A stretch of 64,000 nt of DNA, taken from a virus. Taxonomy: Duplodnaviria > Caudoviricetes. Position 1 is the stretch's first letter; the number at the start of each line of letters is the position of its first letter. Location of the stretch: IMG/VR virus record IMGVR_UViG_3300025382_000004, positions 1 through 64,000 of that record; one strand, given 5' to 3'. Below are positions 1-64,000 of the stretch, one piece after another. The notes under the pieces are model-generated. The model worked only from the letters and a program-made list of their open reading frames with translations, was not told where the DNA came from and searched no databases. A program made the position numbers and the translations under genes.

Positions 1-354
1 GACGGCCAACGATATTATGTTGAAGAAATAAGAGAAAAGATAATTAGAAATAACACAGGAGAAAACAATCCTTTCTATAATAGAACACACACAAAAGAAG
101 TTAGGAAAATATTATCAGATAAGGCAAAAGAAAGACTTGCTACACCCGAAAATAATCCAAGATATGGATATAGATATACAGAAGAGGATAAAATTAAGTC
201 TAGAAAATCTAAAGAAAAATATGGAAGACCTTTTTATGCTGAAGGAACTTTATATAAAACATTATATGAAGCTTCCATAAAATACGACTTGACAAAACAA
301 GCGATAAAGTATAGAATAGAATCATCTAATTATAAGGACTGGTATTATAAATGA
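1..354 (+). CDS. 3' part of homing-endonuclease-like protein (NUMOD3-type DNA-binding region), truncated by window start
   Basis: Open frame 1 from base 1 to TGA 352-354; contains GENNPFYNRTHTKEVR (NUMOD3-like); basic, low GC. Confidence 0.6.
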   Translation, partial: DGQRYYVEEIREKIIRNNTGENNPFYNRTHTKEVRKILSDKAKERLATPENNPRYGYRYTEEDKIKSRKSKEKYGRPFYAEGTLYKTLYEASIKYDLTKQAIKYRIESSNYKDWYYK

Positions 355-536
355 CCAAGAAACAAGACAAACACCACAAACATTCCCCTGCCCGTTTGTA
401 TGAGTTCACACCTGATACTACAATAGATACCAATAACATTATAGAGTTGGCCAACATTGTAAGAGTTGGTATTGGCGGTCATCTATTAGAGAAGTTATCA
501 CCAGAGTTACAGAAATACTTCAAGGAAGTGGCATGA
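351..536 (+). CDS. hypothetical protein
   Basis: 61 aa ORF overlapping neighbours by ATGA. Confidence 0.55.
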   Translation: MTKKQDKHHKHSPARLYEFTPDTTIDTNNIIELANIVRVGIGGHLLEKLSPELQKYFKEVA

Positions 537-1315
537 TACCTAATATAATACATTCTACAGGACCTACAGATAAATCTAAATGGCATCCTGTATGGAATCA
601 TTGTATGAAGTCTTGGAAAAATAAATTTACAGAAGATAAATTTACTCATATATTATGGAATGATGAACAGTTGGATCAACAAGTGAGACAATATTATTCA
701 AAATATTGGGAATTTTATCAATCATTACCATTTCATATTATGCGCATAGACTTTGCCGAATATTGTTTAATGCACAAGTATGGTGGTATATATCACGACC
801 TTGATATGTATTGTTATAAAAACTTTTATAATGATATAAAGAATCAAGATTTTGTTGTATTAGAATCTTGTATGCCTGATGAGTTTATACAAAACTGTAT
901 GATGGCATCGTCACCTGGTGATCTTTATTGGATCGATCTGATGGATGAAATTGTAAGAACTTTTTATAATTATCCAGATGTACCTGATGTAGAAAAAGGA
1001 AAAACCTTAGACCAAAGTTTCTATGTCAAAGACACAACTTCATGCTATATGATGTCTAGATTTACATTAAGGTATCATAGACCGGTTGCCATTTTGTCAA
1101 AAGATCAGTATAATCCATCTTGTAATACATATTGTGATACACATAAAACAAAACATATGCTTACTAATATTTGGGGTAAAGATTATATTGAAGGTAACAT
1201 AAAGAATATGGGAACTTGGGAATCAGGTAGATTCAAAGATTTGCAAGATTGGTATATTCACTTTTACAAACAACGTAATAACTTAGATAAAGATGCATTA
1301 GGCGAGAATGCCTAA
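533..1315 (+). CDS. glycosyltransferase, GT32/OCH1-like (DXD)
   Basis: IPNIIH start, RIDFAEYCLMHKYGGIYHDLDM motif, NCMMAS. Confidence 0.8.
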   Translation: MIPNIIHSTGPTDKSKWHPVWNHCMKSWKNKFTEDKFTHILWNDEQLDQQVRQYYSKYWEFYQSLPFHIMRIDFAEYCLMHKYGGIYHDLDMYCYKNFYNDIKNQDFVVLESCMPDEFIQNCMMASSPGDLYWIDLMDEIVRTFYNYPDVPDVEKGKTLDQSFYVKDTTSCYMMSRFTLRYHRPVAILSKDQYNPSCNTYCDTHKTKHMLTNIWGKDYIEGNIKNMGTWESGRFKDLQDWYIHFYKQRNNLDKDALGENA

Positions 1316-1335
1316 TCTATTATAAGGAGAAACTT

Positions 1336-2388
1336 ATGTCTGATATTTTTCAAAAGTTGTTGGAAGAAACCAACAACGAATATGCCTCTATTGCCGAAAA
1401 CGGTATTGAGGCAGGAGATGTTTCAGGATTTATAGGCACTGGTTCATATGCAATGAATGCCTTATTATCAGGTTCTATCTTCGGTGGGCTTCCACAAAAC
1501 AAAGTAACAGCATTTGCCGGTGAACCATCTGTTGGTAAAACTTTTTATGCACTCAACGTATGTTACCAGTTCTTAGAAGATCATTCAAATGGATTTGTAT
1601 TCTACTTTGAATCCGAATCCGCAGTCTCTAAAGATTTTCTTGCAGGCCGCGGAATTGACACTAAGCGTATGGCAATTGTACCAGTTGCTACGGTCCAGGA
1701 GTTCAGGACGCAAGCGGTCAAAATTCTAGATCGGTATCTAGAACAAAAAGGTGAGCGACCACCAATGTTATTCGTCCTTGATAGCCTTGGTAATCTTTCT
1801 ACAGATAAAGAAATGACTGACATTGCTGATGGTAAGGACACCCGTGATATGACCCGTGCCCAACTGGTGCGTGGTGCTTTCCGTGTCCTTACTCTCAAGT
1901 TAGGTAAGGCCAAGGTGCCTTTGATTGTTACTAACCACGTTTATGATGTGGTCGGTTCCTATGTACCTGTGAAGAAGATGGGTGGTGGTTCTGGCCTTGA
2001 ATATGCGGCATCAACTATCATCTTTCTATCTAAGAAGAAGGATAAAGCATTGGACGACGATGGTGGTCGTACCGGTGCTGTTATCACCGCACACCTCAAG
2101 AAGTCTCGTATGACCGTGGAAGACAAGAGAGTAGAAACCTGGTTGAACTATTCCTCAGGTTTAGATCCTTACTATGGTCTCCTTGACCTTGCCGATAAGT
2201 TTGGCCTTGTTAAAAAGGTATCAAACAAGTATGAGTTCCCAGACGGAACAAAGGCATTTGAAAGTCAGGTAAAGAAGAACCCAGAAAAGTATTTTACCAC
2301 AGACCTTCTACAAAAGATTGATGAGGCCTGTCAAGGTGAGTTTATGTATGGTAAAACAAATGCTACTGATGAGGTCAGAGATGACTGA
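1336..2388 (+). CDS. uvsX: RecA-like recombinase UvsX
   Basis: Walker A AGEPSVGKT, VLDSLG, GGGSGLEY; T4-like context next to gene 41. Confidence 0.95.
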   Translation: MSDIFQKLLEETNNEYASIAENGIEAGDVSGFIGTGSYAMNALLSGSIFGGLPQNKVTAFAGEPSVGKTFYALNVCYQFLEDHSNGFVFYFESESAVSKDFLAGRGIDTKRMAIVPVATVQEFRTQAVKILDRYLEQKGERPPMLFVLDSLGNLSTDKEMTDIADGKDTRDMTRAQLVRGAFRVLTLKLGKAKVPLIVTNHVYDVVGSYVPVKKMGGGSGLEYAASTIIFLSKKKDKALDDDGGRTGAVITAHLKKSRMTVEDKRVETWLNYSSGLDPYYGLLDLADKFGLVKKVSNKYEFPDGTKAFESQVKKNPEKYFTTDLLQKIDEACQGEFMYGKTNATDEVRDD

Positions 2389-3049
2389 ATATAGAAAAAT
2401 ATTTGAAGAATATGGATGTTTATATCTCGGCCAATTGTTAAGTGAAAATGAATGTAAAGAAGCATTACTAAAACTTTTTATCGCAAAAGAAAATGGTGAA
2501 AGTATTCATGATGGTATGAATTTTAGTTGTTCTTTTCCGGATAGGCAACTTGATTATCTATTATCAAAAGTGCAACCTGTTATTGAAAAATTAATAGATG
2601 TTAAACTTTTCCCAACATATACATATAGCAGAATTTATCATAGAAGTGATATAATGCAACTACATGTTGATAGAAATGCGTGTGAAATTTCAGTGACTAT
2701 GACATTAGGATATGGAGGAGATTCAATATGGCCACTCATTATTTTACCCAAAAAAGAAACTAAAAAATTAACAAATTATACTAATGATGGGTCATTATAT
2801 GAAGGTGAAAAAATAGAAATCACATCTTATGTAAGAGAAAGATTGGAAAAAATTACTATAGGAATTGGAGATGGTATTTTATATAAAGGTATGGAATTAG
2901 GACACGGTAGAGATAAATTTGTTGAAGGCGATTGGCAAGCACAAGTTTTTTTACATTTTGTAGATGCTAATGGTTTATACAAAGAACACAAATATGATCA
3001 AATTAAAAGAGGAACAATAAATGGAAGCGGGTATGGAAGCGGGTATTGA
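2381..3049 (+). CDS. 2OG-Fe(II) oxygenase (phage type)
   Basis: LHVDR (HxD), CEISVTM, distal HGR, QVFLHFVD; start moved to ATG 2381. Confidence 0.75.
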   Translation: MTEYRKIFEEYGCLYLGQLLSENECKEALLKLFIAKENGESIHDGMNFSCSFPDRQLDYLLSKVQPVIEKLIDVKLFPTYTYSRIYHRSDIMQLHVDRNACEISVTMTLGYGGDSIWPLIILPKKETKKLTNYTNDGSLYEGEKIEITSYVRERLEKITIGIGDGILYKGMELGHGRDKFVEGDWQAQVFLHFVDANGLYKEHKYDQIKRGTINGSGYGSGY

Positions 3050-3353
3050 TTATAAATTTAGAGATGATTTGTTCAACCCAAAAGAAGATGGTTCAACAGT
3101 TCCTATTGAATTAATGGTTGACCCGTTCGCGGGAGTGTGCTATCGTTATACCTATGTCAAGTTTAGAATGGACGAGGATAATGTTCCTCGGATTGGTTAT
3201 GACTATGAAATCCTCAAGACCAATGACTTGTCTATGATGACACTAAGAAAGAATGAAAAGTTTAACACGGCATTAGGGCTTATTTTAAACTCCTTATTGC
3301 TAGATGCGTCAGAAGTGGAAGGTGCTAGTGAGATGAAAGAAGAGGAATCCTAA
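3021..3353 (+). CDS. conserved T4-like hypothetical protein between uvsX and gene 41
   Basis: 110 aa ORF; position typical of T4-like replication block. Confidence 0.6.
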   Translation: MEAGMEAGIDYKFRDDLFNPKEDGSTVPIELMVDPFAGVCYRYTYVKFRMDEDNVPRIGYDYEILKTNDLSMMTLRKNEKFNTALGLILNSLLLDASEVEGASEMKEEES

Positions 3354-3416
3354 ATAGATTGTAGGCCACGGTGCTACCAACACCTGCCTACTCTAATACT
3401 GTTTGGGAGTATCAGC
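3351..3416 (+). promoter_or_regulatory. late promoter TAAATA plus conserved two-hairpin endonuclease leader (copy 1)
   Basis: TAAATA 3351-3356; GTAGGC 3361-66 pairs GCCTAC 3386-91; TCTAA; ATACT/AGTAT hairpin over GGAG SD; CAGC-ATG. Confidence 0.85.
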
Positions 3417-3971
3417 ATGTCTATTTATCCTACCGGTTATTATGTTTATGCGTATCTAAGAAAATCCGATAATACACCATATTATATTGGTAAAGGAAAA
3501 CTACACCGTGCTTGGCGTAGAACATATCATAATGTTTCGGTTCCAAAAGATAGAACTAAAATAGTGATTATGGAATCAAATCTCACAGAGATTGGTGCCT
3601 TAGCATTAGAGAGGTTCTATATTCGTTGGTATGGAAGACAAGATTTAGGAACTGGTATTCTAAAAAATCTAACAGACGGTGGTGAAGGAACCTCAGGATA
3701 TAAACCATCTGAAGAAACATTAAAGAAAAGAGGCGAAGCAATATCCAAGGGTAAAAAAGGTAAACCTGCGTGGAATAAAGGTATGATTATGTCTTATAAG
3801 GGTAAAAAGACCGGCCCAAACCCTAAACTAAGTTTATTGAAAAAAGGTGTTGCCTTAGGCCCTCAAAAGGTTGTAAAATGTCCTCATTGTGGCCTTAGTG
3901 GAGGAATCGCTAATATGAAAAGATTCCATTTTGATAACTGTAAATCTAAGGTGAAAGATGAAAAGTATTGA
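3417..3971 (+). mobile_element. GIY-YIG homing-endonuclease-like gene (free-standing), C-terminal CPHC...HFDNC motif
   Basis: YYVYAYL...PYYIGKG...RAW...[11 protein letters not shown]...NLTDGGEG. Confidence 0.85.
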
Positions 3972-5337
3972 AAAGATTATTATAAAAAACCTGATTACCG
4001 ATTCTAACTTCCTTAGAAAAGTTTTACCTTTCATAAAGTCTGAATACTTCAAGTCAAATGAAGACAGATTACTTTTTGATGAGGTTAAAAACTTTGTGGA
4101 TAAGTATAATCATTCACCAACATATGAATCCCTATCTATTGAGATTGATAATGTTAGAGGTTCAACTGATGATACTATTAAACATATTCAGAATACAATA
4201 AACGAGTTTAAGGAAGACAAATCAGAAACTAACTTTCAGTGGCTGGTGGATTCCACAGAAGACTTCTGCCAAACGGCCGCTATATACAATGCCATAACAT
4301 CATCACTAGAAATAATGAACGGCAAACATAAACTAGAGAAGGGTGCTATACCCGGTCTTTTATCCGATGCTCTATCCATTTCTTTTGACCCGAATGTTGG
4401 CCACGATTATTTGGAACAGTTTGAGGATCGCTATGAGTATTATCACCGTGTTCAAGAAAAGTTGGCATTTGACCTCGACTTCTTTAACAAGATCACTAAA
4501 AACGGGGTACCTAGAAAAACTCTTAATGTGGTTATGGCCGGTGTGGGCGTTGGCAAGTCTTTGTTCCTTTGCCATCTTACTAGCAGCTACCTTAATCAAG
4601 GAAAAAATGTTCTCTATATTACCTTGGAGTTAGCAGAAGAGGAAGTATCAAAGAGAATAGATGCCAATCTTCTGAACATCACCTTTGATGACCTGATGGT
4701 TCTACCAAGAGATATCTACAAATCACGACTTGATAAACTGAAAGCAAAGACAAACGGCAAGCTTATTGTAAAAGAGTATCCAACTTCCTCGGCATCTGCC
4801 ACACATTTCAGGTCTTTGCTAAATGAACTACACCTGAAAAAGAACTTTGTTCCAGATGCCATTATGATTGACTATCTTAACATCTGTTCAAGTTCCCGTA
4901 TCAAACCAGGTGTGGCAAATAGTTATACATATATCAAGGCCATTGCCGAAGAACTAAGAGGTCTGGCAGTTGAGTTTAATGTTCCTGTTTGGTCTGCTAC
5001 ACAGCTTACCAGAGGTGGTTATAACAGTTCTGATCCAGATATGACCGATACTTCCGAGTCCTTTGGTTTGCCTGCTACTGCCGATTTGTTCTTGGCACTC
5101 ATTACAAACGAAACTATGGAACAGTTGAAACAGGTTCAGGTAAAACAGTTGAAGAACCGTTATAATGATCCATCACAGAATAAAAGATTTGTGATTGGTA
5201 TTGACAAAAGCAAGATGAAGTTGTATGATGTAGAACAATCGGCCCAAGACATTGTGGACTCAGGACAGGAAGAAGTGAAACCTATTCCTAGACAGTTTGA
5301 TGGTGGTAAGAACAAGTTCAAAGGATTGAAAGTATGA
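3958..5337 (+). CDS. 41: DnaB-like replicative helicase gp41
   Basis: Walker [39 protein letters not shown]. Confidence 0.95.
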
Positions 5338-5567
5338 AGCAACTATACAAATACTATCCAGATTTTGATGAAGATGATAACCTATTGTGGTATGTCCATG
5401 AGATATCAACTGATCAAATTGTTGCCGAGTTTTTCTTTGAGGATGATGCCGAGGCCTTGTGTATATTCTTGGAACGTGGAGGCGCCTTTGCTGGACATAC
5501 TCCATCTTTTATGATGGTCAAAGTTCCCACCAATATCAATGATGCTTTTGCAGCGGAGTTTTCATAA
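5334..5567 (+). CDS. hypothetical protein
   Basis: 77 aa ORF coupled to gene 41. Confidence 0.6.
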   Translation: MKQLYKYYPDFDEDDNLLWYVHEISTDQIVAEFFFEDDAEALCIFLERGGAFAGHTPSFMMVKVPTNINDAFAAEFS

Positions 5568-5773
5568 TGAATGATTCTGCCACACTAAAATATGCAATAG
5601 AAACTTTTAATTCTTTTAGAAATTGCGGTCAGTTTAATAATGATGAATTACTAATCATCGAATGGTTCCTTCAAGAACTTTTTGATACTGATGTTGAAAA
5701 TGGTGAAAGTATGTCAGATTATTTAAATACATCAAACTATGTTAGTAAAGAACAAAAGAAAAGAGCAAATTAA
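5567..5773 (+). CDS. hypothetical protein
   Basis: 68 aa, TAATG coupling. Confidence 0.5.
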   Translation: MNDSATLKYAIETFNSFRNCGQFNNDELLIIEWFLQELFDTDVENGESMSDYLNTSNYVSKEQKKRAN

Positions 5774-5896
5774 TGGATAAAAACCAACTAAAACGACAAG
5801 CATATTTCCGAATGGCGATATTCTTTGCAATTACTATTGTCATTGGATTTATCGCTAGCGATATCAATATGTTATCAAGCCAATAGGAGAAAAAAT

Positions 5897-6055
5897 ATGT
5901 TTGAGATTTCTGATGAAACAAAAGCAAATGCTATTGCTGCAATTAAAGAAGTTCTAAGAGCGGATGGTGTCCATGATATTCATCTGACTGATGATGTTCT
6001 TGGAAGAGCATTTGATGCCGCCGTGGCCGCAGTCAAAGCACAATTTGGTATGTAA
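5897..6055 (+). CDS. hypothetical protein
   Basis: AGGAG SD then ATG 5897 (MFEISDETK...). Confidence 0.55.
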   Translation: MFEISDETKANAIAAIKEVLRADGVHDIHLTDDVLGRAFDAAVAAVKAQFGM

Positions 6056-6070
6056 TAAAAGGAAAATAAT

Positions 6071-6538
6071 ATGAGAAAATATCTAATGATCGCCGCATTT
6101 CTATTCACCACTCCTGCTATGGCAGATCCAGTAGGAGATTTTTTTGGTGGTATCTTCGGCGAACAACCACAATCACAAGTGAAGAGAGGTAAACGTGCGA
6201 GAGCAGTTCAAAGCAACGATGATTTTAATATCAGTAATGCTTCTTATGGTGACCATCATTCTGGTAGCAAAATGGTTGCTTCTTACTACGGGCATGGTGA
6301 AAGACTTTCCAGACATACGGCCTCGGGAGCAGTTTTCAATCCTCACGGACACACCGCTGCCCACAAAACACTTCCATTTGGCACGGTTCTCCGTGTCTGC
6401 CATAGAGGTTGCGTAAATGTTACCGTCAATGACAGAGGTCCATTCGTTCGAGGTCGTCATCTTGATTTGTCTTACGGTGCTGCTAGGGCTATCCATATGG
6501 GATCGACATCGACGGTAACGGTAGAGAGATTGAACTAA
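6071..6538 (+). CDS. rlpA: RlpA-like double-psi beta-barrel lytic transglycosylase, secreted
   Basis: Signal peptide (PAMA|D); ASYYG, TAAHKTLPFGT, VNDRGPF, LDLSYGAA. Confidence 0.9.
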   Translation: MRKYLMIAAFLFTTPAMADPVGDFFGGIFGEQPQSQVKRGKRARAVQSNDDFNISNASYGDHHSGSKMVASYYGHGERLSRHTASGAVFNPHGHTAAHKTLPFGTVLRVCHRGCVNVTVNDRGPFVRGRHLDLSYGAARAIHMGSTSTVTVERLN

Positions 6539-7344
6539 TGGCATTTGATAATTCATACCTACAAAGAAATAATGGATACCTTGCTAGAAAAGAGATTAAT
6601 AATATAAAAGAGCAACTTTTAAATGTAGATCACAAACGATTGGAGATTTATGGTTGGAAAGTTTATAGTCAAGGAGATGAGGATGGTATTATTGATACCA
6701 TCTTTCATCGTTTAGGTATTGAAAAAGGAACTTTTGTAGAAATAGGTGTGGAAAATGGTTTAGAATGTAATACTCTTTTACTATTACACCAAGGTTGGAA
6801 AGGTTTCTGGTTTGAGGCCAATGAAGATTATGCAAAACAAATACAATCAAAATTTTCATCTATAAAAGAATTAGGCCTTGGTATAGGTAAGATTACAAAA
6901 GAAAATATCAATGAGATTTTTAAAAATGCTGGAATTAAAGATTTAGATTTTTTATCCATTGATATTGATGGTATGGATATTTATCTTTTAGAATCCTTAG
7001 AAATTAAACCAAAAGTTATTTGTATTGAATATAATGCCAAATGGCCAGCACATATTTCAAGAAAACCTGTTTATGATCCTAATTATATATGGTCTGGAAC
7101 CGATTATATGGGATCAAGTCTCAAGGCAATTACAGAAGTTGCTGATCAAAAAGGATATGAGTTAGTTGGTACTAGCATAACTGGTGCTAACGCATTTTAT
7201 GTGATAAAAAATTTAATTAATGATAAGTTCTCAAAAAATAAAGAAATTACTGATCTATATAATCCACCAAGATATTGGTTGATATACGATCATTTTTGGC
7301 ATATAGGACATCCTGCTGATTTTGGACCATATACAGATGCTTGA
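6538..7344 (+). CDS. FkbM-like SAM-dependent methyltransferase
   Basis: YSQGDEDGI, FVEIGV, WFEAN, SIDIDG.D, IEYN. Confidence 0.75.
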   Translation: MAFDNSYLQRNNGYLARKEINNIKEQLLNVDHKRLEIYGWKVYSQGDEDGIIDTIFHRLGIEKGTFVEIGVENGLECNTLLLLHQGWKGFWFEANEDYAKQIQSKFSSIKELGLGIGKITKENINEIFKNAGIKDLDFLSIDIDGMDIYLLESLEIKPKVICIEYNAKWPAHISRKPVYDPNYIWSGTDYMGSSLKAITEVADQKGYELVGTSITGANAFYVIKNLINDKFSKNKEITDLYNPPRYWLIYDHFWHIGHPADFGPYTDA

Positions 7345-7999
7345 ACTACTAAAAGACAGAATAGCAAAATTAGAACCTTTTTATGAGAGAAATGCTATTA
7401 AAGGTATTTTCTCATGGAAAGATTTAGAAAATTCATTCAATTTCAGACCTTCAAATACACAGAGTAGATTTAAGGTATTTTTTGAAGAAGGTGATGGATA
7501 TGAATGGCCTAGCCAAGCATGGATATCGGATATTAATGCTTTTCCACCATCCATCATACAAAGAATAACCAAAAAATACCTTTGTCATATTATGGACTCT
7601 TCAAGGGTAAATGAAACAATTAATACTATATGTGGTGAATTGGAATCAATAACAAATTTACCTACAGATGCTCATATATACTTTGATTTGACCGACCAAC
7701 AAAATGTAGGATTCGGAATACATTTTGATTTGGCGCACAATTTAATAGTTCAGGTTGAAGGTAAATCGAATGTAAGAATGTGGGATGTGAAATGTTATGA
7801 TGATGAAAAGAAAAATGTAAAAGACTTAGAAGAAGAACCACTATTTGAAATAGTAATGAAACCAGGTGATATTTGCTATGCTCCTGCTCATTATTACCAT
7901 GAAGTCAAGTCCTTAACTAAAAGATTATCGGTTAGTTTTCCTAGTCATACATTGATGACAGAACCTTTCCAAGAAAGAGAGTGGATAAAAATTACTTGA
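7337..7999 (+). CDS. JmjC/cupin-like Fe(II) oxygenase
   Basis: HFD, QVEGK, MKPGDICYAPAHYYHEV cupin motif. Confidence 0.75.
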   Translation: MLELLKDRIAKLEPFYERNAIKGIFSWKDLENSFNFRPSNTQSRFKVFFEEGDGYEWPSQAWISDINAFPPSIIQRITKKYLCHIMDSSRVNETINTICGELESITNLPTDAHIYFDLTDQQNVGFGIHFDLAHNLIVQVEGKSNVRMWDVKCYDDEKKNVKDLEEEPLFEIVMKPGDICYAPAHYYHEVKSLTKRLSVSFPSHTLMTEPFQEREWIKIT

Positions 8000-8024
8000 C
8001 AAACCTTCCTGGTGCCTATATACT
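7996..8024 (+). promoter_or_regulatory. sigma70-type promoter
   Basis: TTGACA-17-TATACT. Confidence 0.8.
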
Positions 8025-8084
8025 AGTGTATGTTGCATTGCAGCATTGTTTCGCTAACTTTAGGAAACTAGGAAAGGAAAAGAA

Positions 8085-8327
8085 ATGAATAAGGTTATTT
8101 CTCTTATCGCACTATTCTATTTCGCCAACCAGGCCGTCGCTGCCGATGCTGGCGAATATAACAAAGACACATACCAAAACTACGGATATGCCGCTGGTGC
8201 TTCCGTATTCGGTGGTTCAGAACTAAAGGGTGGTCTTCGCGGTGCACATGTAGCATCAAACCATCACACCTCAAACTTCTATTATCCTGGATACGCGGTA
8301 GTGCCTAATAAAGAGGATACTAAATAA
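8085..8327 (+). CDS. small secreted protein
   Basis: MNK + hydrophobic core + AVA|A signal peptide; strong SD. Confidence 0.7.
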   Translation: MNKVISLIALFYFANQAVAADAGEYNKDTYQNYGYAAGASVFGGSELKGGLRGAHVASNHHTSNFYYPGYAVVPNKEDTK

Positions 8328-8354
8328 GATATAATCTAAATCTCTAGGGTTAAA

Positions 8355-9257
8355 ATGTGTATCATCGCCGCAAAATATTTTAAAGATACAGGTTGGGTTT
8401 TAGCCAAGAATAGAGATCAAGATTATGTCTCCCACGTATCATTCAAAGACGAGCAAAAAACTAAGGTCGGAGAAATTCTAGTTATGTTTGATCATGACAT
8501 CTCATACCAAGAAGGTATGAACCACGATGGTTTGGTTATAATGACAACTAGTTTAACTCCGGTCCTTACTCAAGAGACAAATAAAAAAGACGGTGATGAT
8601 ATCTACAAAGCACTCCATATGGAACAAATGGATGCCGTCAAATACCTAATTGACCAGAAAATGACTGGTTTCATCTTTGTAGCAACTCCAAAAAAATTAG
8701 TATTGATTGAGGCTACCAGAGAAGATGATGGCACCGGTGAATACAAGTCCGTTGTTCGTGTAATCCCCACCACAGAAATCGTTGTTAGAACCAATCATGG
8801 TGTCCGATTACCATGGGCAGGATTTCAGTATGGTATTGATGAGAAGCAGGACGTATGGAGAAAGTCCAGCGAGATTAGGAAGAGACTAACAGAAAAGGTT
8901 ATGGTAAAAGCCAATTCACCGGAAGAAATGTTAGATGCTCTTGCCGAGTGGCAGATAGATGACTTGCAAATGAACCCGTTCCGTGTTGAAAACAAACCAA
9001 GGCAAATGAGAACCATTTTCCAGTGGGCATTAGTTCCATCTGAAGACATAGCAATCATACGCCCTATACAAACTAAAATGCATCTAAAGGTTTCCCATCA
9101 AAAACTCCATATAAAGATGCTAGATAATGAACCAATTGAAAAAATATATAATGGAAGGATTAAACATTTTTCCTGTATCAAAGTAGTTGATAACGGAAAA
9201 GAATGTAAAACGATAATCCGAGAAGATAGAAAATCATTCAAGGATTTCATAAACTAG
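8355..9257 (+). CDS. N-terminal nucleophile hydrolase-like protein (TANGO2/NRDE or C45-like)
   Basis: Starts MCII..., LAKNRD, EGMN, RTNH; late promoter CTAAATA upstream. Confidence 0.65.
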   Translation: MCIIAAKYFKDTGWVLAKNRDQDYVSHVSFKDEQKTKVGEILVMFDHDISYQEGMNHDGLVIMTTSLTPVLTQETNKKDGDDIYKALHMEQMDAVKYLIDQKMTGFIFVATPKKLVLIEATREDDGTGEYKSVVRVIPTTEIVVRTNHGVRLPWAGFQYGIDEKQDVWRKSSEIRKRLTEKVMVKANSPEEMLDALAEWQIDDLQMNPFRVENKPRQMRTIFQWALVPSEDIAIIRPIQTKMHLKVSHQKLHIKMLDNEPIEKIYNGRIKHFSCIKVVDNGKECKTIIREDRKSFKDFIN

Positions 9258-9308
9258 TTGACAAGATTTGTTCCTTAGTGTAGGATATAGTATAACTCAT
9301 GAAAGGTT

Positions 9309-9653
9309 ATGGAAATGAAAAAGCAAATTATCGCAATTGTTGCTGCTATCGGAATTAGTTTTGCTGCTGCTTCTCCCGCTAAGGCCTGGGGTTATGGTTA
9401 CGGCGGTTGGGGTGGATGGGGATATGGCGGATGGGGTTACGGCGGCGGTTATGGTGCTGCTATGCTCGGCGCTGGCCTTGTAGGTGGTATCATTGGTGGT
9501 GCCCTTGCTGCTCCTTATGGTTATGGATACGGTTATGCTGTTCCTGTTGCTCCTGCATATGGTTATGCTCCACAGCGTCCAGTCCGTAAGAATGTAATTA
9601 TTAAGAATAGTCCTGGTGCTACGGTTATTGAGGAAGATGATTTCGGTTGGTAA
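9309..9653 (+). CDS. secreted Gly/Tyr/Trp-rich protein
   Basis: Signal peptide AKA|W; repeated GWGYGG; sigma70-like TTGACA upstream. Confidence 0.7.
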   Translation: MEMKKQIIAIVAAIGISFAAASPAKAWGYGYGGWGGWGYGGWGYGGGYGAAMLGAGLVGGIIGGALAAPYGYGYGYAVPVAPAYGYAPQRPVRKNVIIKNSPGATVIEEDDFGW

Positions 9654-9663
9654 GAGGTAAACA

Positions 9664-9948
9664 ATGTGCTATTATACAATCACCACTAATGTAGAAAATA
9701 AAGAAGGTCATCTACAGGCAATTATGATTATTGATGCCACAGATGAAGAGATGGCCAAACGAGAGTATATCAAGACGTTCAAGTTATATGAATATAACCT
9801 TATAGAAGGTATTCGTATACCAGATGGATTTGCTGGGTTGGTAACTGAACCTATCAAAAAGGTACTATATAAACATGCAACTGGCCGGTCCAATTTACCA
9901 TTGGTAAGTTATAGTAATTGTGTTCACATGAAATATGATGAGGAATGA
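9664..9948 (+). CDS. hypothetical protein
   Basis: 94 aa ORF with GAGGT SD. Confidence 0.55.
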   Translation: MCYYTITTNVENKEGHLQAIMIIDATDEEMAKREYIKTFKLYEYNLIEGIRIPDGFAGLVTEPIKKVLYKHATGRSNLPLVSYSNCVHMKYDEE

Positions 9949-9952
9949 AAAA

Positions 9953-10294
9953 ATGAAAAAGTTAATCACGCTTGCCGCCATACTTGCCTCTTTCTCGGCA
10001 CAGGCTAAGTCTCAACCTAAAAAGGAAGAACTACCTATCTGTGACAAGAGAGAAAGCGTTCTGAAGTTAATGGAAGACTCCAAGTTCTTCTCTTTACTCA
10101 ACATGACTAACAAGGAAGGTGTGGTAGAGACCATTTGGATTTCAGGTACTTCTATTGCTGTCACCACCAATCCACCTAAAAGTGAGATGACTTGCCTTAT
10201 TGCTATGATGAGTGATGTTGTTTATAATTCTGATACAGTAACAGGTTTATATAAAGTATTTGAGGCACAATTAAATAAAGAAAAAGGTATCTAG
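9953..10294 (+). CDS. secreted hypothetical protein
   Basis: MKKLITLAAILASFSAQA|K signal peptide; Cys pair. Confidence 0.65.
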   Translation: MKKLITLAAILASFSAQAKSQPKKEELPICDKRESVLKLMEDSKFFSLLNMTNKEGVVETIWISGTSIAVTTNPPKSEMTCLIAMMSDVVYNSDTVTGLYKVFEAQLNKEKGI

Positions 10295-10379
10295 GTGCCT
10301 AAATAGATATTCCATATTCTTCGGAATGTGGTAGCCACCTGACCACGAAGGTACTGGCCGGTGGCACTTAACTATTACT

Positions 10380-10433
10380 GTAGGTCGCGGATGGCCGTCC
10401 CACCTACTCTAATGCTTTTCTGGAGCACCAGCA
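10380..10433 (+). promoter_or_regulatory. conserved two-hairpin endonuclease leader (copy 2)
   Basis: GTAGGT/ACCTAC, TCTAA, TGCT/AGCA over GGAG, CCAGCAATG. Confidence 0.8.
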
Positions 10434-10958
10434 ATGGATATTTATAAGTCTTTATCAGACACCTTAGGTGTAGAATATATACCTTCTTCCGATTCATCTC
10501 CCCAAAACAACTTTATTCCTTTATTTTCTAATAGGAGCGGATTTGAGGGAAAAAATCATACGGATGAAACTAAGTTATTGCTATCTAAACCAAAGTCGGA
10601 GGAGACAAAACAAAAGATTAGTGCTACTATGAAGTCACTAGGATATATACCGCCTTCTCAAAAAGGTGTAAAAAGAACAGAAGAAACAAAAGCAAAGATA
10701 AGTATTTCTATAAGAAAATCTATATCAAAAGGAAAAAATAAAAATATTATTAGAAATAAGGATCCTAAAACAGATACACACAAACAAAAGATTAGTATAT
10801 CGGTAAGCGCACGATTGAGTTGTCCGGAAATAAAAGAAAAGATGTGTAAACCAAGAAAAGAAATGTGTTGTCCTGTTTGTGGATTAGTTGGTCGTGGTGG
10901 TATTATGAAGAGATACCATTTCACCAACTGTAAAAGCATCCCCAAATCAATGGGGTGA
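10434..10958 (+). mobile_element. nuclease-less homing-endonuclease derivative (NUMOD3 repeats + C-terminal Cys motif)
   Basis: HTDETK, KSEETKQKIS, RTEETKAKIS repeats; CPVCG...HFTNCK like the 3417 protein; no GIY-YIG core. Confidence 0.7.
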
Positions 10959-11009
10959 AGTCCAAAGGCTAACCTTAGGTTTTGGATGGATAAAAGGAAG
11001 GAAATACCA

Positions 11010-11534
11010 ATGAAGAAGATTATTCTAGCCGCCATGGCGGCATCTGTTATGTTTGCGGTATGCGGCATGGCAGAAGCCAGAGTCCATTACGGCAAACATA
11101 GTCAATATTCAGACCAATCCGTGCAAGAGGAATCCGATCCACTCGCCAGCGTATTTGGCGGAGAAAATTGGAGTGTCTCACCTCAACCACGTTATAAGAA
11201 CAAGAGACAGGTCCGCCAGTTCCACGAGGAGCAGGAAGAAAACTGGGGTTTCGCCGCAGCTTCTACATCCTTGGTGGAATACGGACACCAACTACAGCGA
11301 CAGGGGTTCCGTGTTTCGGAACATCCCGCATTTGGTGGAGTCCATCGTGTCCATCACGGGTGGGCCCATTACGCTGGCCGAGCCATTGATGTGAACGTTG
11401 GGCGCGGCGTTGTAGAAGCACGTTCTGGATATGCTCATAAGTTTGACCAGCTGGCCGCCGATGCTAGAGCGGCTGGTTACACCGTCCTATGGCGGGTTCC
11501 TGGTCATTATAACCATATACATATTCAGCGATAA
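11010..11534 (+). CDS. secreted Zn-peptidase-like protein (M15/DD-peptidase fold)
   Basis: Signal peptide AEA|R; HYAGRAIDV and GHYNHIHIQ (H-x6-D...H). Confidence 0.65.
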   Translation: MKKIILAAMAASVMFAVCGMAEARVHYGKHSQYSDQSVQEESDPLASVFGGENWSVSPQPRYKNKRQVRQFHEEQEENWGFAAASTSLVEYGHQLQRQGFRVSEHPAFGGVHRVHHGWAHYAGRAIDVNVGRGVVEARSGYAHKFDQLAADARAAGYTVLWRVPGHYNHIHIQR

Positions 11535-11541
11535 TAAATAG

Positions 11542-11568
11542 AGGCGGGGAGCAATTCCCGCCTTTCTC
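11542..11568 (+). terminator. GC hairpin, probable terminator
   Basis: AGGCGGG-loop-CCCGCCT followed by TTCTCTT; overlaps late promoter ATAAATA 11534-11540. Confidence 0.55.
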
Positions 11569-11582
11569 TTACAAAATGGAGA

Positions 11583-12164
11583 ATGAAAGTGGCGTTAGTA
11601 GAAAAAAACGAAAAAGACTCACCTAATATTCCAAGTTTAGAAGACCATCACTATTACATTTTCTCATCCGACTTTGATAATGGTTCCACATCCGATGCTA
11701 TGAGTTTTATCATTGCTCGTAACCTTATGAATGGCAAAGACCGTCCTAAGTTTATGAAGTTCATTATCAACTCACCAGGTGGTAATGTGGCATCGGCATT
11801 TGCCCTCATTGATACGATGAAGGGTTCCAAGATCCCAGTCTATACATACGGCATGGGCGAGATTGCTTCCTGTGGTCTATTGACCTTTATGGCAGGTGCT
11901 AAGGGCAAGCGTTTCATTACACCTAATACTGCTATTCTCTCTCACCAGTTTTCTTGGGGTACCATTGGCAAGGAACACGAACTGATGGCCTCAGTAAAAG
12001 AGTTTGAGAATACCAGTGCCCGTATCATCTCGCATTATAAGAAATGTACCGGACAGACCGAGGCGACAATCAAGAAGTATCTGTTACCTGCCGAAGATGT
12101 TTGGCTAACTCCAAAAGAGGCAATCAAGTATGGCCTGGCCGATGAGATTGTGGACTTTTACTAA
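11583..12164 (+). CDS. clpP: ClpP-family protease subunit
   Basis: INSPGG, GEIASCG (catalytic Ser), ILSHQ, WLTPKEAIKYGLADEI. Confidence 0.9.
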   Translation: MKVALVEKNEKDSPNIPSLEDHHYYIFSSDFDNGSTSDAMSFIIARNLMNGKDRPKFMKFIINSPGGNVASAFALIDTMKGSKIPVYTYGMGEIASCGLLTFMAGAKGKRFITPNTAILSHQFSWGTIGKEHELMASVKEFENTSARIISHYKKCTGQTEATIKKYLLPAEDVWLTPKEAIKYGLADEIVDFY

Positions 12165-12388
12165 TGCTGGAACTAAATACCATCGGTGAAAAACGCCGTA
12201 AGGTAGCGGCAGAAAGAATAAAGATTTGTGAAGAGTGCCCGGAACTGGAGACAACTTTGTACCAGTGTAAGGTGTGTATGTGCTTTATGAAAGGTAAAAC
12301 TCTCTTTATGGACTCTAAATGTCCACTAGGTAAATGGGGAAAACATGAAGAACATAACAGACCTACCATGGATGAAAATAGCAAGTAA
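12164..12388 (+). CDS. small Cys-rich protein
   Basis: CxxC...CxxCxC...CPLGKW. Confidence 0.65.
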   Translation: MLELNTIGEKRRKVAAERIKICEECPELETTLYQCKVCMCFMKGKTLFMDSKCPLGKWGKHEEHNRPTMDENSK

Positions 12389-12839
12389 GTATATTGGACT
12401 GCACGAAGGCACAAGCACAAAGGCCAATCCAAAAGTGGTCAAGTTCTTTGCTGAAGCAGACCATCCAGAAATCAAGAACGACCATACAACACCTTGGTGT
12501 GCCGCATTTGTCGGTGCCGTATTAGATGAAGCAGGACTATCTCATACAGGTTCATTATTGGCATTAAGTTATGCCAAGTATGGACAGAAACTAACCAAAC
12601 CAATGGTTGGTTGTATTGCCACTAAGAAACGAAACGGTGGCGGTCACGTATTCTTTGTCGTCTCTTTTGATGCTAAGTATGTCTATGGTTTAGGTGGAAA
12701 CCAGAATGACCAAGTATCAATAGCAAGATTTCCCCGTTCAGTTATCAACTCATATTGCTGGCCTGCTGGAGTGCCTATTCCTGACAATGTTATAAATACG
12801 GTGGTAGCAAATACAACAACCAACGTAAAAGAGACCTGA
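12345..12839 (+). CDS. NlpC/P60-like cell-wall peptidase (TIGR02594-like)
   Basis: PWM..A..YIGLHE, PWCAAFV, GHVFFV, LGGNQ. Confidence 0.85.
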   Translation: MKNITDLPWMKIASKYIGLHEGTSTKANPKVVKFFAEADHPEIKNDHTTPWCAAFVGAVLDEAGLSHTGSLLALSYAKYGQKLTKPMVGCIATKKRNGGGHVFFVVSFDAKYVYGLGGNQNDQVSIARFPRSVINSYCWPAGVPIPDNVINTVVANTTTNVKET

Positions 12840-12840
12840 A

Positions 12841-13281
12841 ATGGATGAAGTAGTAGAAAAGGCAAAAGTATTATTAGGTAATGTGTTCGTGATGTATATG
12901 AAGTCACACGCATACCACTGGAACTATATCGGTTCCGACTTTCCACAATACCACAAGTTTCTAAATGACCTCTATGAAGAACTACACGATTCCGTAGATG
13001 ACATTGCTGAACAGATCCGTGCTATGGATAACTTTGCTCCAGGTTCACTTGCTCGTATGGTAGAACTATCCGAGATTAAAGAAGACGCACAGATTCCTAA
13101 ACCAGATAAAATGTTTTCTAATCTCTACGACGCCAACGAAACTGTATTGGCCTGCCTTGATGAATGTTATCGTCTATCAGGAGAACAAAAGGCTTGGGGT
13201 TGGCAGAACTTTGTTGCTGACCGTATTACTACACACCGCAAACACCGCTGGATGTTAAAGGCAACCTTAGGAAATAAATAA
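12841..13281 (+). CDS. dps: Dps/ferritin-like protein
   Basis: HAYHWN...HKFL..LYEE..D.IAEQIR ferroxidase signature; H.WML at C-terminus. Confidence 0.9.
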   Translation: MDEVVEKAKVLLGNVFVMYMKSHAYHWNYIGSDFPQYHKFLNDLYEELHDSVDDIAEQIRAMDNFAPGSLARMVELSEIKEDAQIPKPDKMFSNLYDANETVLACLDECYRLSGEQKAWGWQNFVADRITTHRKHRWMLKATLGNK

Positions 13282-13925
13282 TGTTTCTATTCTCTGATTA
13301 TTGGCCACAACCAAAAGTAGGTGAACTGGCCGTATTTGACTTTGGTAAAGGTGCTGACGGATTACCATACTCATACATATGCTGGAACTCTGGCGACAAC
13401 CGACATTACTATCAAGAAGATTACCATGACAGCAAGTGGACTTCCACTTGGCATATGGACTATTTCTCACCTCGTGGTATTATAGAAACTGCCGACGAAT
13501 ATCCAAAGTATTCTTATCAGTGGTGGACAAGTTATCGCACCACATCATTCTATAGTGGTAAAGAAATCTTTTGGGGTGGTACGCAAAAGATTGGTGATGA
13601 GTTTAACGCCGTATGCCAGATTGATCCAGTAGCATCAACAAAGTTTGAGGCTCCTACAATAGGTAACCAACGAGTTAAGTTTACTGCTCTCTATAGTTCC
13701 CTTACCACTCATTCAGGCACCAAGTATAATGATGTCCTTGAAATAGAATACGACCAGTCCTGGAATGGCGGTGCTTCCACAGGCTGGCGCGGATGGTATG
13801 CTAGAGGAATCGGTGTGATTAGAATTATATGGCGCTATAAAGGAATAGATGTTGGCCAGAACTATGACGCCACCATTACCACACTCAAAGGAACAATAAA
13901 GAACAAATACCCAGTATTGACCTAA
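13281..13925 (+). CDS. hypothetical Trp/Tyr-rich protein
   Basis: 214 aa; ATAAATA overlapping start. Confidence 0.6.
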   Translation: MFLFSDYWPQPKVGELAVFDFGKGADGLPYSYICWNSGDNRHYYQEDYHDSKWTSTWHMDYFSPRGIIETADEYPKYSYQWWTSYRTTSFYSGKEIFWGGTQKIGDEFNAVCQIDPVASTKFEAPTIGNQRVKFTALYSSLTTHSGTKYNDVLEIEYDQSWNGGASTGWRGWYARGIGVIRIIWRYKGIDVGQNYDATITTLKGTIKNKYPVLT

Positions 13926-13950
13926 TGCTTTCTTTGTGCTATAATACATT

Positions 13951-14364
13951 ATGAAAGTGAAAAAGGACATACTGGATACTCTCTGTAAGATTGCCGAGGC
14001 AAATGACGGTTCTAACATCCGTTTCGCAGCGGCCATTGTGCGTGGAAACAAAATAGTGTCCGTAGGATTTAATCATAGAAAGTCCCATCCTTTACAGGCT
14101 CGTTTCTGTAAGAACGAACACGCCGTATTCCTTCACGCAGAAATCCACGCAATCAAAAATGCTCTAAAAGAAATAAATGTAGAGGAGTTGGCTAAGACCG
14201 ACCTCTATATAACCAGAGTAAAGAAACCAAAATCATTTTCTAAAAAGTTTGTATGGGGACTGGCAAAGCCGTGTTGCGGTTGCCAAAGGGCCATAGAAGA
14301 GTTTGGTATTCGTGGTGTTGTTTATACCACAGATGAACATGGTGAATATGAGGTTATGAAATGA
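13951..14364 (+). CDS. Zn-dependent cytidine/dCMP deaminase-like protein
   Basis: HAE...AKPCCGC signature; sigma70-like promoter upstream. Confidence 0.8.
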   Translation: MKVKKDILDTLCKIAEANDGSNIRFAAAIVRGNKIVSVGFNHRKSHPLQARFCKNEHAVFLHAEIHAIKNALKEINVEELAKTDLYITRVKKPKSFSKKFVWGLAKPCCGCQRAIEEFGIRGVVYTTDEHGEYEVMK

Positions 14365-14957
14365 TTATAGAATGGTTTCCAAATCCAATATACTCAGAAG
14401 ATTTATCATCAATTTTTGATAATGATTATAATAATAAGATTTACGATCTGGCATTAGAATTAAGAAAAAATACACAAACAGGACAAAATTGGAATTGTGA
14501 TACTTGGAACTCTTCCAAAACCAACATATTAGATGAAAGTATAATTTCAGATTTATATAGGGTGTGCTATGAACATGTTGAAGAATTTGCAAAGTCTTTT
14601 AAAATTGATAAAAATTTCAAATTAATTGCTGATAATGAACCATGGATCAATGTTGCTTTTCCTGGAGAATATCAAGAATATCATACACATTCACATAGTC
14701 ATTTTAGTTTAGTGTATTATGTTAAATCTCCAGAAAAATGTGGAAACATAATTTTTAGAAGACCTGATTCATTTAATAATATGCTTCCTTTACCAATTGA
14801 AGAATTTAATAATATTAATTCAGAAACATGTTTTTATATACCTAAAGAATCCAATATACTTATATTCAGATCAAATCTTATACATATGGTAAATAAAAAC
14901 ATGAGTAATGAAAATAGAGTGAGTATGGCATGTAATTACAAATACGAAAGGATATAA
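14361..14957 (+). CDS. 2OG-Fe(II) oxygenase (TIGR02466-like)
   Basis: WIN, HTHS.S.FS.VYYV, FRSNLIHMV, RVSMACN. Confidence 0.8.
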   Translation: MIIEWFPNPIYSEDLSSIFDNDYNNKIYDLALELRKNTQTGQNWNCDTWNSSKTNILDESIISDLYRVCYEHVEEFAKSFKIDKNFKLIADNEPWINVAFPGEYQEYHTHSHSHFSLVYYVKSPEKCGNIIFRRPDSFNNMLPLPIEEFNNINSETCFYIPKESNILIFRSNLIHMVNKNMSNENRVSMACNYKYERI

Positions 14958-14959
14958 AA

Positions 14960-15706
14960 ATGACCGAGAGAAAGTATGGTTGGAGACCTGATCTACCAGA
15001 CCATAGAGACCATATCTGTAAATTAGAGGCTATGCCAGGTGTTTCACGCAATATCGATTTGCGCACCACAGGTCATATGCCACCTGTATATGACCAAGGC
15101 CAACTAGGTTCTTGCACTGGTAATGGTGTTGGTGCCTGTGTTGAATATGGTCTAAAGGCACAAGGCCGACATGATTATGTTCCTTCACGATTATTCATTT
15201 ACTATAATGAACGTGTAATGGAAGGCACAGTTGATTCCGATGCTGGTGCTGAAATCCGCGACGGCATCAAGGTTGTTGCTAACATCGGTGCCGCACCAGA
15301 AGATTTGTGGCCATATGATACTAATAAGTTCACAGTAAAACCGGATGATAACGTTTACACCGAGGCTAAGAAAGGTATCATTAAGCAATATTCTAGAGTG
15401 CCTGTAAAGTTGGCAAACATCGTAAATGTCCTAACACACGGTATTCCTATTGTGTTTGGTTGCACTCTATATGACTCCTTTGAGAGTAGAGAAGTAGCAA
15501 ACTCTGGTATGGTTCCTATGCCTGGTGCAAATGAGAATACTGTAGGTGGTCATTGTATGGTTATAGTTGGTTCTAATGATACACATTTCATTGTTCGCAA
15601 CTCTTGGGGCACAGGTTGGGGTGATGGTGGTTATTGCTATATGCCACATGAGTATTTGACTGATCCAAATTTAGCAGATGATTTCTGGGCCATCTTCTTG
15701 GTCTAA
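14960..15706 (+). CDS. papain-like cysteine protease (C1)
   Basis: DQGQLGSCTG, GGHCM, IVRNSWG..WG..GY. Confidence 0.9.
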   Translation: MTERKYGWRPDLPDHRDHICKLEAMPGVSRNIDLRTTGHMPPVYDQGQLGSCTGNGVGACVEYGLKAQGRHDYVPSRLFIYYNERVMEGTVDSDAGAEIRDGIKVVANIGAAPEDLWPYDTNKFTVKPDDNVYTEAKKGIIKQYSRVPVKLANIVNVLTHGIPIVFGCTLYDSFESREVANSGMVPMPGANENTVGGHCMVIVGSNDTHFIVRNSWGTGWGDGGYCYMPHEYLTDPNLADDFWAIFLV

Positions 15707-15722
15707 ACTGAAGGATTATATT

Positions 15723-16556
15723 ATGAGTAGATTGAAAACACCTTTACGATATCCTGGTGGTAAAAGTAAGGCGACTACTAAAATGGCACCTTACTTTCCA
15801 CCAAAGGATAGAGTGAAGCATTATAGAGAACCTTTTATAGGTGGTGGTTCTGTTGCTTTATGGATGTGCCAGAACTATAATCTGGAGTCGGTATGGGTGA
15901 ATGACCTATACTGGCCTTTGTATAACTTTTGGATTTATCTAAGAGACCATGGTGATTCCTTATCTGTCGCACTAAACTATGTTAAGGTGCGTTATGATAC
16001 ACCAGAGAAGGCAAAAGAGTTATTTCTAATAGCAAAAGAAGAAGTGAATAATACCGATAATACAGATTTGGAAAGGGCTATGTATTTCTGGATCGTGAAT
16101 AAATGCTCCTTCTCTGGTCTTACCGAGTCCTCATCCTTTTCTAAGGCAGCAAGTGAAGGTAACTTTACTTTAAATGGTATTGCCGACCTCAAAGAATATA
16201 GTAAGATTATTAAGAACTGGAAGATTACCAACCAATCCTATGAAACACTATTGGATGGCGCGGCCGATGACGACCTATTCATCTACCTTGACCCACCTTA
16301 TGAGATTAGTTCCAATCTGTATGGTAAGAAAGGTGCTATGCATAAGGGGTTTGACCATGACCTATTCGCACAGAATTGTAATCTAAACGGGCCTATGACT
16401 GCCATCTCTTACAATGCCGACCAGTCGGTCAAAGAGAGGTTTCCTGAATGGAACCAGAATGAGTTTCCATTGACTTACACTATGAGGTCTAACTCGGCCA
16501 ACTATCGCAAGAACCAACCGAAACGACTGGAACTGCTGCTTACCAACTATGACTAA
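15723..16556 (+). CDS. dam: DNA adenine methyltransferase (Dam/D12 class)
   Basis: LRYPGGKS, EPFIGGGSV, YLDPPY; start at ATG 15723. Confidence 0.85.
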   Translation: MSRLKTPLRYPGGKSKATTKMAPYFPPKDRVKHYREPFIGGGSVALWMCQNYNLESVWVNDLYWPLYNFWIYLRDHGDSLSVALNYVKVRYDTPEKAKELFLIAKEEVNNTDNTDLERAMYFWIVNKCSFSGLTESSSFSKAASEGNFTLNGIADLKEYSKIIKNWKITNQSYETLLDGAADDDLFIYLDPPYEISSNLYGKKGAMHKGFDHDLFAQNCNLNGPMTAISYNADQSVKERFPEWNQNEFPLTYTMRSNSANYRKNQPKRLELLLTNYD

Positions 16557-16583
16557 ATATGGAGTAAAACTAATAGGGTTGAA

Positions 16584-17774
16584 ATGGCATCGGTAAAAAA
16601 ATCTAATCCAAAAACATCAGGACAACCTGACGGTGATACTACAAGAAAGCAAGAGTTAGGATCGGCTTGGATATTTCGCCGAGCCTTGAATGATAACAAG
16701 CGATACAAGTCCCCGGATGATATAGAAAAAGATCCAAAATTCCCAGAACTTAAAGCATTGTATCCAGAGATTAACAAGCAATGGTTGGCATCTTACTATG
16801 CACAACACAAAACTATGCTTGAAGAGTTTTCTGGTTCTAGATTTACAGAATTTAATCGTGACGGTGGATTCATGGATTATATTTCTAATCTCATTAAAGA
16901 GAAATACGGTATTGCTAAGAAAGATACTTGGGATCCAGCTGATATATGGTGTATAAAAGATGAAGGTCAAGTTATTGGTGCTCTAGATAAGAAAATCAAA
17001 AATTCTAAGGCCACTGAACTGGGTGAACTCAATTCTCTTCTACGAACATTTTTTAAACAAAGAAAAGTGGTTGGTATATCATTAAAACTTATTTCAGGTA
17101 AAGAAGCAAAATATGAAGAAGTGAATGTTGACGGCGATGAATTTGTTGATAAAGCACATTATAATTTTAACGTATCAAGAATGACTTGTCCACTTGGTTT
17201 AAAACCATCTACTGTTCGTCCTAAAAAAGGTGATAAAGCATATACTTTTTCAACTCAAGATTCAAGGGTGTATGTTGATGCTATAGAAAAAGGACAAAAA
17301 GTAGTTTATAATTTTCAAATCAAAGCAAATAGCACCTCAGGATTTAACAATCTTAAATGGGAACCAACATCCAGTTTAGGTGCCAAAGCAAGATTAGGTA
17401 AATCTCCTATTGCAATGGTTCTAAACTTATTAAAGAACTATGGTATCAATTTCAGTAATAATAATGGTGATTATCCACATTCACTAGAAGATTTTATGCA
17501 AGCAGGTTATCAAAAGAAAGCAAAAGCGATGTATACCGCTATCAAAGCCGCTGGTGTAGAAACAGGTATTTCTTCAGCAAAAGAATTTATTGATAATATG
17601 GCAAGTGTATTTAAGTATGAACCACACACAGCCAATTCCAAATTAATGCAAATGACCTTTCTTTATGAAATTTGTAAGTTAAAGAAAGAAGAAAGGGACG
17701 ATCTGATGACCGATATGGTTTTTGTAGCACAAAAGAAAGGTCCTCAGTTTGGTCCATTTGGAAAGATTTACTGA
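16584..17774 (+). CDS. PD-(D/E)xK-like nuclease-fold protein, late-expressed
   Basis: WDPADIW...GISLK; TAAATA 16554-16559 upstream. Confidence 0.5.
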   Translation: MASVKKSNPKTSGQPDGDTTRKQELGSAWIFRRALNDNKRYKSPDDIEKDPKFPELKALYPEINKQWLASYYAQHKTMLEEFSGSRFTEFNRDGGFMDYISNLIKEKYGIAKKDTWDPADIWCIKDEGQVIGALDKKIKNSKATELGELNSLLRTFFKQRKVVGISLKLISGKEAKYEEVNVDGDEFVDKAHYNFNVSRMTCPLGLKPSTVRPKKGDKAYTFSTQDSRVYVDAIEKGQKVVYNFQIKANSTSGFNNLKWEPTSSLGAKARLGKSPIAMVLNLLKNYGINFSNNNGDYPHSLEDFMQAGYQKKAKAMYTAIKAAGVETGISSAKEFIDNMASVFKYEPHTANSKLMQMTFLYEICKLKKEERDDLMTDMVFVAQKKGPQFGPFGKIY

Positions 17775-19018
17775 TGCTTAAACTATCACAGTTCATCACC
17801 GAGTCCGCTGCCGAGAAAGACCGTCACCTCACACATATTGAGGATGCCGTGTTGGAAGGTGGTGTTGCTGGTACAAGAAATGCTATACAGTTTTTAATCT
17901 CTCTAAGAGATATGTTTGCCGATGATGGCAAAACTCTGAATGAGGCCCGTGGTGGTCTTATTCTTCGAACTAAGTTCGATGGCGCGCCCGCACTCTATGC
18001 CGGTATCAACCCTGATAACGGTAAGTTCTTTGTCGGTTCTAAAAGTATCTTTAACAAAGGTGCCAAACTAAACTATACCCAAGCGGATATTCGGAGTAAC
18101 CATTCGGGTGGTTTGGCTGATAAACTATCTTTGGCATTAAAGTATCTTCCAGAACTCGGCATTACAGGTATCATACATGGTGATTTTATGTTTTCGCATG
18201 ATGAACTGAAATCGGAGACCATTGATGGTAAGAAGTATATTACATTTAGGCCTAATACGATTACATATGCTGTACCAGAAGGTACTACACTTGCCAGACA
18301 AGTTATGACAGCTAAGATGGGAATTGTTTTCCATACTTCTTACATCGGTAATAGTATGGCCAATCTTCAAACTCACTTCGATGTTGATATTGGGCGGTTA
18401 CATTCATCACGCAATGTCTGGTATAGGACAAATCGTTTCATGGATGTCACAGGTAAGGCCACACTAACCAAGGCAGAGAATGAAAGATTGTCTGGTATTC
18501 TATCACAGGCAGGCAATCTATTCAGACAAATACCTGCGGCACTACTAAACGAGATTGCCTCTAACGACACATATCGTATTCCTATTATGACTTATTACAA
18601 CCAGAAGGTCCGCGCAGGCGAACACATGGGTGCTAATCATGTGAATGAGATTATCAAATTCGTTTCCGACAAGTATGATAAACAGATTGCCGATGCCAAG
18701 ATGCCTGCTACAAAACAAAAAAGAACTATGGAAAAGAATAAGGTTGTTGGTTGGTATCGTAGAAATGCTGTCGGACTCAAAAACATATTCCAACTACAGA
18801 ACCTCTTTATTGATGCCAAGACAATGCTCATTCGCAAATTTGATGAGGTAAACGATATTGGAACTTTTCTACATACTCCGGATGGTGGATATAAAGTTAC
18901 TACACCAGAAGGATATGTTGGTTGTCTTTCAGTTGATGGCCAAGCGTGGAAATTGGTAGACAGGATGAACTTCTCAAGGTCCAATTTCCTTGCGCAAAAA
19001 TCATGGAAGCCTAAATAG
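17774..19018 (+). CDS. conserved T4-like late protein, possible internal head protein
   Basis: HLTHIED, TKFDGAP, PEGYV; N-terminus [10 protein letters not shown] resembles T4 capsid-targeting sequence. Confidence 0.6.
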
Positions 19019-19076
19019 GATGTCCGTCACGGTGCGACAACACCCACGGACTCTAATACTGTTTAGGAGTATCAGC
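19012..19076 (+). promoter_or_regulatory. late promoter plus conserved two-hairpin leader (copy 3)
   Basis: TAAATA; GTCCGT/ACGGAC covariant stem; TCTAA; ATACT/AGTAT; CAGCATG. Confidence 0.85.
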
Positions 19077-19706
19077 ATGTCTATTTATTCCACCACAAAT
19101 CCGCCACCACATTTCTACATTTACGCCTATCTAAGATCGGATGGAACTCCTTATTACATAGGAAAAGGAACTAATTGTCGGGCCTGGAGAAGGAATAAAA
19201 AAGACTTGATAAAAAGACCCACCTGTGATAGAATAGTTATTATGGAATCAGGATTAACGGAATTAGGATCTCTCGCTTTAGAACGACGATATATTAGATG
19301 GTATGGAAGAAAAGATAATGGAACAGGTATTCTAAGGAATAAAACTGATGGTGGTGAAGGAATGATTGGTCCATCGGATGAGTTTAGAAAAAAAAGGAAA
19401 GAATTATGTGAAAAATCCATATGGATCAATAACGGAAAGAATGAAAAGTTTATAGTAAATGGAAATATTCCTAAAGGTTGGAACAAAGGTAGATTACCTG
19501 AAAAAATAGGTGAATGGTTGAAGAAAAGAAGAAATTATAATGGTTCTAATAACCCAGTATTTGGTATGAAAAGACCTGATTTAGTAGAAAGAAACAAAGT
19601 TCCGCAATATTGGATAAATAATGGGATAGATTGTAAAAAGATCCTTGTTTCGGATTTTGGTAAATACCAAGAACTGGGATTTGTTAGAGGGAGATTACCT
19701 TATTGA
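19077..19706 (+). mobile_element. GIY-YIG homing-endonuclease-like gene
   Basis: FYIYAYL...PYYIGKG...[13 protein letters not shown]...TDGGEG; start at ATG 19077 after leader. Confidence 0.85.
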
Positions 19707-20332
19707 GACGGTTTGGAGAATATATGACTGAAGTAAACAAAAACCAAGTGAAAAAAGGAACCTTAAATGTCCTGGACATTGACGATACCTTGTTTATGCC
19801 TAATGCCAAGACAAACGTTGTAAAAGACGGCAAGGTTGTTACCCGTCTTTCATCCGAAGATTTAAAACATTATAAACCAAAACCAGGTGAACGACTAGAC
19901 TTTGGTGAGTTTAGGTCTGGTAAGTATTTCCATGATAAAGCAGAACCTATTGAGAAGATGATTAGACGGGCACAGTTGGTTGTTGGTCATCAAGGCGCAC
20001 ATTCTCGTACCATTATCGTAACCGCAAGAGCAGACGTATCCGACAAAGATATGTTTCTCAAAAAGTTCCGTGACCATGGATTTCCTATTGACCAGGTCCA
20101 TGTAGAACGTTCTGGTAATGTATTTGGTGGTGGTAATGCGGCACCATTATCTAAGGCTGTTGTTATTCGTAAGTATATTGACAGCGGTAAGTTCAATAAG
20201 ATCCGAATGTGGGATGACCACGAAGGTAACTTGTCTATGCTATTACAACTGGCAAAACTACATCCAGAAATAGAGTTTGAGGCTTATTTGGTGAATCCAA
20301 AAACTGGTGTACCTACGAGGTTTAATAAATAG
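19703..20332 (+). CDS. HAD-superfamily phosphatase (PNKP-like)
   Basis: LDIDDTL (DxDxT), VTAR, WDD; N-terminus [10 protein letters not shown]. Confidence 0.75.
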
Positions 20333-20335
20333 AAG

Positions 20336-20953
20336 ATGGAAAAAATATTCAATCCTATAAACACAATCAAAAAAGTAGTCAAAGAGGCCCGTCTTCGTGA
20401 GAAGTATGGTTGTGAAGATGTTATACAAGAAAAAGTTCTCAATATAGGATTCAATCCTAGTCATGAAGGTCATCGTGAGAAGTATAGAAATCAAATACAT
20501 GATGTTATTCAACGATCTTATAAAGATGTAGAAGGTGGATATGGCGGCCACGGATCTGGTTCCGATGCCGAGTCCAAAGCAATACATTCCGACATATCCG
20601 ATCATGCTATCAAAGCAACACGCCGCGGTGACACTATTACACATGCCACTATTTACAAGAAACAACACGGTCGTAAAATCATTGCTCTAGGACATTCTGG
20701 CACAGATCAAGGTCGTAAAGATTTCAATAAAAATGCTGCCGAAGATAAATCAAAAAGAAGGGCCTGGGGTGAGTTTTCAGGTAATGCGGAACGAGCATAT
20801 AAAAAACGTGGATTTGTTCAAAGGTCTTCCGGCCGGGCCGCTGGACTGACTGGTAAGAATGTAAACATTATAGATCGGAAAAGGTATTCCAGGAACATTG
20901 GTGGTCAGGAACACGACAAAACGATACTTGGATACCCTAGTAAAAACAAGTAG
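20336..20953 (+). CDS. hypothetical basic late protein
   Basis: ATAAATA directly upstream; 205 aa. Confidence 0.6.
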   Translation: MEKIFNPINTIKKVVKEARLREKYGCEDVIQEKVLNIGFNPSHEGHREKYRNQIHDVIQRSYKDVEGGYGGHGSGSDAESKAIHSDISDHAIKATRRGDTITHATIYKKQHGRKIIALGHSGTDQGRKDFNKNAAEDKSKRRAWGEFSGNAERAYKKRGFVQRSSGRAAGLTGKNVNIIDRKRYSRNIGGQEHDKTILGYPSKNK

Positions 20954-20964
20954 TTAGATACTGG

Positions 20965-20993
20965 TTGACAAGTGAGGAATAGTGTAGTATAAT
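20965..20993 (+). promoter_or_regulatory. sigma70 consensus promoter
   Basis: TTGACA-17-TATAAT. Confidence 0.85.
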
Positions 20994-20999
20994 GCTTTT

Positions 21000-21524
21000 A
21001 TGACTGAGAAAACAATCATTTACTTCCACGGGTATGGTTCCTCTCCTGCGACCGATAAGGTCCAGACGCTAAAAGAACATTTTAGCGAGGTTCATGCTTT
21101 CCCTATAAACATAGATCCAGATTTTTCTCTTCCTTATCTAGAGGAAGAGATTGACAACCTGATCGTTTCCAACCTGAACTCCGAAAAAGAGTTGGTGTTT
21201 ATCGGAACATCTTTGGGTGCCTGGTATGCTGGTCAAATGGCTAGTAAGTTCCGTCTTGAAGGTTCTAGGTGTGTGCTTATCAATCCCGCACATTCTATGG
21301 AATCCATCAAGATTGATCTTCCTATTCCTGAGAACATCAAAGAGAAATATAATCATCTAGGTTTTATTTGTCCTCTCCACACTAAGTTTTTTATCGCCAA
21401 CAATGACGAGGTGATTGACTTTACAAACTTTCATCCTAAAAATGCTACATATGTCAAAGAGGCAGATCACCGTTTTAACGGCAAACCTTTTGAGAATGTT
21501 ATAGAGTATGTAAAAGGTTTGTAA
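21000..21524 (+). CDS. alpha/beta hydrolase, YqiA/YcfP-like esterase
   Basis: FHGYGSS, GTSLG nucleophile elbow, NPA, DEV, DH.F. Confidence 0.8.
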   Translation: MTEKTIIYFHGYGSSPATDKVQTLKEHFSEVHAFPINIDPDFSLPYLEEEIDNLIVSNLNSEKELVFIGTSLGAWYAGQMASKFRLEGSRCVLINPAHSMESIKIDLPIPENIKEKYNHLGFICPLHTKFFIANNDEVIDFTNFHPKNATYVKEADHRFNGKPFENVIEYVKGL

Positions 21525-21628
21525 TAGCAAACCTCTTCCGGTTGTGAGATAAAAAGAAACATAAATAACAATAACCCCCTCGCCTGCGGGCGCACCTGGG
21601 GGTTTACTCACATACCGCAGAGGTAATA

Positions 21629-23629
21629 ATGAAAAAAATAGTATTTACATTCGGCCGTTATAATCCACCAACAACAGGCCACGCAGAACTAATCCATTAT
21701 GCCGTCAATCTAGCACACAGAACCGGTGCCGAACACCGCATCTATACTTCTCAGTCACACGACTCCTCCAAGAATCCACTATCACCAAAACAAAAGATGG
21801 CCTTTCTACGCCAGATTTTCCCTGGTGTAAACTTTGTGGATGATCCATCTATGAAGACCGCATTTGCTATCTGTAAGAAACTAGCAGATGATGGTTATGA
21901 AGATGTAACATTTGTGGTTGGTGATGACCGTGTCAATGAGTTTAGAACACAACTTGGCAAGTATGTTATGCCTAAGACTGCTAAAGATTTTGATCCTAAG
22001 AAGCATTATCCATTCAAGAAGTTTAAGGTCGTATCATCTGGTGCCCGCAAGCAAGGCATCTCCGGTACAGACCTACGTGCGGCAGTTCGTAAAGGTGACT
22101 TTGCTACCTTTGCTAAGGCCTCGGCTGCCAAAGATAAAACACTCGCTAGAAAAATCTTTACAGCAACCAGAACACAACTAAAAGAATGGTATCTTAGAGA
22201 AGAAAGAGGACTCTCTCGCCAAGACTTCCACGACAAACTAATGTCCTTTGTTGACTTCACCTGTGCCCATCTTGGTATTGATGATAAACCAACCATCAAG
22301 TATAAAGAAGACCGCAAAGAAGGTCAACCATCATTCGCGGCCTATTCACCACACTCTAAAGAAGTTTATGTAAGCACCAAGAACCGTCATCCAATGGATA
22401 TCTTCCGTTCAGTAGCACATGAGTTGGTACATCATAAACAGAACCTTGACGGACGCCTTGGTAAGAACATTGCTAAAGAAGGTGCGACTGGTTCTAAGAT
22501 TGAGAACGAGGCCAACTCTGAGGCCGGCAAGGTCATGCGTTATTTTGGACAAGACAATCCATTCTACTTTGATATGACTTATGTTGGTGAAGAAAAGGCA
22601 ATCATTCTTTCTGGCACACCTGGTTCTGGTAAAGATAAAATCCTAAAAGAGGCCATTCTACCATTTGGTTTCACCGAGGTTTCAGCAGATACTTTCCATA
22701 ATCAGAAACTCCAAGGTGCTATTGTAGTGAATGGTGCCTCTGATTATTTAACAGTAAAGACAATCAAAGAGGCCTTGGAAATCCAAGGATACGAAACTAT
22801 TATGGTGTTTGTGAATACCAGCAACGAGGTATCCAAACAACGAAACGAATCCAGAGCAACTAAAGGTGGTCGTGTAATCACCGAGGCGGTTCGCTTTGCC
22901 AAGTGGAAAGGTGCTCAAGAGGCCCTTGACCGCTTTGACCAGTTATTTGAGAAGGTTATTGAGGTCAAGAATGACCTTGATCTAAACCTAAACGAAAGCG
23001 TTATTGATGAGACATATAAAAAACTTATCAATAGTGTATCAAAAGAAATCGCAGAGTTTGCCTTAAACGAGGCTGACAAGAGATTTGAGAATATGTTAAA
23101 CGAAGTTGGTGGTGCTGGTAACTGGGGCACACAGCAACTTACAGACAAATATAAACTAGACACACCAGGCCAAGAACCTGGTAAGTTCGCAAAAATGAAG
23201 GTATTGAAATTGAAAAATGAGAATAATGTAAAATCATCACTTGACCCGAGAAATCAAAATCCTGGTCCTGTTGGTGGTGATAGAATAGGAGACGAAGCCG
23301 GTATGCCTAAGGGCCCTGGTTTCGGTGATAACCAAAGTTTAGATTTCACCGGTGTAAATGGTAACAGACAGATTGACCGTTGGATGGTGAAAGAAGAAAC
23401 ACGAAAAAGGTTCATGGCAAAGTATGGTGCCCTGGCCGACAAGAAAATCAAAGAGACTGCCGAGCGTCTGAAGAGAGAAAGTTTGGATGATCCATTTTCT
23501 GGAACTATGGCATCGGCATCTGCTACATTAGGTAATGATGATGTCCGTACCAATACAGTTGGTGCTGAGGATGAAAAAACATCATTATTTAAGAAAAACA
23601 AATATAAGAAAAAGAAATATACTAAATAG
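21629..23629 (+). CDS. multidomain protein: cytidylyltransferase-like + HExxH metallopeptidase + P-loop kinase
   Basis: FGRYNPPTTGH; AHELVHH; LSGTPGSGKD. Confidence 0.75.
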   Translation: MKKIVFTFGRYNPPTTGHAELIHYAVNLAHRTGAEHRIYTSQSHDSSKNPLSPKQKMAFLRQIFPGVNFVDDPSMKTAFAICKKLADDGYEDVTFVVGDDRVNEFRTQLGKYVMPKTAKDFDPKKHYPFKKFKVVSSGARKQGISGTDLRAAVRKGDFATFAKASAAKDKTLARKIFTATRTQLKEWYLREERGLSRQDFHDKLMSFVDFTCAHLGIDDKPTIKYKEDRKEGQPSFAAYSPHSKEVYVSTKNRHPMDIFRSVAHELVHHKQNLDGRLGKNIAKEGATGSKIENEANSEAGKVMRYFGQDNPFYFDMTYVGEEKAIILSGTPGSGKDKILKEAILPFGFTEVSADTFHNQKLQGAIVVNGASDYLTVKTIKEALEIQGYETIMVFVNTSNEVSKQRNESRATKGGRVITEAVRFAKWKGAQEALDRFDQLFEKVIEVKNDLDLNLNESVIDETYKKLINSVSKEIAEFALNEADKRFENMLNEVGGAGNWGTQQLTDKYKLDTPGQEPGKFAKMKVLKLKNENNVKSSLDPRNQNPGPVGGDRIGDEAGMPKGPGFGDNQSLDFTGVNGNRQIDRWMVKEETRKRFMAKYGALADKKIKETAERLKRESLDDPFSGTMASASATLGNDDVRTNTVGAEDEKTSLFKKNKYKKKKYTK

Positions 23630-23679
23630 TAGGAACACTTTATATTATCCGACTAGGACAACTTTCAAAGGAAACTAAC

Positions 23680-25443
23680 ATGGTATTCTCTAACAAATTT
23701 AACTCAAAGAAAGCAGACCCTTTGGTGGAAGCCGCCAAAGCCGCTATGGAACTAGGCCAGAAGCGCCGTGATGCTATCAACGCCGTCAACGAAGAGTTCG
23801 GTGTTTATTCACGCAACGCAGTCGTTCGTGAACAACTTGCGGCATATGATGCTCGTATTGAGGAAGTCTATAAGGGCATGATGGCAGGCAATCTTACAGA
23901 AGGCAAAAAACTTGCTGACAAAGACTATGACAAAGACGGCAAGATTGAATCTCCAAAAGACGAAGTATGGGGTTCACGCTTCCGTGCTGCTAAGGCTGCT
24001 GGCAAGATGGAAGAAGGATCACAATGGCGTAAACCAGGCCGTGAAGGTAAAACTTGGGGTACCGACTCATCAGAAGATCGTGAAGACGGACATGAAACTA
24101 AGTTTCAACTAAACAAAAAAGGTAAGATCAGTGATGGTCCGAATAAAGATGTGTTGGCTCACAGAAAAGATCCAGATAAATGGTACAGTAAAGCACAGCA
24201 GAAAAAGCACGGTGTTGATCTAAAAAGTCAGATCAAAAACCAAATCGGTAAGCATACAAAGCCACATCTACCAGAAGAGATCGATTACTCTGCTCCAGAT
24301 CGTGCTGCCGTTACAAAAGATAATAAACCATCTGTTTCACCTACAGCACCAAAAGCAGACACATCAGGACCATCTGCCGCAGATAAGGCAGGCCTTGCTG
24401 CTAAGATTGGTGCTATGAAAGAAGCAAAGTTGGATGAAGTTTCTCATAAACTCGCACTAAAGGCTATGAAGAAATCTGAAAAACGTGGTGATGATGAATA
24501 TGATGATGATATGACATCCGATAGACTGAGTGATCCAAGGACACATTGGGATCGTGCTAAACGTCTTCGCGGTCATATGAAAAAAAAGTTCGGTAATCCA
24601 TCACACAAAACAAGCGGCCGTGATCTTCTATCACCTAAACCAGCCGATCAAGATGGAATGGAAAGACATAAGGCTGACAAATTAGTAAAAGGTCCAAGAG
24701 CAGGTAAAATCTCTGCTAAACACAGAGAAAATCTAAAAGGTAATATTAAATACTCTCTTGGTAAACATACAAAGCCACATCTACCAGAAGAAACAATTGA
24801 AGAAGCAGTTTCACGCAAGCATTTTCAACAAGTCGCAGACCTAATCAAAGGTCATGAGTCCCAAGAAAAGAGAAATGAACTTGCTTCACACCATGCTGGC
24901 ATTTTCTCAAAGCAGAATCCTCGTTTTGACCATGGCCGTTTCCATAAGGCTGCTGGTTCAACCGCACACGAAGCACCTAAGAAAATGGAAGAGGCAGCAT
25001 ATTCAGCAAAGGCTGGCCGTGCTGGTAAAGACCTCGGCAAACCAGGTAAATCATTCAAAATGATTGCTAAGAAGGCTGGTAAAGAATATGGTTCAGAAGA
25101 AAAAGGTAAGAAGGTAGCAGGTGCTATCCTTAAAAAGATCCGTGCAAAGCATATGAAAGAAGATGATATGAAATTGGGTGATCCTGCTGCTATGGATGCA
25201 GTAAAGAAAGCTGGTAATCCACCTCTTGCATCAACCGCAGATCCTAAAGGTTTAGGTGTTGCTCAAAGTGCAGTAAGTCAGGGTAAAATGGATAATATTG
25301 CTAATGACACAATTGAAAAACAACATGGTCCAGATGTAGCACAAGCATACAAAAATATGCAATCACAAAGATACAACTGGTCAATGAAAGAAGATATTAA
25401 TGAGTCCGTCCAAGTTGGCGCAAACAAATATAGGATCGTCTAA
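23680..25443 (+). CDS. large charged late protein of repeated modules, probable internal head protein
   Basis: CTAAATA upstream; repeated GKHTKPHLPEE; many L/M/I-x-E junctions. Confidence 0.6.
   Translation: MVFSNKFNSKKADPLVEAAKAAMELGQKRRDAINAVNEEFGVYSRNAVVREQLAAYDARIEEVYKGMMAGNLTEGKKLADKDYDKDGKIESPKDEVWGSRFRAAKAAGKMEEGSQWRKPGREGKTWGTDSSEDREDGHETKFQLNKKGKISDGPNKDVLAHRKDPDKWYSKAQQKKHGVDLKSQIKNQIGKHTKPHLPEEIDYSAPDRAAVTKDNKPSVSPTAPKADTSGPSAADKAGLAAKIGAMKEAKLDEVSHKLALKAMKKSEKRGDDEYDDDMTSDRLSDPRTHWDRAKRLRGHMKKKFGNPSHKTSGRDLLSPKPADQDGMERHKADKLVKGPRAGKISAKHRENLKGNIKYSLGKHTKPHLPEETIEEAVSRKHFQQVADLIKGHESQEKRNELASHHAGIFSKQNPRFDHGRFHKAAGSTAHEAPKKMEEAAYSAKAGRAGKDLGKPGKSFKMIAKKAGKEYGSEEKGKKVAGAILKKIRAKHMKEDDMKLGDPAAMDAVKKAGNPPLASTADPKGLGVAQSAVSQGKMDNIANDTIEKQHGPDVAQAYKNMQSQRYNWSMKEDINESVQVGANKYRIV
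24247..24791 (+). repeat. 32-bp direct repeat (24247-24278, 24760-24791)
   Basis: GGTAA(G/A)CATACAAAGCCACATCTACCAGAAGA, 31/32 identical. Confidence 0.9.
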
Positions 25444-25676
25444 TGAATAGACCTCCACAAAAAGGAGCAAACAATCAAGGCAGCGGGTCTCTCGGTGCCT
25501 TGGAACATCGTTATGGTTCATCCAAAAAGTTGGCACAGGAAGCAACTAAGGTTGCCTTGCAGAAAGCGACCGATCAAAAGATGCTAAACCCTGGCAAAAC
25601 TGCCACAGGCCAAATTGCGGATCCAATTGCGTTAGACCCTGAAAAAGCAGGGATGCAATCACAAACTTATAGCTAA
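25443..25676 (+). CDS. hypothetical protein
   Basis: 77 aa, TAATG coupling both sides. Confidence 0.6.
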
Positions 25677-26242
25677 TGTATTATATTTACGCATATCTTA
25701 GAAGAGATGGAACACCTTATTACATAGGTAAAGGAAAAGGTAACAGGGCCTGGAGGAAAGACCATAATGTTCCTGTTCCTAGTAAAGATAGGGTAATACT
25801 AATGGAAACAGGTTTGACTAATGTAGGATCTTTAGCATTAGAAAGGTTCTATATTCGTTGGTATGGCCGTAAAGATAACGGAACAGGAATACTAAGAAAT
25901 CTTACCGATGGTGGAGAAGGTACGGAGGGATGTAAAAATCCTAAAAATATAACCACTAAAAACAAAATAAGCGAGACACTAAAACGTAAAGGTATAAAAC
26001 CACCTTCACGTAAAGGTGTAAAGGCTCCTAAAGAGTCCTATACAAATAGTATATTTGAGATAGAAAACATTACTACAGGTGAGTTGTTTACAACTACAAA
26101 CCTTAGAGAATTTTGCCAGGCGAAGGGTTTGACAAGATCAAGTTTGCAGGCAACAGCACCCTATAGTAATGGTATAAATAAATACAACCAACATAAAGGC
26201 TATAGAATAGCCAAAAGAAACTTTATAGAGAAGGAAAACTAA
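25676..26242 (+). mobile_element. GIY-YIG homing-endonuclease-like gene lacking the leader
   Basis: MYYIYAYL...YIGKG...[13 protein letters not shown]...TDGGEG; coupled by TAATG. Confidence 0.85.
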
Positions 26243-26243
26243 A

Positions 26244-26891
26244 ATGGCTCTCTGGGGAATGACAGACAACGCAGCTAACTCCGACATTGCTGCACTAATG
26301 CAGGTATCAGCACATGTTGATACTGCTAATCAATCAACACTTTACGAAAATACAACAGCAGGTGCTATCGGGCCACATCTAAACGCCAATCTAATCATTG
26401 GTCAGTTTGGTGTTAGCACACAAGAAATTCAAGCAAGTCCAACAGGTCATGGTTATCATGCTGGTTGGGTTCTTCGTAAAGAAGGTACAGGCGGCCGTGC
26501 AGGTCGTGTAACATATGAAACACTTGTTGCTACAAGTTCAATTCCTGGTGATGGAAGCAATGATGGCCTCTGGTTCCCAGACTATACATTGAGAATTGTT
26601 ACACAACCAGTAAGCAGCACAATGAATGGTGCTCCACAGAATGTTACTTTCACCGTTGCTGCTTCATCTACACCAGCAGGTGCTACACTATCTTATCAGT
26701 GGCAGGTAAACACTGGTACATCATGGACCAACGTTACAGGTTCTGCTGGCAAGTATTACAACCCAACATCTGCTACATTTACTGCTAACAACAAGACTGC
26801 AAATGGTAACACCTTCCAGTGTGTTGTTTCGGCCGCAAACTCAAATACTGTAACCTCAACAAGCGCAACAGTTATTTGGTATACACCATAA
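26244..26891 (+). CDS. virion protein with C-terminal Ig-like domain
   Basis: IVTQP...TFTVAAS...LSYQWQ...FQCVVS; Thr/Ser-rich. Confidence 0.7.
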   Translation: MALWGMTDNAANSDIAALMQVSAHVDTANQSTLYENTTAGAIGPHLNANLIIGQFGVSTQEIQASPTGHGYHAGWVLRKEGTGGRAGRVTYETLVATSSIPGDGSNDGLWFPDYTLRIVTQPVSSTMNGAPQNVTFTVAASSTPAGATLSYQWQVNTGTSWTNVTGSAGKYYNPTSATFTANNKTANGNTFQCVVSAANSNTVTSTSATVIWYTP

Positions 26892-26910
26892 TTTAGAAGG
26901 ATAAACCACT

Positions 26911-28005
26911 ATGAAAAGTTTTAAGTCATTTATTAGTGAGGAAGTCCTTCCAACCGCAAATGTGGAGAATGGCAACTTTGACCTAGAGAACGACGCAGTT
27001 CGTGCCGAGGTTAATGCCATTCTTGCTGGCATCTGTAGTCATTCACATGTTACACCTTACATTACATTGCGTAAGATTTCTAAGGCCCTTGCTTACTTTA
27101 GCATTATCCTTCCAAAGAGAACATTTTTGGAAGGTGATAAAGGTGTTGAGGTCTATGAAATTAGACAGTTTGGCGAACGTATGGGTATGACCGATCAAGG
27201 TGAGTTTGTTCGTGAAATTCCTGTCCAGTATCATCTATTCTTCCAGTATGTCCAGGTTATGGGCCGCTTTATCGTTACCGCTAAGGTTGTTGATAAAGCA
27301 GAATTGGATAAGATGCTTGATACAGCCGAAATGGTAATGAAAGAATGTTGGGACAAGGTTACAAAGAGCGAACGAGAGGCCATCAAAGAACCAATCCACA
27401 CCGATGGTAACAATGGTACAGTAAGCACCAAGAAGGCCATGGATACATCTGAAAGAACAAAAGATAAGAAACTTGCTTCTGGTAAGTTAGATAAAGAATG
27501 GCCTGCCGTTGTCAAGGAAGATGAACAGATTGATGAAGGTAAAACCGACGGTTCAAAGATGAGCGATATGGATAAGCATCGTCATGGTTATGCCATGATG
27601 TATGGTCGTTCACCAACTCAGATGAAACCAAATGACAAACTTGCTTCTAAAGTTTGGAACAAACCATCATCTGAAATGAGAAAGACCAAATCTGGTAAGA
27701 TTCACGGTCAAGACCAGAAAGCCAAGGCATCTGAAATTAAGTCCCGTCTCGGTTCACATACAAAACCAGGTCATCTACCAGAAGATAACCTTGATGAGGC
27801 TGATTATAAGTCTTCGTATGCTTACAAGAAGATGAAAACAAAAGTTGCCACAAAGGTTAAACGTGGACTTGGTATTGGTAAAGAAAAGACCTCTACTGTC
27901 CTTGTAACAAACAAAGGTGATCCAAAGGCTGCTACAGGTGGTGGAGTTCATCGTATTCCAAAAGATAAATACGATCCATCAAAGCATAACTTGGCATCAG
28001 AATAA
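26911..28005 (+). CDS. late protein with capsid-targeting-like N-terminus
   Basis: MKSFKSFISE; HTKPGHLPED shared with the 23680 protein. Confidence 0.6.
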   Translation: MKSFKSFISEEVLPTANVENGNFDLENDAVRAEVNAILAGICSHSHVTPYITLRKISKALAYFSIILPKRTFLEGDKGVEVYEIRQFGERMGMTDQGEFVREIPVQYHLFFQYVQVMGRFIVTAKVVDKAELDKMLDTAEMVMKECWDKVTKSEREAIKEPIHTDGNNGTVSTKKAMDTSERTKDKKLASGKLDKEWPAVVKEDEQIDEGKTDGSKMSDMDKHRHGYAMMYGRSPTQMKPNDKLASKVWNKPSSEMRKTKSGKIHGQDQKAKASEIKSRLGSHTKPGHLPEDNLDEADYKSSYAYKKMKTKVATKVKRGLGIGKEKTSTVLVTNKGDPKAATGGGVHRIPKDKYDPSKHNLASE

Positions 28006-28006
28006 C

Positions 28007-28073
28007 TAAATAAGAGTGCGGGCCACGGTGCTGTAACACCTGCCCGCTCTAACACTCGGTAAGGAGTATCAGC
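28007..28073 (+). promoter_or_regulatory. late promoter plus conserved two-hairpin leader (copy 4)
   Basis: TAAATA; GCGGGC/GCCCGC covariant stem; TCTAA; GGAG; CAGCATG. Confidence 0.85.
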
Positions 28074-28628
28074 ATGTATTATATATATGCTTACATAAGG
28101 CAGTATGATTCTAAAACTGCTAAAGCAGGAACACCTTATTATATTGGTAAGGGTAAAAAATATAGACTAAAAAATAAGAAAAAAGGTCATAATATACCTA
28201 TACCAAAAGATAAAAAATTTATTGTAATTATGGAATCCGATTTGACAGAGATTGGTGCATTTGCTCTTGAAAGATTTTATATTCGTTGGTATGGGCGTAA
28301 AGATTTAGAAACTGGAATTTTATTGAATAGAACTGATGGTGGTGAAGGTGTTTCTGGATATAAAGCAACAGAAAAATCAAAGCAAATCAGGCGCGAAAGA
28401 TTATTAGGTAGTAAAAGAACAAAACAAACTATTAACAATATGATTGAGGGTATATCAAAAAATTGGTTGATAACTTTTCCTGATGGACATAAAGAAATGA
28501 TAAAAAATATGGCAAAATTTTGTAGAGAACATAATTTGTCAAAATCACTTATGCACTTGACATCCGTAGGAAACAGGCCACATCATAAAGGATACTCGGC
28601 GATTAGATATGATACAAGACCTAAATGA
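28074..28628 (+). mobile_element. GIY-YIG homing-endonuclease-like gene
   Basis: YYIYAYI...YIGKG...[13 protein letters not shown]...TDGGEG. Confidence 0.85.
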
Positions 28629-29001
28629 TGAAAATTTCCTACTTTATGCGGCTAAGGCCTACGACAAGCCACATATCCTACAATCGGAGTTTGAGGACGA
28701 TCTAAAGAGAATAAAGTATGTAAAAAGGTTATTGCGAAAGTATAGACAAACTGGTGAGTTCAAGGAGAGATTGGTTCTAAACCATGTTATCGTCCTTGCT
28801 AATGTGTTTGGTGTTGAAGCAACCGTGAATATGCTATTCTTCAAGGTGGATCCTGAAGATTATCCACTCCTCAAAACTATTCTTATATTTCTTAACTATT
28901 TACCTAAAAGATTGACTGTCTCGTTTAATAAATACTATGTGAGACAAGAAGAAATACCAGTCAATCTGGAAATAGCACATGTATTAAGGAATCTACAATG
29001 A
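28609..29001 (+). CDS. conserved T4-like hypothetical protein
   Basis: [27 protein letters not shown]. Confidence 0.65.
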
Positions 29002-29414
29002 AACTAAAAGAAGACGGTGTAGGTGTAGGCGCGCCGACCAACAATGCAGGTGGTGGTTCCGTAGCAGGTATCGGTGTAGGCCCTAAGGGCGAGCCAGGTA
29101 TGCCTGTAAGTTCGCAGAAGAAACGATACGGTAAGACCAAGTCACCTTTGCTATTTCCTGATATGATGAAACGCACAGTACCAAGTTTGGTTAAAGAAGA
29201 AACATTCGCAGGCGCAGCAGTCTTTGAGGTTTCTTCACATGTGTTTCATAACCTTACTATGCAGAAACGCAAGGGTAAGCATTGGAGAATTTATTTGGAA
29301 GAAGATGATAGTTATATGGAAATAAGAGAGTGGGCCAAAAAAAATAAAGGTCCTATTATAGTTAGAAATGCTACAACTTCTGAAATGCGTTATGTGAGGT
29401 ATGGGAAAGGATAA
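28998..29414 (+). CDS. conserved T4-like hypothetical protein
   Basis: MKLKE|DG start; Gly-rich N-terminus. Confidence 0.6.
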   Translation: MKLKEDGVGVGAPTNNAGGGSVAGIGVGPKGEPGMPVSSQKKRYGKTKSPLLFPDMMKRTVPSLVKEETFAGAAVFEVSSHVFHNLTMQKRKGKHWRIYLEEDDSYMEIREWAKKNKGPIIVRNATTSEMRYVRYGKG

Positions 29415-29428
29415 AAGGAAATACAATT

Positions 29429-29956
29429 ATGACCTCGACACCAACAAACGAAAAGTGTAAAGAACTTTTTCCACACGAAGACGTTCTAAACCTAAATAAA
29501 TTCTTCGGTGATCCATCTGGTAAAAACGGAGATGTGGATCCGACTTGGTTTAAAGAGAACATTGTAAAGTGGGAACCACCTTATCCTATGTTCTTTAATG
29601 CCAGTGGCCAGCAGTTCAAAACAATGAAACTACACAAGAAGGTAGTTGATGTTTATACTGCCGCATTTACTGAGGTGTTAGAACACTTTGGTAAAGATAA
29701 TATTAAGAAGTTACACCTCGATCAGTCTGGTGGTTCATTTAACTACAGACTAATGCGCGGTGGTTCTAGATTATCAGTCCATTCATGGGGTATAGCCATT
29801 GATATGGACCCAGCAAGAAATCCTTGGCCATCTGCATGGCATGAAGGTATGCTGAACCACGAGTTTGCAGATATACTAGAGAAGCACGGATTGTGGTGGC
29901 GCGGTAGGCCCGGCGATAACGACCCGATGCATTTTCAGGCTGCTTGGAGATACTAA
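29429..29956 (+). CDS. M15-family peptidoglycan peptidase (candidate endolysin)
   Basis: YRLMRG, SVHSWGIAIDMD, DPMHFQ. Confidence 0.85.
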   Translation: MTSTPTNEKCKELFPHEDVLNLNKFFGDPSGKNGDVDPTWFKENIVKWEPPYPMFFNASGQQFKTMKLHKKVVDVYTAAFTEVLEHFGKDNIKKLHLDQSGGSFNYRLMRGGSRLSVHSWGIAIDMDPARNPWPSAWHEGMLNHEFADILEKHGLWWRGRPGDNDPMHFQAAWRY

Positions 29957-30025
29957 TTCGTCGCCCCGGTCCTGTGAGGGCGACGATTTATAGGATGGAG
30001 GTTTAACAGGAGAGAGAAACCTAAA

Positions 30026-30370
30026 ATGTTAAAACACGACCACAACCATAACGACGAGATTGGCGATGATGGAGGTGGATTCAATCTTATCAATTTTTTA
30101 CCACACGCTATTACAGCTATAATTGCCGTGTGTGGTATTGGTGTATCACTATTATGGACCATTAGTGACCTTAAAGTGGGAGATATGGAACTTAAAACAA
30201 AAGTGACCTATCTTGAGTCCAGAGTCCAACATATTGAAGATTACCTTGGTCAAAGAAAAGAATTGACTGATAATGACCGTAAAAGTCTTTGGGACGAGGT
30301 AAATGATATAAAGCAGTCCTTACAAAATATAGAACAACAACATAAAAGGGAACTGCCACCAAGAAAGTAG
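30026..30370 (+). CDS. single-TM protein with coiled coil (holin/spanin-like candidate)
   Basis: Hydrophobic helix AITAIIAVCGIGVSLLW, then heptads; follows the peptidase. Confidence 0.5.
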   Translation: MLKHDHNHNDEIGDDGGGFNLINFLPHAITAIIAVCGIGVSLLWTISDLKVGDMELKTKVTYLESRVQHIEDYLGQRKELTDNDRKSLWDEVNDIKQSLQNIEQQHKRELPPRK

Positions 30371-30399
30371 TTGACATAGAGCCAACTACCAAGTATAAT
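30371..30399 (+). promoter_or_regulatory. sigma70 consensus promoter
   Basis: TTGACA-17-TATAAT. Confidence 0.85.
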
Positions 30400-30428
30400 A
30401 AAAAACTTCGTTATGATTATGGTGGAAT

Positions 30429-31445
30429 ATGTCCTTATACATAGATAAAAAATATGTTTCCCTCCTTTCGCCCAAGTTGAAAAACTTCAAGCAAAGGGGG
30501 GAATTTTTATGGAATTTTTCCTGTCCCGTTTGTGGTGATTCCAAGAAGGACAAACTAAAGGCCCGTGGTTACATCTATAAGAAGAAGGAACACCTCTTCT
30601 TTATGTGTCATAATTGTCACACCTCCACCACATTTCAAAAGTTCCTAAAAGATGAAGATCCGATGTTATATCGTGATTTTGTATTGGACTCGTTCGTCCA
30701 ACCTAACACGACCAACACCGTTGTGGACGTCAAGGATTTTGTCTCCAAACCAGTCTTTAAAGAACAACCTAAGTCCCTACTATACAGTGATGCCGTTCGT
30801 GTCAATGGACTGAATCCTTATCATCCGGCTAGAAAATACCTAGAAGATAGGAAGGTTCCTATTGATGATATGTGGTATGCGGAAGACTTCGCAAACTTCG
30901 TTTCTGTCACATTTCCTGCACACGCAAAAACACTATATAAGGAACCTCGCATAATAATCCCGTTCTATAACAGAGACGGCCAACTACTGGGAATACAGGG
31001 GCGATCCATTGACAGACATTCCAAGATCAAGTATATCACAATCAAAAGTGACGAAGAGAACCCAAAAGTTTTTGGTTGGGATAAACTTAACTTTGATATG
31101 CCTGTATATGTTGTTGAGGGACCCATCGACAGTCTTTTCCTTAACAATTCTCTGGCTACTATGGATGCAGCACTGTTTAATGCTCCTAACATTGTAGGTC
31201 TTGACAAAGATTACAGATTTGTGTATGATAATGAACCACGAAACAAACAGATTGTTTCTAATATGCGGAAAACCATTGACTTGGGTTATAAGATTTGTAT
31301 CTGGCCCAACACTGTGAAAGAAAAAGATATTAATGAAATGGTTCTTTCAGGATTATCTCCTGCCATTCTCCAACACATTATAGATATAAACACACACAGC
31401 GGATTTGAGGCTACGATGAACTTGAATATATGGAGTAGATTATGA
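30429..31445 (+). CDS. 61: DNA primase gp61
   Basis: CPVCGDS...CHNC Zn finger, RIIIPF, QGRS, VVEGPIDS, DNE TOPRIM. Confidence 0.95.
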   Translation: MSLYIDKKYVSLLSPKLKNFKQRGEFLWNFSCPVCGDSKKDKLKARGYIYKKKEHLFFMCHNCHTSTTFQKFLKDEDPMLYRDFVLDSFVQPNTTNTVVDVKDFVSKPVFKEQPKSLLYSDAVRVNGLNPYHPARKYLEDRKVPIDDMWYAEDFANFVSVTFPAHAKTLYKEPRIIIPFYNRDGQLLGIQGRSIDRHSKIKYITIKSDEENPKVFGWDKLNFDMPVYVVEGPIDSLFLNNSLATMDAALFNAPNIVGLDKDYRFVYDNEPRNKQIVSNMRKTIDLGYKICIWPNTVKEKDINEMVLSGLSPAILQHIIDINTHSGFEATMNLNIWSRL

Positions 31446-31651
31446 GTATGTTAAAATTTACTAATATGAATAATCAAAGAGCAGGTGATCCACTTTATAT
31501 TAATTCAGATTGGGTTGTTGCTATATATGAAAATCATAATGAAGGTGGATCATTATCAACAGTTATATTTGGTGGACCACATAACACTGAATGGTATGTA
31601 GAAGAAAGTCTTGGTCAAGTTATTAAGATTATTAATGAGGAAACAAAATGA
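31442..31651 (+). CDS. small protein, FlbD-like pattern
   Basis: LYINSD.V..I...T.I...YVEES..QVIKII resembles FlbD/SwrD family. Confidence 0.45.
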   Translation: MSMLKFTNMNNQRAGDPLYINSDWVVAIYENHNEGGSLSTVIFGGPHNTEWYVEESLGQVIKIINEETK

Positions 31652-32385
31652 ATACCGCGAAAATTATAGCATTGACACAACCTATCCTTTCGGCATGGGA
31701 AACACAAACAGAAAGATCCATTGGCGTAGAGGCATTCATTGCTTACACAGCCAGAGTATCAAATCCATCCAATCAACATAACACACTAACCGCACCTAAA
31801 CTTCTCAAATATCTAATCAAAAACAAGCACTGGTCTCCATTTGAGATGGTGTCTATCACTATGGATATTCAGACAACCCGTGACATTTCACATCAGATCA
31901 TTCGTCATCGTTCTTTTTCATTCCAAGAGTTTAGTCAACGTTATGCTGATCCAACCAAGGACATGGAGTTTGTAACAAGAGAAGCAAGACTACAAGACGC
32001 CAAGAATCGTCAGAATAGTATTGAGACGGATGATGAAGATTTAACTGATGTTTGGGAGAAAAAGCAGAAATCATTAACTAATCTTGCTGGAATTTATTAT
32101 AAAGAAGCGATTGAAATGGGTATTGCTAAAGAACAGGCTAGATCGGTTCTACCAGAAGGTCTAACCAAGACACGACTATATATGTCAGGTACACTTCGTT
32201 CTTGGATTCACTGGATAGATGTTCGTGCGGAAGTAGGCACACAGAAAGAACATCGTTTGATTGCTCTTGATGCACAGAAAGAAATACTACAACATTTCCC
32301 GTCATTGAGAGAGTATTGGCATCCTGCACCAATACAGATGGAGAATCCAGACGCTAAAGAAAAACCTTGGTGGCCATTTTGGTGA
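31648..32385 (+). CDS. thyX: FAD-dependent thymidylate synthase
   Basis: HWSPFE, RHRSFSFQEFSQRY, EQARSVLP. Confidence 0.95.
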   Translation: MNTAKIIALTQPILSAWETQTERSIGVEAFIAYTARVSNPSNQHNTLTAPKLLKYLIKNKHWSPFEMVSITMDIQTTRDISHQIIRHRSFSFQEFSQRYADPTKDMEFVTREARLQDAKNRQNSIETDDEDLTDVWEKKQKSLTNLAGIYYKEAIEMGIAKEQARSVLPEGLTKTRLYMSGTLRSWIHWIDVRAEVGTQKEHRLIALDAQKEILQHFPSLREYWHPAPIQMENPDAKEKPWWPFW

Positions 32386-32451
32386 AAAGTAATGAGTGAA
32401 CCTAACTTTATAAAATGGGGTCACGGAAAAAATTGTAAGAGGAAATAAAGA

Positions 32452-34347
32452 ATGGATTTATACAGCCAATTCATATATAAGAGTCGTTATAGTCGTTATC
32501 TGCCAAAACAAAATCGTCGTGAAAACTGGGAAGAAACTATAAATCGTTATCTTGACTTTATGGAAAATCATCTCCAAGAAAAGCATCAATACGATATAAA
32601 GCCTATTCGTTCTCGTTTGTTTGATGCTATTCACGATCTAAAAGTTATGCCAAGTATGCGATCACTAATGACTGCTGGCAAGGCTTTGGAACGTGACAAC
32701 ACCTGCGGATACAACTGCTCATTCTTGCCTGTAGATGATCCAAAAGCATTTGATGAAGCAATGTTTGTCCTCTTGTGTGGAACAGGCGTAGGTTTTTCGG
32801 TAGAGAGACAATTCATCAATCAGTTGCCAGAAATTCCGGAAAAACTATTTGACTCGGAGACTACCATTTCCGTTAGAGATAGTAAGGAAGGTTGGGCCAA
32901 GGCACTTCGTATGCTTATTGCTCTACTTTATACTGGAGAGATTCCAAAGTGGGACTTGACAAAAGTTCGTCCCGCTGGTGCTCCGCTAAAAACATTTGGT
33001 GGTCGTAGTTCCGGACCCGAACCATTACATGAACTATTCAGATTTGTTGTAAAAACATTTCGTAACGCCCATGGCCGCCGTCTGACATCATTAGAGTGTC
33101 ACGATATTCTATGTAAAATAGGCGAGGTAGTGGTTGTTGGTGGTGTTCGTCGTTCTGCTATGATTAGTTTGTCTAACCTTAGCGATGATAGAATGAGACA
33201 TTGTAAATCAGGAAGTTGGTGGGAAGCAAATCCACAACGAGCATTGTCAAACAACTCTGCCGTGTATAATGAGAAGCCAGAAGTTGGCACATTCATGGCA
33301 GAATGGATTTCATTGTATGAAAGTAAATCAGGTGAGAGAGGACTATTCAGCCGTGAAGCATGTCAAACAATCGCAAAACGAAATGGCAGAAGAAATAGTG
33401 AACAACTATTTGGCACAAACCCATGTAGCGAAATTATCCTTCGCCCATATGGATTCTGCAATCTTACGGAAGTTGTTATCCGAGCCGATGACACCATGGA
33501 AACTATTCGTGATAAAATTGAGGTTGCGACTATTCTTGGTACTTTTCAATCTACTCTTACGGATTTTCCCTACCTAAGAAAGATTTGGGTTAAGAATGCC
33601 GAAGAAGAAAGACTACTTGGTGTTTCTCTTACAGGCATCTATGACTCCAAACTATTCAACAATCCACAAGATAAAGAAATCAAGGCACGCCTTGCTTCTC
33701 TCCGTGACTATGCTGTTGAGGTGAATAATGGACTTGCTGAAAAACTTGGTATTAATCCTGCCGCTGCTATTACTTGTGTCAAGCCTTCTGGCACAGTATC
33801 GCAACTATGCGACTCCGCGTCTGGTATTCATCCACGGCATTCTAATTATTATATCCGTCGTGTTCGGGCTGATAATAAAGATCCTCTAACAAAGTTTATG
33901 AAAGAGAAGGGTGTGCCTTGGGAACCAGATGTGATGAAGCCTGATTCCACAACTGTATTTTCTTTCCCACAGAAAGCACCAAAGGGTGCCGTGGTTCGTG
34001 ATGACATTGATGCTATCAAACATTTGGAGTTGTGGGCGGTGTATCAGGAACACTTCACGGAACATAAGCCATCAGTTACGATTACTGTTCGTGAGGATGA
34101 ATGGATGAAAGTTGGTGCCTGGGTTTACGACCACTTTGATGAAATGTCCGGCGTCTCGTTCTTGCCTTATGATGGTGGTAGCTACCGGCAAGCACCTTAT
34201 GAGGCCATAACCAAAGACCTTTACGATGCTATGTTACCTTCCATTCCAACCGAAATAAACTGGGATGAACTCAAAGAGTTTGAGGATAATGTGGAGGGGG
34301 TGCAGACCTTGGCCTGTAGTGCGGCAGGCGGTGGATGCGACATCTAA
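32452..34347 (+). CDS. nrdJ: class II (B12-dependent) ribonucleotide reductase
   Basis: YNCSF, GGVRRSA, TNPCSEI, CVKPSGT, C-terminal [10 protein letters not shown]; no beta-subunit gene nearby. Confidence 0.9.
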
Positions 34348-35075
34348 TGTTTTGATAGTTTGGCCTTGGATATAGCCTTACCAACTCTAAGGTTATATTC
34401 GGGGTCAGACCATCTTACTTTGTTTCTATAAGACGCAGCGCAGGACTTATTACAGAAATGTGCGGCCTTTCTATTATTGGCGGTATCTCTTTCTGTATGT
34501 TCTTTACCACAATGCTTACAATGCCAGGTGAATGTAGAAAGTATTTTGTTATAAGGTTCTAATCCTGGCGTTCCTTTGTTATAACGACCTTTTAGTTTTT
34601 CGGAAACTTTTTTGGCAATCTCCGGATCCTTCATGGGATTGTTAGTAAGGAATCTTTCACGCTGTTGTGGATTAGAAATACCTTTGTTAGGAGCAGGACG
34701 ACCAAGTGCCTTTTGTCTTATCTTTTCTCTTGTTTCAGGAGAATGTATTCCAGTTTTTCCTTTATTAGGATGCTGAAAACCAGATTGTCCGTTTCCACCA
34801 TCAGACAGATTGCGGAGAATACCAGTACCATTGTCTTTGCGACCATACCATCTAATGTAGAATCGTTCTAAGGCAAAAGCACCAAGTTCTGTTAGATTGG
34901 CCTCCATAATAATGATTTTGCTATGGTCTTTTGGTGGTTGAGCATTACATTGTCTATGACGGCGCCAGGCACGATTACTTTTGCCTTTACCAATGTAATA
35001 GACATTACCATTCTTGGAAATATATGCGTAAATATAGAACTCTGGTGGTAGATTTGTGGTAGAATAAATAGCCAT
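34344..35075 (-). mobile_element. GIY-YIG homing-endonuclease-like gene, inverted; C-terminal CxxC...C Zn/TRASH-like motif
   Basis: FYIYAYI...YYIGKG...[13 protein letters not shown]...SDGGNG; CKHCGKE...HFCNKSC. Confidence 0.85.
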
Positions 35076-35141
35076 GCTGATACCTCCGTATAAGGTGTTA
35101 GAGTAGGCAGGTTCCCCAACCGTGGCCTACAACCCTATTTA
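35076..35141 (-). promoter_or_regulatory. late promoter plus conserved two-hairpin leader (copy 5, minus strand)
   Basis: Reverse complement: TAAATA...GTAGGC CAC GG TTGGGGAA CC T GCCTAC TCTAA CACCT...GGAGGT ATCAGC ATG. Confidence 0.85.
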
Positions 35142-35161
35142 GTAAACATGAAAGTTAATAT

Positions 35162-35623
35162 ATGAGAAAACTACTAATAGCATTATTACTAATATCAACA
35201 CCAGCAATGGCACTTGACCCTTTGCTGCCAAACCACCAACTAACACCAGGCGCAACTCTTCCTGTTACAGAGAAAGAGGTCTGCGTTCCTGGTTATGCTG
35301 GTCGTGTTAGAAATGTTCCACAGTTTGTGAAGAACAAAGCATACCAGATTTATGGTATTACATCTCGCAAACCCGGTCAGTATGAGATAGACCACCTAAT
35401 CAGTTTACAGTTAGGTGGATCAAATGATCTTAGCAATCTTTGGCCACAGTCATACGTGACACTACCGTGGAATGCCCATGTGAAAGATAAACTTGAGAAT
35501 AAACTACATGCCTTGGTGTGTAGTGGTCAGATGACCTTGAAAGAAGCACAGGAGAAGATTTCAGGAGACTGGACTAAAGCTTACTGTGAAGTTTTTGGTA
35601 TTACCAACTGTAATGGAGACTAA
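35162..35623 (+). CDS. secreted HNH-like nuclease
   Basis: Signal peptide AMA|L; EIDHLISLQLGGSNDLSNLWPQ. Confidence 0.7.
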   Translation: MRKLLIALLLISTPAMALDPLLPNHQLTPGATLPVTEKEVCVPGYAGRVRNVPQFVKNKAYQIYGITSRKPGQYEIDHLISLQLGGSNDLSNLWPQSYVTLPWNAHVKDKLENKLHALVCSGQMTLKEAQEKISGDWTKAYCEVFGITNCNGD

Positions 35624-35624
35624 T

Positions 35625-36026
35625 GTGAAGAAATTACTTATCGCAATGATGCTACTAACAACACCAGCAATGTCACAGACTGATATCACTATCAGTAAGA
35701 GACACCAGATGATGCAGGTTGATACGGACTCAGGTTCATACCAGTTTCCAGTATCAACAGCCCGTAAAGGTTATTATACACCAACAGGAACTTTTCATCC
35801 TTATTCACTACAACCAATGCACTACTCAAGGAAATATGATATGGCACCTATGCCTCACTCCATCTTTTTTAGTGGCGGTTATGCTATCCATGCTACTCCA
35901 CATACTGGTGCTTTGGGGCGTCCTGCTTCTCATGGTTGCGTTCGTCTATCACCTGCTAACGCTGCGTTTCTTTATGGGATTGTGAAGAATGATAAAGAAG
36001 GTACGACGATCAGGATCACAAACTGA
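35625..36026 (+). CDS. L,D-transpeptidase (YkuD family), secreted
   Basis: GTG start after GGAG; VST, TPTG, GYAIH, ASHGCVRL. Confidence 0.9.
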   Translation: MKKLLIAMMLLTTPAMSQTDITISKRHQMMQVDTDSGSYQFPVSTARKGYYTPTGTFHPYSLQPMHYSRKYDMAPMPHSIFFSGGYAIHATPHTGALGRPASHGCVRLSPANAAFLYGIVKNDKEGTTIRITN

Positions 36027-36287
36027 TGAATTAAACTTGATTTTGGCCGAACAATTGCAATCGGCAAAACTAAGTTTAAAAACAATAAATAGATTTTTAA
36101 AACTTATGCCAAATGATCCATGGTTACTACAAGGTAAAAAAATAGTAGAAAAAAGAATTAGTTGGTATGAAAGTATGATAACAGAACCTTCTTACAAAAG
36201 AAAGAGGGTAATAAATATAAGAAGAACATTGACCAACATAAAATATTATGTAAGGTTCATACACTTCTTCAGAAAGAGGAAAAACTA

Positions 36288-36509
36288 ATGGCTTGGAATA
36301 CAGGTTCTCAAATACTAGATCAGATTATAGAAAAACTGGTTGATAGCGAAGTTTCATATGATGATCGTAAAATCGTTTATGAAATCTTGCTAGAGGTCTT
36401 TGAGGACTTTGATGCTAAGAACTTAGACGAATGTGTTGAAATGGATAAGGCCTTCGATGAGGTATGGAACGAAAAGTATCCACCTGAGATGGAAGACGAA
36501 GAGGACTGA
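36288..36509 (+). CDS. acidic hypothetical protein
   Basis: 73 aa; GAGGA SD. Confidence 0.6.
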   Translation: MAWNTGSQILDQIIEKLVDSEVSYDDRKIVYEILLEVFEDFDAKNLDECVEMDKAFDEVWNEKYPPEMEDEED

Positions 36510-36524
36510 CACCTACATAGGTGT

Positions 36525-36917
36525 ATGTGGTTATACAACAATACACCTTTTGAAGAAATACCCGATGGTTATGTGGCCTTTGTTTACCTTATCACCAACG
36601 AGGTAACAGGTCGTAAGTATATCGGAAAGAAACTGTTTAAATTCACCCGCTCTACCAAACGAAAAGGTAAGCGGGTGAAAAAACAGGTTGACTCCGACTG
36701 GAAAGACTATTATGGTTCTAACAAAGAACTAAATGAGCATGTGGATCTATACGGCAAAGACAAGTTCAAACGAGAAATCCTATATCTTTGTAAGTCTAAA
36801 GGTGAGGCTTCATACCTTGAGGCCAAGGAGCAGTTTGCTAGAGACGCATTGATGACCGAAGATTACTATAATACATGGATTATGGTACGAGTAAGGAAAT
36901 CTCATATAAAGAGATGA
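36525..36917 (+). CDS. GIY-YIG endonuclease II (DenA)-like
   Basis: FVYLITN...YIGKK, YYGS, FKREIL, YLEAKEQF, YYN. Confidence 0.75.
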   Translation: MWLYNNTPFEEIPDGYVAFVYLITNEVTGRKYIGKKLFKFTRSTKRKGKRVKKQVDSDWKDYYGSNKELNEHVDLYGKDKFKREILYLCKSKGEASYLEAKEQFARDALMTEDYYNTWIMVRVRKSHIKR

Positions 36918-36921
36918 TAAA

Positions 36922-37512
36922 ATGATCTTTGAAAATGTTTTTTGTAATTTTTTAGCCTATGAAGATATCATTATTGATAATAATGATATTGAAAATTTTT
37001 GTTATCGAAAAATGAATGAAGATGAAAAAGGTCGTGTATTAACCAATAAAGGTGGATGGCAAAGTAATGATCTTTTTTTGCCGGTTTCGGAATTGTGTGA
37101 ATTAACAAGTATTGTTACTTACAATATGAGAAAACTGGCCAAAAAAATTAATCTTAAAAATGTCCATGATTTGTATTTATCTAATTTTTGGATAAATATA
37201 AATAAAAATTCTAACTCTAATTCACCTCACACCCATCCTAATTCTGTATTAACTGCTGTATATTATGTTAAAGTTCCTTATAAATCTGGTGATATAAGAT
37301 TTTTTAGTCCTATTGAAAATAATCATGATTATTTCAAAGATTTTATGATAGAAAATTATAATGAATATAACTCGACAACTTATACATTAAAACCATCACA
37401 AGGAAAATTAGTATTTTTTCCTTCTTGGTTGAAACACGAAGTTGAAAGCAATGAAACAAATATGGATAGAATAAGTATAGCATTTAATTCAAATTATAAG
37501 GATTTATTATGA
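36922..37512 (+). CDS. 2OG-Fe(II) oxygenase (TIGR02466-like)
   Basis: GGWQS, WININ, HTHP, VYYV, FPSWLKHEV, RISIAFN. Confidence 0.85.
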   Translation: MIFENVFCNFLAYEDIIIDNNDIENFCYRKMNEDEKGRVLTNKGGWQSNDLFLPVSELCELTSIVTYNMRKLAKKINLKNVHDLYLSNFWININKNSNSNSPHTHPNSVLTAVYYVKVPYKSGDIRFFSPIENNHDYFKDFMIENYNEYNSTTYTLKPSQGKLVFFPSWLKHEVESNETNMDRISIAFNSNYKDLL

Positions 37513-38123
37513 AAGAACCAGAAGATCATATACCAGCATATTGTAAATATGACTATGTTGAAAATTTTGTTGTTACCAAAGAGTTTCTAACAAAACAAGA
37601 GTGTGATGTATTTGTAAGAGATGCAAAAGAACTTAATCTTTATGATGCGGAAGTGGAAGTAAAGAAAGGTCCTGTCAAAACATCAGATTTGGTATCGGAA
37701 GTCAGAGATAGTAAAATACATTTCATTAACTATGACAATACAAAGTTTGATTGGTTCTTTCAAAAGATCCTACAAACATTGGTGAATATTAATACAGACT
37801 ATTTTGATTTTGATATTCTTGGATTTCAGGAAGACTTACAGTTTACAGAATACAATGCTCCTTGTGGCCATTATGCAGATCACACCGACAAACTCCTACA
37901 AGGCAATGTTCGAAAACTAACAATGGTTGTCCAATTAACCGATCCTGAAGAATATGAAGGTGGTGAATTGGAACTATGTTTAGGCGGTGAACCATTTGTG
38001 GTACCAAAAGAACAGGGAACATTGGTAACATTTCCATCATACAATCTACATAGAGTAAGACCGACAACAAAAGGCACTCGCCATAGTTTGGTTGGTTGGG
38101 TAACAGGGAGACCATTTAGATGA
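37509..38123 (+). CDS. 2OG-Fe(II) oxygenase (PKHD/prolyl-hydroxylase-like)
   Basis: QFTEY, HTD, RKLT, YEGGEL, FPSYNLHRV.P...G.R.SLV.W. Confidence 0.85.
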   Translation: MKEPEDHIPAYCKYDYVENFVVTKEFLTKQECDVFVRDAKELNLYDAEVEVKKGPVKTSDLVSEVRDSKIHFINYDNTKFDWFFQKILQTLVNINTDYFDFDILGFQEDLQFTEYNAPCGHYADHTDKLLQGNVRKLTMVVQLTDPEEYEGGELELCLGGEPFVVPKEQGTLVTFPSYNLHRVRPTTKGTRHSLVGWVTGRPFR

Positions 38124-38347
38124 ACGTTATAATGTATTCAAAAGATGACTGTGCCTTTTGTGATAAGGCCAAAAACTTGTTAAAGATGAAGGCAATTGAG
38201 TTTATTGAGTATAAACTTGGTAAGGACTTTGACCGTGATACCCTTTTGGAACAGTTCCCAGAGGCACGAACATTTCCTGTAATAACACTTAATAAAGAAT
38301 ATATCGGTGGTTTTAATGAACTTGAAAAGTTGCTGAATACTAAATAA
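38120..38347 (+). CDS. glutaredoxin
   Basis: YSKDDCAFC, TFPVI, YIGGF. Confidence 0.9.
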   Translation: MNVIMYSKDDCAFCDKAKNLLKMKAIEFIEYKLGKDFDRDTLLEQFPEARTFPVITLNKEYIGGFNELEKLLNTK

Positions 38348-38403
38348 GTGTGTAGGCCACGGATTGGCGTCCTGCCTACTCTAATGCTTTAGGGAGCACC
38401 AGC
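38341..38403 (+). promoter_or_regulatory. late promoter plus conserved two-hairpin leader (copy 6)
   Basis: TAAATA; GTAGGC/GCCTAC; TCTAA; TGCT/AGCA over GGAG; CCAGCATG. Confidence 0.85.
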
Positions 38404-39012
38404 ATGTCTATTTATCCTACCGGTTTCTACATTTACGCCTATCTACGCAAATCCAACTTAACACCTTACTATATTGGAAAAGGTAAAGGTGAAAGAGCGT
38501 GGAATAGCAAAAGTCATACAAAAAACAATAATGCAAGGACTCCTAAAGACAAAAGATATATTGTTATTATGGAATCCAATCTAACGGAACTTGGCGCTTT
38601 TGCTTTAGAAAGATTTTATATTCGTTGGTATGGCCGTAAAGATATCGGAACAGGTATATTGAGAAACCTGACTTATGGTGGTGATGGAGCAGAAGGTTAT
38701 ATTTTCACCAAGGAACAACTTGAGAAAAGAGGAAAAAATATCTCTTCGTCAAAAAAAGGAAAACCCCTTACGAGAAAAGCATTGGAATCAAAGAAAAAAT
38801 ACTTTTATGAAGTTGTCTGTTCCGATGGTAATATAGTTAATACAGATAACTTACAACAGTTTTGTAGAGATAATAAACTGGATATGTCAGCCTTATCCAG
38901 AACCGTGAATAAAGAAAGAAAACAACACAAAGGATTCTATGTGAAGAAAAGACTTGACAAAAAGTATATTGGCGGTTATAATGAGTTGTATGATTTGCTA
39001 CTAACTCACTAA
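38404..39012 (+). mobile_element. GIY-YIG homing-endonuclease-like gene fused to a displaced glutaredoxin C-terminus
   Basis: GIY-YIG core; ends [19 protein letters not shown]. Confidence 0.85.
38954..38982 (+). promoter_or_regulatory. sigma70 consensus promoter inside the duplicated glutaredoxin tail
   Basis: TTGACA-17-TATAAT. Confidence 0.85.
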
Positions 39013-39021
39013 GGAACAGAA

Positions 39022-39267
39022 ATGAATATACTTCCTTTTCCTACTGTAACACCAGACATGCGTGTAGGATCTATAGCAGTTACCAAAAATAGAGATACCC
39101 GTAGGACTCGCCGAGAATTCCTAGACAAGGCTAAGGCAACCTTACCTAGAAATGATTATGAGGAACTATTGATGGCTATTTTGGACCCGGAATACTATAT
39201 GGAAGGTGATCACCTTATCCGTAGGGCCGTTGATGATTATTATGACCATGTTGAAAGTAGGAGTTGA
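39022..39267 (+). CDS. hypothetical protein
   Basis: 81 aa, AAGGA SD. Confidence 0.6.
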   Translation: MNILPFPTVTPDMRVGSIAVTKNRDTRRTRREFLDKAKATLPRNDYEELLMAILDPEYYMEGDHLIRRAVDDYYDHVESRS

Positions 39268-39270
39268 GTT

Positions 39271-39543
39271 ATGATTGATAAATATGCTCTAAAGGAACAA
39301 CTACAGAATGGTGTTGTCACCGTTGTTTTTGAGAAGACTGACGGAACGGAACGCACAATGCGTTGCACCCTTTCCGATCTATATGTTCCTCAAGTAGAAC
39401 CACAGATGTTGTCAGAGTATGACGGACAGGTTCCTAAGAACACAAGGCAGATTAATGATAGTGTCCAACCTGTATGGGACATTGACGCAGGAGGTTGGCG
39501 TTCATTCCGTTTGGATTCAGTCAAACAAGTGTTAAGTGAATAA
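39271..39543 (+). CDS. T4-like WYL/Sm-like small protein
   Basis: VVFEKTDGTERTMRCTL, VWDID..GWRSFR. Confidence 0.7.
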   Translation: MIDKYALKEQLQNGVVTVVFEKTDGTERTMRCTLSDLYVPQVEPQMLSEYDGQVPKNTRQINDSVQPVWDIDAGGWRSFRLDSVKQVLSE

Positions 39544-39645
39544 ACCTCTGTTTATGGCTGTTGTCCTATCAACGGCGTTTTGGTTAGTGCTAAAGACCGT
39601 AGCATTTCTTTTATATGGTATAATCGTTCAATGAAGGATAAACAA

Positions 39646-39939
39646 ATGTCAGCAGATAATGGAATATATGTGTTACTAACTGAGTCCGAAAAAGGTCCAG
39701 AATACCGTGTTACGAGGGCCAATGCAATTGATAACATCTATGGTGAATGGAATTCGGAAACAGGAAAATATGAAGGAAATGTTGAAGCAATCCTTGATAC
39801 CTTTGCACAAGTGCCTGTTTTCTATACAATAAACGAGGCTCTTGACTTTGCTGAGGAATTAGAGCATAATACCGATCCTACTGAAGACGGAGTATGTGTT
39901 ATTTCGGACTTTAAGTCATTCGGTAATATATTCGTTTGA
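39646..39939 (+). CDS. hypothetical protein
   Basis: MSADNGIY... after AAGGA SD. Confidence 0.6.
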   Translation: MSADNGIYVLLTESEKGPEYRVTRANAIDNIYGEWNSETGKYEGNVEAILDTFAQVPVFYTINEALDFAEELEHNTDPTEDGVCVISDFKSFGNIFV

Positions 39940-39946
39940 GGAAAAC

Positions 39947-40405
39947 ATGGCGCAGATAAAAATACACGGTACTCCTAAAAAGGTAAATAAAAAAGAAATC
40001 AAAGAGGCCGCTTCCTTTTTCTGCGACTATCTCATGAAACGCCTAAGTAAAAATGTCCTTGTGGTTATAAAACTAAAAAAGGACCTCTATAAACAAAGTA
40101 AGTGTTTTGGTTTTGCAATGTATACCGATGATGATGCAAGAAACCATAATCATAGGGAGTTTGAGATAGAGATTGATAGTGGCCTTGGCCGTGTGTTCTT
40201 ACTACGAACCATAGCACATGAGTTGACACATGTGAAGCAATATGCCAGAAAAGAACTGGTTGATGCCGATTGCAACTATCAAAAATGGAATAAAGTGTTA
40301 TATAATGAGAAGGTAATCGGTTATAAAAATCTTCCTTGGGAAGCAGAGGCACGATTGCTCGAAAAGCAACTATATGAAATGTGGAAAGAAAAAAGTGGAA
40401 GATAA
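39947..40405 (+). CDS. HExxH metallopeptidase-like protein
   Basis: IAHELTHVKQY, PWEAEA. Confidence 0.7.
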   Translation: MAQIKIHGTPKKVNKKEIKEAASFFCDYLMKRLSKNVLVVIKLKKDLYKQSKCFGFAMYTDDDARNHNHREFEIEIDSGLGRVFLLRTIAHELTHVKQYARKELVDADCNYQKWNKVLYNEKVIGYKNLPWEAEARLLEKQLYEMWKEKSGR

Positions 40406-41510
40406 GGAGAAGAAAGTGAAAACTCGTCCTAAGTTTGCGGATGAAAAGTATCTTGGTTCCGAACCTACCGTCACGGAGGATTCCACACAGGCTGAGTTGG
40501 CTGTTGCTTATAACTGGTTCAACTATTTCTATACAAGTGATGATGCTAAGGCATTCACCATATCCTACCTAAAGAGTATTAACTATGACAAAGACATTAT
40601 ACGAAAACTTAACCAGGTCAAATGCGTTGAACTGCACTCCATCGGATGGAACTGTCGGCTCCTCCACACCGGGTCATCCCTACCTGACGGAATCTGGCAA
40701 TCTATTGAGCTGCGACTCATGGAACTTGCCAGCGAGGTCGTGGAAGTATCGGAGACTGAAGAGGATCAACCGCAAAAGAATGTGGTCACCATACAAGACC
40801 GCATTGCTAGTCGTGCGTCGGACCTTATCGCGGAACTTGAAGAAGAACTAGATGTGTTCTACAAAGAAGGAGTAATCCAGTTTGACGTTAAGAAGTGGGC
40901 CCTTGAGAAGGCAATCAAACCGCCAGTGGCGAAGAGGATTACAGACCACTTCCGTCCACAATACGAAGAAATCACCGAAGCACTCAAAGGCGAAGATCCA
41001 GATTTGGTGGAAGCATATAAAGGCTGGCGTAAGCCGGTTCTTAAAATCATGGCTCTTTTCATTAAGAAGATCATAGATCACCTTGATGAAGCAGCGGCAG
41101 CACAAGTCTCTATTCGTAAACCACGTAAGAAGAAAGAGAAACCAGCACATGTCTTGGTTTCGAAACTAAAGTATAAAGTTGAAGACAAAGACCTAAATAT
41201 CAAGAGTGTCCAATCTAAGGATATTATTCATGCGCAACAACTTTGGATCTACAATACTAAGTATCGTAATCTTTCTGTGTATAATGCCTTGGGTCCTAGC
41301 GGCCTTTCGGTCAGAGGGACAACGATTATCGGATATGATCAGGACTCTTCAGTCACTAAGAAACTCCGCAAACCAGAACAAGTAATTCCTCAAGTGTTGA
41401 ACGAGGGTAAAGTTGGTTTGCGTAAAATTATGAGTGCCATTAAAACAACCGAAACAAAGGCAAATGGCCGATGCAATGAAGAAACAATACTACTAAGGGT
41501 GATTAGATGA
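40374..41510 (+). CDS. conserved T4-like hypothetical protein
   Basis: 378 aa; YNWFNY, LWIYNTKYR, SVRGTTI, KKLRKPE. Confidence 0.65.
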   Translation: MKCGKKKVEDKEKKVKTRPKFADEKYLGSEPTVTEDSTQAELAVAYNWFNYFYTSDDAKAFTISYLKSINYDKDIIRKLNQVKCVELHSIGWNCRLLHTGSSLPDGIWQSIELRLMELASEVVEVSETEEDQPQKNVVTIQDRIASRASDLIAELEEELDVFYKEGVIQFDVKKWALEKAIKPPVAKRITDHFRPQYEEITEALKGEDPDLVEAYKGWRKPVLKIMALFIKKIIDHLDEAAAAQVSIRKPRKKKEKPAHVLVSKLKYKVEDKDLNIKSVQSKDIIHAQQLWIYNTKYRNLSVYNALGPSGLSVRGTTIIGYDQDSSVTKKLRKPEQVIPQVLNEGKVGLRKIMSAIKTTETKANGRCNEETILLRVIR

Positions 41511-41713
41511 CAATACCTACAGGAGGCCTAAAATACTATAGTAACATACCGGTAGAAAAGATTGATATGATAGATAAGTTGGCCTATCTTTACTGGTATG
41601 AGAATGTATGTAAGGATGGATGGAGTAAAGATGAGCATAGAGGTTTATACGAGAGAACCAAGAGTGAGGTAATGGAATATGGTCTCAACTATTCTAAAGA
41701 CAACGGAAATTGA
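41507..41713 (+). CDS. hypothetical protein
   Basis: 68 aa coupled ORF. Confidence 0.5.
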   Translation: MTIPTGGLKYYSNIPVEKIDMIDKLAYLYWYENVCKDGWSKDEHRGLYERTKSEVMEYGLNYSKDNGN

Positions 41714-41816
41714 CCTAATTTGGTCTATGATATATCTTGGTATGTTCGTGGGTGTTATTTCTATGCTTTTGGTACTGTATGGAACCTATCTAGATATAAA
41801 GAATAAGGACAAGTAA

Positions 41817-42218
41817 ATGACCGATAAAGTTATCGAGTTCCCAAAACACAAAGTTGTTCGTGATGTACCAGGAGAAGTTTTAGAAGAAAGAGCAAGACGA
41901 GCCGATATGAAAATGGCAGATGCCATCGTAAGTGATATCACGGCAATGATTTTAACCGAACTTGATAACTTTTATGTTAGTGTTGAAGATGAGTCCTTCA
42001 CAAAGGATCTTGTTCTTGTTGTAGATGCCTTAAAGGCTACAGTATATCGCCAGTTTGGTTTTGAGCATCACCTCCATCCTTTCATTGAGGAAAATGTAAC
42101 CATCATCTCAAAAGCAGATGCCAAAGCAATGGAAAACATGGATGAGGAACAAATCCAGAAGATGATTGAGGATATGTTGGCATCAAAAGAAAAACTTGAC
42201 AAAGAAGAGGAAGAGTGA
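41817..42218 (+). CDS. hypothetical protein
   Basis: VIEFP N-terminus; 133 aa. Confidence 0.6.
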   Translation: MTDKVIEFPKHKVVRDVPGEVLEERARRADMKMADAIVSDITAMILTELDNFYVSVEDESFTKDLVLVVDALKATVYRQFGFEHHLHPFIEENVTIISKADAKAMENMDEEQIQKMIEDMLASKEKLDKEEEE

Positions 42219-42219
42219 T

Positions 42220-42714
42220 ATGGTAGACACAATCGATCCAAATACCCTTAAAGGTAAGGATCGTCCACTATACGTAAAGAAGGTATTAATGGGCCTTGGT
42301 TGGACAGATTTCCAAGCTGCCGCAATGGTCGGTCAGTTTATGCAGGAATCCTATACAGACCTCCGAACGGACGTATGGGGTGATAAACACACCGCATATG
42401 GTATCGGTCAGTGGCGTGATAACTATGATAAGAAGACTGGTATCCATTCACCTGGCCGTCTATCCGACCTTGCTCGGTTTGCCTTAGAGTTAGGTAAACC
42501 TGTAAATGACCTTGATACACAGGCACGGTTTGTAAATTGGGAATTAAACAATACCCAGAAGAATGTTGGTTATCTTTTGAAGAAAACCAAGAATATCGAT
42601 GACGCTTTATTGATTGCTATTGGTTATGAGCATCCACGAGGTTATACTAAAGAACACCCAGAGAACGGCGATGGTTTCGCCAACAGATGCAAGTATGCCA
42701 AATCCCTAATGTAA
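42220..42714 (+). CDS. phage-tail-lysozyme-family muramidase (standalone)
   Basis: AAMVGQFMQES, YGIGQW, TQARFVNWEL, YEHP; start at ATG 42220. Confidence 0.75.
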   Translation: MVDTIDPNTLKGKDRPLYVKKVLMGLGWTDFQAAAMVGQFMQESYTDLRTDVWGDKHTAYGIGQWRDNYDKKTGIHSPGRLSDLARFALELGKPVNDLDTQARFVNWELNNTQKNVGYLLKKTKNIDDALLIAIGYEHPRGYTKEHPENGDGFANRCKYAKSLM

Positions 42715-42723
42715 GGAAAGAAA

Positions 42724-43584
42724 ATGTCTTATATCATGGTGGATCTTAATCAGGTCCTCATTTCTAATCTGATGCAGCACCTGAAACAGATCACAAAATC
42801 ACATGAGATGAATGAGGACCTTATTCGTCATATGTCTATCAATACCATCCGTTCTAATGTGAAGCAATTCAAGTCAAAGTATCCTAATGTAATCCTTTGC
42901 TGCGACTCCAAGAAGTATTGGCGCCGTGATTACTTTCCATTCTATAAGTCTCAACGTAAGCATGACCGAGAGGCCAGTGGCCTTGATTGGCATCTTATCT
43001 TTGATACACTCAACAAGATCCGTGATGAGTTCAAGGAGAGTTTCCCTTATAAGGTGTTGGATGTTGAAGGTGCCGAGGCGGATGATATCATTGCCGTCCT
43101 TACTGCTCGTTTGTCGTCGAGCGGCAACATTCTCATTTTGTCGTCGGACAAAGACTTTGGGCAACTCCAAAAGTATCCTAATGTAACGCAGTATTCACCT
43201 ATTCTAAAGCGGTTCATTAAGATTGATAACCCGAAGACTTTCATCCGTGAACACATTCTTAAAGGTGACCGTGGTGATGGCATTCCAAACTTTCTTTCAC
43301 CAGACAACACCTTTGCAGCAGGCGAACGTCAAAAGGTTATAAATAGTAAACGTCTTCAGGAATGGATTAGTCAGGATGCCGAAACTTTCTGCACTACGGA
43401 TATTATGCTACGTGGTTATAAACGCAACCAAACTTTGGTTGATTTTGACTATATACCAGGAGATATTCAGGCAAGCATCGTTTCCGCGTTTGAGAATACC
43501 AAAGTGTCAACAAAAGAGAAAATGCTGAACTATTTTATCGATAAGGGCCTCAAAGTAATGATTGAGTCCATCAACGATTTTTGA
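42724..43584 (+). CDS. rnh: T4-type RNase H (5'-3' exonuclease)
   Basis: VDLNQ, WRRDYFPFYK..R, EADDII, SSDKDF.QL, GDRGDGIPN. Confidence 0.95.
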   Translation: MSYIMVDLNQVLISNLMQHLKQITKSHEMNEDLIRHMSINTIRSNVKQFKSKYPNVILCCDSKKYWRRDYFPFYKSQRKHDREASGLDWHLIFDTLNKIRDEFKESFPYKVLDVEGAEADDIIAVLTARLSSSGNILILSSDKDFGQLQKYPNVTQYSPILKRFIKIDNPKTFIREHILKGDRGDGIPNFLSPDNTFAAGERQKVINSKRLQEWISQDAETFCTTDIMLRGYKRNQTLVDFDYIPGDIQASIVSAFENTKVSTKEKMLNYFIDKGLKVMIESINDF

Positions 43585-43592
43585 GGAACATA

Positions 43593-44030
43593 ATGAGTAA
43601 GAAAAATGTATATGAAGTATTTAATGACTTCAAAGTGGCCAAGAATAAAAAAGATCGTATCAAAGTCCTACAAGATAATGATACTTTCGCTTTGAGGAAT
43701 GTATTGATTGGAACCTTTCATAAAGGTGTCGAATTTGTCATTGCCGAAGCACCATCTTTTAAAAGAAATGATGACTTACCTCCTGGTTTGGGTTATAATA
43801 ATATGACCCAGGTATTGGATAAGTTATATCTCTTTATGAAGAACAACCCACGCACTCCTGCCGGTCTTACAGACAAGAGAAAATCAGAACTTTTATTACA
43901 AATATTGGAAAGTTTAGAGCCTAAAGAGGCTGATGTATATATGGGTATCATTCTAAAAGACCAGAAGATCCCATATCTAACTGAGACGCTTGTTCTTGAA
44001 GCGTTCCCAGGATTATTTCCACAAGGGTAG
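43593..44030 (+). CDS. conserved T4-like hypothetical protein
   Basis: Follows rnh; LLQILESLEPKEA. Confidence 0.65.
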   Translation: MSKKNVYEVFNDFKVAKNKKDRIKVLQDNDTFALRNVLIGTFHKGVEFVIAEAPSFKRNDDLPPGLGYNNMTQVLDKLYLFMKNNPRTPAGLTDKRKSELLLQILESLEPKEADVYMGIILKDQKIPYLTETLVLEAFPGLFPQG

Positions 44031-44036
44031 AATAAC

Positions 44037-44231
44037 ATGAAGCAACTAAAAAACACTTTCAAAGATCCTTATGTTGAACTACAGGAAGAGGACCGCCGTT
44101 ATGGCGGCCGCAAATTGGAACGTCCAGAGTCCGAAATGCGGCGTGATCGTCGTCCACTAAAGAACCTCAAGAAGGCGTGGATGGAACACACCGAGGACTT
44201 TGACGAAGTGGACGATTTTTACGAACACTGA
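44037..44231 (+). CDS. hypothetical protein
   Basis: 64 aa charged ORF. Confidence 0.55.
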   Translation: MKQLKNTFKDPYVELQEEDRRYGGRKLERPESEMRRDRRPLKNLKKAWMEHTEDFDEVDDFYEH

Positions 44232-44260
44232 TTGTAAACAATTGTAAACAAAAATAATGC

Positions 44261-44318
44261 TTGACATTCCTTTTCCCAGGTGTATAATAGTAAATACTGA
44301 AACCTTGGGAAAAGGAAT
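44261..44318 (+). promoter_or_regulatory. sigma70 promoter with 12-bp inverted repeat spanning -10 and SD
   Basis: TTGACA-16-TATAAT; ATTCCTTTTCCC 44266-77 / GGGAAAAGGAAT 44307-18. Confidence 0.75.
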
Positions 44319-44323
44319 AGATT

Positions 44324-44863
44324 ATGGAATTATCATCATTACTGATGGAATCAGACCTTACAGGTTATATTTCCGAAAACCTTTCTGACCTGTGGGAAGG
44401 TACACCTCTCCAAGGATATAAATTGCTTGATAATAAGCAAAAAGGTGGTTATGGTGAAGTATTGGCCGAGAAACTTTGTGAACAATTAGGTCTCAAAGTA
44501 ACACAAAGAACAAATTCCGATCATGATATGGTCGTGAACGGTTATAAAACCGAAGTAAAATTTTCCATTGCACAAACCAATAAAGATAAAACGGCCATAA
44601 ATAAAGATGTATTTATGATGAACCATGTCGGTGTTGGTAAAGATTATGATCGTTTACTTTTCATAGGTATCAATCCTAATTTTGAGGAATCCAGGATTGT
44701 ATGGTTTGATAAAAAAGATATTAAGAAAATTATCAATAACAAAGATTATTTTGGTTATCAGCAAGGTGGTAACAATGCTGAGAATGACGACTATATGTCC
44801 GGATCGGCCAGACTTATCAGATTGATTAATTCTCCATATGCTAGGACTCTTGAACAATGGTAA
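44324..44863 (+). CDS. putative PD-(D/E)xK restriction-type endonuclease
   Basis: KGGYGE...SDHD...TEVKF; coupled to methyltransferase. Confidence 0.6.
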   Translation: MELSSLLMESDLTGYISENLSDLWEGTPLQGYKLLDNKQKGGYGEVLAEKLCEQLGLKVTQRTNSDHDMVVNGYKTEVKFSIAQTNKDKTAINKDVFMMNHVGVGKDYDRLLFIGINPNFEESRIVWFDKKDIKKIINNKDYFGYQQGGNNAENDDYMSGSARLIRLINSPYARTLEQW

Positions 44864-45588
44864 AATTATATCATGGTGATTGTCTTGAGGTTTTAAAAGA
44901 ACTTGAGAACAACTCGGTTGATATGGTCTTGACCGATCTTCCTTATGGTACCACGGCCTGTAAATGGGATGCTATTATTCCATTTGAACCTCTATGGGAA
45001 CAATTAAACCGAATTGCTAAAAAAAAGGCTGCAATGGTATTTACAGCACAAATGCCATTCACTGCGGCCTTGGCTATGTCCAATATCAAAAATCTAAAGT
45101 ATGAATGGATATGGGAAAAACCTCAAGGCACTAATCCCCTTAATGCTAAAATAATGCCATTAAAGTCACACGAAAACATTCTAGTTTTCTGCCGTGAAAC
45201 ACCTACCTATAATCCTCAAATGGAACAAGGCACACCTTATAGCGGTTTCTCTTCCGATGAGTCCAAGATTGGTGAAGTTTATGGTGGTGCCAAATCTAAG
45301 CACCGAGATAATCCTACTGGTGAAAGATATCCTAAAACCATACTAAGACATAAGCAAGAAAAAGGATTACATCCTACACAAAAACCAGTCACTCTCATGT
45401 CTTATCTAATCAATACACATTCCAATCCGGGAGATGTTGTTCTTGATTGCACAATGGGATCAGGAACCACTGGCGTTGCTTGTATTGACACGGATAGGAA
45501 TTTCATAGGTATAGAAATGGATGAAAAATATTTTAATATCGCAAAAGATCGTATTGAAGGCCGCCGAGGTCTGTTGACATTCATCTAG
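44857..45588 (+). CDS. DNA N6A/N4C methyltransferase (beta class)
   Basis: GDCLEVL, TDLPYG (motif IV), HPTQKP, VLDCTMGSGTTG (motif I). Confidence 0.9.
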   Translation: MVKLYHGDCLEVLKELENNSVDMVLTDLPYGTTACKWDAIIPFEPLWEQLNRIAKKKAAMVFTAQMPFTAALAMSNIKNLKYEWIWEKPQGTNPLNAKIMPLKSHENILVFCRETPTYNPQMEQGTPYSGFSSDESKIGEVYGGAKSKHRDNPTGERYPKTILRHKQEKGLHPTQKPVTLMSYLINTHSNPGDVVLDCTMGSGTTGVACIDTDRNFIGIEMDEKYFNIAKDRIEGRRGLLTFI

Positions 45589-45589
45589 C

Positions 45590-45686
45590 TGCGACATCCT
45601 GTCGCAGGCGTTTACATACCTTTTTTATTGACAATGCCGTTCCTTTATGTTATTCTTAGACATAATCAGAAAGGATTGTAAACATG
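45590..45686 (+). repeat. palindrome + sigma70 promoter + SD cassette (PeSL-like, copy A)
   Basis: TGCGACA-tcc-TGTCGCA; TTGACA-17-TATTCT; AGAAAGGATTGTAAACATG. Confidence 0.8.
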
Positions 45687-45821
45687 CTTCTATATATTCG
45701 ACGCAAAATTACCGTAGCATTTGCTAGAGCTACATTAGAGATGCCCTGGCCTTTTTGTAAATATGCATTATTATTACAATGTAAACTTGGGTTTACATAC
45801 GATAATCTCCCCGAAGAATAA
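45684..45821 (+). CDS. 45 aa hydrophobic protein (below ORF-track cutoff)
   Basis: MLLYIRRKITVAFARATLEMPWPFCKYALLLQCKLGFTYDNLPEE after AAGGA SD. Confidence 0.6.
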   Translation: MLLYIRRKITVAFARATLEMPWPFCKYALLLQCKLGFTYDNLPEE

Positions 45822-45832
45822 CAATGACTTAC

Positions 45833-45902
45833 GGGTGCGACGTTCTGTCGCACCCATTTTATGCCAGTTTACATTGACTTTACCGTTCCTTGATGCTATT
45901 AT
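45833..45902 (+). repeat. PeSL-like cassette copy B
   Basis: GGGTGCGAC-gttct-GTCGCACCC; TTGACT-17-TATTAT. Confidence 0.8.
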
Positions 45903-46235
45903 ATGTCCATGATGAAAACACAAAAGCGGAAATCACGGTCTGATCGTAAACACCTTGTTTACAGTCTGTCTGTAAACGGACAGGAATACATTGGTGTGAC
46001 CTTTGTTGAACGGTCGGCTGTTAAGAAATCCCTAACCAGAAGGTGGCAGAAACATGTCCGACGGGCCCTTACAGAAAACAAAAACTGGAAGCTCTGTGTT
46101 GCTATACGCAAATATGGCGCTGATGCCTTTGACGTTACTGTATTGGACGTGGTCCGCGGTAAGTCCGCTGCTCATACCTTAGAACGTGATCTAATCAAAT
46201 CCCGCAAACCTAAACTTAACACGGATGTAAGATAA
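45903..46235 (+). CDS. short GIY-YIG-like protein (different subfamily)
   Basis: LVYSL...YIGVT...RWQKH...LE...LN. Confidence 0.6.
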   Translation: MSMMKTQKRKSRSDRKHLVYSLSVNGQEYIGVTFVERSAVKKSLTRRWQKHVRRALTENKNWKLCVAIRKYGADAFDVTVLDVVRGKSAAHTLERDLIKSRKPKLNTDVR

Positions 46236-46393
46236 TGGCTAATGCTCGTTTTGCTGCTAAAAAACCCGCTATTCAGGTTACTCTCAACCAGTTGGAGGAC
46301 TTCTTCCTTAAGGGTAATGATATTAAGGTGTGTAAGGCACCTAAACGCCCTAAGAAGGGTTATACCACTGGCAAAAAGGTGAAAGGTATCTAA
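46235..46393 (+). CDS. 52 aa basic protein
   Basis: MANARFAAKKPAIQ...KKVKGI; TAATG coupling. Confidence 0.55.
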   Translation: MANARFAAKKPAIQVTLNQLEDFFLKGNDIKVCKAPKRPKKGYTTGKKVKGI

Positions 46394-46583
46394 TGTTGGA
46401 AATAATCGCTCTAACCGTATCGCTGGCTATTCCTGTTTCTCTTGCTCTTGTTGCTTTACTCTCGGAGTCTGATAATGCTTAATTGGAAAGATGATGAACA
46501 AATGGTCCAATGCCTTGGTCTTTTCCTGACTTTGGTTGGTCTTATGTTCGGTGTTGGTCTTATCGCTTATTTTGGAGGTTAAT

Positions 46584-46934
46584 ATGGAAAGTCCAGTTAC
46601 ACCTGTAAAAGAATTATCTAAACATGAAAGTAATAAGAAGTGGTTGGAACATTATGTTGTTGCCATGGAATTAGCAAGAGTTAAATATGAAAAGGCCAAA
46701 AAGAGTTATGAAACTGTAGCAAATCTACATCGTTTAGAAGTTTCTATGGAAAAAAATGGTGATCTCTATATCTTCACAACTCTTGATGACGATGATCTTG
46801 AACGGGTGATTTTTGCTCGTAAGGATAGAAAAACAAAACGATGGGTTTTACGTGAAGGTCGTAAACAGATTATGAAAAAATGTCCTTATAATCTAAACGA
46901 AATTCGTCTCAAAATAGCAATAGGTGAAATATGA
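46584..46934 (+). CDS. hypothetical protein
   Basis: GGAGG SD, MESPV start. Confidence 0.6.
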   Translation: MESPVTPVKELSKHESNKKWLEHYVVAMELARVKYEKAKKSYETVANLHRLEVSMEKNGDLYIFTTLDDDDLERVIFARKDRKTKRWVLREGRKQIMKKCPYNLNEIRLKIAIGEI

Positions 46935-47064
46935 AACAAGTAATCGTATCCGGTTCTTTCCGTTATGTTGCAAAACGTATTGAGGAACTTGATGCTCAAG
47001 GTTATAAAATTGTAAAATCTAAACAATGGTCCGACGGTAAGTGGACTTATGTGATGGAGAAATA

Positions 47065-47271
47065 ATGAATAATGCCATCCACTTTGTAGGATTTAAAGAT
47101 AACCGTTATAACGCGGCCGTCAAGGTGTTCGGCACTCCTGACTTTATCCATAGAGTATGGGATAAACGTGCGGCCGATGAGGTTATGGAAAATGATGTGG
47201 TGATATTTGCTGATAGTGATGAAACGCAAGAGGTGAAATTTTTTGCGTTTGACGACTCCGCTAACTTCTAA
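47065..47271 (+). CDS. hypothetical protein
   Basis: GGAG SD; IHFVGF, FG.PDFIHR.WD. Confidence 0.65.
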   Translation: MNNAIHFVGFKDNRYNAAVKVFGTPDFIHRVWDKRAADEVMENDVVIFADSDETQEVKFFAFDDSANF

Positions 47272-47588
47272 GGAATATAATATGGCTAATGTGAAAACTT
47301 TCAATCTGTCGATTTGGTTCAAAGGTTATGACCTTACATTCCGTGGTATATCACGAACTGCGGCCTGTAGGTATATTGATCTTTATTCTAAGAAAGAAAA
47401 CTATATCTCTTGGAGTGTAGAGGAAAGATAATGCATAACATAAAGAGTTATACATTGACGGTATATCTTAAAAACGGTGATCAAGTCGTCTATAAAAACA
47501 TTACCAGAAATGCCATGATGAAAAAGGTTAGACATTACCAGGAATTAAAATTATCTCTAACGTTTCATATTGATTGGGAGTAAACATA

Positions 47589-47813
47589 ATGCGTGAGTTT
47601 ACTAATGCCGTTATTGAGGCCAAAGATGAGGGTGTGTTGGATCGTGATGAATTGATCCGTGACCTTCTCAACTATATGTCCGACTCCGAGGTCGCAAACT
47701 TTTTGAGTAATTATTATGCCGAGTTTTATGGTGAACTAGCAGAGGAGGAAGATGATTATGACGGCCAACCGGACGAAGCGCAAGAATGGCATGACTTTGA
47801 TCCAGATTGTTAA
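47589..47813 (+). CDS. acidic hypothetical protein ending DGQPDEAQEWHDFDPDC
   Basis: GGGAG SD. Confidence 0.65.
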   Translation: MREFTNAVIEAKDEGVLDRDELIRDLLNYMSDSEVANFLSNYYAEFYGELAEEEDDYDGQPDEAQEWHDFDPDC

Positions 47814-47909
47814 TCCTGTTGCCAAGGCACTCCGCAATCCTGTATGTAGACAGAGGATTGTTCCTTCTAAAAAGGTGTATCGTAGAAAGGCGAGGTTTAC
47901 ATTCATGGG

Positions 47910-48006
47910 TGCGACATCCTGTCGCATCTGTTGACATACGATTTTGATTGACTGTTCCGTCCGTTTATGCTATTATTAGACATAATCAGAAAGGATAGTA
48001 AACATG
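47910..48006 (+). repeat. PeSL-like cassette copy C
   Basis: TGCGACA-tcc-TGTCGCA; TTGACT-17-TATTAT; TAGACATAATCAGAAAGGATAGTAAACATG nearly identical to copy A. Confidence 0.8.
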
Positions 48007-48147
48007 AAAAACCTCATTATGTATAAAGTTAATATGTTCTTTGCATACCTTACCATAGATGCCCCCGTTCCATTTTTTGTAAAACTTCATGCCCTTACAT
48101 TACAAGGAAAAATTAACTCTTTCGTCAACTATCAATGGGGAAATTAA
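48004..48147 (+). CDS. 47 aa hydrophobic protein, paralog of 45684-45821
   Basis: MKNLIMYKVNMFFAYLTIDAPVPFFVKLHALTLQGKINSFVNYQWGN. Confidence 0.6.
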   Translation: MKNLIMYKVNMFFAYLTIDAPVPFFVKLHALTLQGKINSFVNYQWGN

Positions 48148-48148
48148 T

Positions 48149-48358
48149 ATGAAAAAACTATATATCGTCTTTATGAACTCTTATAACAAACGATATAACA
48201 CTAACATTTTTTATCATAACTCCGATGAAGATATCAATATGGGTTTTTTTAACAATAAACAAGATGCTCAAAATGTTATTGATGAACTAAATGAAAAATA
48301 CAAAGATGATAAGCATAATTATAATCAGTATTACATTTATGAGTCAGTCTATAACTAA
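48149..48358 (+). CDS. hypothetical protein
   Basis: MKKLYIV start after GGGG SD. Confidence 0.55.
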   Translation: MKKLYIVFMNSYNKRYNTNIFYHNSDEDINMGFFNNKQDAQNVIDELNEKYKDDKHNYNQYYIYESVYN

Positions 48359-48375
48359 TAGAAAGTGAGAATATA

Positions 48376-48609
48376 ATGAAACTTGTACCACATGGTTCAA
48401 ACCAAAATGTCCTTATCCTTGAGAATGGCACTAAAGTCCTTTTCTCATATCGAACTCCAGTGGCTGCTTTCCATCCTATCAAAGGTTGGCTGCGTACCGA
48501 TAGAAAGTGGTCGGCCACAACCACCAAGCATATCAATAAGTGGTTGTCTGGCCTAAACGCCAGCATCATTTCACAGTCTTTCCTTGACAACCTTGTGGAG
48601 CGTATATAA
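48376..48609 (+). CDS. hypothetical protein
   Basis: FSY.TPVA, WSATTTKHINKW pattern. Confidence 0.65.
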   Translation: MKLVPHGSNQNVLILENGTKVLFSYRTPVAAFHPIKGWLRTDRKWSATTTKHINKWLSGLNASIISQSFLDNLVERI

Positions 48610-48806
48610 TGTCCAGAATGTCCGACCTTGCTTTGGAAGTGGATGAGTTGGTGGTTCAGGCCATCGAATACGGTGCCCAGACGGAACAGCAAGTCCAGAC
48701 GTATGTAAACGACCGTATGGCGTTGACAATCCCTATAGAGCAAATCAATCGTATCATAGACGATTTCTATAGAGCGGATTTCTATTGTCAACACCACAAC
48801 CTATAG
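48609..48806 (+). CDS. hypothetical protein
   Basis: 65 aa coupled ORF. Confidence 0.55.
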   Translation: MSRMSDLALEVDELVVQAIEYGAQTEQQVQTYVNDRMALTIPIEQINRIIDDFYRADFYCQHHNL

Positions 48807-48807
48807 G

Positions 48808-48875
48808 TGCGACAACCTGTCGCATGTGTTTACAAACGATTTTGGTTGCCATATCCGTCCGTTGTGTTATAATGT
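48808..48875 (+). repeat. PeSL-like cassette copy D
   Basis: TGCGACA-acc-TGTCGCA; TTGCCA-16-TATAAT. Confidence 0.75.
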
Positions 48876-48908
48876 CCGTATTAAATGAGAAATGTGAAAG
48901 GAAATCGA

Positions 48909-49502
48909 ATGCCTAAAGTATCTGCATCAAATGGTATCCGTCCTGAAATCCGCGCCCTTGCGGTTCTTGTGATGGGTAAAACTGTTACGCCTGCCGAAAT
49001 TAATGACCACGTCGGCACTGGTGATTATGCTGCCAAGTATGTGTCCTTCCTCAATACGCGGTACGGTTTCACTATTACCGCCAATAAAGATGGTCGCAAG
49101 GTCGTTTCTTATACGATGGTCGCCGAGCCTGCTAATGCTGCCGACCTCCGTGCCGCACAACCTAAGGCACCTAAGGTCAAGGCTGCCAAGGTTGCTAAGG
49201 CTCCTAAGGCCAAGGTTTCTAAGGCATTAGGTCTTACAATGGCCGAAGCAAATGAAATCCGTGAAGAGGTTGCTTCCGAACGTGCCTTAGAAATCAAGGC
49301 AAAGAACCTTGAGACACTCCGCAAGGTTGCTAAAGACATGGGTATGAAGAAAGTGGCCGCTAAGAAAAAGGTCGCCAAGAAAGTCCGTGACTTTGATGAT
49401 GTTACGGAGCAGTTTGGTACCAGTGGTGAGGTTGCCACCTCATTCTCAATTGATAAAGATTGGGACTCCATCGATGGTGTTGACCTCTCAAAAATCATCT
49501 AA
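48909..49502 (+). CDS. basic early protein with Lys/Ala/Pro repeats
   Basis: PKAPKVKAAKVAKAPKAKVSK; codon usage suggesting high expression. Confidence 0.65.
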   Translation: MPKVSASNGIRPEIRALAVLVMGKTVTPAEINDHVGTGDYAAKYVSFLNTRYGFTITANKDGRKVVSYTMVAEPANAADLRAAQPKAPKVKAAKVAKAPKAKVSKALGLTMAEANEIREEVASERALEIKAKNLETLRKVAKDMGMKKVAAKKKVAKKVRDFDDVTEQFGTSGEVATSFSIDKDWDSIDGVDLSKII

Positions 49503-49518
49503 CTAATAGGAGTGTTAG

Positions 49519-49770
49519 TTGTCAACTATCGTCACTCTTGATCTGAATAATTTTGATACGGATGATCTAATCGCTGAACTGGAGGATCGTGAATATCGTG
49601 TTATGACGCCGGGTGAAACTGATGAAAACTCGGAGTCATTAGAAAATATGCATGATGAAATCCATACCTTATACTTAAACTTCCTAGCATTATATAAAAA
49701 TAATAATAGGGAGTTTGAAAAGTCCTTGAAAAAGTTTTTTGAGGATACTATAGATGTAAGGATTATTTAA
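49519..49770 (+). CDS. hypothetical protein
   Basis: TTG start after AGGAG. Confidence 0.55.
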   Translation: MSTIVTLDLNNFDTDDLIAELEDREYRVMTPGETDENSESLENMHDEIHTLYLNFLALYKNNNREFEKSLKKFFEDTIDVRII

Positions 49771-50144
49771 TGCGCCTCAAAGTGAAATACAGGAACTCGG
49801 CCTATCGGCCGGGTTCTTATGCTTATTCCGAACCATATAACTATTATGAAGGTCGTGTGGTTCTTCCTAAACCCAAGTGGTTATCTGAAAATGAGTTTAT
49901 GTTAACCACTGGTGATGCTGATGCGCCGGCTCGTATTCTGGATAAGCGTGATATATTGGAGGCATGGACAGGTAATGACAAGTATGATGATGGCGTCACT
50001 CTAGTAAATGGTGATAAAAAAATATATGTAGTTACCCGTGGTAACTTTGGTCGTTATTCATGTAACTGTACCGCATATCATTATCGCAAATGGTGTAGTC
50101 ACACAAACGAGGTAAAGAAAAATGTCCGATCAAGCGTTGGTTGA
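49770..50144 (+). CDS. SWIM Zn-finger protein
   Basis: YSCNC...WCSH. Confidence 0.7.
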   Translation: MRLKVKYRNSAYRPGSYAYSEPYNYYEGRVVLPKPKWLSENEFMLTTGDADAPARILDKRDILEAWTGNDKYDDGVTLVNGDKKIYVVTRGNFGRYSCNCTAYHYRKWCSHTNEVKKNVRSSVG

Positions 50145-50300
50145 AGTGAAAGAAATGCTGTATAAACGCCTTGCTATTCTCCGTCCATTCATACAGAATA
50201 TGGAGATAGATGAATACGGTCCTCTTGACTTTACAGAGGCCGCATATTTAAATGAGTTGATGTTTCTGGAAGAGTTACTAGATATTATTGAGAGGTCATA

Positions 50301-50456
50301 ATGGATAGTTATCTAAAACAAATCGCTTATAGTGAAGGTAAAAAGGCGTATTTTGATAAGGTATGTCCTATGGATAATCCTTATGAAGGAGTCCATGAGA
50401 TACTTTACAATGTATGGTGTGATGGTTGGTGGGATATGTTTTATGAGGACATCTAA
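50301..50456 (+). CDS. ribosome modulation factor (Rmf)-like small protein
   Basis: MDSYLKQIAYSEGKKAYFDKVCPMDNPYEGVHEILYNVWCDGWWDMFYEDI; TAATG coupling at both ends. Confidence 0.5.
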   Translation: MDSYLKQIAYSEGKKAYFDKVCPMDNPYEGVHEILYNVWCDGWWDMFYEDI

Positions 50457-50998
50457 TGAATATTTTTTATCTTGATCACGACCAACAAAAATGTGCCGAG
50501 TGGTCCGTGGACTCTCATTGTGTTAAGATGATCCTTGAGAGTGCCCAACTTTTGTCCACGGCTCACCGAGTGCTAGACGGTCATGAGTATATAGACGATG
50601 GTGGAAAACGTAAGGTAAAACGATGGCGCCTTGATGATGACCGTAATGCTCAACTATACTCAGCAACTCATGTCAATCATCCATCGGCAGTGTGGTGCCG
50701 TGAAACCGAGGCCAACTATCTCTGGTTGTGGTCATTGCTTCGTGAATACTGTAAAGAATATACCTACCGTTATGGAAAAACACATAAAGTTGAGGCTGAC
50801 GGTCTTTTGTATGACCTTAGATATACACCACATAACACACCTTTAATATATTTCACCGAACCTCCAAGTGCGATGGATCCTAAATACATTATATCAAAAG
50901 ATCCGATAGTCAATTATCGGAACTACTACAAGGTTGGTAAGGTGCACCTACACAAGTGGAAGAAACGTGAAGCACCGGAGTGGATAAAGGAGGCGTAA
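50456..50998 (+). CDS. pyrimidine-dimer DNA glycosylase (DenV-like) family
   Basis: MNIFYLD, HCVKMILESAQLLSTAH, THVNHPS. Confidence 0.75.
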   Translation: MNIFYLDHDQQKCAEWSVDSHCVKMILESAQLLSTAHRVLDGHEYIDDGGKRKVKRWRLDDDRNAQLYSATHVNHPSAVWCRETEANYLWLWSLLREYCKEYTYRYGKTHKVEADGLLYDLRYTPHNTPLIYFTEPPSAMDPKYIISKDPIVNYRNYYKVGKVHLHKWKKREAPEWIKEA

Positions 50999-51261
50999 TG
51001 CCAAACTATACTTTTCGTAATAAAGAAACCAATGAAGAATTTACCGTCACCATGACAATGGCGGACCACGACACATATCTAGACGATAAACCTCACTTGG
51101 AGCAAGTTCTCCGCAATTTTACTATGGTCGACCCAGTTAATGTGGGTATCACAAAACCACCAGCAGATTTCCAGAAATATGTATTAGGCAGAATTAAAGC
51201 GGCCGTACCAGAGGCCTCTGCCGTTGCGAACAAACGCTGGGACATTCCAAAGGAGATTTAG
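50998..51261 (+). CDS. FmdB-like small protein (Cys-less)
   Basis: MPNYTFRNKETNEEF pattern. Confidence 0.55.
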   Translation: MPNYTFRNKETNEEFTVTMTMADHDTYLDDKPHLEQVLRNFTMVDPVNVGITKPPADFQKYVLGRIKAAVPEASAVANKRWDIPKEI

Positions 51262-51292
51262 AACTGTCTCAACCACCAAAAAAATCCACGAA

Positions 51293-51329
51293 TAGAGGCC
51301 GCGCCCGCAAGGCGTTGGCCTCTTTTGTT
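51293..51329 (+). terminator. Rho-independent terminator
   Basis: AGAGGCC-GCGCC-cgcaa-GGCGT-TGGCCTCT followed by TTTGTTT. Confidence 0.7.
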
Positions 51330-51368
51330 TATGAGAAGGTGAATAACGAAAAACAAAAAGGTAAAGAT

Positions 51369-52094
51369 ATGTCTGTAAAAAGAAAGAAAAATAACCGTAA
51401 TCCAAACCATGAGATATCTGCACAAAACGCCGCTGAGAAAAACCACTTTGAATTGCGTCACATAAATCCACTAACAGTAAACCAGCAAAGAGTGTGGGAC
51501 GCATATGATAGCGGAGCAAATCTTATGTTACACGGTTATGCCGGCACCGGTAAAACCTTTCTGTCATCTTATCTCGCATTAAAAGAAGTTCTACACGAAA
51601 AGACATATAAGAAGGTTGTTATCATCCGATCGGTCGTACCAAGCCGCGACATGGGATTCCTACCAGGAACCGACAAACAAAAATCGGAAGTTTACGAACA
51701 ACCTTACCAAGAAATCTGTGATGACTTATTTGGTCGTGGCGATGGATGGAAGATTTTGAAGTTAAAGGGCTTAGTAGAGTTTACTACTACTTCCTTTCTA
51801 CGTGGTATGACATTTAACGATTGTATTATCATTGTTGACGAGTGCAATAATATGACATTCCAGGAAATTGATACAGTTATGACCCGTATAGGTCAAAACT
51901 CTCGCATTATATTCTGTGGTGACTATAGGCAAACTGACCTACATAAACCACATGAGAAAACTGGTATTAAAGAACTGATGGCTGTTACTCGCCGTATGCC
52001 ATCGTTTGATCATATTGAGTTTAATATTGAGGACATCGTGCGAAGCGGTGTGGTGAAAGAATATATAATACAAAAGACTGAAATGGGACTCTAA
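51369..52094 (+). CDS. phoH: PhoH-family ATPase
   Basis: GYAGTGKT, RSVV, GFLPG, LRGMTF, VDECNN, GDYRQ.D, DIVRS. Confidence 0.9.
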   Translation: MSVKRKKNNRNPNHEISAQNAAEKNHFELRHINPLTVNQQRVWDAYDSGANLMLHGYAGTGKTFLSSYLALKEVLHEKTYKKVVIIRSVVPSRDMGFLPGTDKQKSEVYEQPYQEICDDLFGRGDGWKILKLKGLVEFTTTSFLRGMTFNDCIIIVDECNNMTFQEIDTVMTRIGQNSRIIFCGDYRQTDLHKPHEKTGIKELMAVTRRMPSFDHIEFNIEDIVRSGVVKEYIIQKTEMGL

Positions 52095-52097
52095 AGG

Positions 52098-52126
52098 TTG
52101 ACATTTACGGAGAGGTGTAGTATAAT
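52098..52126 (+). promoter_or_regulatory. sigma70 consensus promoter
   Basis: TTGACA-17-TATAAT. Confidence 0.85.
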
Positions 52127-52159
52127 GGATGAAACAGTTGAGGACGACTTTGATGTTGG

Positions 52160-52849
52160 ATGCTAGTGAAAACTTTTAATCATATAAACCATGACCACTT
52201 TCTAACTACTCTGAAAAGGGAAGAATATAATGGAAAACGATACTACATCTCTCCAAATGGCACCAAGTTGCCTTCGGTTACAACATTCTTGTCTCATTTT
52301 AAAGGCGATAGCATCGCAAAGTGGCGCGCCAAAGTCGGTGAAGAAGAGGCAAACCGAGTATCAGCAAGAGCATCTAGACGCGGTACACAATTTCATTCTC
52401 TCATGGAATCTTATATCAAGAATGAGGAAGGGTCAACTTACCTAACCAAAGATTTGATGCCTGATATGAAACAGGCATTCCGTAATATGTTGCCAACATT
52501 GGATCGTATTGATAATGTCCATTATGTTGAGGCAATGTTGTATAGTGAGGCCATCGGACTAGCAGGTCAGGTTGATTGTATTGCTGAGTTTGATGGCATC
52601 ACTTCCATTATTGACTTTAAGACCTCGTTGAAACCTAAGAAAGAGGAATGGATTCTCAATTACTTTGAACAATGCACCGCATACTCCTTGATGTATGAGG
52701 ATATGACCGGCATCCAGGCCAGGCAGATTGTTGTATTGATATCAGTAGACCACGAAATCCATCCACAGATATTCGTCAAGAGAAGGACAGATTATGTTAA
52801 AGGATTATATGATAAGATTGTCCAGTTTAGAGAGGAATATGAACTATGA
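52160..52849 (+). CDS. PD-(D/E)xK exonuclease (T4-like)
   Basis: LPSVTT, RGT.FH, AGQVDC, IIDFKTS, Q..AY. Confidence 0.85.
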   Translation: MLVKTFNHINHDHFLTTLKREEYNGKRYYISPNGTKLPSVTTFLSHFKGDSIAKWRAKVGEEEANRVSARASRRGTQFHSLMESYIKNEEGSTYLTKDLMPDMKQAFRNMLPTLDRIDNVHYVEAMLYSEAIGLAGQVDCIAEFDGITSIIDFKTSLKPKKEEWILNYFEQCTAYSLMYEDMTGIQARQIVVLISVDHEIHPQIFVKRRTDYVKGLYDKIVQFREEYEL

Positions 52850-52959
52850 AATATTTCCTACCAATATTGGTGTTTCTTTGTCTTGGTTTGGCTAGCTGTA
52901 ACACTATCACCATCGCAGACTGCCTTATACGGGACAACACTAGTAGCCCCTGTAACTAA
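52846..52959 (+). CDS. 37 aa lipoprotein
   Basis: MKYFLPILVFLCLGLAS|CNTITIADCLIRDNTSSPCN; lipobox LASC. Confidence 0.6.
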   Translation: MKYFLPILVFLCLGLASCNTITIADCLIRDNTSSPCN

Positions 52960-53029
52960 AGGTTCCGTAGACCATCGTGGTGTTTCGGCGCCACAGATGG
53001 AAGAGTTTGAGAACCAAGTAGAATAATAC

Positions 53030-53057
53030 TTGACATTCCCAAAAAATACTCTATAAT
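53030..53057 (+). promoter_or_regulatory. promoter for ssrA
   Basis: TTGACA-16-TATAAT, overlapping ATAAATA. Confidence 0.75.
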
Positions 53058-53063
53058 AAATAG

Positions 53064-53305
53064 TATGCTTAGGTCGTTGAGAACGGTAGAATAAGCAGGC
53101 AGGACCTGGGAGCGTTACCCAGCCGGTCCACCAAAGGACATTAAGGTGTCTTTTGGGGGCCGGAAGTAGGATCGACTGATGTGGTAAAGGCCGAAGGAGA
53201 CCAAAAGCAATCGTAAATGCTAACGATAATTCAGCATATCAGGATCTTGCTCTAGCAGCATAGTCCTACGGGCCGCCGGCAGCCTCGGAACAGAATGCCG
53301 GCACC
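53064..53305 (+). ncRNA. ssrA: two-piece (circularly permuted) tmRNA
   Basis: Acceptor piece ends CCGGTCC-A-CCA 53123-53133; coding piece starts GGGCCGG 53157 (7-bp stem with G3.U70); T-arm CTGGG/CCCAG; AGGATCGAC; tag GCT AAC GAT AAT...GCA GCA TAG 53219-53263 = ANDNSAYQDLALAA. Confidence 0.92.
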
Positions 53306-53322
53306 TCACAAAGGACACTAAA

Positions 53323-53454
53323 ATGAAAACAAAAAAGTTGATTTTAAAGTTCTATCGTGCTATACTGAATAAAGATGCTAAGAAGGAGAGGAAGTTTTGG
53401 TTTAAACTCCTCAAGAAATCTTTCAAAGGCAAAAACACTCACGCAATCCGATAG
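53323..53454 (+). CDS. 43 aa Lys-rich protein
   Basis: AAGGA SD; MKTKKLILKFYRAIL... Confidence 0.5.
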   Translation: MKTKKLILKFYRAILNKDAKKERKFWFKLLKKSFKGKNTHAIR

Positions 53455-53467
53455 GAGATATTATATT

Positions 53468-53692
53468 ATGACGCCTGAAGAAATCAATAAATTTTCTATG
53501 GCTATTGAAGAGATGGTTTATATGAAGGACATTCCTTACATTGATGCCATCTGTATGTTTGCGGAACAAAACAATATAGAAATGGAGACCGCTGGCAAAC
53601 TTGTGTCTGGCGTCCTCAAAGCCAAAATCCAACTAGAGGCTGAAGACCTCAACTTCCTTAAGAAATCTAAAACTGCTAAACTACCAATATGA
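53468..53692 (+). CDS. 33: late-transcription coactivator gp33
   Basis: YIDAI, LKAKIQLEAEDLNFLK; position before 59 and 32. Confidence 0.85.
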   Translation: MTPEEINKFSMAIEEMVYMKDIPYIDAICMFAEQNNIEMETAGKLVSGVLKAKIQLEAEDLNFLKKSKTAKLPI

Positions 53693-54300
53693 GTCACTTT
53701 TCCGCGTATGGTGCATACGTGGTCTTTGTTACTATCAGAACTCACTTTGAGAGTCCTACATTTGACCTCTTTACGCACCATAAAGTAAAAGCATCTAAGA
53801 CCACTTATGAAAAGAGACCTGATAGATGGTTCTTTGATAAATTGGCCAAGGAGTATGAAGACAGAGAACTACGAGATTTTTTTATTGCTAATAGATTGAA
53901 GGATCGTAACTATGTCACTGAGTTATTGGAGGACGAAGCAAAAGAAAACTACATTCAATACAAAGGAAGAAAACAGGCACTCACATATCACTTCGAGAAT
54001 GACGTTGATAGAGTTTTTAAATATGGCCTTGATCTTCCTTTTGATGTTAGGGACGGTGAGTATCCTTATATTGTTTGCCTATATCTTAGGGGAAGTATTT
54101 CTCCTGAGTCCATGGTCATTCTAAATGACTTTATAGGTTATACAGAAAAGTTTGATAAATATATGGGTGGCAATGATCCCATCTGGTCCAAGGTGGCGTT
54201 GAAATTACGTAAATACAAACCTTTTGTAAAATACGATAAGAATAAATTCAAACGCATACTCAAGGAGAAAATAGATGGCACCCCGAAAGAAAACGTCTAA
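53689..54300 (+). CDS. 59: helicase loader gp59
   Basis: HFESPTFD, RPDRWFF.KL, ISPESMVIL, KY.PF; synteny. Confidence 0.85.
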   Translation: MSHFSAYGAYVVFVTIRTHFESPTFDLFTHHKVKASKTTYEKRPDRWFFDKLAKEYEDRELRDFFIANRLKDRNYVTELLEDEAKENYIQYKGRKQALTYHFENDVDRVFKYGLDLPFDVRDGEYPYIVCLYLRGSISPESMVILNDFIGYTEKFDKYMGGNDPIWSKVALKLRKYKPFVKYDKNKFKRILKEKIDGTPKENV

Positions 54301-54529
54301 CGTTACTCCAGTTGAAGATATAACAAACTGTGAATATGCACCTGGCAAACCATCAGAGATACTACTAAACTATGCTGAAGGTCATTACCAAAAGATATAT
54401 ACAGACGAAGGCGAAATGGCGTTCCTAGATAAACATACACAAAGAACACTAAAGATTCCTGAGGATTCGCTACACCTTATGGAAGTCCTTCACGGATTTG
54501 AAATGTTAGCAGAAATTTTTGTATTATAA
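54275..54529 (+). CDS. hypothetical protein
   Basis: 84 aa. Confidence 0.55.
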   Translation: MAPRKKTSNVTPVEDITNCEYAPGKPSEILLNYAEGHYQKIYTDEGEMAFLDKHTQRTLKIPEDSLHLMEVLHGFEMLAEIFVL

Positions 54530-54597
54530 ATATAAAGCACTATTATTATGTTTTCTTGTGAGATATCTAGCAAACATCTTATGAGGAGATAAAAAAG

Positions 54598-54765
54598 ATG
54601 ACTAAAGAAGATTTGTTAAAAGCAATGGCACTAATTATAGATGCTAATGAGTCCACAAAAGCATCTCAATTGATATGGGATTTATGGCAAAATCATGGAT
54701 CTTATTCTGTTATTAAAAATAAAATCCTACATAAAGAAACCGGTAAAGAACTCGGCGAAAAATAA
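54598..54765 (+). CDS. 55 aa hypothetical protein
   Basis: GAGGAG SD; MTKEDLLKAMAL... Confidence 0.5.
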   Translation: MTKEDLLKAMALIIDANESTKASQLIWDLWQNHGSYSVIKNKILHKETGKELGEK

Positions 54766-54773
54766 AATAATAC

Positions 54774-54917
54774 TTGACAGGACCTTAGGGTCCTGTTATT
54801 ATACAAGAATAGAGTATGGTATAAAACCGGTTCGGTATACGAACTTGGCAAATCCATACTCTCTTACATCATGATAATGTGGATAAGAAACATACAACGT
54901 TATACAAGGAGAATACG
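54774..54917 (+). promoter_or_regulatory. gene 32 promoter and structured leader
   Basis: TTGACA-17-TATTAT; AGAGTATGG/CCATACTCT stem enclosing GTTCG/CGAAC hairpin. Confidence 0.6.
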
Positions 54918-55853
54918 ATGAACTTTGCAAATCTAAAAAAGCAATCTAAGGATTTCAACGGCCTTCTAAAGCAGGTTGAAAAGATGAATGGCGGTGGTGG
55001 TAACTTCGAGAAGGAAGATACCGACAACTATTGGAAGCCAACACCAGACAAGACAGGTAATGCTCTTGCTGTTATTCGTTTCCTTCCAGGTCCTGCCGTT
55101 GATGGTGACGACGCCCTTCCTTGGGTCCGTTACTTTGATCATGGTTTCCAGAACAAGGTTACTGGAAAGTGGTATATTGAAAAGTCCCTAACAACCTTCG
55201 ATGAGAAGGATCCTGTATCAGAGTATAACTCAACACTCTGGAACTCCACACAAGACGATAACTCTCCTGAGCGGAAGCAAGCGCGTGATCAGAAGCGCCG
55301 TCTTCACTACGTTTCTAACATCTATGTGGTGAGTGATCCTAAGAATCCTGAAAATGAGGGTAAGGTATTCTTGTTCAAGTATGGCAAGAAAATCTTTGAT
55401 AAGATCACAAAGATGATGAACCCAGACCTTGAGTCCGAGGGTAAGGTCAATCCTTTTGATCTTTGGCAAGGTGCTCATTTCAAGTTGAAGGTAACCCGTC
55501 AGAATGTTAATATGGGTGGTCGTAACGTATCATTCCCTAACTATGACGAGTCCGTGTTCCTCGCACCAGGTCCTCTATCAAAGGACGATGATGAGATGGA
55601 AGCAATCTGGAAGCGTGAACATTCTCTCAAGGAGATTGTTGACCGTAAGAACTTCAAAACCTATGCTGAACTCAAGGCCCGCCTTGATGAGGTGAATGGT
55701 TACACAGGTTCAGCACCAGCACCACGGGCACCTGCTCCTGTAGAAGAGGAAGCACCTTGGGTAGAGACACCAAAGCCTGTCGCCAAGGCACCAGTTGTGG
55801 AAGATGAAGAGGATGAAGACCTCGCAATGTTTCGCAAGTTGGCTGAGGACTGA
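54918..55853 (+). CDS. 32: ssDNA-binding protein gp32
   Basis: AVIRFLP, HGFQ, WYIE, KYGKKIFDKI, GAHFKLK, NYD.S.F, acidic tail; start ATG 54918. Confidence 0.95.
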   Translation: MNFANLKKQSKDFNGLLKQVEKMNGGGGNFEKEDTDNYWKPTPDKTGNALAVIRFLPGPAVDGDDALPWVRYFDHGFQNKVTGKWYIEKSLTTFDEKDPVSEYNSTLWNSTQDDNSPERKQARDQKRRLHYVSNIYVVSDPKNPENEGKVFLFKYGKKIFDKITKMMNPDLESEGKVNPFDLWQGAHFKLKVTRQNVNMGGRNVSFPNYDESVFLAPGPLSKDDDEMEAIWKREHSLKEIVDRKNFKTYAELKARLDEVNGYTGSAPAPRAPAPVEEEAPWVETPKPVAKAPVVEDEEDEDLAMFRKLAED

Positions 55854-55880
55854 GACCTTACAAGATAACTATTAAGATTG

Positions 55881-55908
55881 GGGGAGCAGAAATGCTCCCC
55901 TTTTTTTT
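55881..55908 (+). terminator. Rho-independent terminator at convergent junction
   Basis: GGGGAGCA-gaaa-TGCTCCCC-T8. Confidence 0.9.
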
Positions 55909-58900
55909 ATGCGTTAGTGTTACCGAATGTATAATTGTTTGTAGGATCTCTTGAAGTATCCTCACTAAACTTAGATCGGTATACCGCTCTTTGGAATGAT
56001 GGACTATGGAAAGGTGCCGTTTTATTTTGTCTCACTAGATCGCCAATAAAATTAGGCATATCATTTCTAGGTTCTTGTCTGGTAGTAGGTTGAATTTGAG
56101 ATGCCTGGCCAGCAGCAGATAAACTATCCAACTCTTGCCTTATGGCATCAAACTCGCTTCTTATATTATCACTAGTTGGGCCCATATTACCATTTACTTT
56201 TTGCGATGGTGTTACATCTATTCTCTCGCCGCCTCTAGCAGTGAATAAAGGTTGTTGTGTTTTAGTGTCAATCGCCGCAACATTATCTCTTTTATCCATA
56301 GGATAGAAAGAAACATCACCATTAACTCCGAATGATCCACCATCAGAAGCACCAGGTATTCCTTGTGAACGAAGGAAATTACTAGTAGAGGCCGCATCGG
56401 GTGGTGTTGCTACAGTAGGCGGTGGTGTAGGTGAAGGAGGCGTTCCAGTGACAGGTGTTGGTGTAGTTTTAGGTGTAGATGGTACTGCCGTTGGTGTTTG
56501 TACCGGTGCTGCCTGCGCCTGTTGTCCACCTCCAGGAAATAATTCTCTTTGTATATTCTGCATAGTTGAAGGAGGCTGAGGTGCTGCCTGAGGTTGTGGA
56601 ATAATCACAGATGGTGGTGTAGCAGGCGAAGAAACACCAGGAGGTGTTTGTGCTTGTGCAGTTTCAATTGAAGGTTGAACTGGTTCAGCAACAGCCAATA
56701 TGTCTTTTCTTTCCTGATCATATCTGTTTTTATACTTACTAAACTTTTCTGTTCTAACATCAAACAATCCATGAACTTGTGTATCAGCATCCATACCTAC
56801 GGTAGATAGTGCGTCAGGATGATTTAATATCTTATTGGCGGCCCTACGATGTTGAACCGACATACTATACAATGCCTCTTGAACTTTTGGATGTTCAACA
56901 TTATATCCTAGTTTCTCTGCCTTTGCTCTTAACGGTTCATAATGCGTTCTTCTAATAAATGCGTGTTGAGCATCATCAAATCCATATGGATCTTCTTTGG
57001 CCAATTTAGAATAGATATTATTAAATGCTTTAGAACCTGGTCTATGGGATCCAAATTTACTTTTATAATCTGCTCCTTCTGGTGATTTAAGGAATTCAGA
57101 CATTGTTCCTGTTCTAGAGGATAACTGGTGAGAACCATATGAAACACCACCTTTATCACCTCTACCGGTTGAAATAGTATGAACACCTCTGTTACCGGAT
57201 TCATACTTAGCAGAGGCATGACCTAATCTTGGTGTTATATTAGCATCGGTCATTGTTCCGGTATCAATTGAGGCATACTGTGAATATGCAGACATACTAT
57301 CTTTTTTTACATCTTTGCCATATCTACTTGCTAGAAATTGTGCGGATGATAATGATGCAGTTTGATTGGAATCAGCTTGTGAAGTTTTATCACCTTTCTT
57401 GAGGAATCTATTTTGATCCAGGCCATTCTCTTTCATATCTTGCATAACTTTTTGAAAACGAGGATCGCTTTCATTTATTTCAATTTGAGCACCACTCTTT
57501 GTTTTTTTCCATTTTACACCTTGTTCGTCCAACCCAGAAGTAATCTTATTCCATAAATCTTCTCTAGAATATATAAAACTGGCAGAAGGATGAGCCTCTA
57601 AGATGTTATCAACAATGGACTCTCTACTAAGGTGCCATACAGGTGTTGGTGTTTGCACAGGTACAACTGTAGCAGTTGATGTGGAAACTGGAGAGGTCTG
57701 TTCGGATGTTTTACCTGTTCCTGATTTAATAAAACCACCTAGTGTTCTATCTTCCATTGATGGTGGAGGTGGAGCAGGTCCTGCTGATGGCCCAGCAGGT
57801 GTCTCTGTTGTCAAATTTTTCATTCTATTATTCATATCTTTCCAGTAGTCATCAGTTCTGAACCTTTCGGCCATAACTCTTCCTTCTGGAGTACCACCAG
57901 GACCTAATGCATTTCTTGTAGGATCTTTACCTTGTATTTCACCATGGCCTACAGGAAAATTAGGAGTACCATCTTCATTATAAGTTGGTATACCATGTGT
58001 CTTATAAAGACCGGGCATAATACGATGGGCAGCATCAATTTGTGCTTGAGTAGGTTTTCCGCCGCCTGTTATGAATCCTACACCTAATGCATTGTTATTT
58101 GTTAGATCAAATCTACTAGTTCTTTCGGCCGCACCGGCACCTCTAATTTGGTTTGGTCTGTCATCATGACCAGCCATTTGATATACTTTACCATCTTTAT
58201 CAATAACATAATGGTAACCATATCCAGTTTTTTTCTGAAACGCCATTTGATCTTGTATTGATTGTGTGCCTGTAACATGAAAAACCACACCTTTAAATTT
58301 TTCCGCATTTTTAGTTGCTGATGTATTTTTATATGCATACTCCATACCTTCAGCAACGTTATCAGCAATTGATCCTTTTGTTGCCTGAGAAGAAGGAGGT
58401 GTAGCAGCACCTTGACCACCTTTTTGAGGTGTTGTAGCACCCGAGGTAACACTGTCTGGAGGTGCAGTATTGAACCTTGACCCTCCAACAACATTTCCTT
58501 GTTTCAAATAATTTGGATTGGTTCCTTTTCCATAAGCTGCTGGATCATTAGAGGTAAAATCTGTCTGACTTTTTGAAACCTTAGGTGTTATATTTTCAAT
58601 TGCACCAAAAATTGATTCTGATCTTTTACCAGAACCAGGACCTTGCGTATAATTTTTACTCGGTCCTGGAGAATATCTTGTACCAGTTACAGCCTGAAAT
58701 TGGTTAGGTTCATTTAAAACTGATGTAATACTTTTACCTTTCAATCTTGCTCGGTTAAGTATTGATGCTGAAACCATACCAACTTCGGTTTGATTACTAC
58801 CTGCTTCAGCATGAGTTGCGTTCACTAAATCATTCCATTCTTGATCTGTCATTGACCTACCAAGATAACCTTCAGCTGCTTTTCTTGCTTTCAAAGCATC

Positions 58901-59281
58901 ACTGGTAAAATTTGTTTGATTTATTTCAGTTCTTGGTGCCCCGCCTGGTGTAGTAGCAGATGGTCTTACACCACCAGTAGAACCTTGTCTTATCTGACGG
59001 CCAGCTTGTTCTGCTTGGTCTACGGTACCGCCTCCTCTATGGGCCAGTCCAGTCAATATGTCTTGCTGTTTTTGTTGAGATTTTTTGGATATAGCATCAC
59101 GAAAACCACCAACATCGGGCATTCTTCTTTCCCAATATTTTGGAAATAGTTCAGCAAATTGGGTAGGTGTTAATAGAGCAAGCATAGTAGCACCAGACGG
59201 GCCGTTGGCAACTTCCATTCGTTGCTTTAATGCTAGTTTCTTTAGTTTATTAAATACTGATTTGTTAACCCTATTTGCCAT
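55907..59281 (-). CDS. large tail/baseplate hub protein with three peptidoglycan-hydrolase-like domains
   Basis: AEAG...ILNR...NQFQAV (SleB-like); FHVTG..GYHYVI..GHGE (amidase_2); SAKYES..GGVSYG..QL (muramidase); Pro/Thr linkers. Confidence 0.75.
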   Translation of the reverse strand: MANRVNKSVFNKLKKLALKQRMEVANGPSGATMLALLTPTQFAELFPKYWERRMPDVGGFRDAISKKSQQKQQDILTGLAHRGGGTVDQAEQAGRQIRQGSTGGVRPSATTPGGAPRTEINQTNFTSDALKARKAAEGYLGRSMTDQEWNDLVNATHAEAGSNQTEVGMVSASILNRARLKGKSITSVLNEPNQFQAVTGTRYSPGPSKNYTQGPGSGKRSESIFGAIENITPKVSKSQTDFTSNDPAAYGKGTNPNYLKQGNVVGGSRFNTAPPDSVTSGATTPQKGGQGAATPPSSQATKGSIADNVAEGMEYAYKNTSATKNAEKFKGVVFHVTGTQSIQDQMAFQKKTGYGYHYVIDKDGKVYQMAGHDDRPNQIRGAGAAERTSRFDLTNNNALGVGFITGGGKPTQAQIDAAHRIMPGLYKTHGIPTYNEDGTPNFPVGHGEIQGKDPTRNALGPGGTPEGRVMAERFRTDDYWKDMNNRMKNLTTETPAGPSAGPAPPPPSMEDRTLGGFIKSGTGKTSEQTSPVSTSTATVVPVQTPTPVWHLSRESIVDNILEAHPSASFIYSREDLWNKITSGLDEQGVKWKKTKSGAQIEINESDPRFQKVMQDMKENGLDQNRFLKKGDKTSQADSNQTASLSSAQFLASRYGKDVKKDSMSAYSQYASIDTGTMTDANITPRLGHASAKYESGNRGVHTISTGRGDKGGVSYGSHQLSSRTGTMSEFLKSPEGADYKSKFGSHRPGSKAFNNIYSKLAKEDPYGFDDAQHAFIRRTHYEPLRAKAEKLGYNVEHPKVQEALYSMSVQHRRAANKILNHPDALSTVGMDADTQVHGLFDVRTEKFSKYKNRYDQERKDILAVAEPVQPSIETAQAQTPPGVSSPATPPSVIIPQPQAAPQPPSTMQNIQRELFPGGGQQAQAAPVQTPTAVPSTPKTTPTPVTGTPPSPTPPPTVATPPDAASTSNFLRSQGIPGASDGGSFGVNGDVSFYPMDKRDNVAAIDTKTQQPLFTARGGERIDVTPSQKVNGNMGPTSDNIRSEFDAIRQELDSLSAAGQASQIQPTTRQEPRNDMPNFIGDLVRQNKTAPFHSPSFQRAVYRSKFSEDTSRDPTNNYTFGNTNA

Positions 59282-59499
59282 TACATTTTTTTCCGGTTAG
59301 CGTGATTTAGTCTATTTTTCAACTCATTCTCACGGTCTTTGGCCTTTTGTTCTTCATCTTTAAGAAACTGTTGTAATAGGTCAATATAGATATATCGTTC
59401 CCAAGGCATCATTGCTTCTAATGTGTCTAGACTCCACTTGTGATGCTGTATCAAACCAAATTGAGTTTTGTAGTGGTTTTCTAGTCTATCATGTCCCAT
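59281..59499 (-). CDS. 51: baseplate hub assembly protein gp51
   Basis: QHHKWSL..LEAMMPWERYIY..LL; follows gene 26. Confidence 0.8.
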   Translation of the reverse strand: MGHDRLENHYKTQFGLIQHHKWSLDTLEAMMPWERYIYIDLLQQFLKDEEQKAKDRENELKNRLNHANRKKM

Positions 59500-59501
59500 T
59501 G

Positions 59502-60224
59502 CTACATAAAAAAATCATAGAAATCTGTATACCTCACATTATGATGATATCCACATTTATTACAATCGGCCTCCATTTTAACCACAAATGTTGGAAAATT
59601 ATCAACAAACTCCATCATCTTGTTATAGTTTTCTTCTGTCAAGGTTTCTACAAACTCTTTTAGTTCCTCTTTACTATAATCTTTCCAAGAATACATACCT
59701 TTGGCATCGTAAATATAGTCAATAGCATTTACAATGGTGTTGGTCTTTTCATCAACTTCGTTTCCAAACTCTACTCTTTTCATAGCAGCATAGTTTGGAT
59801 ACCTCATCTTAACACCTTGTTTCTCATTCAACTTAATATCATCACTGATTTTTTCTGGATAAACCACCTCACATTTAGCAATATCCATCATAGCAGGAAA
59901 AAAATTACCGCAGGTGTTACCATCATCTAGAACGTTGTTACAGGTTAGATTTACCTCAACTGCTTCACCAATAGACTTGGCACGTAGAAATATAAACAAA
60001 AAGTCTATATCAAAAAATGGTAGTTTATCAATCTCAACTTTACCAGTAATGATACAGTTATTAATAATCTGTTTAACCGTATTTACAATCTCATTTACGT
60101 CTTTAGACTCCATTGCCATTAACAAAAGTTTTTCTTCTTTCACGTTAAATGGTCTAACTTTAATCTTTTCTTTATTTGATGGTATCTCAATTTCATATGT
60201 TGGTACATCAATTTTTGGTAACAT
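59502..60224 (-). CDS. 26: baseplate hub subunit gp26
   Basis: LPKIDVPTY, RPF.VKEEK.LL, LRAKSIGE, C...C. Confidence 0.85.
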   Translation of the reverse strand: MLPKIDVPTYEIEIPSNKEKIKVRPFNVKEEKLLLMAMESKDVNEIVNTVKQIINNCIITGKVEIDKLPFFDIDFLFIFLRAKSIGEAVEVNLTCNNVLDDGNTCGNFFPAMMDIAKCEVVYPEKISDDIKLNEKQGVKMRYPNYAAMKRVEFGNEVDEKTNTIVNAIDYIYDAKGMYSWKDYSKEELKEFVETLTEENYNKMMEFVDNFPTFVVKMEADCNKCGYHHNVRYTDFYDFFM

Positions 60225-60239
60225 AATTTATTCACTCCA

Positions 60240-60827
60240 TTATGGTGTTATATAATCTGGTCTATCCCAATACTTATATGCAAATGTAACCTGTAATCTT
60301 AAAATATCTTGATCTGCCCATGTTACTTGTTGTGGTGCTACTAATGTGGGCCAAGCTTTATTTAATGTCCATCCATAAATTGCATTTGATGGAGTATTTC
60401 TTCCTCCAAATTCAGAAAATTGAAAAATTTGAATGTTGCAATAATAATTTACAGGATATTCAAAATTAAATGATGTAGTCGGATTAATATACTCCATCCA
60501 ATCATCAAAAAATGCTCGTTCTGTGCTGGCAGAACGACAAAGGAACTGTAGATTACAGGTGTTATACATTGTATTGTTAGGCATCACCTGACTTGGGCCA
60601 TAATATCTAATCTGAGTGACATCAAAACCACGACCTGGAAATTCTGCTGCTTCACACATATAAATTAGATCATTTTTTGGTAATGATGTTAGCATTGTTG
60701 CTGAAGGATTAATCTTGACAACAAATCGGCAACTTTTTGCAAATTGACCTAGAGCATCAGAAGCTGCTCTAAATGCGTTTAATGACAATGACTGTGGAAC
60801 ATTTGTTTGTTTAAAATTATTGATCAT
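60240..60827 (-). CDS. tail-tube-like baseplate protein (gp54/gp19 family)
   Basis: CEAAEFPG, FFDDW, AWPT.V, VTFAY..W. Confidence 0.75.
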   Translation of the reverse strand: MINNFKQTNVPQSLSLNAFRAASDALGQFAKSCRFVVKINPSATMLTSLPKNDLIYMCEAAEFPGRGFDVTQIRYYGPSQVMPNNTMYNTCNLQFLCRSASTERAFFDDWMEYINPTTSFNFEYPVNYYCNIQIFQFSEFGGRNTPSNAIYGWTLNKAWPTLVAPQQVTWADQDILRLQVTFAYKYWDRPDYITP

Positions 60828-61564
60828 TAGTATCCGTCCAAAACGTTTTGACTATTGATAACTCTCATCTCTTGGAATGCCATTGTCAACATAGCAGATG
60901 TTGGTGCACCATCTTTAAAGGTGCTCCACTCTCCTGTTGGAGTATAATTAATATCAATACCCGTAAGAACACAACGTCCTATTTTAGGTATATTTTCATT
61001 TGGAGTTGCTGTACCATTTTCATCCAAGTACCAAAACTGAATTAAAAATTCTGATGGAGATAAGTATAGGCCGCCAGTGCTTAGAAACTCTGCTTGATTA
61101 CCTACCGACCCAATATATCCTGTTTGTGGATCACTGGTACCTTCAACAAGAGTTGGAGAAGAATATTGTCGTAATGTTTGAACTATTAACTTTAATTGTC
61201 TTGATTCTTCTGGTGATTGTGGAGACATAATAAAACTAAATTGAAATCTACGTAGTGCGGTATCACGATATAGCACCTCAACCTTAGAGTTTATAGCACC
61301 ACCTGCGGCGCCTGCTACCGTTTGTATAAGTCCACCTATTGCACCAATAGCACCTGGAACAACATAACCCATTTTCTTGTCAACATATTCGTGAGAGGTT
61401 TCCCACACCATATTTGACCCATTAATACCTCCAGGAACAAACAATGAAATTCCTGCCTGTGGTGAATTATCATTACCACGACCGACAGGCATTATAATCA
61501 TATAATGGCCTTGTCTGGCGGATGTTAAATCTTCTGGAAACGATAAATTGAGAAAACCTGGCAT
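60827..61564 (-). CDS. 48: baseplate tail-tube cap gp48
   Basis: RRFQFSF.MSPQS..ES, F.I, CVLTGI.INY.P, L.MAFQE. Confidence 0.8.
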   Translation of the reverse strand: MPGFLNLSFPEDLTSARQGHYMIIMPVGRGNDNSPQAGISLFVPGGINGSNMVWETSHEYVDKKMGYVVPGAIGAIGGLIQTVAGAAGGAINSKVEVLYRDTALRRFQFSFIMSPQSPEESRQLKLIVQTLRQYSSPTLVEGTSDPQTGYIGSVGNQAEFLSTGGLYLSPSEFLIQFWYLDENGTATPNENIPKIGRCVLTGIDINYTPTGEWSTFKDGAPTSAMLTMAFQEMRVINSQNVLDGY

Positions 61565-61594
61565 TTATTCCTCCGGTATACCTAGATACTATTT

Positions 61595-62038
61595 ATGGCA
61601 CACTACAAGCAAGGTTTATTTAAGCCTGTGAATCCTAAAAAATATATCGGAGACCCTACCAACATCGTATATAGGTCTGGATGGGAAAAGAGGGTAATGG
61701 ATTGGTTAGACACCAACACCAATGTTGTCCGTTGGGGGTCGGAAGAGATAGTCATTCCGTATGTATCACCCATAGATAATAAACTCCACCGATACTTTAC
61801 GGACTTTTATGTGGAGGCGGTTGGGAGAGACGGTGAGACACGTAAGATGCTTTTAGAGGTCAAACCAAAGGCCCAGACCCAAGAACCAAAAAGACCACAA
61901 AGGACTACTAAAAGGTATATTACCGAGGTGATGACTTACGGAGTTAATCAGGCTAAATGGAAGGCCGCAGAAGATTATTGCCGTCACAAAGGATGGGAAT
62001 TTAGAGTTATAACGGAATCAGACCTATTCAAAAAGTGA
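61595..62038 (+). CDS. 4: head completion nuclease gp4
   Basis: YRSGWE, WGSEE..IPY, RYFTDF, EVKP..QT, NQAKW. Confidence 0.9.
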   Translation: MAHYKQGLFKPVNPKKYIGDPTNIVYRSGWEKRVMDWLDTNTNVVRWGSEEIVIPYVSPIDNKLHRYFTDFYVEAVGRDGETRKMLLEVKPKAQTQEPKRPQRTTKRYITEVMTYGVNQAKWKAAEDYCRHKGWEFRVITESDLFKK

Positions 62039-62052
62039 TATAAATACAGGTT

Positions 62053-62562
62053 ATGGCAGAAAAATATTCATCTAAAGACCTACAAAAGTGGTTATTTGAT
62101 AAGGCCTTGGATGCTGCGTCACCAAAGGCTCGTAAACTGTTACTAGCATCCGATCAAAGAGGTCGTGATGATACTGTTATTGGAAAGTTATTCTTTTTTA
62201 AGTATGACCCGAAAGGGAAGGCGACACTAGCAAAGTATGATAAGTTTCCAATGGCATTTCCAATTGAGATGTATGGAGATGGTTTTCTTGGTTTAAACCT
62301 ACACTATCTTAGTATAGGTGAAAGACAATCTTTATTAGGTCAATTGATGAAGTTTCAAAATAATAAATTATTTGATGAAACGACCAAACTAAAATTGAGT
62401 TATCAGTTATTACAAGGTTCAAGAAGATTAGAGTCCTTGGCAAAACCTTGTATCAAAAGATATCTTTATACACAGGTTAGGTCTCAGTTCATCGAGATCA
62501 ACGTTGATGAGTTTGATAAAGCAATACAACTCCCAGTTGAAGATTGGGTATTCAAGAGGTAA
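62053..62562 (+). CDS. 2: DNA end protector gp2
   Basis: FFKYDPK, YD.FP, GLNLHYL, CIKRYL. Confidence 0.9.
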   Translation: MAEKYSSKDLQKWLFDKALDAASPKARKLLLASDQRGRDDTVIGKLFFFKYDPKGKATLAKYDKFPMAFPIEMYGDGFLGLNLHYLSIGERQSLLGQLMKFQNNKLFDETTKLKLSYQLLQGSRRLESLAKPCIKRYLYTQVRSQFIEINVDEFDKAIQLPVEDWVFKR

Positions 62563-62564
62563 AA

Positions 62565-63419
62565 ATGGCAGTCGATAATACAGTAACAGGTACTCCAGGA
62601 CCTTCATATAACACACCGTTTTTTGGTGCATTTCCTACTATGGAATATGATATTAATAATACTGTTACTTATTTAATAGGTCCTCACGAAACCGTAACCG
62701 ATATTTTCTTTCGTTTTGGTATTCTCAAAAAAATTATTAATAATACATCAGCATATTATGTTTATGATGTATTGGATTCCGATACACCAGAATTATTAGC
62801 AGAAAAGATTTATGGTGACGTTGGTGCTGGTTGGATTATATTATATGCCAATAAAATTTCAGATGCACAATTTGACTGGACTTTACAATATGATGCCTTC
62901 CAAAAAATGATTAACGACAAATATGGTTCAGTAGATTGGGCACAGGCGAATATACATCATTGTGAAATGGTTATTGAAAGAACCAATGAATTTTATGGAA
63001 CAACAAGCACAACAACTTTTGTTATTGATGAAACTCGTTTAACAAATAATTTTCCAAATGTTCCTTATGCTTATTTTACTCCTTGGACCGTTACGACACA
63101 TAGAACCTCTGATAGTAATGTATTTACCGCAGATGACGATAACAGGCCATATTTGACCGCCGATTTGACTTACGATGATCTCGTAACAGTTTCTAGATCA
63201 GGTTCTATACCTCTCATCCAAGGTACACAAACTTATCAAATTGATGGTAAAACAATAGTTGAAACAACATCAGGTCAGAGAATTTCATATTATGATTATG
63301 AATTAAAACTAAATGATGATAAAAGAATTATTAAAATTATTAAACCGGAATATTATCCGCAAATTATGGCAGAATTCAAAAAACTTACAAATGCTACAAC
63401 ATCATATTTGAGGAAATAA
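62565..63419 (+). CDS. 53: baseplate wedge protein gp53
   Basis: FF..FP..EY, DTPELLAEKIYG, WIILYAN, YYDYE..LN..KR.I. Confidence 0.85.
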   Translation: MAVDNTVTGTPGPSYNTPFFGAFPTMEYDINNTVTYLIGPHETVTDIFFRFGILKKIINNTSAYYVYDVLDSDTPELLAEKIYGDVGAGWIILYANKISDAQFDWTLQYDAFQKMINDKYGSVDWAQANIHHCEMVIERTNEFYGTTSTTTFVIDETRLTNNFPNVPYAYFTPWTVTTHRTSDSNVFTADDDNRPYLTADLTYDDLVTVSRSGSIPLIQGTQTYQIDGKTIVETTSGQRISYYDYELKLNDDKRIIKIIKPEYYPQIMAEFKKLTNATTSYLRK

Positions 63420-63425
63420 TATAAT

Positions 63426-64000
63426 ATGACATTTCAAGGAACTTATGAAGGCCGTTTGGTTGATGCAAGAATTGGAATAGGCGGTGTGATTTTTGCTGAT
63501 ATTACAGTCAAAGAAATCATACTTGGTGAAAGCTTAACAACACCTGGACTTCAAACTGCTATAACTCTACAATCTTTTATATATAGCAAAATATCTAAAA
63601 ATTTAGATCAATATAAAGACCAAACAATCACCATCGATCTCCAAACAAAAGATGGTAGTAATACAATGTTTGTTAGTCAGCAAGTATATAGAATTGATAA
63701 CAGACATTTTGAACCTATTAATATAGGTCAAACCGAAGAATTTACTGTCCATGCCTGTGATCAAAGTTTACTCAATGATGCTCAATCTTTAGTTTCAAAG
63801 TCTTGGAAATGTACCACACCCGATAAAATCGTTAATTATGTTTTAAGTTCATGTGCTGGTGCTACAAGAACGGTCATTGATTCTGCTTCGCCTGCTAGAG
63901 ATTATATGGCAGACAATATACATCCATTCCAGGTGGTAGCACAACAATGTAATGTCGCATTAGATGGCAATGATCCATCATTTTTACATTATATGACTTA
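63426..64000 (+). CDS. baseplate hub protein (gp27-like), truncated by window end
   Basis: ATG 63426 after GAGGA; follows gene 53; no stop seen before window end. Confidence 0.55.
   Translation, partial: MTFQGTYEGRLVDARIGIGGVIFADITVKEIILGESLTTPGLQTAITLQSFIYSKISKNLDQYKDQTITIDLQTKDGSNTMFVSQQVYRIDNRHFEPINIGQTEEFTVHACDQSLLNDAQSLVSKSWKCTTPDKIVNYVLSSCAGATRTVIDSASPARDYMADNIHPFQVVAQQCNVALDGNDPSFLHYMT

Follow-up and report, generated by a model that had tools for sequence, protein, structure and literature searches.

We found that six repeats in the window, the 64,000-nucleotide stretch of caudoviral DNA analyzed here (positions 1 to 64,000 of IMG/VR record IMGVR_UViG_3300025382_000004), are copies of a portable ~80-bp cassette that stands at the head of homing endonuclease genes independently of the nuclease family behind it, and that the conserved fold of this cassette is selected on the strand opposite the nuclease gene. 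We propose that the cassette is the source of a ~65-72-nt cis-antisense RNA lying over the Shine-Dalgarno site and AUG of the nuclease, a function that the layout of the sequence puts, in our judgement, just on the probable side.

Each copy shows the same arrangement, namely a 6-bp outer stem, a CRC/Y internal loop, an inner hairpin closed by a G-C pair, TCTAA, a short hairpin holding part of the GGAG, and CAGC(A)ATG; in five of the six, CTAAATA lies 4-5 nt upstream of the fold. In copy 1 (3349..3429, plus strand), the conserved block runs up to codon 4 and comprises the forward box CTAAATA (3350-3356), P1 (3361-3391, with the outer stem at 3361-3366/3386-3391, a CAC loop at 3367-3369, and the inner hairpin at 3370-3384), TCTAA (3392-3396), the extended P2 (3393-3415), CAGC (3413-3416), and the ATG (3417-3419). 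The reverse box of copy 1, the complement of 3422-3429, reads GATAAATA on the minus strand. The gene behind it is a GIY-YIG-type homing endonuclease (3417..3971, plus strand, 184 aa, MSIY...), the 3' end of which overlaps the start of the gp41 helicase at 3958. Copy 2 (10368..10446, plus strand) has no forward box and contains P1 (10380-10407), TCTAA (10408-10412), CAGCA (10429-10433), and the ATG (10434-10436); its reverse box is a perfect TATAAATA at 10439-10446 on the minus strand, and it is located in front of a nuclease-less NUMOD3-only ORF without the GIY-YIG core (10434..10958, plus strand, 174 aa, MDIY...).

Copies 3, 4, and 6 are on the plus strand and precede GIY-YIG-type endonuclease paralogues. 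Copy 3 (19010..19089) carries CTAAATA at 19011-19017, P1 at 19022-19051, TCTAA at 19052-19056, and the ATG at 19077-19079, with a reverse box complementary to 19082-19088 and a gene of 209 aa (19077..19706, plus strand). In copy 4 (28006..28086), CTAAATA (28006-28012), P1 (28018-28047), TCTAA (28048-28052), and the ATG (28074-28076) lead into a gene of 184 aa (28074..28628, plus strand) that starts MYYIY (TATTATATAT), the reverse box being degenerate. Copy 6 (38340..38416) has CTAAATA at 38340-38346, P1 at 38352-38379, TCTAA at 38380-38384, the ATG at 38404-38406, and a reverse box complementary to 38409-38415, followed by a gene of 202 aa (38404..39012, plus strand). Copy 5 lies on the minus strand (35063..35142), running from CTAAATA (35142-35136) through P1 (35130-35103) and TCTAA (35102-35098) to the ATG (35075-35073) of a GIY-YIG endonuclease paralogue of 243 aa with a weak PF01541 match (34344..35075, minus strand); its reverse box reads AATAAATA on the plus strand at 35063-35070. 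The sequence-only reading had described this common architecture, and all six copies were recovered as it had them, including the stem-1 variants (GTAGGC/GCCTAC in three copies, GTAGGT/ACCTAC, GTCCGT/ACGGAC, and GCGGGC/GCCCGC), the stem-2 variants (TACT/AGTA, TGCT/AGCA, and ACCT/AGGT), the CRC/Y loop, TCTAA, and CAGC(A)ATG. Two of its details need amendment: the TAAATA box that it placed before every copy precedes five of them, the copy at 10380 having its nearest CTAAATA at 10299, and the block that it drew at 3351-3419 is present within a longer conserved stretch reaching codon 4 (3349-3429 in copy 1).

The pattern TCTAA-N14-20-CAGCA occurs seven times in the window against 0.92 expected, and the sites that a covariance model detects in the 88.9-kb contig are precisely these six (E about 8e-20 to 8e-15), the next match having an E of 1.6; the repeat is therefore not a product of chance. 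Comparison of the window with Rfam 15 at the gathering threshold gave only a tmRNA and no family for the cassette, and a search of the six loci at E<=10 gave two chance lncRNA matches, both elsewhere, and no riboswitch family. The Rfam comparison called for by the sequence-only reading thus assigns the element to no known family at either threshold, and the cassette would be a clear candidate for a new RNA family.

The gp41 helicase marks the phage as T4-like, with 57-60% identity to its counterparts in Kyanoviridae-type T4-like phages. Late promoters in such phages are of the TATAAATA type (PMC2988022). A search with T4 gp55 found no homologue in this contig, which is a 53% complete fragment. 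GenBank phages gave no match by megablast of the window or by blastn of two cassette copies, and the covariance model recovered one divergent GenBank copy, in Pseudoalteromonas phage vB_Psh_XG4, with neither a clear box nor M-x-I-Y. The model had no match in S-SRM01, B23, ACG-2014f, BcepSauron, T4, Aeh1, Melnitz-3, or DSL-LC02, and its best match in S-PM2 (E 1.06, in an unrelated place) was not significant.

In IMG/VR, a pattern search in which the stems were left free showed that at least 116 contigs carry the element. We picked 80 further loci solely by similarity of the GIY-YIG protein, and the element was located directly upstream in 64 of them; the pattern-found and protein-found loci together yielded 151 distinct parsed copies. 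By their N-termini, the ORFs that follow the cassette form at least 21 classes, among them several clades of GIY-YIG as well as HNH, HNH_3/AP2, Vsr-like/MTES_1575, and nuclease-less NUMOD3 genes. Since one cassette precedes unrelated nuclease families, the constraint sits in the cassette and not in the protein, and the earlier assignment of the unit to a single endonuclease family does not hold. Its mobility is illustrated by a relative whose gp41 protein is 85% identical: the site of copy 1, between ORF 3021-3353 and gp41, is empty there, and a cassette is found nearby in the opposite orientation. The proposal that promoter, leader, and nuclease travel as one portable unit is accordingly borne out with regard to portability, but the unit itself consists of the promoter, the fold, and the first four codons.

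The stems covary, as the sequence-only reading had proposed in arguing for selection on RNA structure. Among 99 distinct IMG/VR copies, 92.4% of the cells are paired, against 72% after shuffling, and both sides have changed in 294 cells, against 78 after shuffling. All three helices covary in the 151 distinct copies as well, and no pair of the outer stem is without changes on its two sides. The CRC/Y 3x1 internal loop is conserved, with its closing G-C pair in 151/151 copies. Mutual information in the copy alignment reveals the nested helices only, with no pseudoknot, pocket, or tertiary covariation. On the sense reading, several conserved positions of the element are unpaired.

The same compensatory changes bear on the possibility that the cassette acts as DNA, for example, as a recombination or landing site, a cruciform, or a nuclease target common to the cassettes. 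Such an element would suit a cassette that is common to unrelated genes and moves between sites, but the pairing is kept while the sequence drifts, and the asymmetry between G.U and A.C cells is the mark of a single RNA strand rather than of duplex DNA. We regard a DNA-level function as very improbable.

That asymmetry points to the strand opposite the gene. The outer stem P1a contains 865 Watson-Crick cells, 28 A.C cells, and no sense G.U cell, and as a sense A.C is an antisense G.U, the bias favors the antisense strand, on which P1a is 100% paired. The pattern-selected and protein-selected subsets agree, with A.C to sense G.U ratios of 12:0 and 16:0. Over the 19-pair structure of the minus-strand alignment, 95.9% of the cells are paired on the antisense strand versus 85.3% on the sense strand, and the cells that pair through G.U only number 228 and 34, respectively. 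Thirteen pairs of the antisense fold change on both sides, and the observed values were reached in 0/500 shuffles. The median minimum free energy of the module is -18.3 kcal/mol antisense versus -13.5 kcal/mol sense, the antisense fold being the stabler one in 145/151 copies (Wilcoxon 6e-26) and in all six window copies. Counter to this trend, 26 cells of the apical part, P1b, pair on the sense strand only.

The second hairpin also differs between the strands. On the minus strand, it extends to 8-9 bp, as the complements of CAGC and TCTAA pair with each other through C-G, U-A, and an invariant G.U, which accounts for two motifs that had been taken as invariant and unpaired. The adjacent pair covaries, TCTAA occurring with T/C-CAGC and TCTAT with A-CAGC. 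On the sense strand, the Shine-Dalgarno hairpin (P2) is weak (median -2.7 kcal/mol) and covers the 3' half of the GGAG only. The element is hence not primarily an mRNA leader, as had been supposed, since the G.U bias, the pairing, and the folding energies all favor the antisense strand, and a hairpin of this weakness gives little ground for the suggestion that repression persists in late mRNA or for the ligand switch derived from it.

These features also weigh on the idea that the element is a riboswitch-like mRNA leader controlled by a ligand or protein, with the internal loop as a C-loop protein site and possibly autoregulated by the nuclease or the 10434 protein. Its attraction lies in the conserved CRC/Y loop with the closing G-C pair and in several conserved unpaired positions. 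A C-loop is a three-dimensional motif, an asymmetric internal loop with bases in triples with the adjacent pairs, and what the alignment shows of it is the 3x1 loop and its invariant closing pair. Selection, however, acts on the other strand, the covariation is confined to the nested helices, TCTAA and CAGC pair together rather than being free, the sense Shine-Dalgarno hairpin is weak, and no riboswitch family matched even at E<=10. Ligand sensing, which the sequence-only reading had raised, is disfavored by the absence of a pocket or pseudoknot in the mutual information together with the weak sense hairpin, and control by the nuclease or the 10434 protein is disfavored by the presence of the cassette before unrelated nuclease superfamilies, which have no cis-encoded protein in common; we rejected autoregulation by the nuclease on that ground. 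A ligand switch or autoregulation is unlikely in general, and the C-loop leader in particular appears to us scarcely credible.

Nearly all genes headed by the cassette start with M-x-I-Y. The codons of this start read T-ATT-TAT, which complements the late-promoter box ATAAATA exactly, so that a second box points back into the cassette. Although codon 2 stands for 14 different amino acids, its wobble base, followed by ATT TAT, is T in 126/137 copies against 74 expected (P 4e-22), and TATTTAT forms a discrete 7-mer of low entropy between positions of high entropy. None of 15 close homologues without the cassette starts with M-x-I-Y, these genes having plain late-promoter leaders or overlapping the upstream gene. 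The window provides an internal control in a seventh GIY-YIG paralogue (25676..26242, plus strand), which has neither the cassette nor M-x-I-Y; its ATG and the upstream stop codon overlap, and its product begins MYYIYAY. From the homologues and this paralogue, it follows that the first four codons belong to the nucleotide element. The otherwise odd common start of unrelated nucleases is explained by the cassette, in that a putative promoter is written into the codons.

The two boxes are positioned with regard to the fold in a similar way. The forward box lies 3-5 nt from P1 in 133/151 copies. Transcription from T4 late promoters starts ~6 nt after the box, and by this rule the mRNA would start at the foot of the stem. 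The reverse box is followed by NN-CAU-G and then by the first pair of P2', a spacing by which the antisense RNA, too, would begin at the base of a stem. Across the copies, the bases immediately 5' of the two boxes vary independently of each other, as expected of two separate promoters and not of a selected helix. The reverse box is thus present and constrained in sequence, and we treat it as a putative outward-facing promoter. Pairing of the box with the Shine-Dalgarno loop was also considered and rejected as a general feature, as it is predicted for copies 1 and 3 only.

Two facing boxes also allow a helix on the sense strand, and a sense-strand role is possible. The main rival reading, of this kind, would be temporal gating in the T4 manner, in which AUAAAUA pairs with UAUUUAU (codons 2-4) in read-through early and middle transcripts, so that a three-way junction of P0, P1, and P2 closes around the Shine-Dalgarno site and AUG; late transcripts, starting at the P1 foot without the 5' strand of P0, would be translated, and P1 would serve them additionally as a 5'-terminal stabilizing hairpin. 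The logic is that of I-TevI, segB, mobE, e, and soc (PMC2988022), and the box-to-P1 spacing places the late start at the base of the stem. TATTTAT complements the box exactly, and 108/134 copies allow a P0 of 6-11 bp, a helix that is mildly favorable (median ddG -1.85 kcal/mol, below zero in 81% of copies). Unconstrained folding nevertheless rarely forms it, with a median expected pairing of 0.24 bp and at least 4 bp in 21%, and the probabilities that the Shine-Dalgarno site and AUG are unpaired are equal in the long and late transcripts. The extension of P0 shows no clear covariation (outward P 0.71, inward P 0.016), and its seventh pair is A.C in 12 copies. Furthermore, P0 is an automatic by-product of two identical boxes that face each other, and the strand bias is left unexplained by gating. 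We therefore consider temporal gating unlikely, although it deserves to be kept in mind.

The antisense reading, which we prefer, takes the two convergent T4-type late-promoter boxes as the bounds of the ~80-bp cassette. From the forward box, (C/A)TAAATA, the nuclease mRNA would begin at the P1 foot, and from the reverse box, ATAAATA, written in the wobble base of codon 2 and the Ile-Tyr codons 3-4, a minus-sense RNA would begin one base before the hairpin P2'. In copy 1, this RNA is predicted to extend from ~3416 down to ~3345 on the minus strand. Its 5' hairpin would have 8-9 bp and present the anti-Shine-Dalgarno CUCC in the loop; a second hairpin would follow, made up of 6 bp, a 1x3 internal loop, and 4-5 bp, usually with a tetraloop, and then a U-rich tail complementary to the forward box. 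Such an RNA would match the nuclease mRNA by full complementarity over its 5' UTR, Shine-Dalgarno site, and AUG; for the latter two this is given by position, as the predicted RNA extends from the CAGC next to the AUG, across the Shine-Dalgarno site, up to the 5' end of the mRNA. The antisense RNA most likely would pair with the mRNA, beginning with loop-loop contacts, and ribosome binding would be blocked or decay triggered, with the outcome that late nuclease expression is held low. We infer the firing of both boxes, the antisense 3' end, and the repression from this arrangement. Of 12 nt beyond P1', a median of 6-7 are U, ACUUUUAUUUAU being the commonest form of this U-rich tail, which begins 4-5 nt past the stem in the window copies; a simple scan found no canonical terminator after the fold.

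Part of this evidence could be read in another way, with the minus-strand fold as a short transcription stop or insulator, or as a structured leader with a late promoter for neighbors on the opposite strand. The U-rich tail after P1' would fit a stop, and the reverse box of copy 5 points at the divergent ORF 35162-35623, 91 nt away; the cassette of a relative (L063) is likewise divergent from its neighbor. Five of the six window copies are co-oriented with the upstream gene; an RNA leaving them on the minus strand would enter a coding region in antisense orientation, where there is no gene for it to express. Nor would such a role explain the constant overlap of the fold with the Shine-Dalgarno site and AUG, and we judge it to be improbable.

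Certain features extend beyond the antisense scheme as drawn. The conserved 1x3 internal loop (antisense R / GYG) is not accounted for by it. In addition, the box defects of copy 4, copy 2, and the vB_Psh_XG4 copy suggest that the hairpins may have a role beyond that of an antisense RNA made between two boxes.

The closest analog of the proposed RNA is RNA-OUT of IS10/Tn10, a 69-nt cis-antisense RNA against RNA-IN (PMC5006887). In both cases, an outward promoter (putative in the cassette) is situated within the 5' end of a selfish or toxic gene and a short, stably folded antisense RNA (predicted, in the case of the cassette) is complementary to the translation-initiation region. The pairing of RNA-OUT blocks ribosome binding, and it acts in trans, with repression that rises with copy number. 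SymR/SymE of E. coli and sar of phage P22 are of the same kind. Unlike RNA-OUT, the two putative promoters of the cassette are phage late-type boxes that are mutual complements, the predicted antisense RNA would span the whole 5' UTR, and many unrelated nuclease genes are involved. The two share no sequence or Rfam relationship.

Among homing endonuclease genes, I-TevI, I-TevII, I-TevIII, segB, and mobE of T-even phages and Aeh1 possess late-promoter/RBS-sequestering hairpins (PMC2988022). These resemble the cassette in belonging to T4-like phages, in having a TATAAATA-type late-promoter box directly upstream, in the RNA structure around the Shine-Dalgarno site, and in the aim, presumed for the cassette, of limiting or timing nuclease translation. 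The difference lies in the architecture: in the T-even and Aeh1 genes, the hairpin is on the mRNA and the promoter is within its 5' arm, whereas the cassette has its box outside both hairpins and a fold selected on the opposite strand instead of the mRNA.

Hairpins predicted with RNAfold, with TATAAATA and complementary motifs, were described before GIY-YIG and Vsr-like endonucleases in ocean metagenomes by Dassa et al. in 2009 (PMC2677866). They share with the cassette the aquatic metagenomic origin, the T4-like late boxes, the association with several endonuclease families, and 3' ends overlapping the downstream gene. Judging by this description, they may well be the element studied here, taken at the time for an mRNA hairpin. 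The paper presents an mRNA hairpin only, without strand analysis, second promoter, covariance model, or family definition (PMC2677866). Its setting is 'fractured genes', whereas gp41 in the window is not fractured. A link of the cassette to such split-intein genes was considered and rejected, as gp41 is intact in the window and the retrieved loci contain no fractured gp41 or nrdJ.

For a T4-like phage, an antisense RNA to a homing endonuclease gene is on record, namely the ~225-nt CfrI of cyanophage S-PM2, which lies opposite an endonuclease gene and psbA (Millard et al. 2010, cited in PMC2984593). As it is summarized in that citing article, CfrI was experimentally detected; it differs from the predicted cassette RNA in being longer and in linking the endonuclease gene to psbA, and S-PM2 has no significant covariance-model match.

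If the preferred antisense reading is correct, its consequences would reach beyond the single gene. Homing endonucleases need to be kept at low, well-timed levels, and the controls known for them, mRNA hairpins and autorepression, each serve a single gene; to our knowledge, no antisense cassette has been described as a layer of their control. One cassette for hundreds of unrelated nuclease genes would constitute a new and widespread control layer for phage selfish DNA, and a very compact natural design of two facing late promoters with an antisense brake. The antisense RNA might also work in trans among the cassette copies, since the invariant segments common to these RNAs could allow them to act across all cassettes of one genome. 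We can envisage aquatic T4-like phages exchanging horizontally a 'nuclease governor' that combines two promoters with a structured antisense sRNA, accepts any homing endonuclease behind it, and exerts control in trans, although this larger picture falls somewhat short of being probable. Action in trans would make the control of all selfish nucleases depend on copy number, or would set them in competition with one another.

A putative promoter written into codons is also a caution for the annotation of genes starting with M-x-I-Y. Both box forms are present elsewhere in the contig as well, 20-60 nt upstream of other ORFs.

Window positions 3063-4018 were compared with two sequence loci, L063:6690-7220 and L106:1-800, and the ORF preceding gp41 was found to share 95.6% nucleotide identity between the window and the close relative. 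In this relative, no endonuclease lies between the upstream ORF and gp41, and a cassette (the portable head with late-promoter box and two hairpins) with an endonuclease sits upstream in the opposite orientation. In the window, recoding affects the tail of the upstream ORF and roughly the first 20 codons of gp41.

In three cassette copies, the upstream gene ends in a TAA stop codon that also forms part of the forward CTAAATA box (3351-3353, 19016-19018, and 38345-38347). Three endonuclease ORFs in the window extend at their 3' ends into the beginning of the next gene downstream, with overlaps of 4-20 nt (3958-3971, 19703-19706, and 28609-28628); Dassa et al. 2009 (PMC2677866) described such overlaps for metagenomic endonucleases.

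Homologous GIY-YIG genes without the cassette occur at seven loci, L129 (S-SRM01), L131 (B23), L143, L163, L174, L197, and L204, where the gene is preceded by a terminator hairpin, then a (G/T)ATAAATA box and a short leader without structure. The same nuclease family thus has a second, "plain" type of head. The window itself contains a seventh GIY-YIG paralogue lacking the cassette (25676-26242, plus strand), whose product begins with MYYIYAY and is 41% identical to the 28074 protein; its ATG overlaps the stop codon of the preceding gene in a TAATG.

The cassette of the nuclease-less NUMOD3 gene (10299-10446 region) retains the fold together with a perfect reverse TATAAATA, but its forward box is gone; ~75 nt upstream, at 10299-10340, there is a CTAAATA along with a small hairpin of its own. 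A divergent copy lies in Pseudoalteromonas phage vB_Psh_XG4 (PP712099.1 56141-56208, L130:1415-1495; flagged UNVERIFIED_ORG in GenBank), with both hairpins, a CGC loop, and a TGTAG linker; this copy lacks a clear late box, and M-x-I-Y is missing from the start of the gene behind it.

The phage also encodes a circularly permuted tmRNA (alpha-type, two-piece; 53026-53354, plus strand), matched by Rfam RF01849 and RF04321 and called by ARAGORN, with the tag peptide ANDNSAYQDLALAA.

Follow-up and report, generated by a model that had tools for sequence, protein, structure and literature searches.

A homing endonuclease is commonly believed to require an intron, an intein or a gap between genes if the gene that it invades is to survive. 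The locus described here raises the question of how an endonuclease gene can sit inside the coding sequence of another gene, which of the two gene ends found there is the native one, and why the old end has been kept. It lies in a window of 64,000 nucleotides (the whole stretch of DNA analysed), taken from an uncultured freshwater virus that is known from a fragment of 88.9 kb. Here, the glutaredoxin gene (grx) of a freshwater phage is interrupted by a 665-bp segment (38291-38955, with edges ambiguous by 4 nt, ACTT), in which a grx tail of 19 codons and of foreign origin is followed by a structured leader and by a homing endonuclease gene (HEG) of GIY-YIG type without a stop codon of its own. 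The preferred reading, with a probability of about 0.8, is that a mobile HEG cassette invaded the grx coding sequence and brought a replacement tail with it, while the native tail was displaced, fused to the endonuclease and kept for its promoter.

The interrupted glutaredoxin gene and its element-free relatives

The grx gene (38120-38347) encodes 75 amino acids and ends in LNKEYIGGFNELEKLLNTK followed by a stop codon. Its product matches PF00462 over residues 3-62 (E=3.8e-11) and carries a CAFC active site (CxxC) and the YIGG motif, of which IGG is retained in the replacement tail. The left junction of the segment is a codon boundary, between ...ITL and D, and ACTT is present at both junctions, where the 4 nt fit either side. 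The HEG open reading frame (202 aa, 38404-39012) is in a different frame from grx and in phase with the downstream remnant, and 56 nt of leader lie between the two frames. The preliminary description had reported two grx tails with aligned stops, and its coordinates and sequences were borne out; 12 of 19 residues and 37 of 57 nt are common to both tails (Table 1).

Table 1. Features of the grx locus, in positions of the window
Feature	Position	Strand	Description
Native 5' part of grx (nrdC-like glutaredoxin)	38120..38290	+	Codons 1-57, to ...FPVITL; PF00462; 166/171 nt identical to element-free contig L001
Inserted 665-bp cassette	38291..38955	+	Similarity to L001 breaks off at 38290 and returns at about 38952; a metagenome contig skips from 38286 to 38952
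Replacement (foreign) grx tail NKEYIGGFNELEKLLNTK and stop	38291..38347	+	37/57 nt identical to the native tail; stop inside leader CTAAATAA
HEG leader	38340..38403	+	CTAAATA, hairpin 1, hairpin 2 (loop and 3' arm include a GGAG Shine-Dalgarno sequence)
Homing endonuclease proper, residues 1-183	38404..38952	+	N-terminal GIY-YIG-type domain and C-terminal I-HmuI-like DNA-binding module; no stop of its own
Displaced native grx tail (19 residues and stop)	38953..39012	+	In-frame HEG residues 184-202; 56/57 nt identical to L001
Predicted sigma-70-type promoter, TTGACA-17-TATAAT	38954..38982	+	For downstream genes; predicted start near 38989-38990
First gene behind the promoter, 81 aa, no family	39022..39267	+	ORF; no Pfam or PHROG match
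WYL_2 gene	39271-39543	+	PF10902; next after the 81-aa gene

Among cultured phages, no megablast match to 37500-39600 was found, and protein identity is below 60%. Two adjacent 2OG-Fe(II) oxygenase genes (PF13759, PF13640; 36922-38123) lie directly 5' of grx, and a seventh nuclease gene, which belongs to another family (SegE_GIY-YIG, PF19835, E=1.2e-36), is located at 36525-36917, 1.2 kb upstream of grx. In element-free relatives, only 10-13 nt separate the stop of grx from the start of the 81-aa gene. This gene is optional; in contigs L009, L010, L057 and L058 the WYL_2 gene comes directly after grx or the HEG.

IMG/VR was scanned with the Grx protein and the downstream 81-aa protein, which returned 10 contigs of the window clade where nothing is inserted between grx and the downstream gene. 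All 10 end in the downstream tail type, ...LDK[KE][YF]...[HY] and a stop, and the tails of L001 and L002 are identical in protein to the downstream tail of the window. At the DNA level, the window and L001 share 166 of 171 nt up to 38290, then diverge fully, and come together again in the tail with 56 of 57 nt. The expectation of the preliminary description that element-free relatives would match the downstream tail was thus confirmed. Together with two related clades, 67 element-free contigs (10, 26 and 31) were found, and all of them end in the native tail of their own clade. The downstream tail is native and the upstream tail is foreign. The upstream tail, which shares 37 of 57 nt with the downstream one, is nearest to the ELEKLL-type tails of another grx clade (35/45 nt). 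The upstream tail had also been described as a recoded replacement. Its foreign origin holds; a purpose-recoded copy does not, as it is a homeologous tail closest to the ELEKLL-type clade (35/45 nt), with its stop inside the leader motif. The duplication of the tail is not due to chance, as the local score of the upstream region against the HEG 3' end is 62 here and only 27-35 at the five paralogues that the window also contains, where a tail duplication was sought and none was found.

Contigs from four freshwater metagenome runs were also compared with the window. Run X11 contained occupied contigs and one contig of 543 nt that skips exactly 665 bp (38286 to 38952), with a left arm from an L005-like strain. 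Therefore, empty and occupied alleles coexist in one sample. Overall, the locus presents a presence/absence polymorphism at one fixed site: 67 contigs are empty, and in two clades an identical codon is occupied.

The second occupied clade is represented by contigs L057 and L058, in which a HEG 75% identical to that of the window comes directly after a more distant grx. This grx ends in a replacement-type tail, INGDYIGGYAELEKLMNDK and a stop, with its left junction at the same codon as in the window, and the leader that follows is about 90% identical to the window leader. The L057/L058 HEG ends in ...YNELSNLHQEGKL and a stop, which is the native tail of that clade. Since 26 element-free contigs of the clade end in this type (ITID[SN]...), here too the insertion has moved the native tail downstream and joined it in frame to the HEG. 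The right junction of L057 lies just 5' of TATAAT, and thereafter the sequence does not differ from that of the empty allele L131. On the 5' side of this junction, the sequence (GTTGACAAAAA...) resembles the tail of the window clade and not that of its own, which suggests import from another clade. L057 and L058 also carry a SegE_GIY-YIG homologue at the equivalent place, and the start of their WYL_2 gene is overlapped by the upstream stop (ATGA).

Further backbones point in the same direction. Two more types of native tail are found at the ends of the HEG relatives P0002 and P0003, and P0005 stops early inside the tail. In the protein database, the replacement signature [LV]NKE[YF]IGG[FY]NELE[KT]LL[ND]TK is present on at least five grx backbones, and the replacement tail of the window itself on at least three other backbones (P0123-P0125), of which P0125 is identical to the empty allele L005 in its first 56 residues. 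Judged by tail type, the site is presumably occupied at P0002, P0003, P0123-P0125, P0130/131 and P0140/144. A metagenome contig scan with P0003 returned only distant paralogues (best 49% identity), dominated by the generic PYYIGKGK, and the contig of P0003 was not among them.

A reversed history, in which the occupied state is ancestral and empty alleles arose by repeated precise loss, is highly improbable. Long residence would be allowed by the divergence between the window and L057 HEGs (75% aa identity), which is similar to that of the flanking genes. However, each precise loss would have to rebuild the clade-specific native tail, and loss by recombination would leave hybrid tails, which are absent from the 34 unique empty alleles. 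In addition, identical 5' parts occur with either tail (L005 and P0125), and the relic at the right junction of L057, with its likeness to the tail of another clade, fits import. These results are better accounted for by insertion of a cassette into native grx alleles.

The endonuclease and its leader

Eight residues of the endonuclease (Y9, Y11, Y22, Y23, G25, R31, E69 and N88) are invariant among 26 relatives; they include Y9-I-Y11 and Y22-Y23-I-G25 and are the residues of a GIY-YIG core. When the family profile was searched against the PDB, residues 76-169 of I-HmuI (1u3e) aligned to about residues 84-177 of the HEG product (E=2.6e-4), and a GIY-YIG protein (9u75) was matched with E=0.002. 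The AlphaFold model has a pLDDT of 73, with 85-92 over residues 131-180. Foldseek returned I-HmuI as the top match and the UvrC GIY-YIG domain with a probability of 0.99 and a TM score of 0.52 on the target; these matches are individually weak (E 6e-3 to 2e-2). The Pfam GIY-YIG models stay below threshold, the best being LEM-3_GIY-YIG (E=0.099), and the protein falls in PHROG 15526, which has no assigned function. Homologues in cultured phages carry the annotation Seg-like or intron endonuclease, and their alignment with the HEG product extends no further than about residue 178.

Members of the HEG family end 4-8 residues after HKG[WYF], which places the natural end of this protein at about residue 183. 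The fusion of the displaced tail to the nuclease, which the preliminary description had proposed, is present in the sequence. It is probably incidental, because the normal C-terminus of the family lies before it and P0005 stops early inside the tail. Six paralogous GIY-YIG-type HEGs occur in a 36-kb part of the window (3417-3971, 19020-19706, 25676-26242, 28074-28628, 34344-35075 on the opposite strand, and 38404-39012). They are 48-67% identical over the N-terminal domain and have different C-terminal modules. The opposite-strand copy is convergent with an nrdJ-like RNR gene.

The leader in front of the HEG is a conserved element made up of the last grx codons and the 56 nt between the open reading frames. 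It consists of [AC]TAAATA, hairpin 1, TCTA, and hairpin 2 around GGAG. A search with the exact stem pattern found 15 IMG/VR loci, nearly all directly 5' of HEGs inserted elsewhere, at sites unrelated to grx. With relaxed criteria, 26 distinct leader variants were recovered before HEGs at unrelated sites; RNAalifold predicted 12 pairs for them, and 7 of the 12 show compensatory changes. No Rfam family matches the leader. The case for its structure rests on this covariation, because the free energy is unremarkable within the window (z = -0.42). The CTAAATA motif is not enriched in number (13 found and 15.9 expected), and every copy is oriented with the local genes; it resembles the T4 late promoter and may act as one. 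In T4, HEGs are expressed from late promoters, and their ribosome-binding sites are occluded in read-through transcripts (PMC2988022). By analogy, the leader probably delays HEG expression.

The leader is found in other contexts as well. In L160 (4340-4408, minus strand), L162 and L169, this two-hairpin leader precedes a 215-aa protein unlike the GIY-YIG family, so that this leader seems to be common to different nuclease cassettes. In L159, L166, L168 and L170, the cassette adjoins the 3' end of a host gene whose stop lies within the leader ATAAATAA, like the end of the replacement grx tail.

Equal tail lengths, aligned stops and the ACTT microhomology at both junctions would also follow if the grx 3' end had first been duplicated in tandem, with the HEG arriving later between the copies and the upstream copy diverging in place. 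This order of events is barely credible. The tails share only 37 of 57 nt while the flanks are 97-98% identical to L001, which would need more than 10 times faster divergence of the upstream copy. Moreover, the upstream tail is found on several backbones and resembles the tails of another clade, and it ends, stop codon included, within the leader motif that is seen before HEGs at unrelated sites. The expected intermediates, with two near-identical tails and no HEG, are absent among the 67 empty contigs. The evidence therefore argues for a foreign tail that arrived with the cassette.

It is also unlikely that the locus arose by a single illegitimate or homeologous recombination, with an endonuclease that is now inert and carried along without grx as its target. 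An illegitimate join would fit the 4-nt microhomology, the tail duplication is found only at the grx copy of the six paralogous HEGs on the fragment, and homing cleavage of grx is predicted from sequence alone. Against these points, two clades whose displaced tails differ share the codon of the left junction, and replacement-type tails occur on at least five backbones. In addition, the open reading frame is intact with all family-invariant residues, and empty and occupied alleles are found in one sample. These observations favor a mobile cassette over a passenger.

The promoter in the displaced tail

Perfect TTGACA-N16-18-TATAAT sites occur six times in the window, all on the plus strand, against 0.10 expected. 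The site in the displaced grx tail matches the hexamers at 12 of 12 positions with 17-nt spacing. The five further sites (20965, 30371, 44261, 52098 and 53030) are all intergenic, on the plus strand and just 5' of genes. Exact sigma-70 consensus sites appear to be the early promoters of this phage. The promoter is kept in the element-free alleles of the window clade (10/10) and of the two sister clades (26/26 and 30/31), as had been expected, and the replacement tail reads TTAATA-17-TTTAAT at the same position.

Codon usage was examined across the 34 empty alleles that are unique. Of 66 third-codon positions, only 5 do not vary; the hexamers contain four third positions, and all four are among these 5. 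The Asp codon of the promoter is GAC in 34 of 34 alleles, and both GAC and GAT are used at the other fixed Asp codons. The Ser codon after it, which must start with A at this position, is always AGY, and Ser elsewhere is TCN. In L057 and L058, the YIGG codons between the hexamers have been replaced by unrelated sequence, and the hexamers and their 17-nt spacing are intact. These data show that the promoter hexamers are under purifying selection. A promoter in the displaced tail is credible, and the sequence behaves as a selected one.

The insertion could be real and the promoter-like sequence a by-product of Asp-Lys and Tyr-Asn codons, in a tail that is present only because the insertion is recent. 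The hexamers do encode conserved residues, and the window tail is 1 nt from that of L001, which leaves no time for decay. Nevertheless, such a coincidence is improbable. Coding alone does not account for invariant third positions in the hexamers when 61 of 66 third positions vary, for GAC in 34 of 34 alleles next to a GAC/GAT mix elsewhere, or for a Ser that is always AGY. The other five perfect sites are intergenic and co-oriented with genes, and L057 and L058 have kept hexamers and spacing without coding content.

The preliminary description had also suggested the promoter as the reason for the retention of the old tail. This is supported by the nucleotide conservation of the hexamers in 34 alleles and by their retention, with their spacing, in L057/L058 after the coding content had been lost. 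The displaced tail would thus persist because a selected promoter lies in it. For occupied alleles, the selection argument comes from one lineage, the near-identical contigs L057 and L058. The displaced tail of the window is nearly identical to the native tail, and its retention here could result from recency alone.

Proposed mechanism and related systems

In the occupied allele, the 19-codon replacement tail keeps the conserved YIGG-x-EL residues, so that Grx stays full length (75 aa). A portable leader, with the late-promoter-like CTAAATA and two hairpins, the second including the ribosome-binding site, travels with the HEG family. The native tail, shifted 665 bp downstream in its old frame, provides the last 19 residues of the HEG product and the HEG stop codon. 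Meanwhile, the consensus sigma-70 early promoter within its Asp-Lys and Tyr-Asn codons would drive the genes after grx. Since the replacement tail has lost the promoter, no early promoter would fire into the HEG. The endonuclease would cut empty grx alleles near ...ACACTT/GAC... and spread by double-strand-break repair, which would copy the cassette with the 5' part of grx on one side and the displaced tail and downstream genes on the other as homology arms. Occupied alleles would be immune, either because the insertion parts the sequence that is bound from the sequence that is cut or through the divergence of the new tail. The destruction of the target site, which the preliminary description had proposed, is likewise predicted. 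If the whole recognition site of the HEG lay in the displaced tail, the window genome would be cut by its own enzyme.

A bolder version can be considered, in which the cassette is a self-contained "gene-patch" homing unit that enters coding sequence with a replacement exon end in place of an intron or intein, and the displaced tail serves as an uncleavable operator, where binding of the HEG product would silence the early genes behind it at late stages of infection. I-TevI is known to repress at an uncleavable operator. By analogy, the displaced tail might keep the DNA-binding half-site without the cleavage motif at the right distance, and the target bound by the HEG product would be the codons for its own C-terminus, where the early promoter also lies. 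This extension is doubtful, and the simpler mobile cassette with a retained promoter is preferred.

The closest architectural parallel comes from fungal mitochondria, where mobile endonuclease open reading frames (mORFs) carry a foreign gene C-terminus, as in atp6 of Allomyces macrogynus and atp6, atp9, cox2 and nad3 of Glomus sp. (PMC3630166). In both systems, neither an intron nor an intein surrounds the endonuclease open reading frame that lies in a protein-coding gene, and the host gene becomes a hybrid. The C-terminus is duplicated in both, with a foreign and diverged upstream copy and a native downstream copy that matches close relatives. In contrast, the grx case belongs to a phage and not to an organelle, and its HEG is set off by a stop and a structured leader of 56 nt. 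The Glomus atp6 and nad3 open reading frames are in phase with the upstream gene, whereas the grx HEG is in phase with the downstream remnant. The grx remnant also holds an embedded promoter as a reason to persist, whereas the native atp6 and cox2 C-termini are not transcribed (PMC3630166). The preliminary description had compared the locus with 3'-end replacement by GIY-YIG genes in fungal mitochondria. The architecture agrees with that of the fungal mORFs; the grx enzyme is of GIY-YIG type, whereas three of the four Glomus cases are LAGLIDADG (PMC3630166).

Among T4-like phages, free-standing seg and mob HEGs (segG with gene 32, segA, segE, mobB and mobC) contain promoters of downstream genes inside their open reading frames, which favors retention of the endonuclease (PMC2988022). 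The grx HEG shares with them its free-standing form, a T4-like genome and an embedded downstream promoter. The expression of seg and mob genes is tied to late promoters and ribosome-binding-site hairpins, and the grx HEG leader has a similar layout. Those HEGs are intergenic, whereas the grx HEG is intragenic and brings a patch.

HEGs that split phage genes are also known, such as mobE in nrdA of Aeromonas phage Aeh1 and mobA with gene 60/39 of T4. In these cases and at grx, an essential gene of nucleotide metabolism has been invaded by a free-standing HEG without an intron or intein. However, mobE and mobA leave two pieces whose products reassemble, while grx stays in one piece and the leftover is not needed as protein. 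A limited literature search found no phage report of a HEG with a replaced gene 3' end.

Together, these data would add a third route by which a phage endonuclease may spare the gene it invades, namely an element that carries a spare gene end, and would extend the seg/mob type from intergenic sites to a patched intragenic site. Because empty and occupied alleles persist side by side in several clades, one can read directly where the junctions lie, which tail is of the donor type and in which direction the transfer went. The locus also offers a possible origin for an oddity of T4, where host promoters lie inside HEG open reading frames, as a promoter in the 3' end of a host gene may be taken into the frame of the HEG. 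It is also a clear example from nature of purifying selection acting on a promoter within a coding sequence. In practical terms, the layout of leader and patch tail may offer a way to insert into a phage gene without loss of its function.

Follow-up and report, generated by a model that had tools for sequence, protein, structure and literature searches.

Between an exonuclease gene and a late-transcription coactivator gene, the virus DNA studied here carries a circularly permuted, two-piece tmRNA (ssrA) gene, which lies directly behind a sigma-70-type promoter and is followed by a small open reading frame (ORF) and then by homologues of T4 genes 33, 59 and 32. The window, that is, the whole stretch of DNA that was analysed, is the first 64 kb of a linear 88,864-bp IMG/VR virus record with a CheckV completeness of 53%. 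The features of the locus are as follows:

51315..52094, + strand: PhoH-like gene, the upstream flank of the conserved block (phrog_170, E 2.4e-82; also present at the corresponding position in phage Melnitz)
52160..52849, + strand: PD-(D/E)XK-type exonuclease gene (phrog_298, E 2e-69; syntenic with the Melnitz PDDEXK nuclease)
53030..53057, + strand: sigma-70-type (early) promoter, TTGACA-16-TATAAT (12/12 consensus positions)
53063..53133, + strand: acceptor piece, the 3' half of the tRNA-like domain, with its 5' end placed by inference (Rfam alignments, pair list, covariation)
53072-53075, 53084-53087 and 53095-53102, + strand: P2 5' strands in the acceptor piece
53106-53122, + strand: T arm
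53123-53129, + strand: acceptor 3' strand, CCGGTCC
53130-53133, + strand: encoded ACCA
53134..53156, + strand: intervening segment (spacer) of 23 nt, presumed to be removed in maturation (hairpin in the minimum-energy fold)
53157..53305, + strand: coding piece, with an approximate 3' end (ARAGORN, Rfam, pair list, covariation, terminal hairpin)
53157-53163, + strand: acceptor 5' strand, GGGCCGG, forming a 7-bp acceptor stem with CCGGTCC
53176-53182, 53190-53193 and 53199-53202, + strand: P2 3' strands in the coding piece
53219..53263, + strand: tag reading frame ANDNSAYQDLALAA plus stop (ARAGORN; resume codon GCT at 53219, stop TAG at 53261-53263)
53275-53302, + strand: terminal hairpin, whose stem GCCGGC/GCCGGC pairs 53275-53280 with 53297-53302
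53323..53454, + strand: ORF of 43 codons that has a ribosome-binding site of its own and separates the tmRNA from gene 33 (start region conserved in relatives)
53468..53692, + strand: gp33-like late-transcription coactivator gene (phrog_254, E 5.9e-20, over the whole 74 amino acids)
53689..54300, + strand: gp59-like helicase loader gene (phrog_269, E 1.8e-51)
54879..55853, + strand: gp32-like single-stranded-DNA-binding protein gene (phrog_224, E 8.8e-98)

The source of this DNA is a fragment of the genome of an uncultured T4-like myovirus with a G+C content of 38%, whose record encodes, among other proteins, UvsX, gp41 helicase, gp61 primase, NrdA and baseplate proteins. The best cultured match of its gp41 is that of phage Melnitz (59.6% identity, with cyanomyophages at 56–58%) and the best matches of its gp32 are those of cyanomyophages (about 50% identity), so the phage is a distant relative of both, and its backbone is about equally far from each. 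Genes for smpB, psbA, CsgG and tRNAs were not found in the 88.9-kb record, and these absences are weak evidence because the record is only half complete.

Standard tools detect the window's tmRNA at once. ARAGORN reports a single RNA gene in the 64-kb window, a permuted tmRNA ('tmRNA*') at 53040-53354 whose tag is ANDNSAYQDLALAA, and the region also matches the Rfam models alpha_tmRNA (RF01849; 53026-53305, 89 bits, gathering score 50) and tmRNA_permuted (RF04321; 53072-53263, 84.2 bits, gathering score 47). A preliminary description of this DNA, made from the sequence without database searches, had proposed that the phage encodes a two-piece tmRNA in circularly permuted form, placed shortly before genes 33-59-32, and had named an ARAGORN and Rfam alpha_tmRNA scan as a way to check it. 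That proposal is borne out by both programs and by the synteny and covariation described below; the elements that it listed (promoter, acceptor piece, spacer hairpin, coding piece, tag and terminal stem) all lie where it had placed them, the phrog matches above confirm the three downstream genes, and its remark that the window holds no smpB extends to the rest of the 53%-complete record.

The anatomy is that of a permuted gene, with the T arm and CCA half upstream of the 5' acceptor strand and tag message and the spacer between them. The acceptor stem that is formed across the two pieces has 7 bp including G3.U70, followed by a discriminator A and CCA (alanine identity), and the P2 long-range helices pair the 5' part of the acceptor piece with the coding piece. 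The tag frame has an alanine codon as its resume codon and closes with a hydrophobic degradation signal of the LAA type (ALAA) and a stop; an upstream GCA was considered as the true resume codon and rejected, since the GCA frame is not conserved among relatives. The 246-nt precursor has a predicted folding energy of −92.4 kcal/mol (z = −3.5), and 0 of 200 shuffled sequences fold as well. Its minimum-energy fold recovers the T arm and the acceptor stem, and in this fold the spacer hairpin also pairs CCA with UGG. A pseudoknot between upstream G-rich bases and the loop of the 3'-domain hairpin is plausible, as judged by eye. The motif AAAGGACA[T/C]TAA occurs twice at the locus, at the start of the spacer (53134-53150) and just past the tmRNA (53306-53325), where it provides the 43-codon ORF with its ribosome-binding region; a small duplication, a common signal for processing or mere coincidence may explain the repetition.

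Exact TTGACA-16-TATAAT sites are found only twice in the 64-kb window, in front of the tmRNA (53030-53057) and at 44261-44288, the latter upstream of a gene pair at 44324-45588. Transcription from the tmRNA promoter would start near 53063-53065. We found no terminator between the tmRNA and the genes that follow, so this promoter probably drives the 43-codon ORF (53323-53454) and gene 33 as well. The small ORF has no family match; its product is lysine-rich, it is conserved in close relatives, and it carries a synonymous change in one of them (L005, below). The automatic annotation of gene 33 as 105 codons (53375-53692) probably begins too early; the start codon that has a good AGGAG site lies at 53468. 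An ATAAATA motif beside the −10 box is invariant in relatives, some of which have the exact TATAAATA there; we do not propose a late promoter on this basis, since TATAAATA is about as frequent in the window as expected (7 sites against 6.6). In two contigs, L002 and L007, whose tmRNA and downstream genes are nearly identical to those of the window, the promoter region reads TTGCCA-17-TATAAA and includes the exact TATAAATA, and comparison with window positions 53020-53065 suggests that promoters have been swapped by recombination among close relatives.

Eight IMG/VR contigs have a gp59 that is 87–100% identical to that of the window, and all 7 of the 7 such close relatives that hold the upstream DNA have the tmRNA (90–125 bits). 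Their tags are ANDNSAYQDLALAA, ANDNFASFDLALAA or ANDNFAPLDIALAA, with the frame kept. Both pieces are conserved in the close-relative alignment, in which the spacer varies from 23 to about 200 nt, and their acceptor stems carry compensatory changes (GGGCCGG/CCGGTCC, GGGCCAG/CTGGTCC, GGGGCAG/CTGCTCC and GGGCCCG/CGGGTCC). The spacer of one contig (L005, gp59 95% identical) is 185 nt long (its positions 2238-2422), as compared with 23 nt in the window, and holds a 77-codon ORF (2248-2481) with its own ribosome-binding site; the last codons of this ORF enter the coding piece, and its residues 1–55 match phrog_4098, a family of unknown function (E 4.8e-11). Another contig has a tRNA-Arg(TCT) gene directly upstream of its tmRNA (L008:474-550); the window's record has no tRNA genes.

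A pattern scan for the alpha-type T-loop plus acceptor motif recovered at least 119 IMG/VR contigs. Many of these display the nuclease-tmRNA-gp33-gp59-gp32 synteny at just 30–45% protein identity; in many viral contigs, as in the window, the nuclease gene adjoins the tmRNA. Tags among these contigs differ widely (for example ANESYALAA, ANYNNFALAA and ANDNNAYDLALAA); across the clade the resume codon, the frame and the ALAA end are kept and the middle residues of the tag vary.

A covariance model was built on the tRNA-like domain plus P2, and 88 matches to it were aligned, 84 of them distinct. In this alignment, which is fitted to the model, 94.2% of the cells of the 84 distinct sequences are paired as against 71.7% in shuffles, 20 of the 27 pairs change on both sides, and the covariation score is 0.497, compared with 0.139 in shuffles (0 of 500 reach 0.497) and 0.02–0.06 in slid controls. 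The split acceptor stem is 100% paired in at least 80 distinct relatives, with 3 covarying pairs, and helices 1–4 (P2) are 76–98% paired, with 15 of 15 pairs changing on both sides. The pattern by which the sequences were collected fixed the T stem and TCCACCA and left the 5' acceptor strand free, G3 included; U70 is thus imposed by the collection, whereas G3 is invariant among the relatives although it lies outside the pattern. The spacer ranges from 5 to 224 nt (median 62) while both pieces stay conserved, and in 51 of 53 distinct 3' domains the terminal hairpin has a conserved A[AC]AGAA loop between arms that differ greatly in sequence. The covariation, the variable spacer and the terminal hairpin together indicate selection on the RNA structure and argue that the gene is neither a relic nor a chimera.

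The closest described system is the two-piece ssrA that Buchholz et al. (2022; PMC9004378) found behind an early promoter in the OM43 myophage Melnitz. The same study reported 53 two-piece tmRNAs in 18,146 phage genomes (50 of the 53 aquatic) and, among 47 contigs of the Melnitz or pelagimyophage type, 17 with a permuted tmRNA (PMC9004378). The Melnitz record (GenBank MZ577097) has, in order, PhoH, a PDDEXK nuclease, two small ORFs, ssrA (45984-46436, tag ANDNYVPVDYALAA), gp33, gp59, thyX and gp32, and this shared gene order makes the window gene the positional orthologue of Melnitz ssrA. Both genes are of the two-piece alpha type, sit in a PhoH-nuclease-ssrA-gp33-gp59-gp32 block behind an early promoter with gene 33 in the same transcription unit, and encode a 14-residue tag of the form ANDN....D.ALAA. 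The RNAs themselves have diverged beyond detection by blastn, in which a 551-base query around the window gene found nothing among cultured phages. Buchholz et al. describe a glutamine riboswitch, within the 3' domain or downstream of it, as common and not defining (PMC9004378); the Melnitz riboswitch was recovered at 52.8 bits as a positive control, whereas 52800-53800 of the window gave no riboswitch match at E ≤ 10, and its place is occupied there by the ribosome-binding site and the 43-codon ORF. The two genes also differ in the PK1 region (42 nt in the window, 62 nt in Melnitz) and in ARAGORN gene length (315 nt in the window, 453 nt in Melnitz).

Among bacteria, two-piece tmRNA is known from Caulobacter (Keiler et al. 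2000, as cited in PMC9004378). The alphaproteobacterial form (RF01849) shares with the window gene the permuted order, the alpha-type T loop, G3.U70, encoded ACCA, the P2 helices, an ANDN... tag and a terminal hairpin with an AACAGAA loop; the window copy differs in being carried by a lytic-type T4-like phage and in lacking the PK1 that is kept in 55 of 55 bacterial genes. Phage tmRNAs in general have been catalogued since at least 2014 (PMC4131195). The one-piece tmRNAs of the mycobacteriophage Bxz1 group and Bacillus phage G are, like that of the window, phage-borne with no phage smpB reported, but they are standard unpermuted genes of unrelated phages and hosts (PMC4131195). Mycobacteriophage DS6A likewise has a reduced tmRNA; it consists of the tRNA-like domain only, without a tag frame, and has been proposed to be a tmRNA inhibitor, whereas the window gene has a full tag frame (PMC4131195, PMC11915505). 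The two-piece phage ssrA, its genome position and its early promoter are therefore already published for related marine phages, and the window gene is a further example and no discovery; the sole aspect that might be new is its compact form.

Only 16 nt separate P2a from the resume codon GCU in the window, and in the window clade this codon lies 42 nt from the D-loop-like TCGAC. In several further phage lineages, the syntenic L126, L163 and L185 among them, the distance is 41–45 nt; in Melnitz it is 62 nt, and it measured 59–132 nt, with a conserved PK1 sequence inside, in all 55 of the 55 bona fide bacterial alpha tmRNAs examined. A region of 42 nt set against 59–132 nt means that pseudoknot PK1 is missing in the window clade, and, judged from these sequences, the window's phage sublineage has lost it. 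The only 'bacterial' case with a short distance (L049) is in fact a contig from a T4-like phage that was assigned to a metagenome-assembled genome, and the PK1-less form has so far been seen in phage contigs only. PK1 is typical of the alpha-type two-piece tmRNA rather than strictly defining. Work in E. coli has shown PK1 to be the pseudoknot that matters most for tagging and to be replaceable by a hairpin; its loss, which may mean that tmRNA function is altered, is notable and not disqualifying. Whether the window clade, together with L126, L163 and L185, represents an undescribed minimal tag-encoding two-piece tmRNA (about 65 + 149 nt, without PK1) is a suggestion that we make only tentatively and think rather doubtful.

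The preliminary description had also taken the ANDN tag as pointing to an alphaproteobacterial host, and this part proved unsafe. Melnitz was isolated on OM43, a member of the Methylophilales and not an alphaproteobacterium (PMC9004378), and yet it has a syntenic alpha-type ssrA; the tmRNA type thus tells of the history of the phage lineage and not necessarily of the present host. No close bacterial donor emerged either. A tag-pattern scan of species genomes found similar tags, ANDNVASQD[FHY]ALAA, in large alphaproteobacterial contigs and the tag ANDNFANDNFEFAPVALAA in freshwater 'Rickettsiales' metagenome-assembled genomes, and it yielded no bacterial tmRNA above 74% identity over about 90 nt. 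The clade model matched 145 of 151 sampled Alphaproteobacteria, the best at 89 bits as against 150–160 bits within the clade (the sample includes the unpublished genome G045, on which no claim depends), and none of the sampled bacterial tags is the same as that of the phage. The tmRNA gene seems to have been inherited within the phage lineage. A further idea in the preliminary description, that the RNA may do more than rescue ribosomes because tmRNA affects the timing of replication in Caulobacter, is speculative.

Short contigs with T4-like nuclease/gp33/gp59 genes were encountered in metagenome-assembled genomes of the species-genome collection assigned to Verrucomicrobiales, Saprospiraceae and Spirochaetales (L049, L056 and L063). 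L049 and L056 have two-piece tmRNAs too, with the Melnitz-like tags ANDNFAPVDYALAA and ANDNVAPSGYALAA. All three look like phage contigs misbinned into bacterial genomes, and such misbinning would yield false 'bacterial' tmRNA records.

On this sequence evidence the locus is probably a functional, phage-owned two-piece tmRNA gene of the alpha type and an orthologue of the ssrA genes found in Melnitz and in pelagimyophage-type contigs. Its working can be outlined as follows, with the steps of maturation, charging, delivery and tagging taken from established tmRNA biology. Host RNA polymerase would transcribe the gene early from the consensus sigma-70 promoter, in a transcript that would also span gene 33 and the small ORF before it. 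The precursor would open with the 3' half of the tRNA (T arm, acceptor 3' strand and encoded ACCA) and continue with the 23-nt spacer hairpin, the 5' acceptor strand and the tag message. Host RNase P would cut 5' of G1, and host 3' trimming would expose the CCA, so that the spacer is lost and two RNAs are left, which the acceptor stem and the P2 helices keep joined. Host alanyl-tRNA synthetase would charge this RNA by way of G3.U70, host SmpB and EF-Tu would bring it to ribosomes stalled on broken messages, and the ribosome would resume on GCU and add ANDNSAYQDLALAA, whose ALAA end would send the product to host proteases, and the stalled ribosome would be freed. The likely gain for the phage is that scarce ribosomes stay available during the destruction of host mRNA.

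Could the RNA instead modulate the host's own trans-translation, by titrating host SmpB or competing with host tmRNA, so that stalled products receive the phage tag or none? The missing PK1 of the window clade and a tag unlike every bacterial tag sampled would suit such a role, and Hudson et al. note strong tmRNA inhibition by a molecule that they describe. A pure decoy, however, needs none of the complete tag frame, canonical resume codon and ALAA end that are kept across the clade, and a region of PK1 length is retained in the Melnitz-type relatives; we consider modulation of this kind unlikely. Buchholz et al. raised for Melnitz the idea that the tmRNA mainly remodels the proteome (PMC9004378): more tagging early in infection would deliver truncated host proteins to proteases and so supply amino acids to the phage. 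The early promoter of the window gene fits the timing argument made for Melnitz (PMC9004378), and the degradation-type ALAA end is conserved. The sequence does not separate remodelling from plain ribosome rescue; tmRNA tags only the products of stalled ribosomes and not host proteins generally, and remodelling as the main role appears very unlikely to us.

A further alternative is that this is not a working phage gene: it could be captured host DNA in decay, the ssrA of a host next to a prophage, or a product of chimeric assembly. Integration often occurs at bacterial tmRNA genes (PMC4383910), and some of the at least 119 viral contigs may for this reason be prophage edges. The window gene, in contrast, has T4-like genes on both flanks and the same position in at least 8 independent contigs and four Melnitz isolates, all of its helices have remained intact through compensatory changes, and the 74% limit found in the tag scan leaves it without a near bacterial counterpart, all of which makes this origin extremely improbable.

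The functional phage tmRNA that we favor means that one more uncultured T4-like phage lineage has its own ribosome-rescue RNA, and that the ssrA-gp33 arrangement is old and has been held by selection across very divergent aquatic myophages. It also means that the type of a phage tmRNA is an unreliable indicator of host. The PK1-less compact form could interest students of the minimal requirements of trans-translation, and neither it nor the lesson about host indicators changes current understanding. Should the shortened RNA still be able to tag and rescue, trans-translation would have a natural minimal model in it; should it not, the RNA could serve the phage to divert or dampen the trans-translation of the host.
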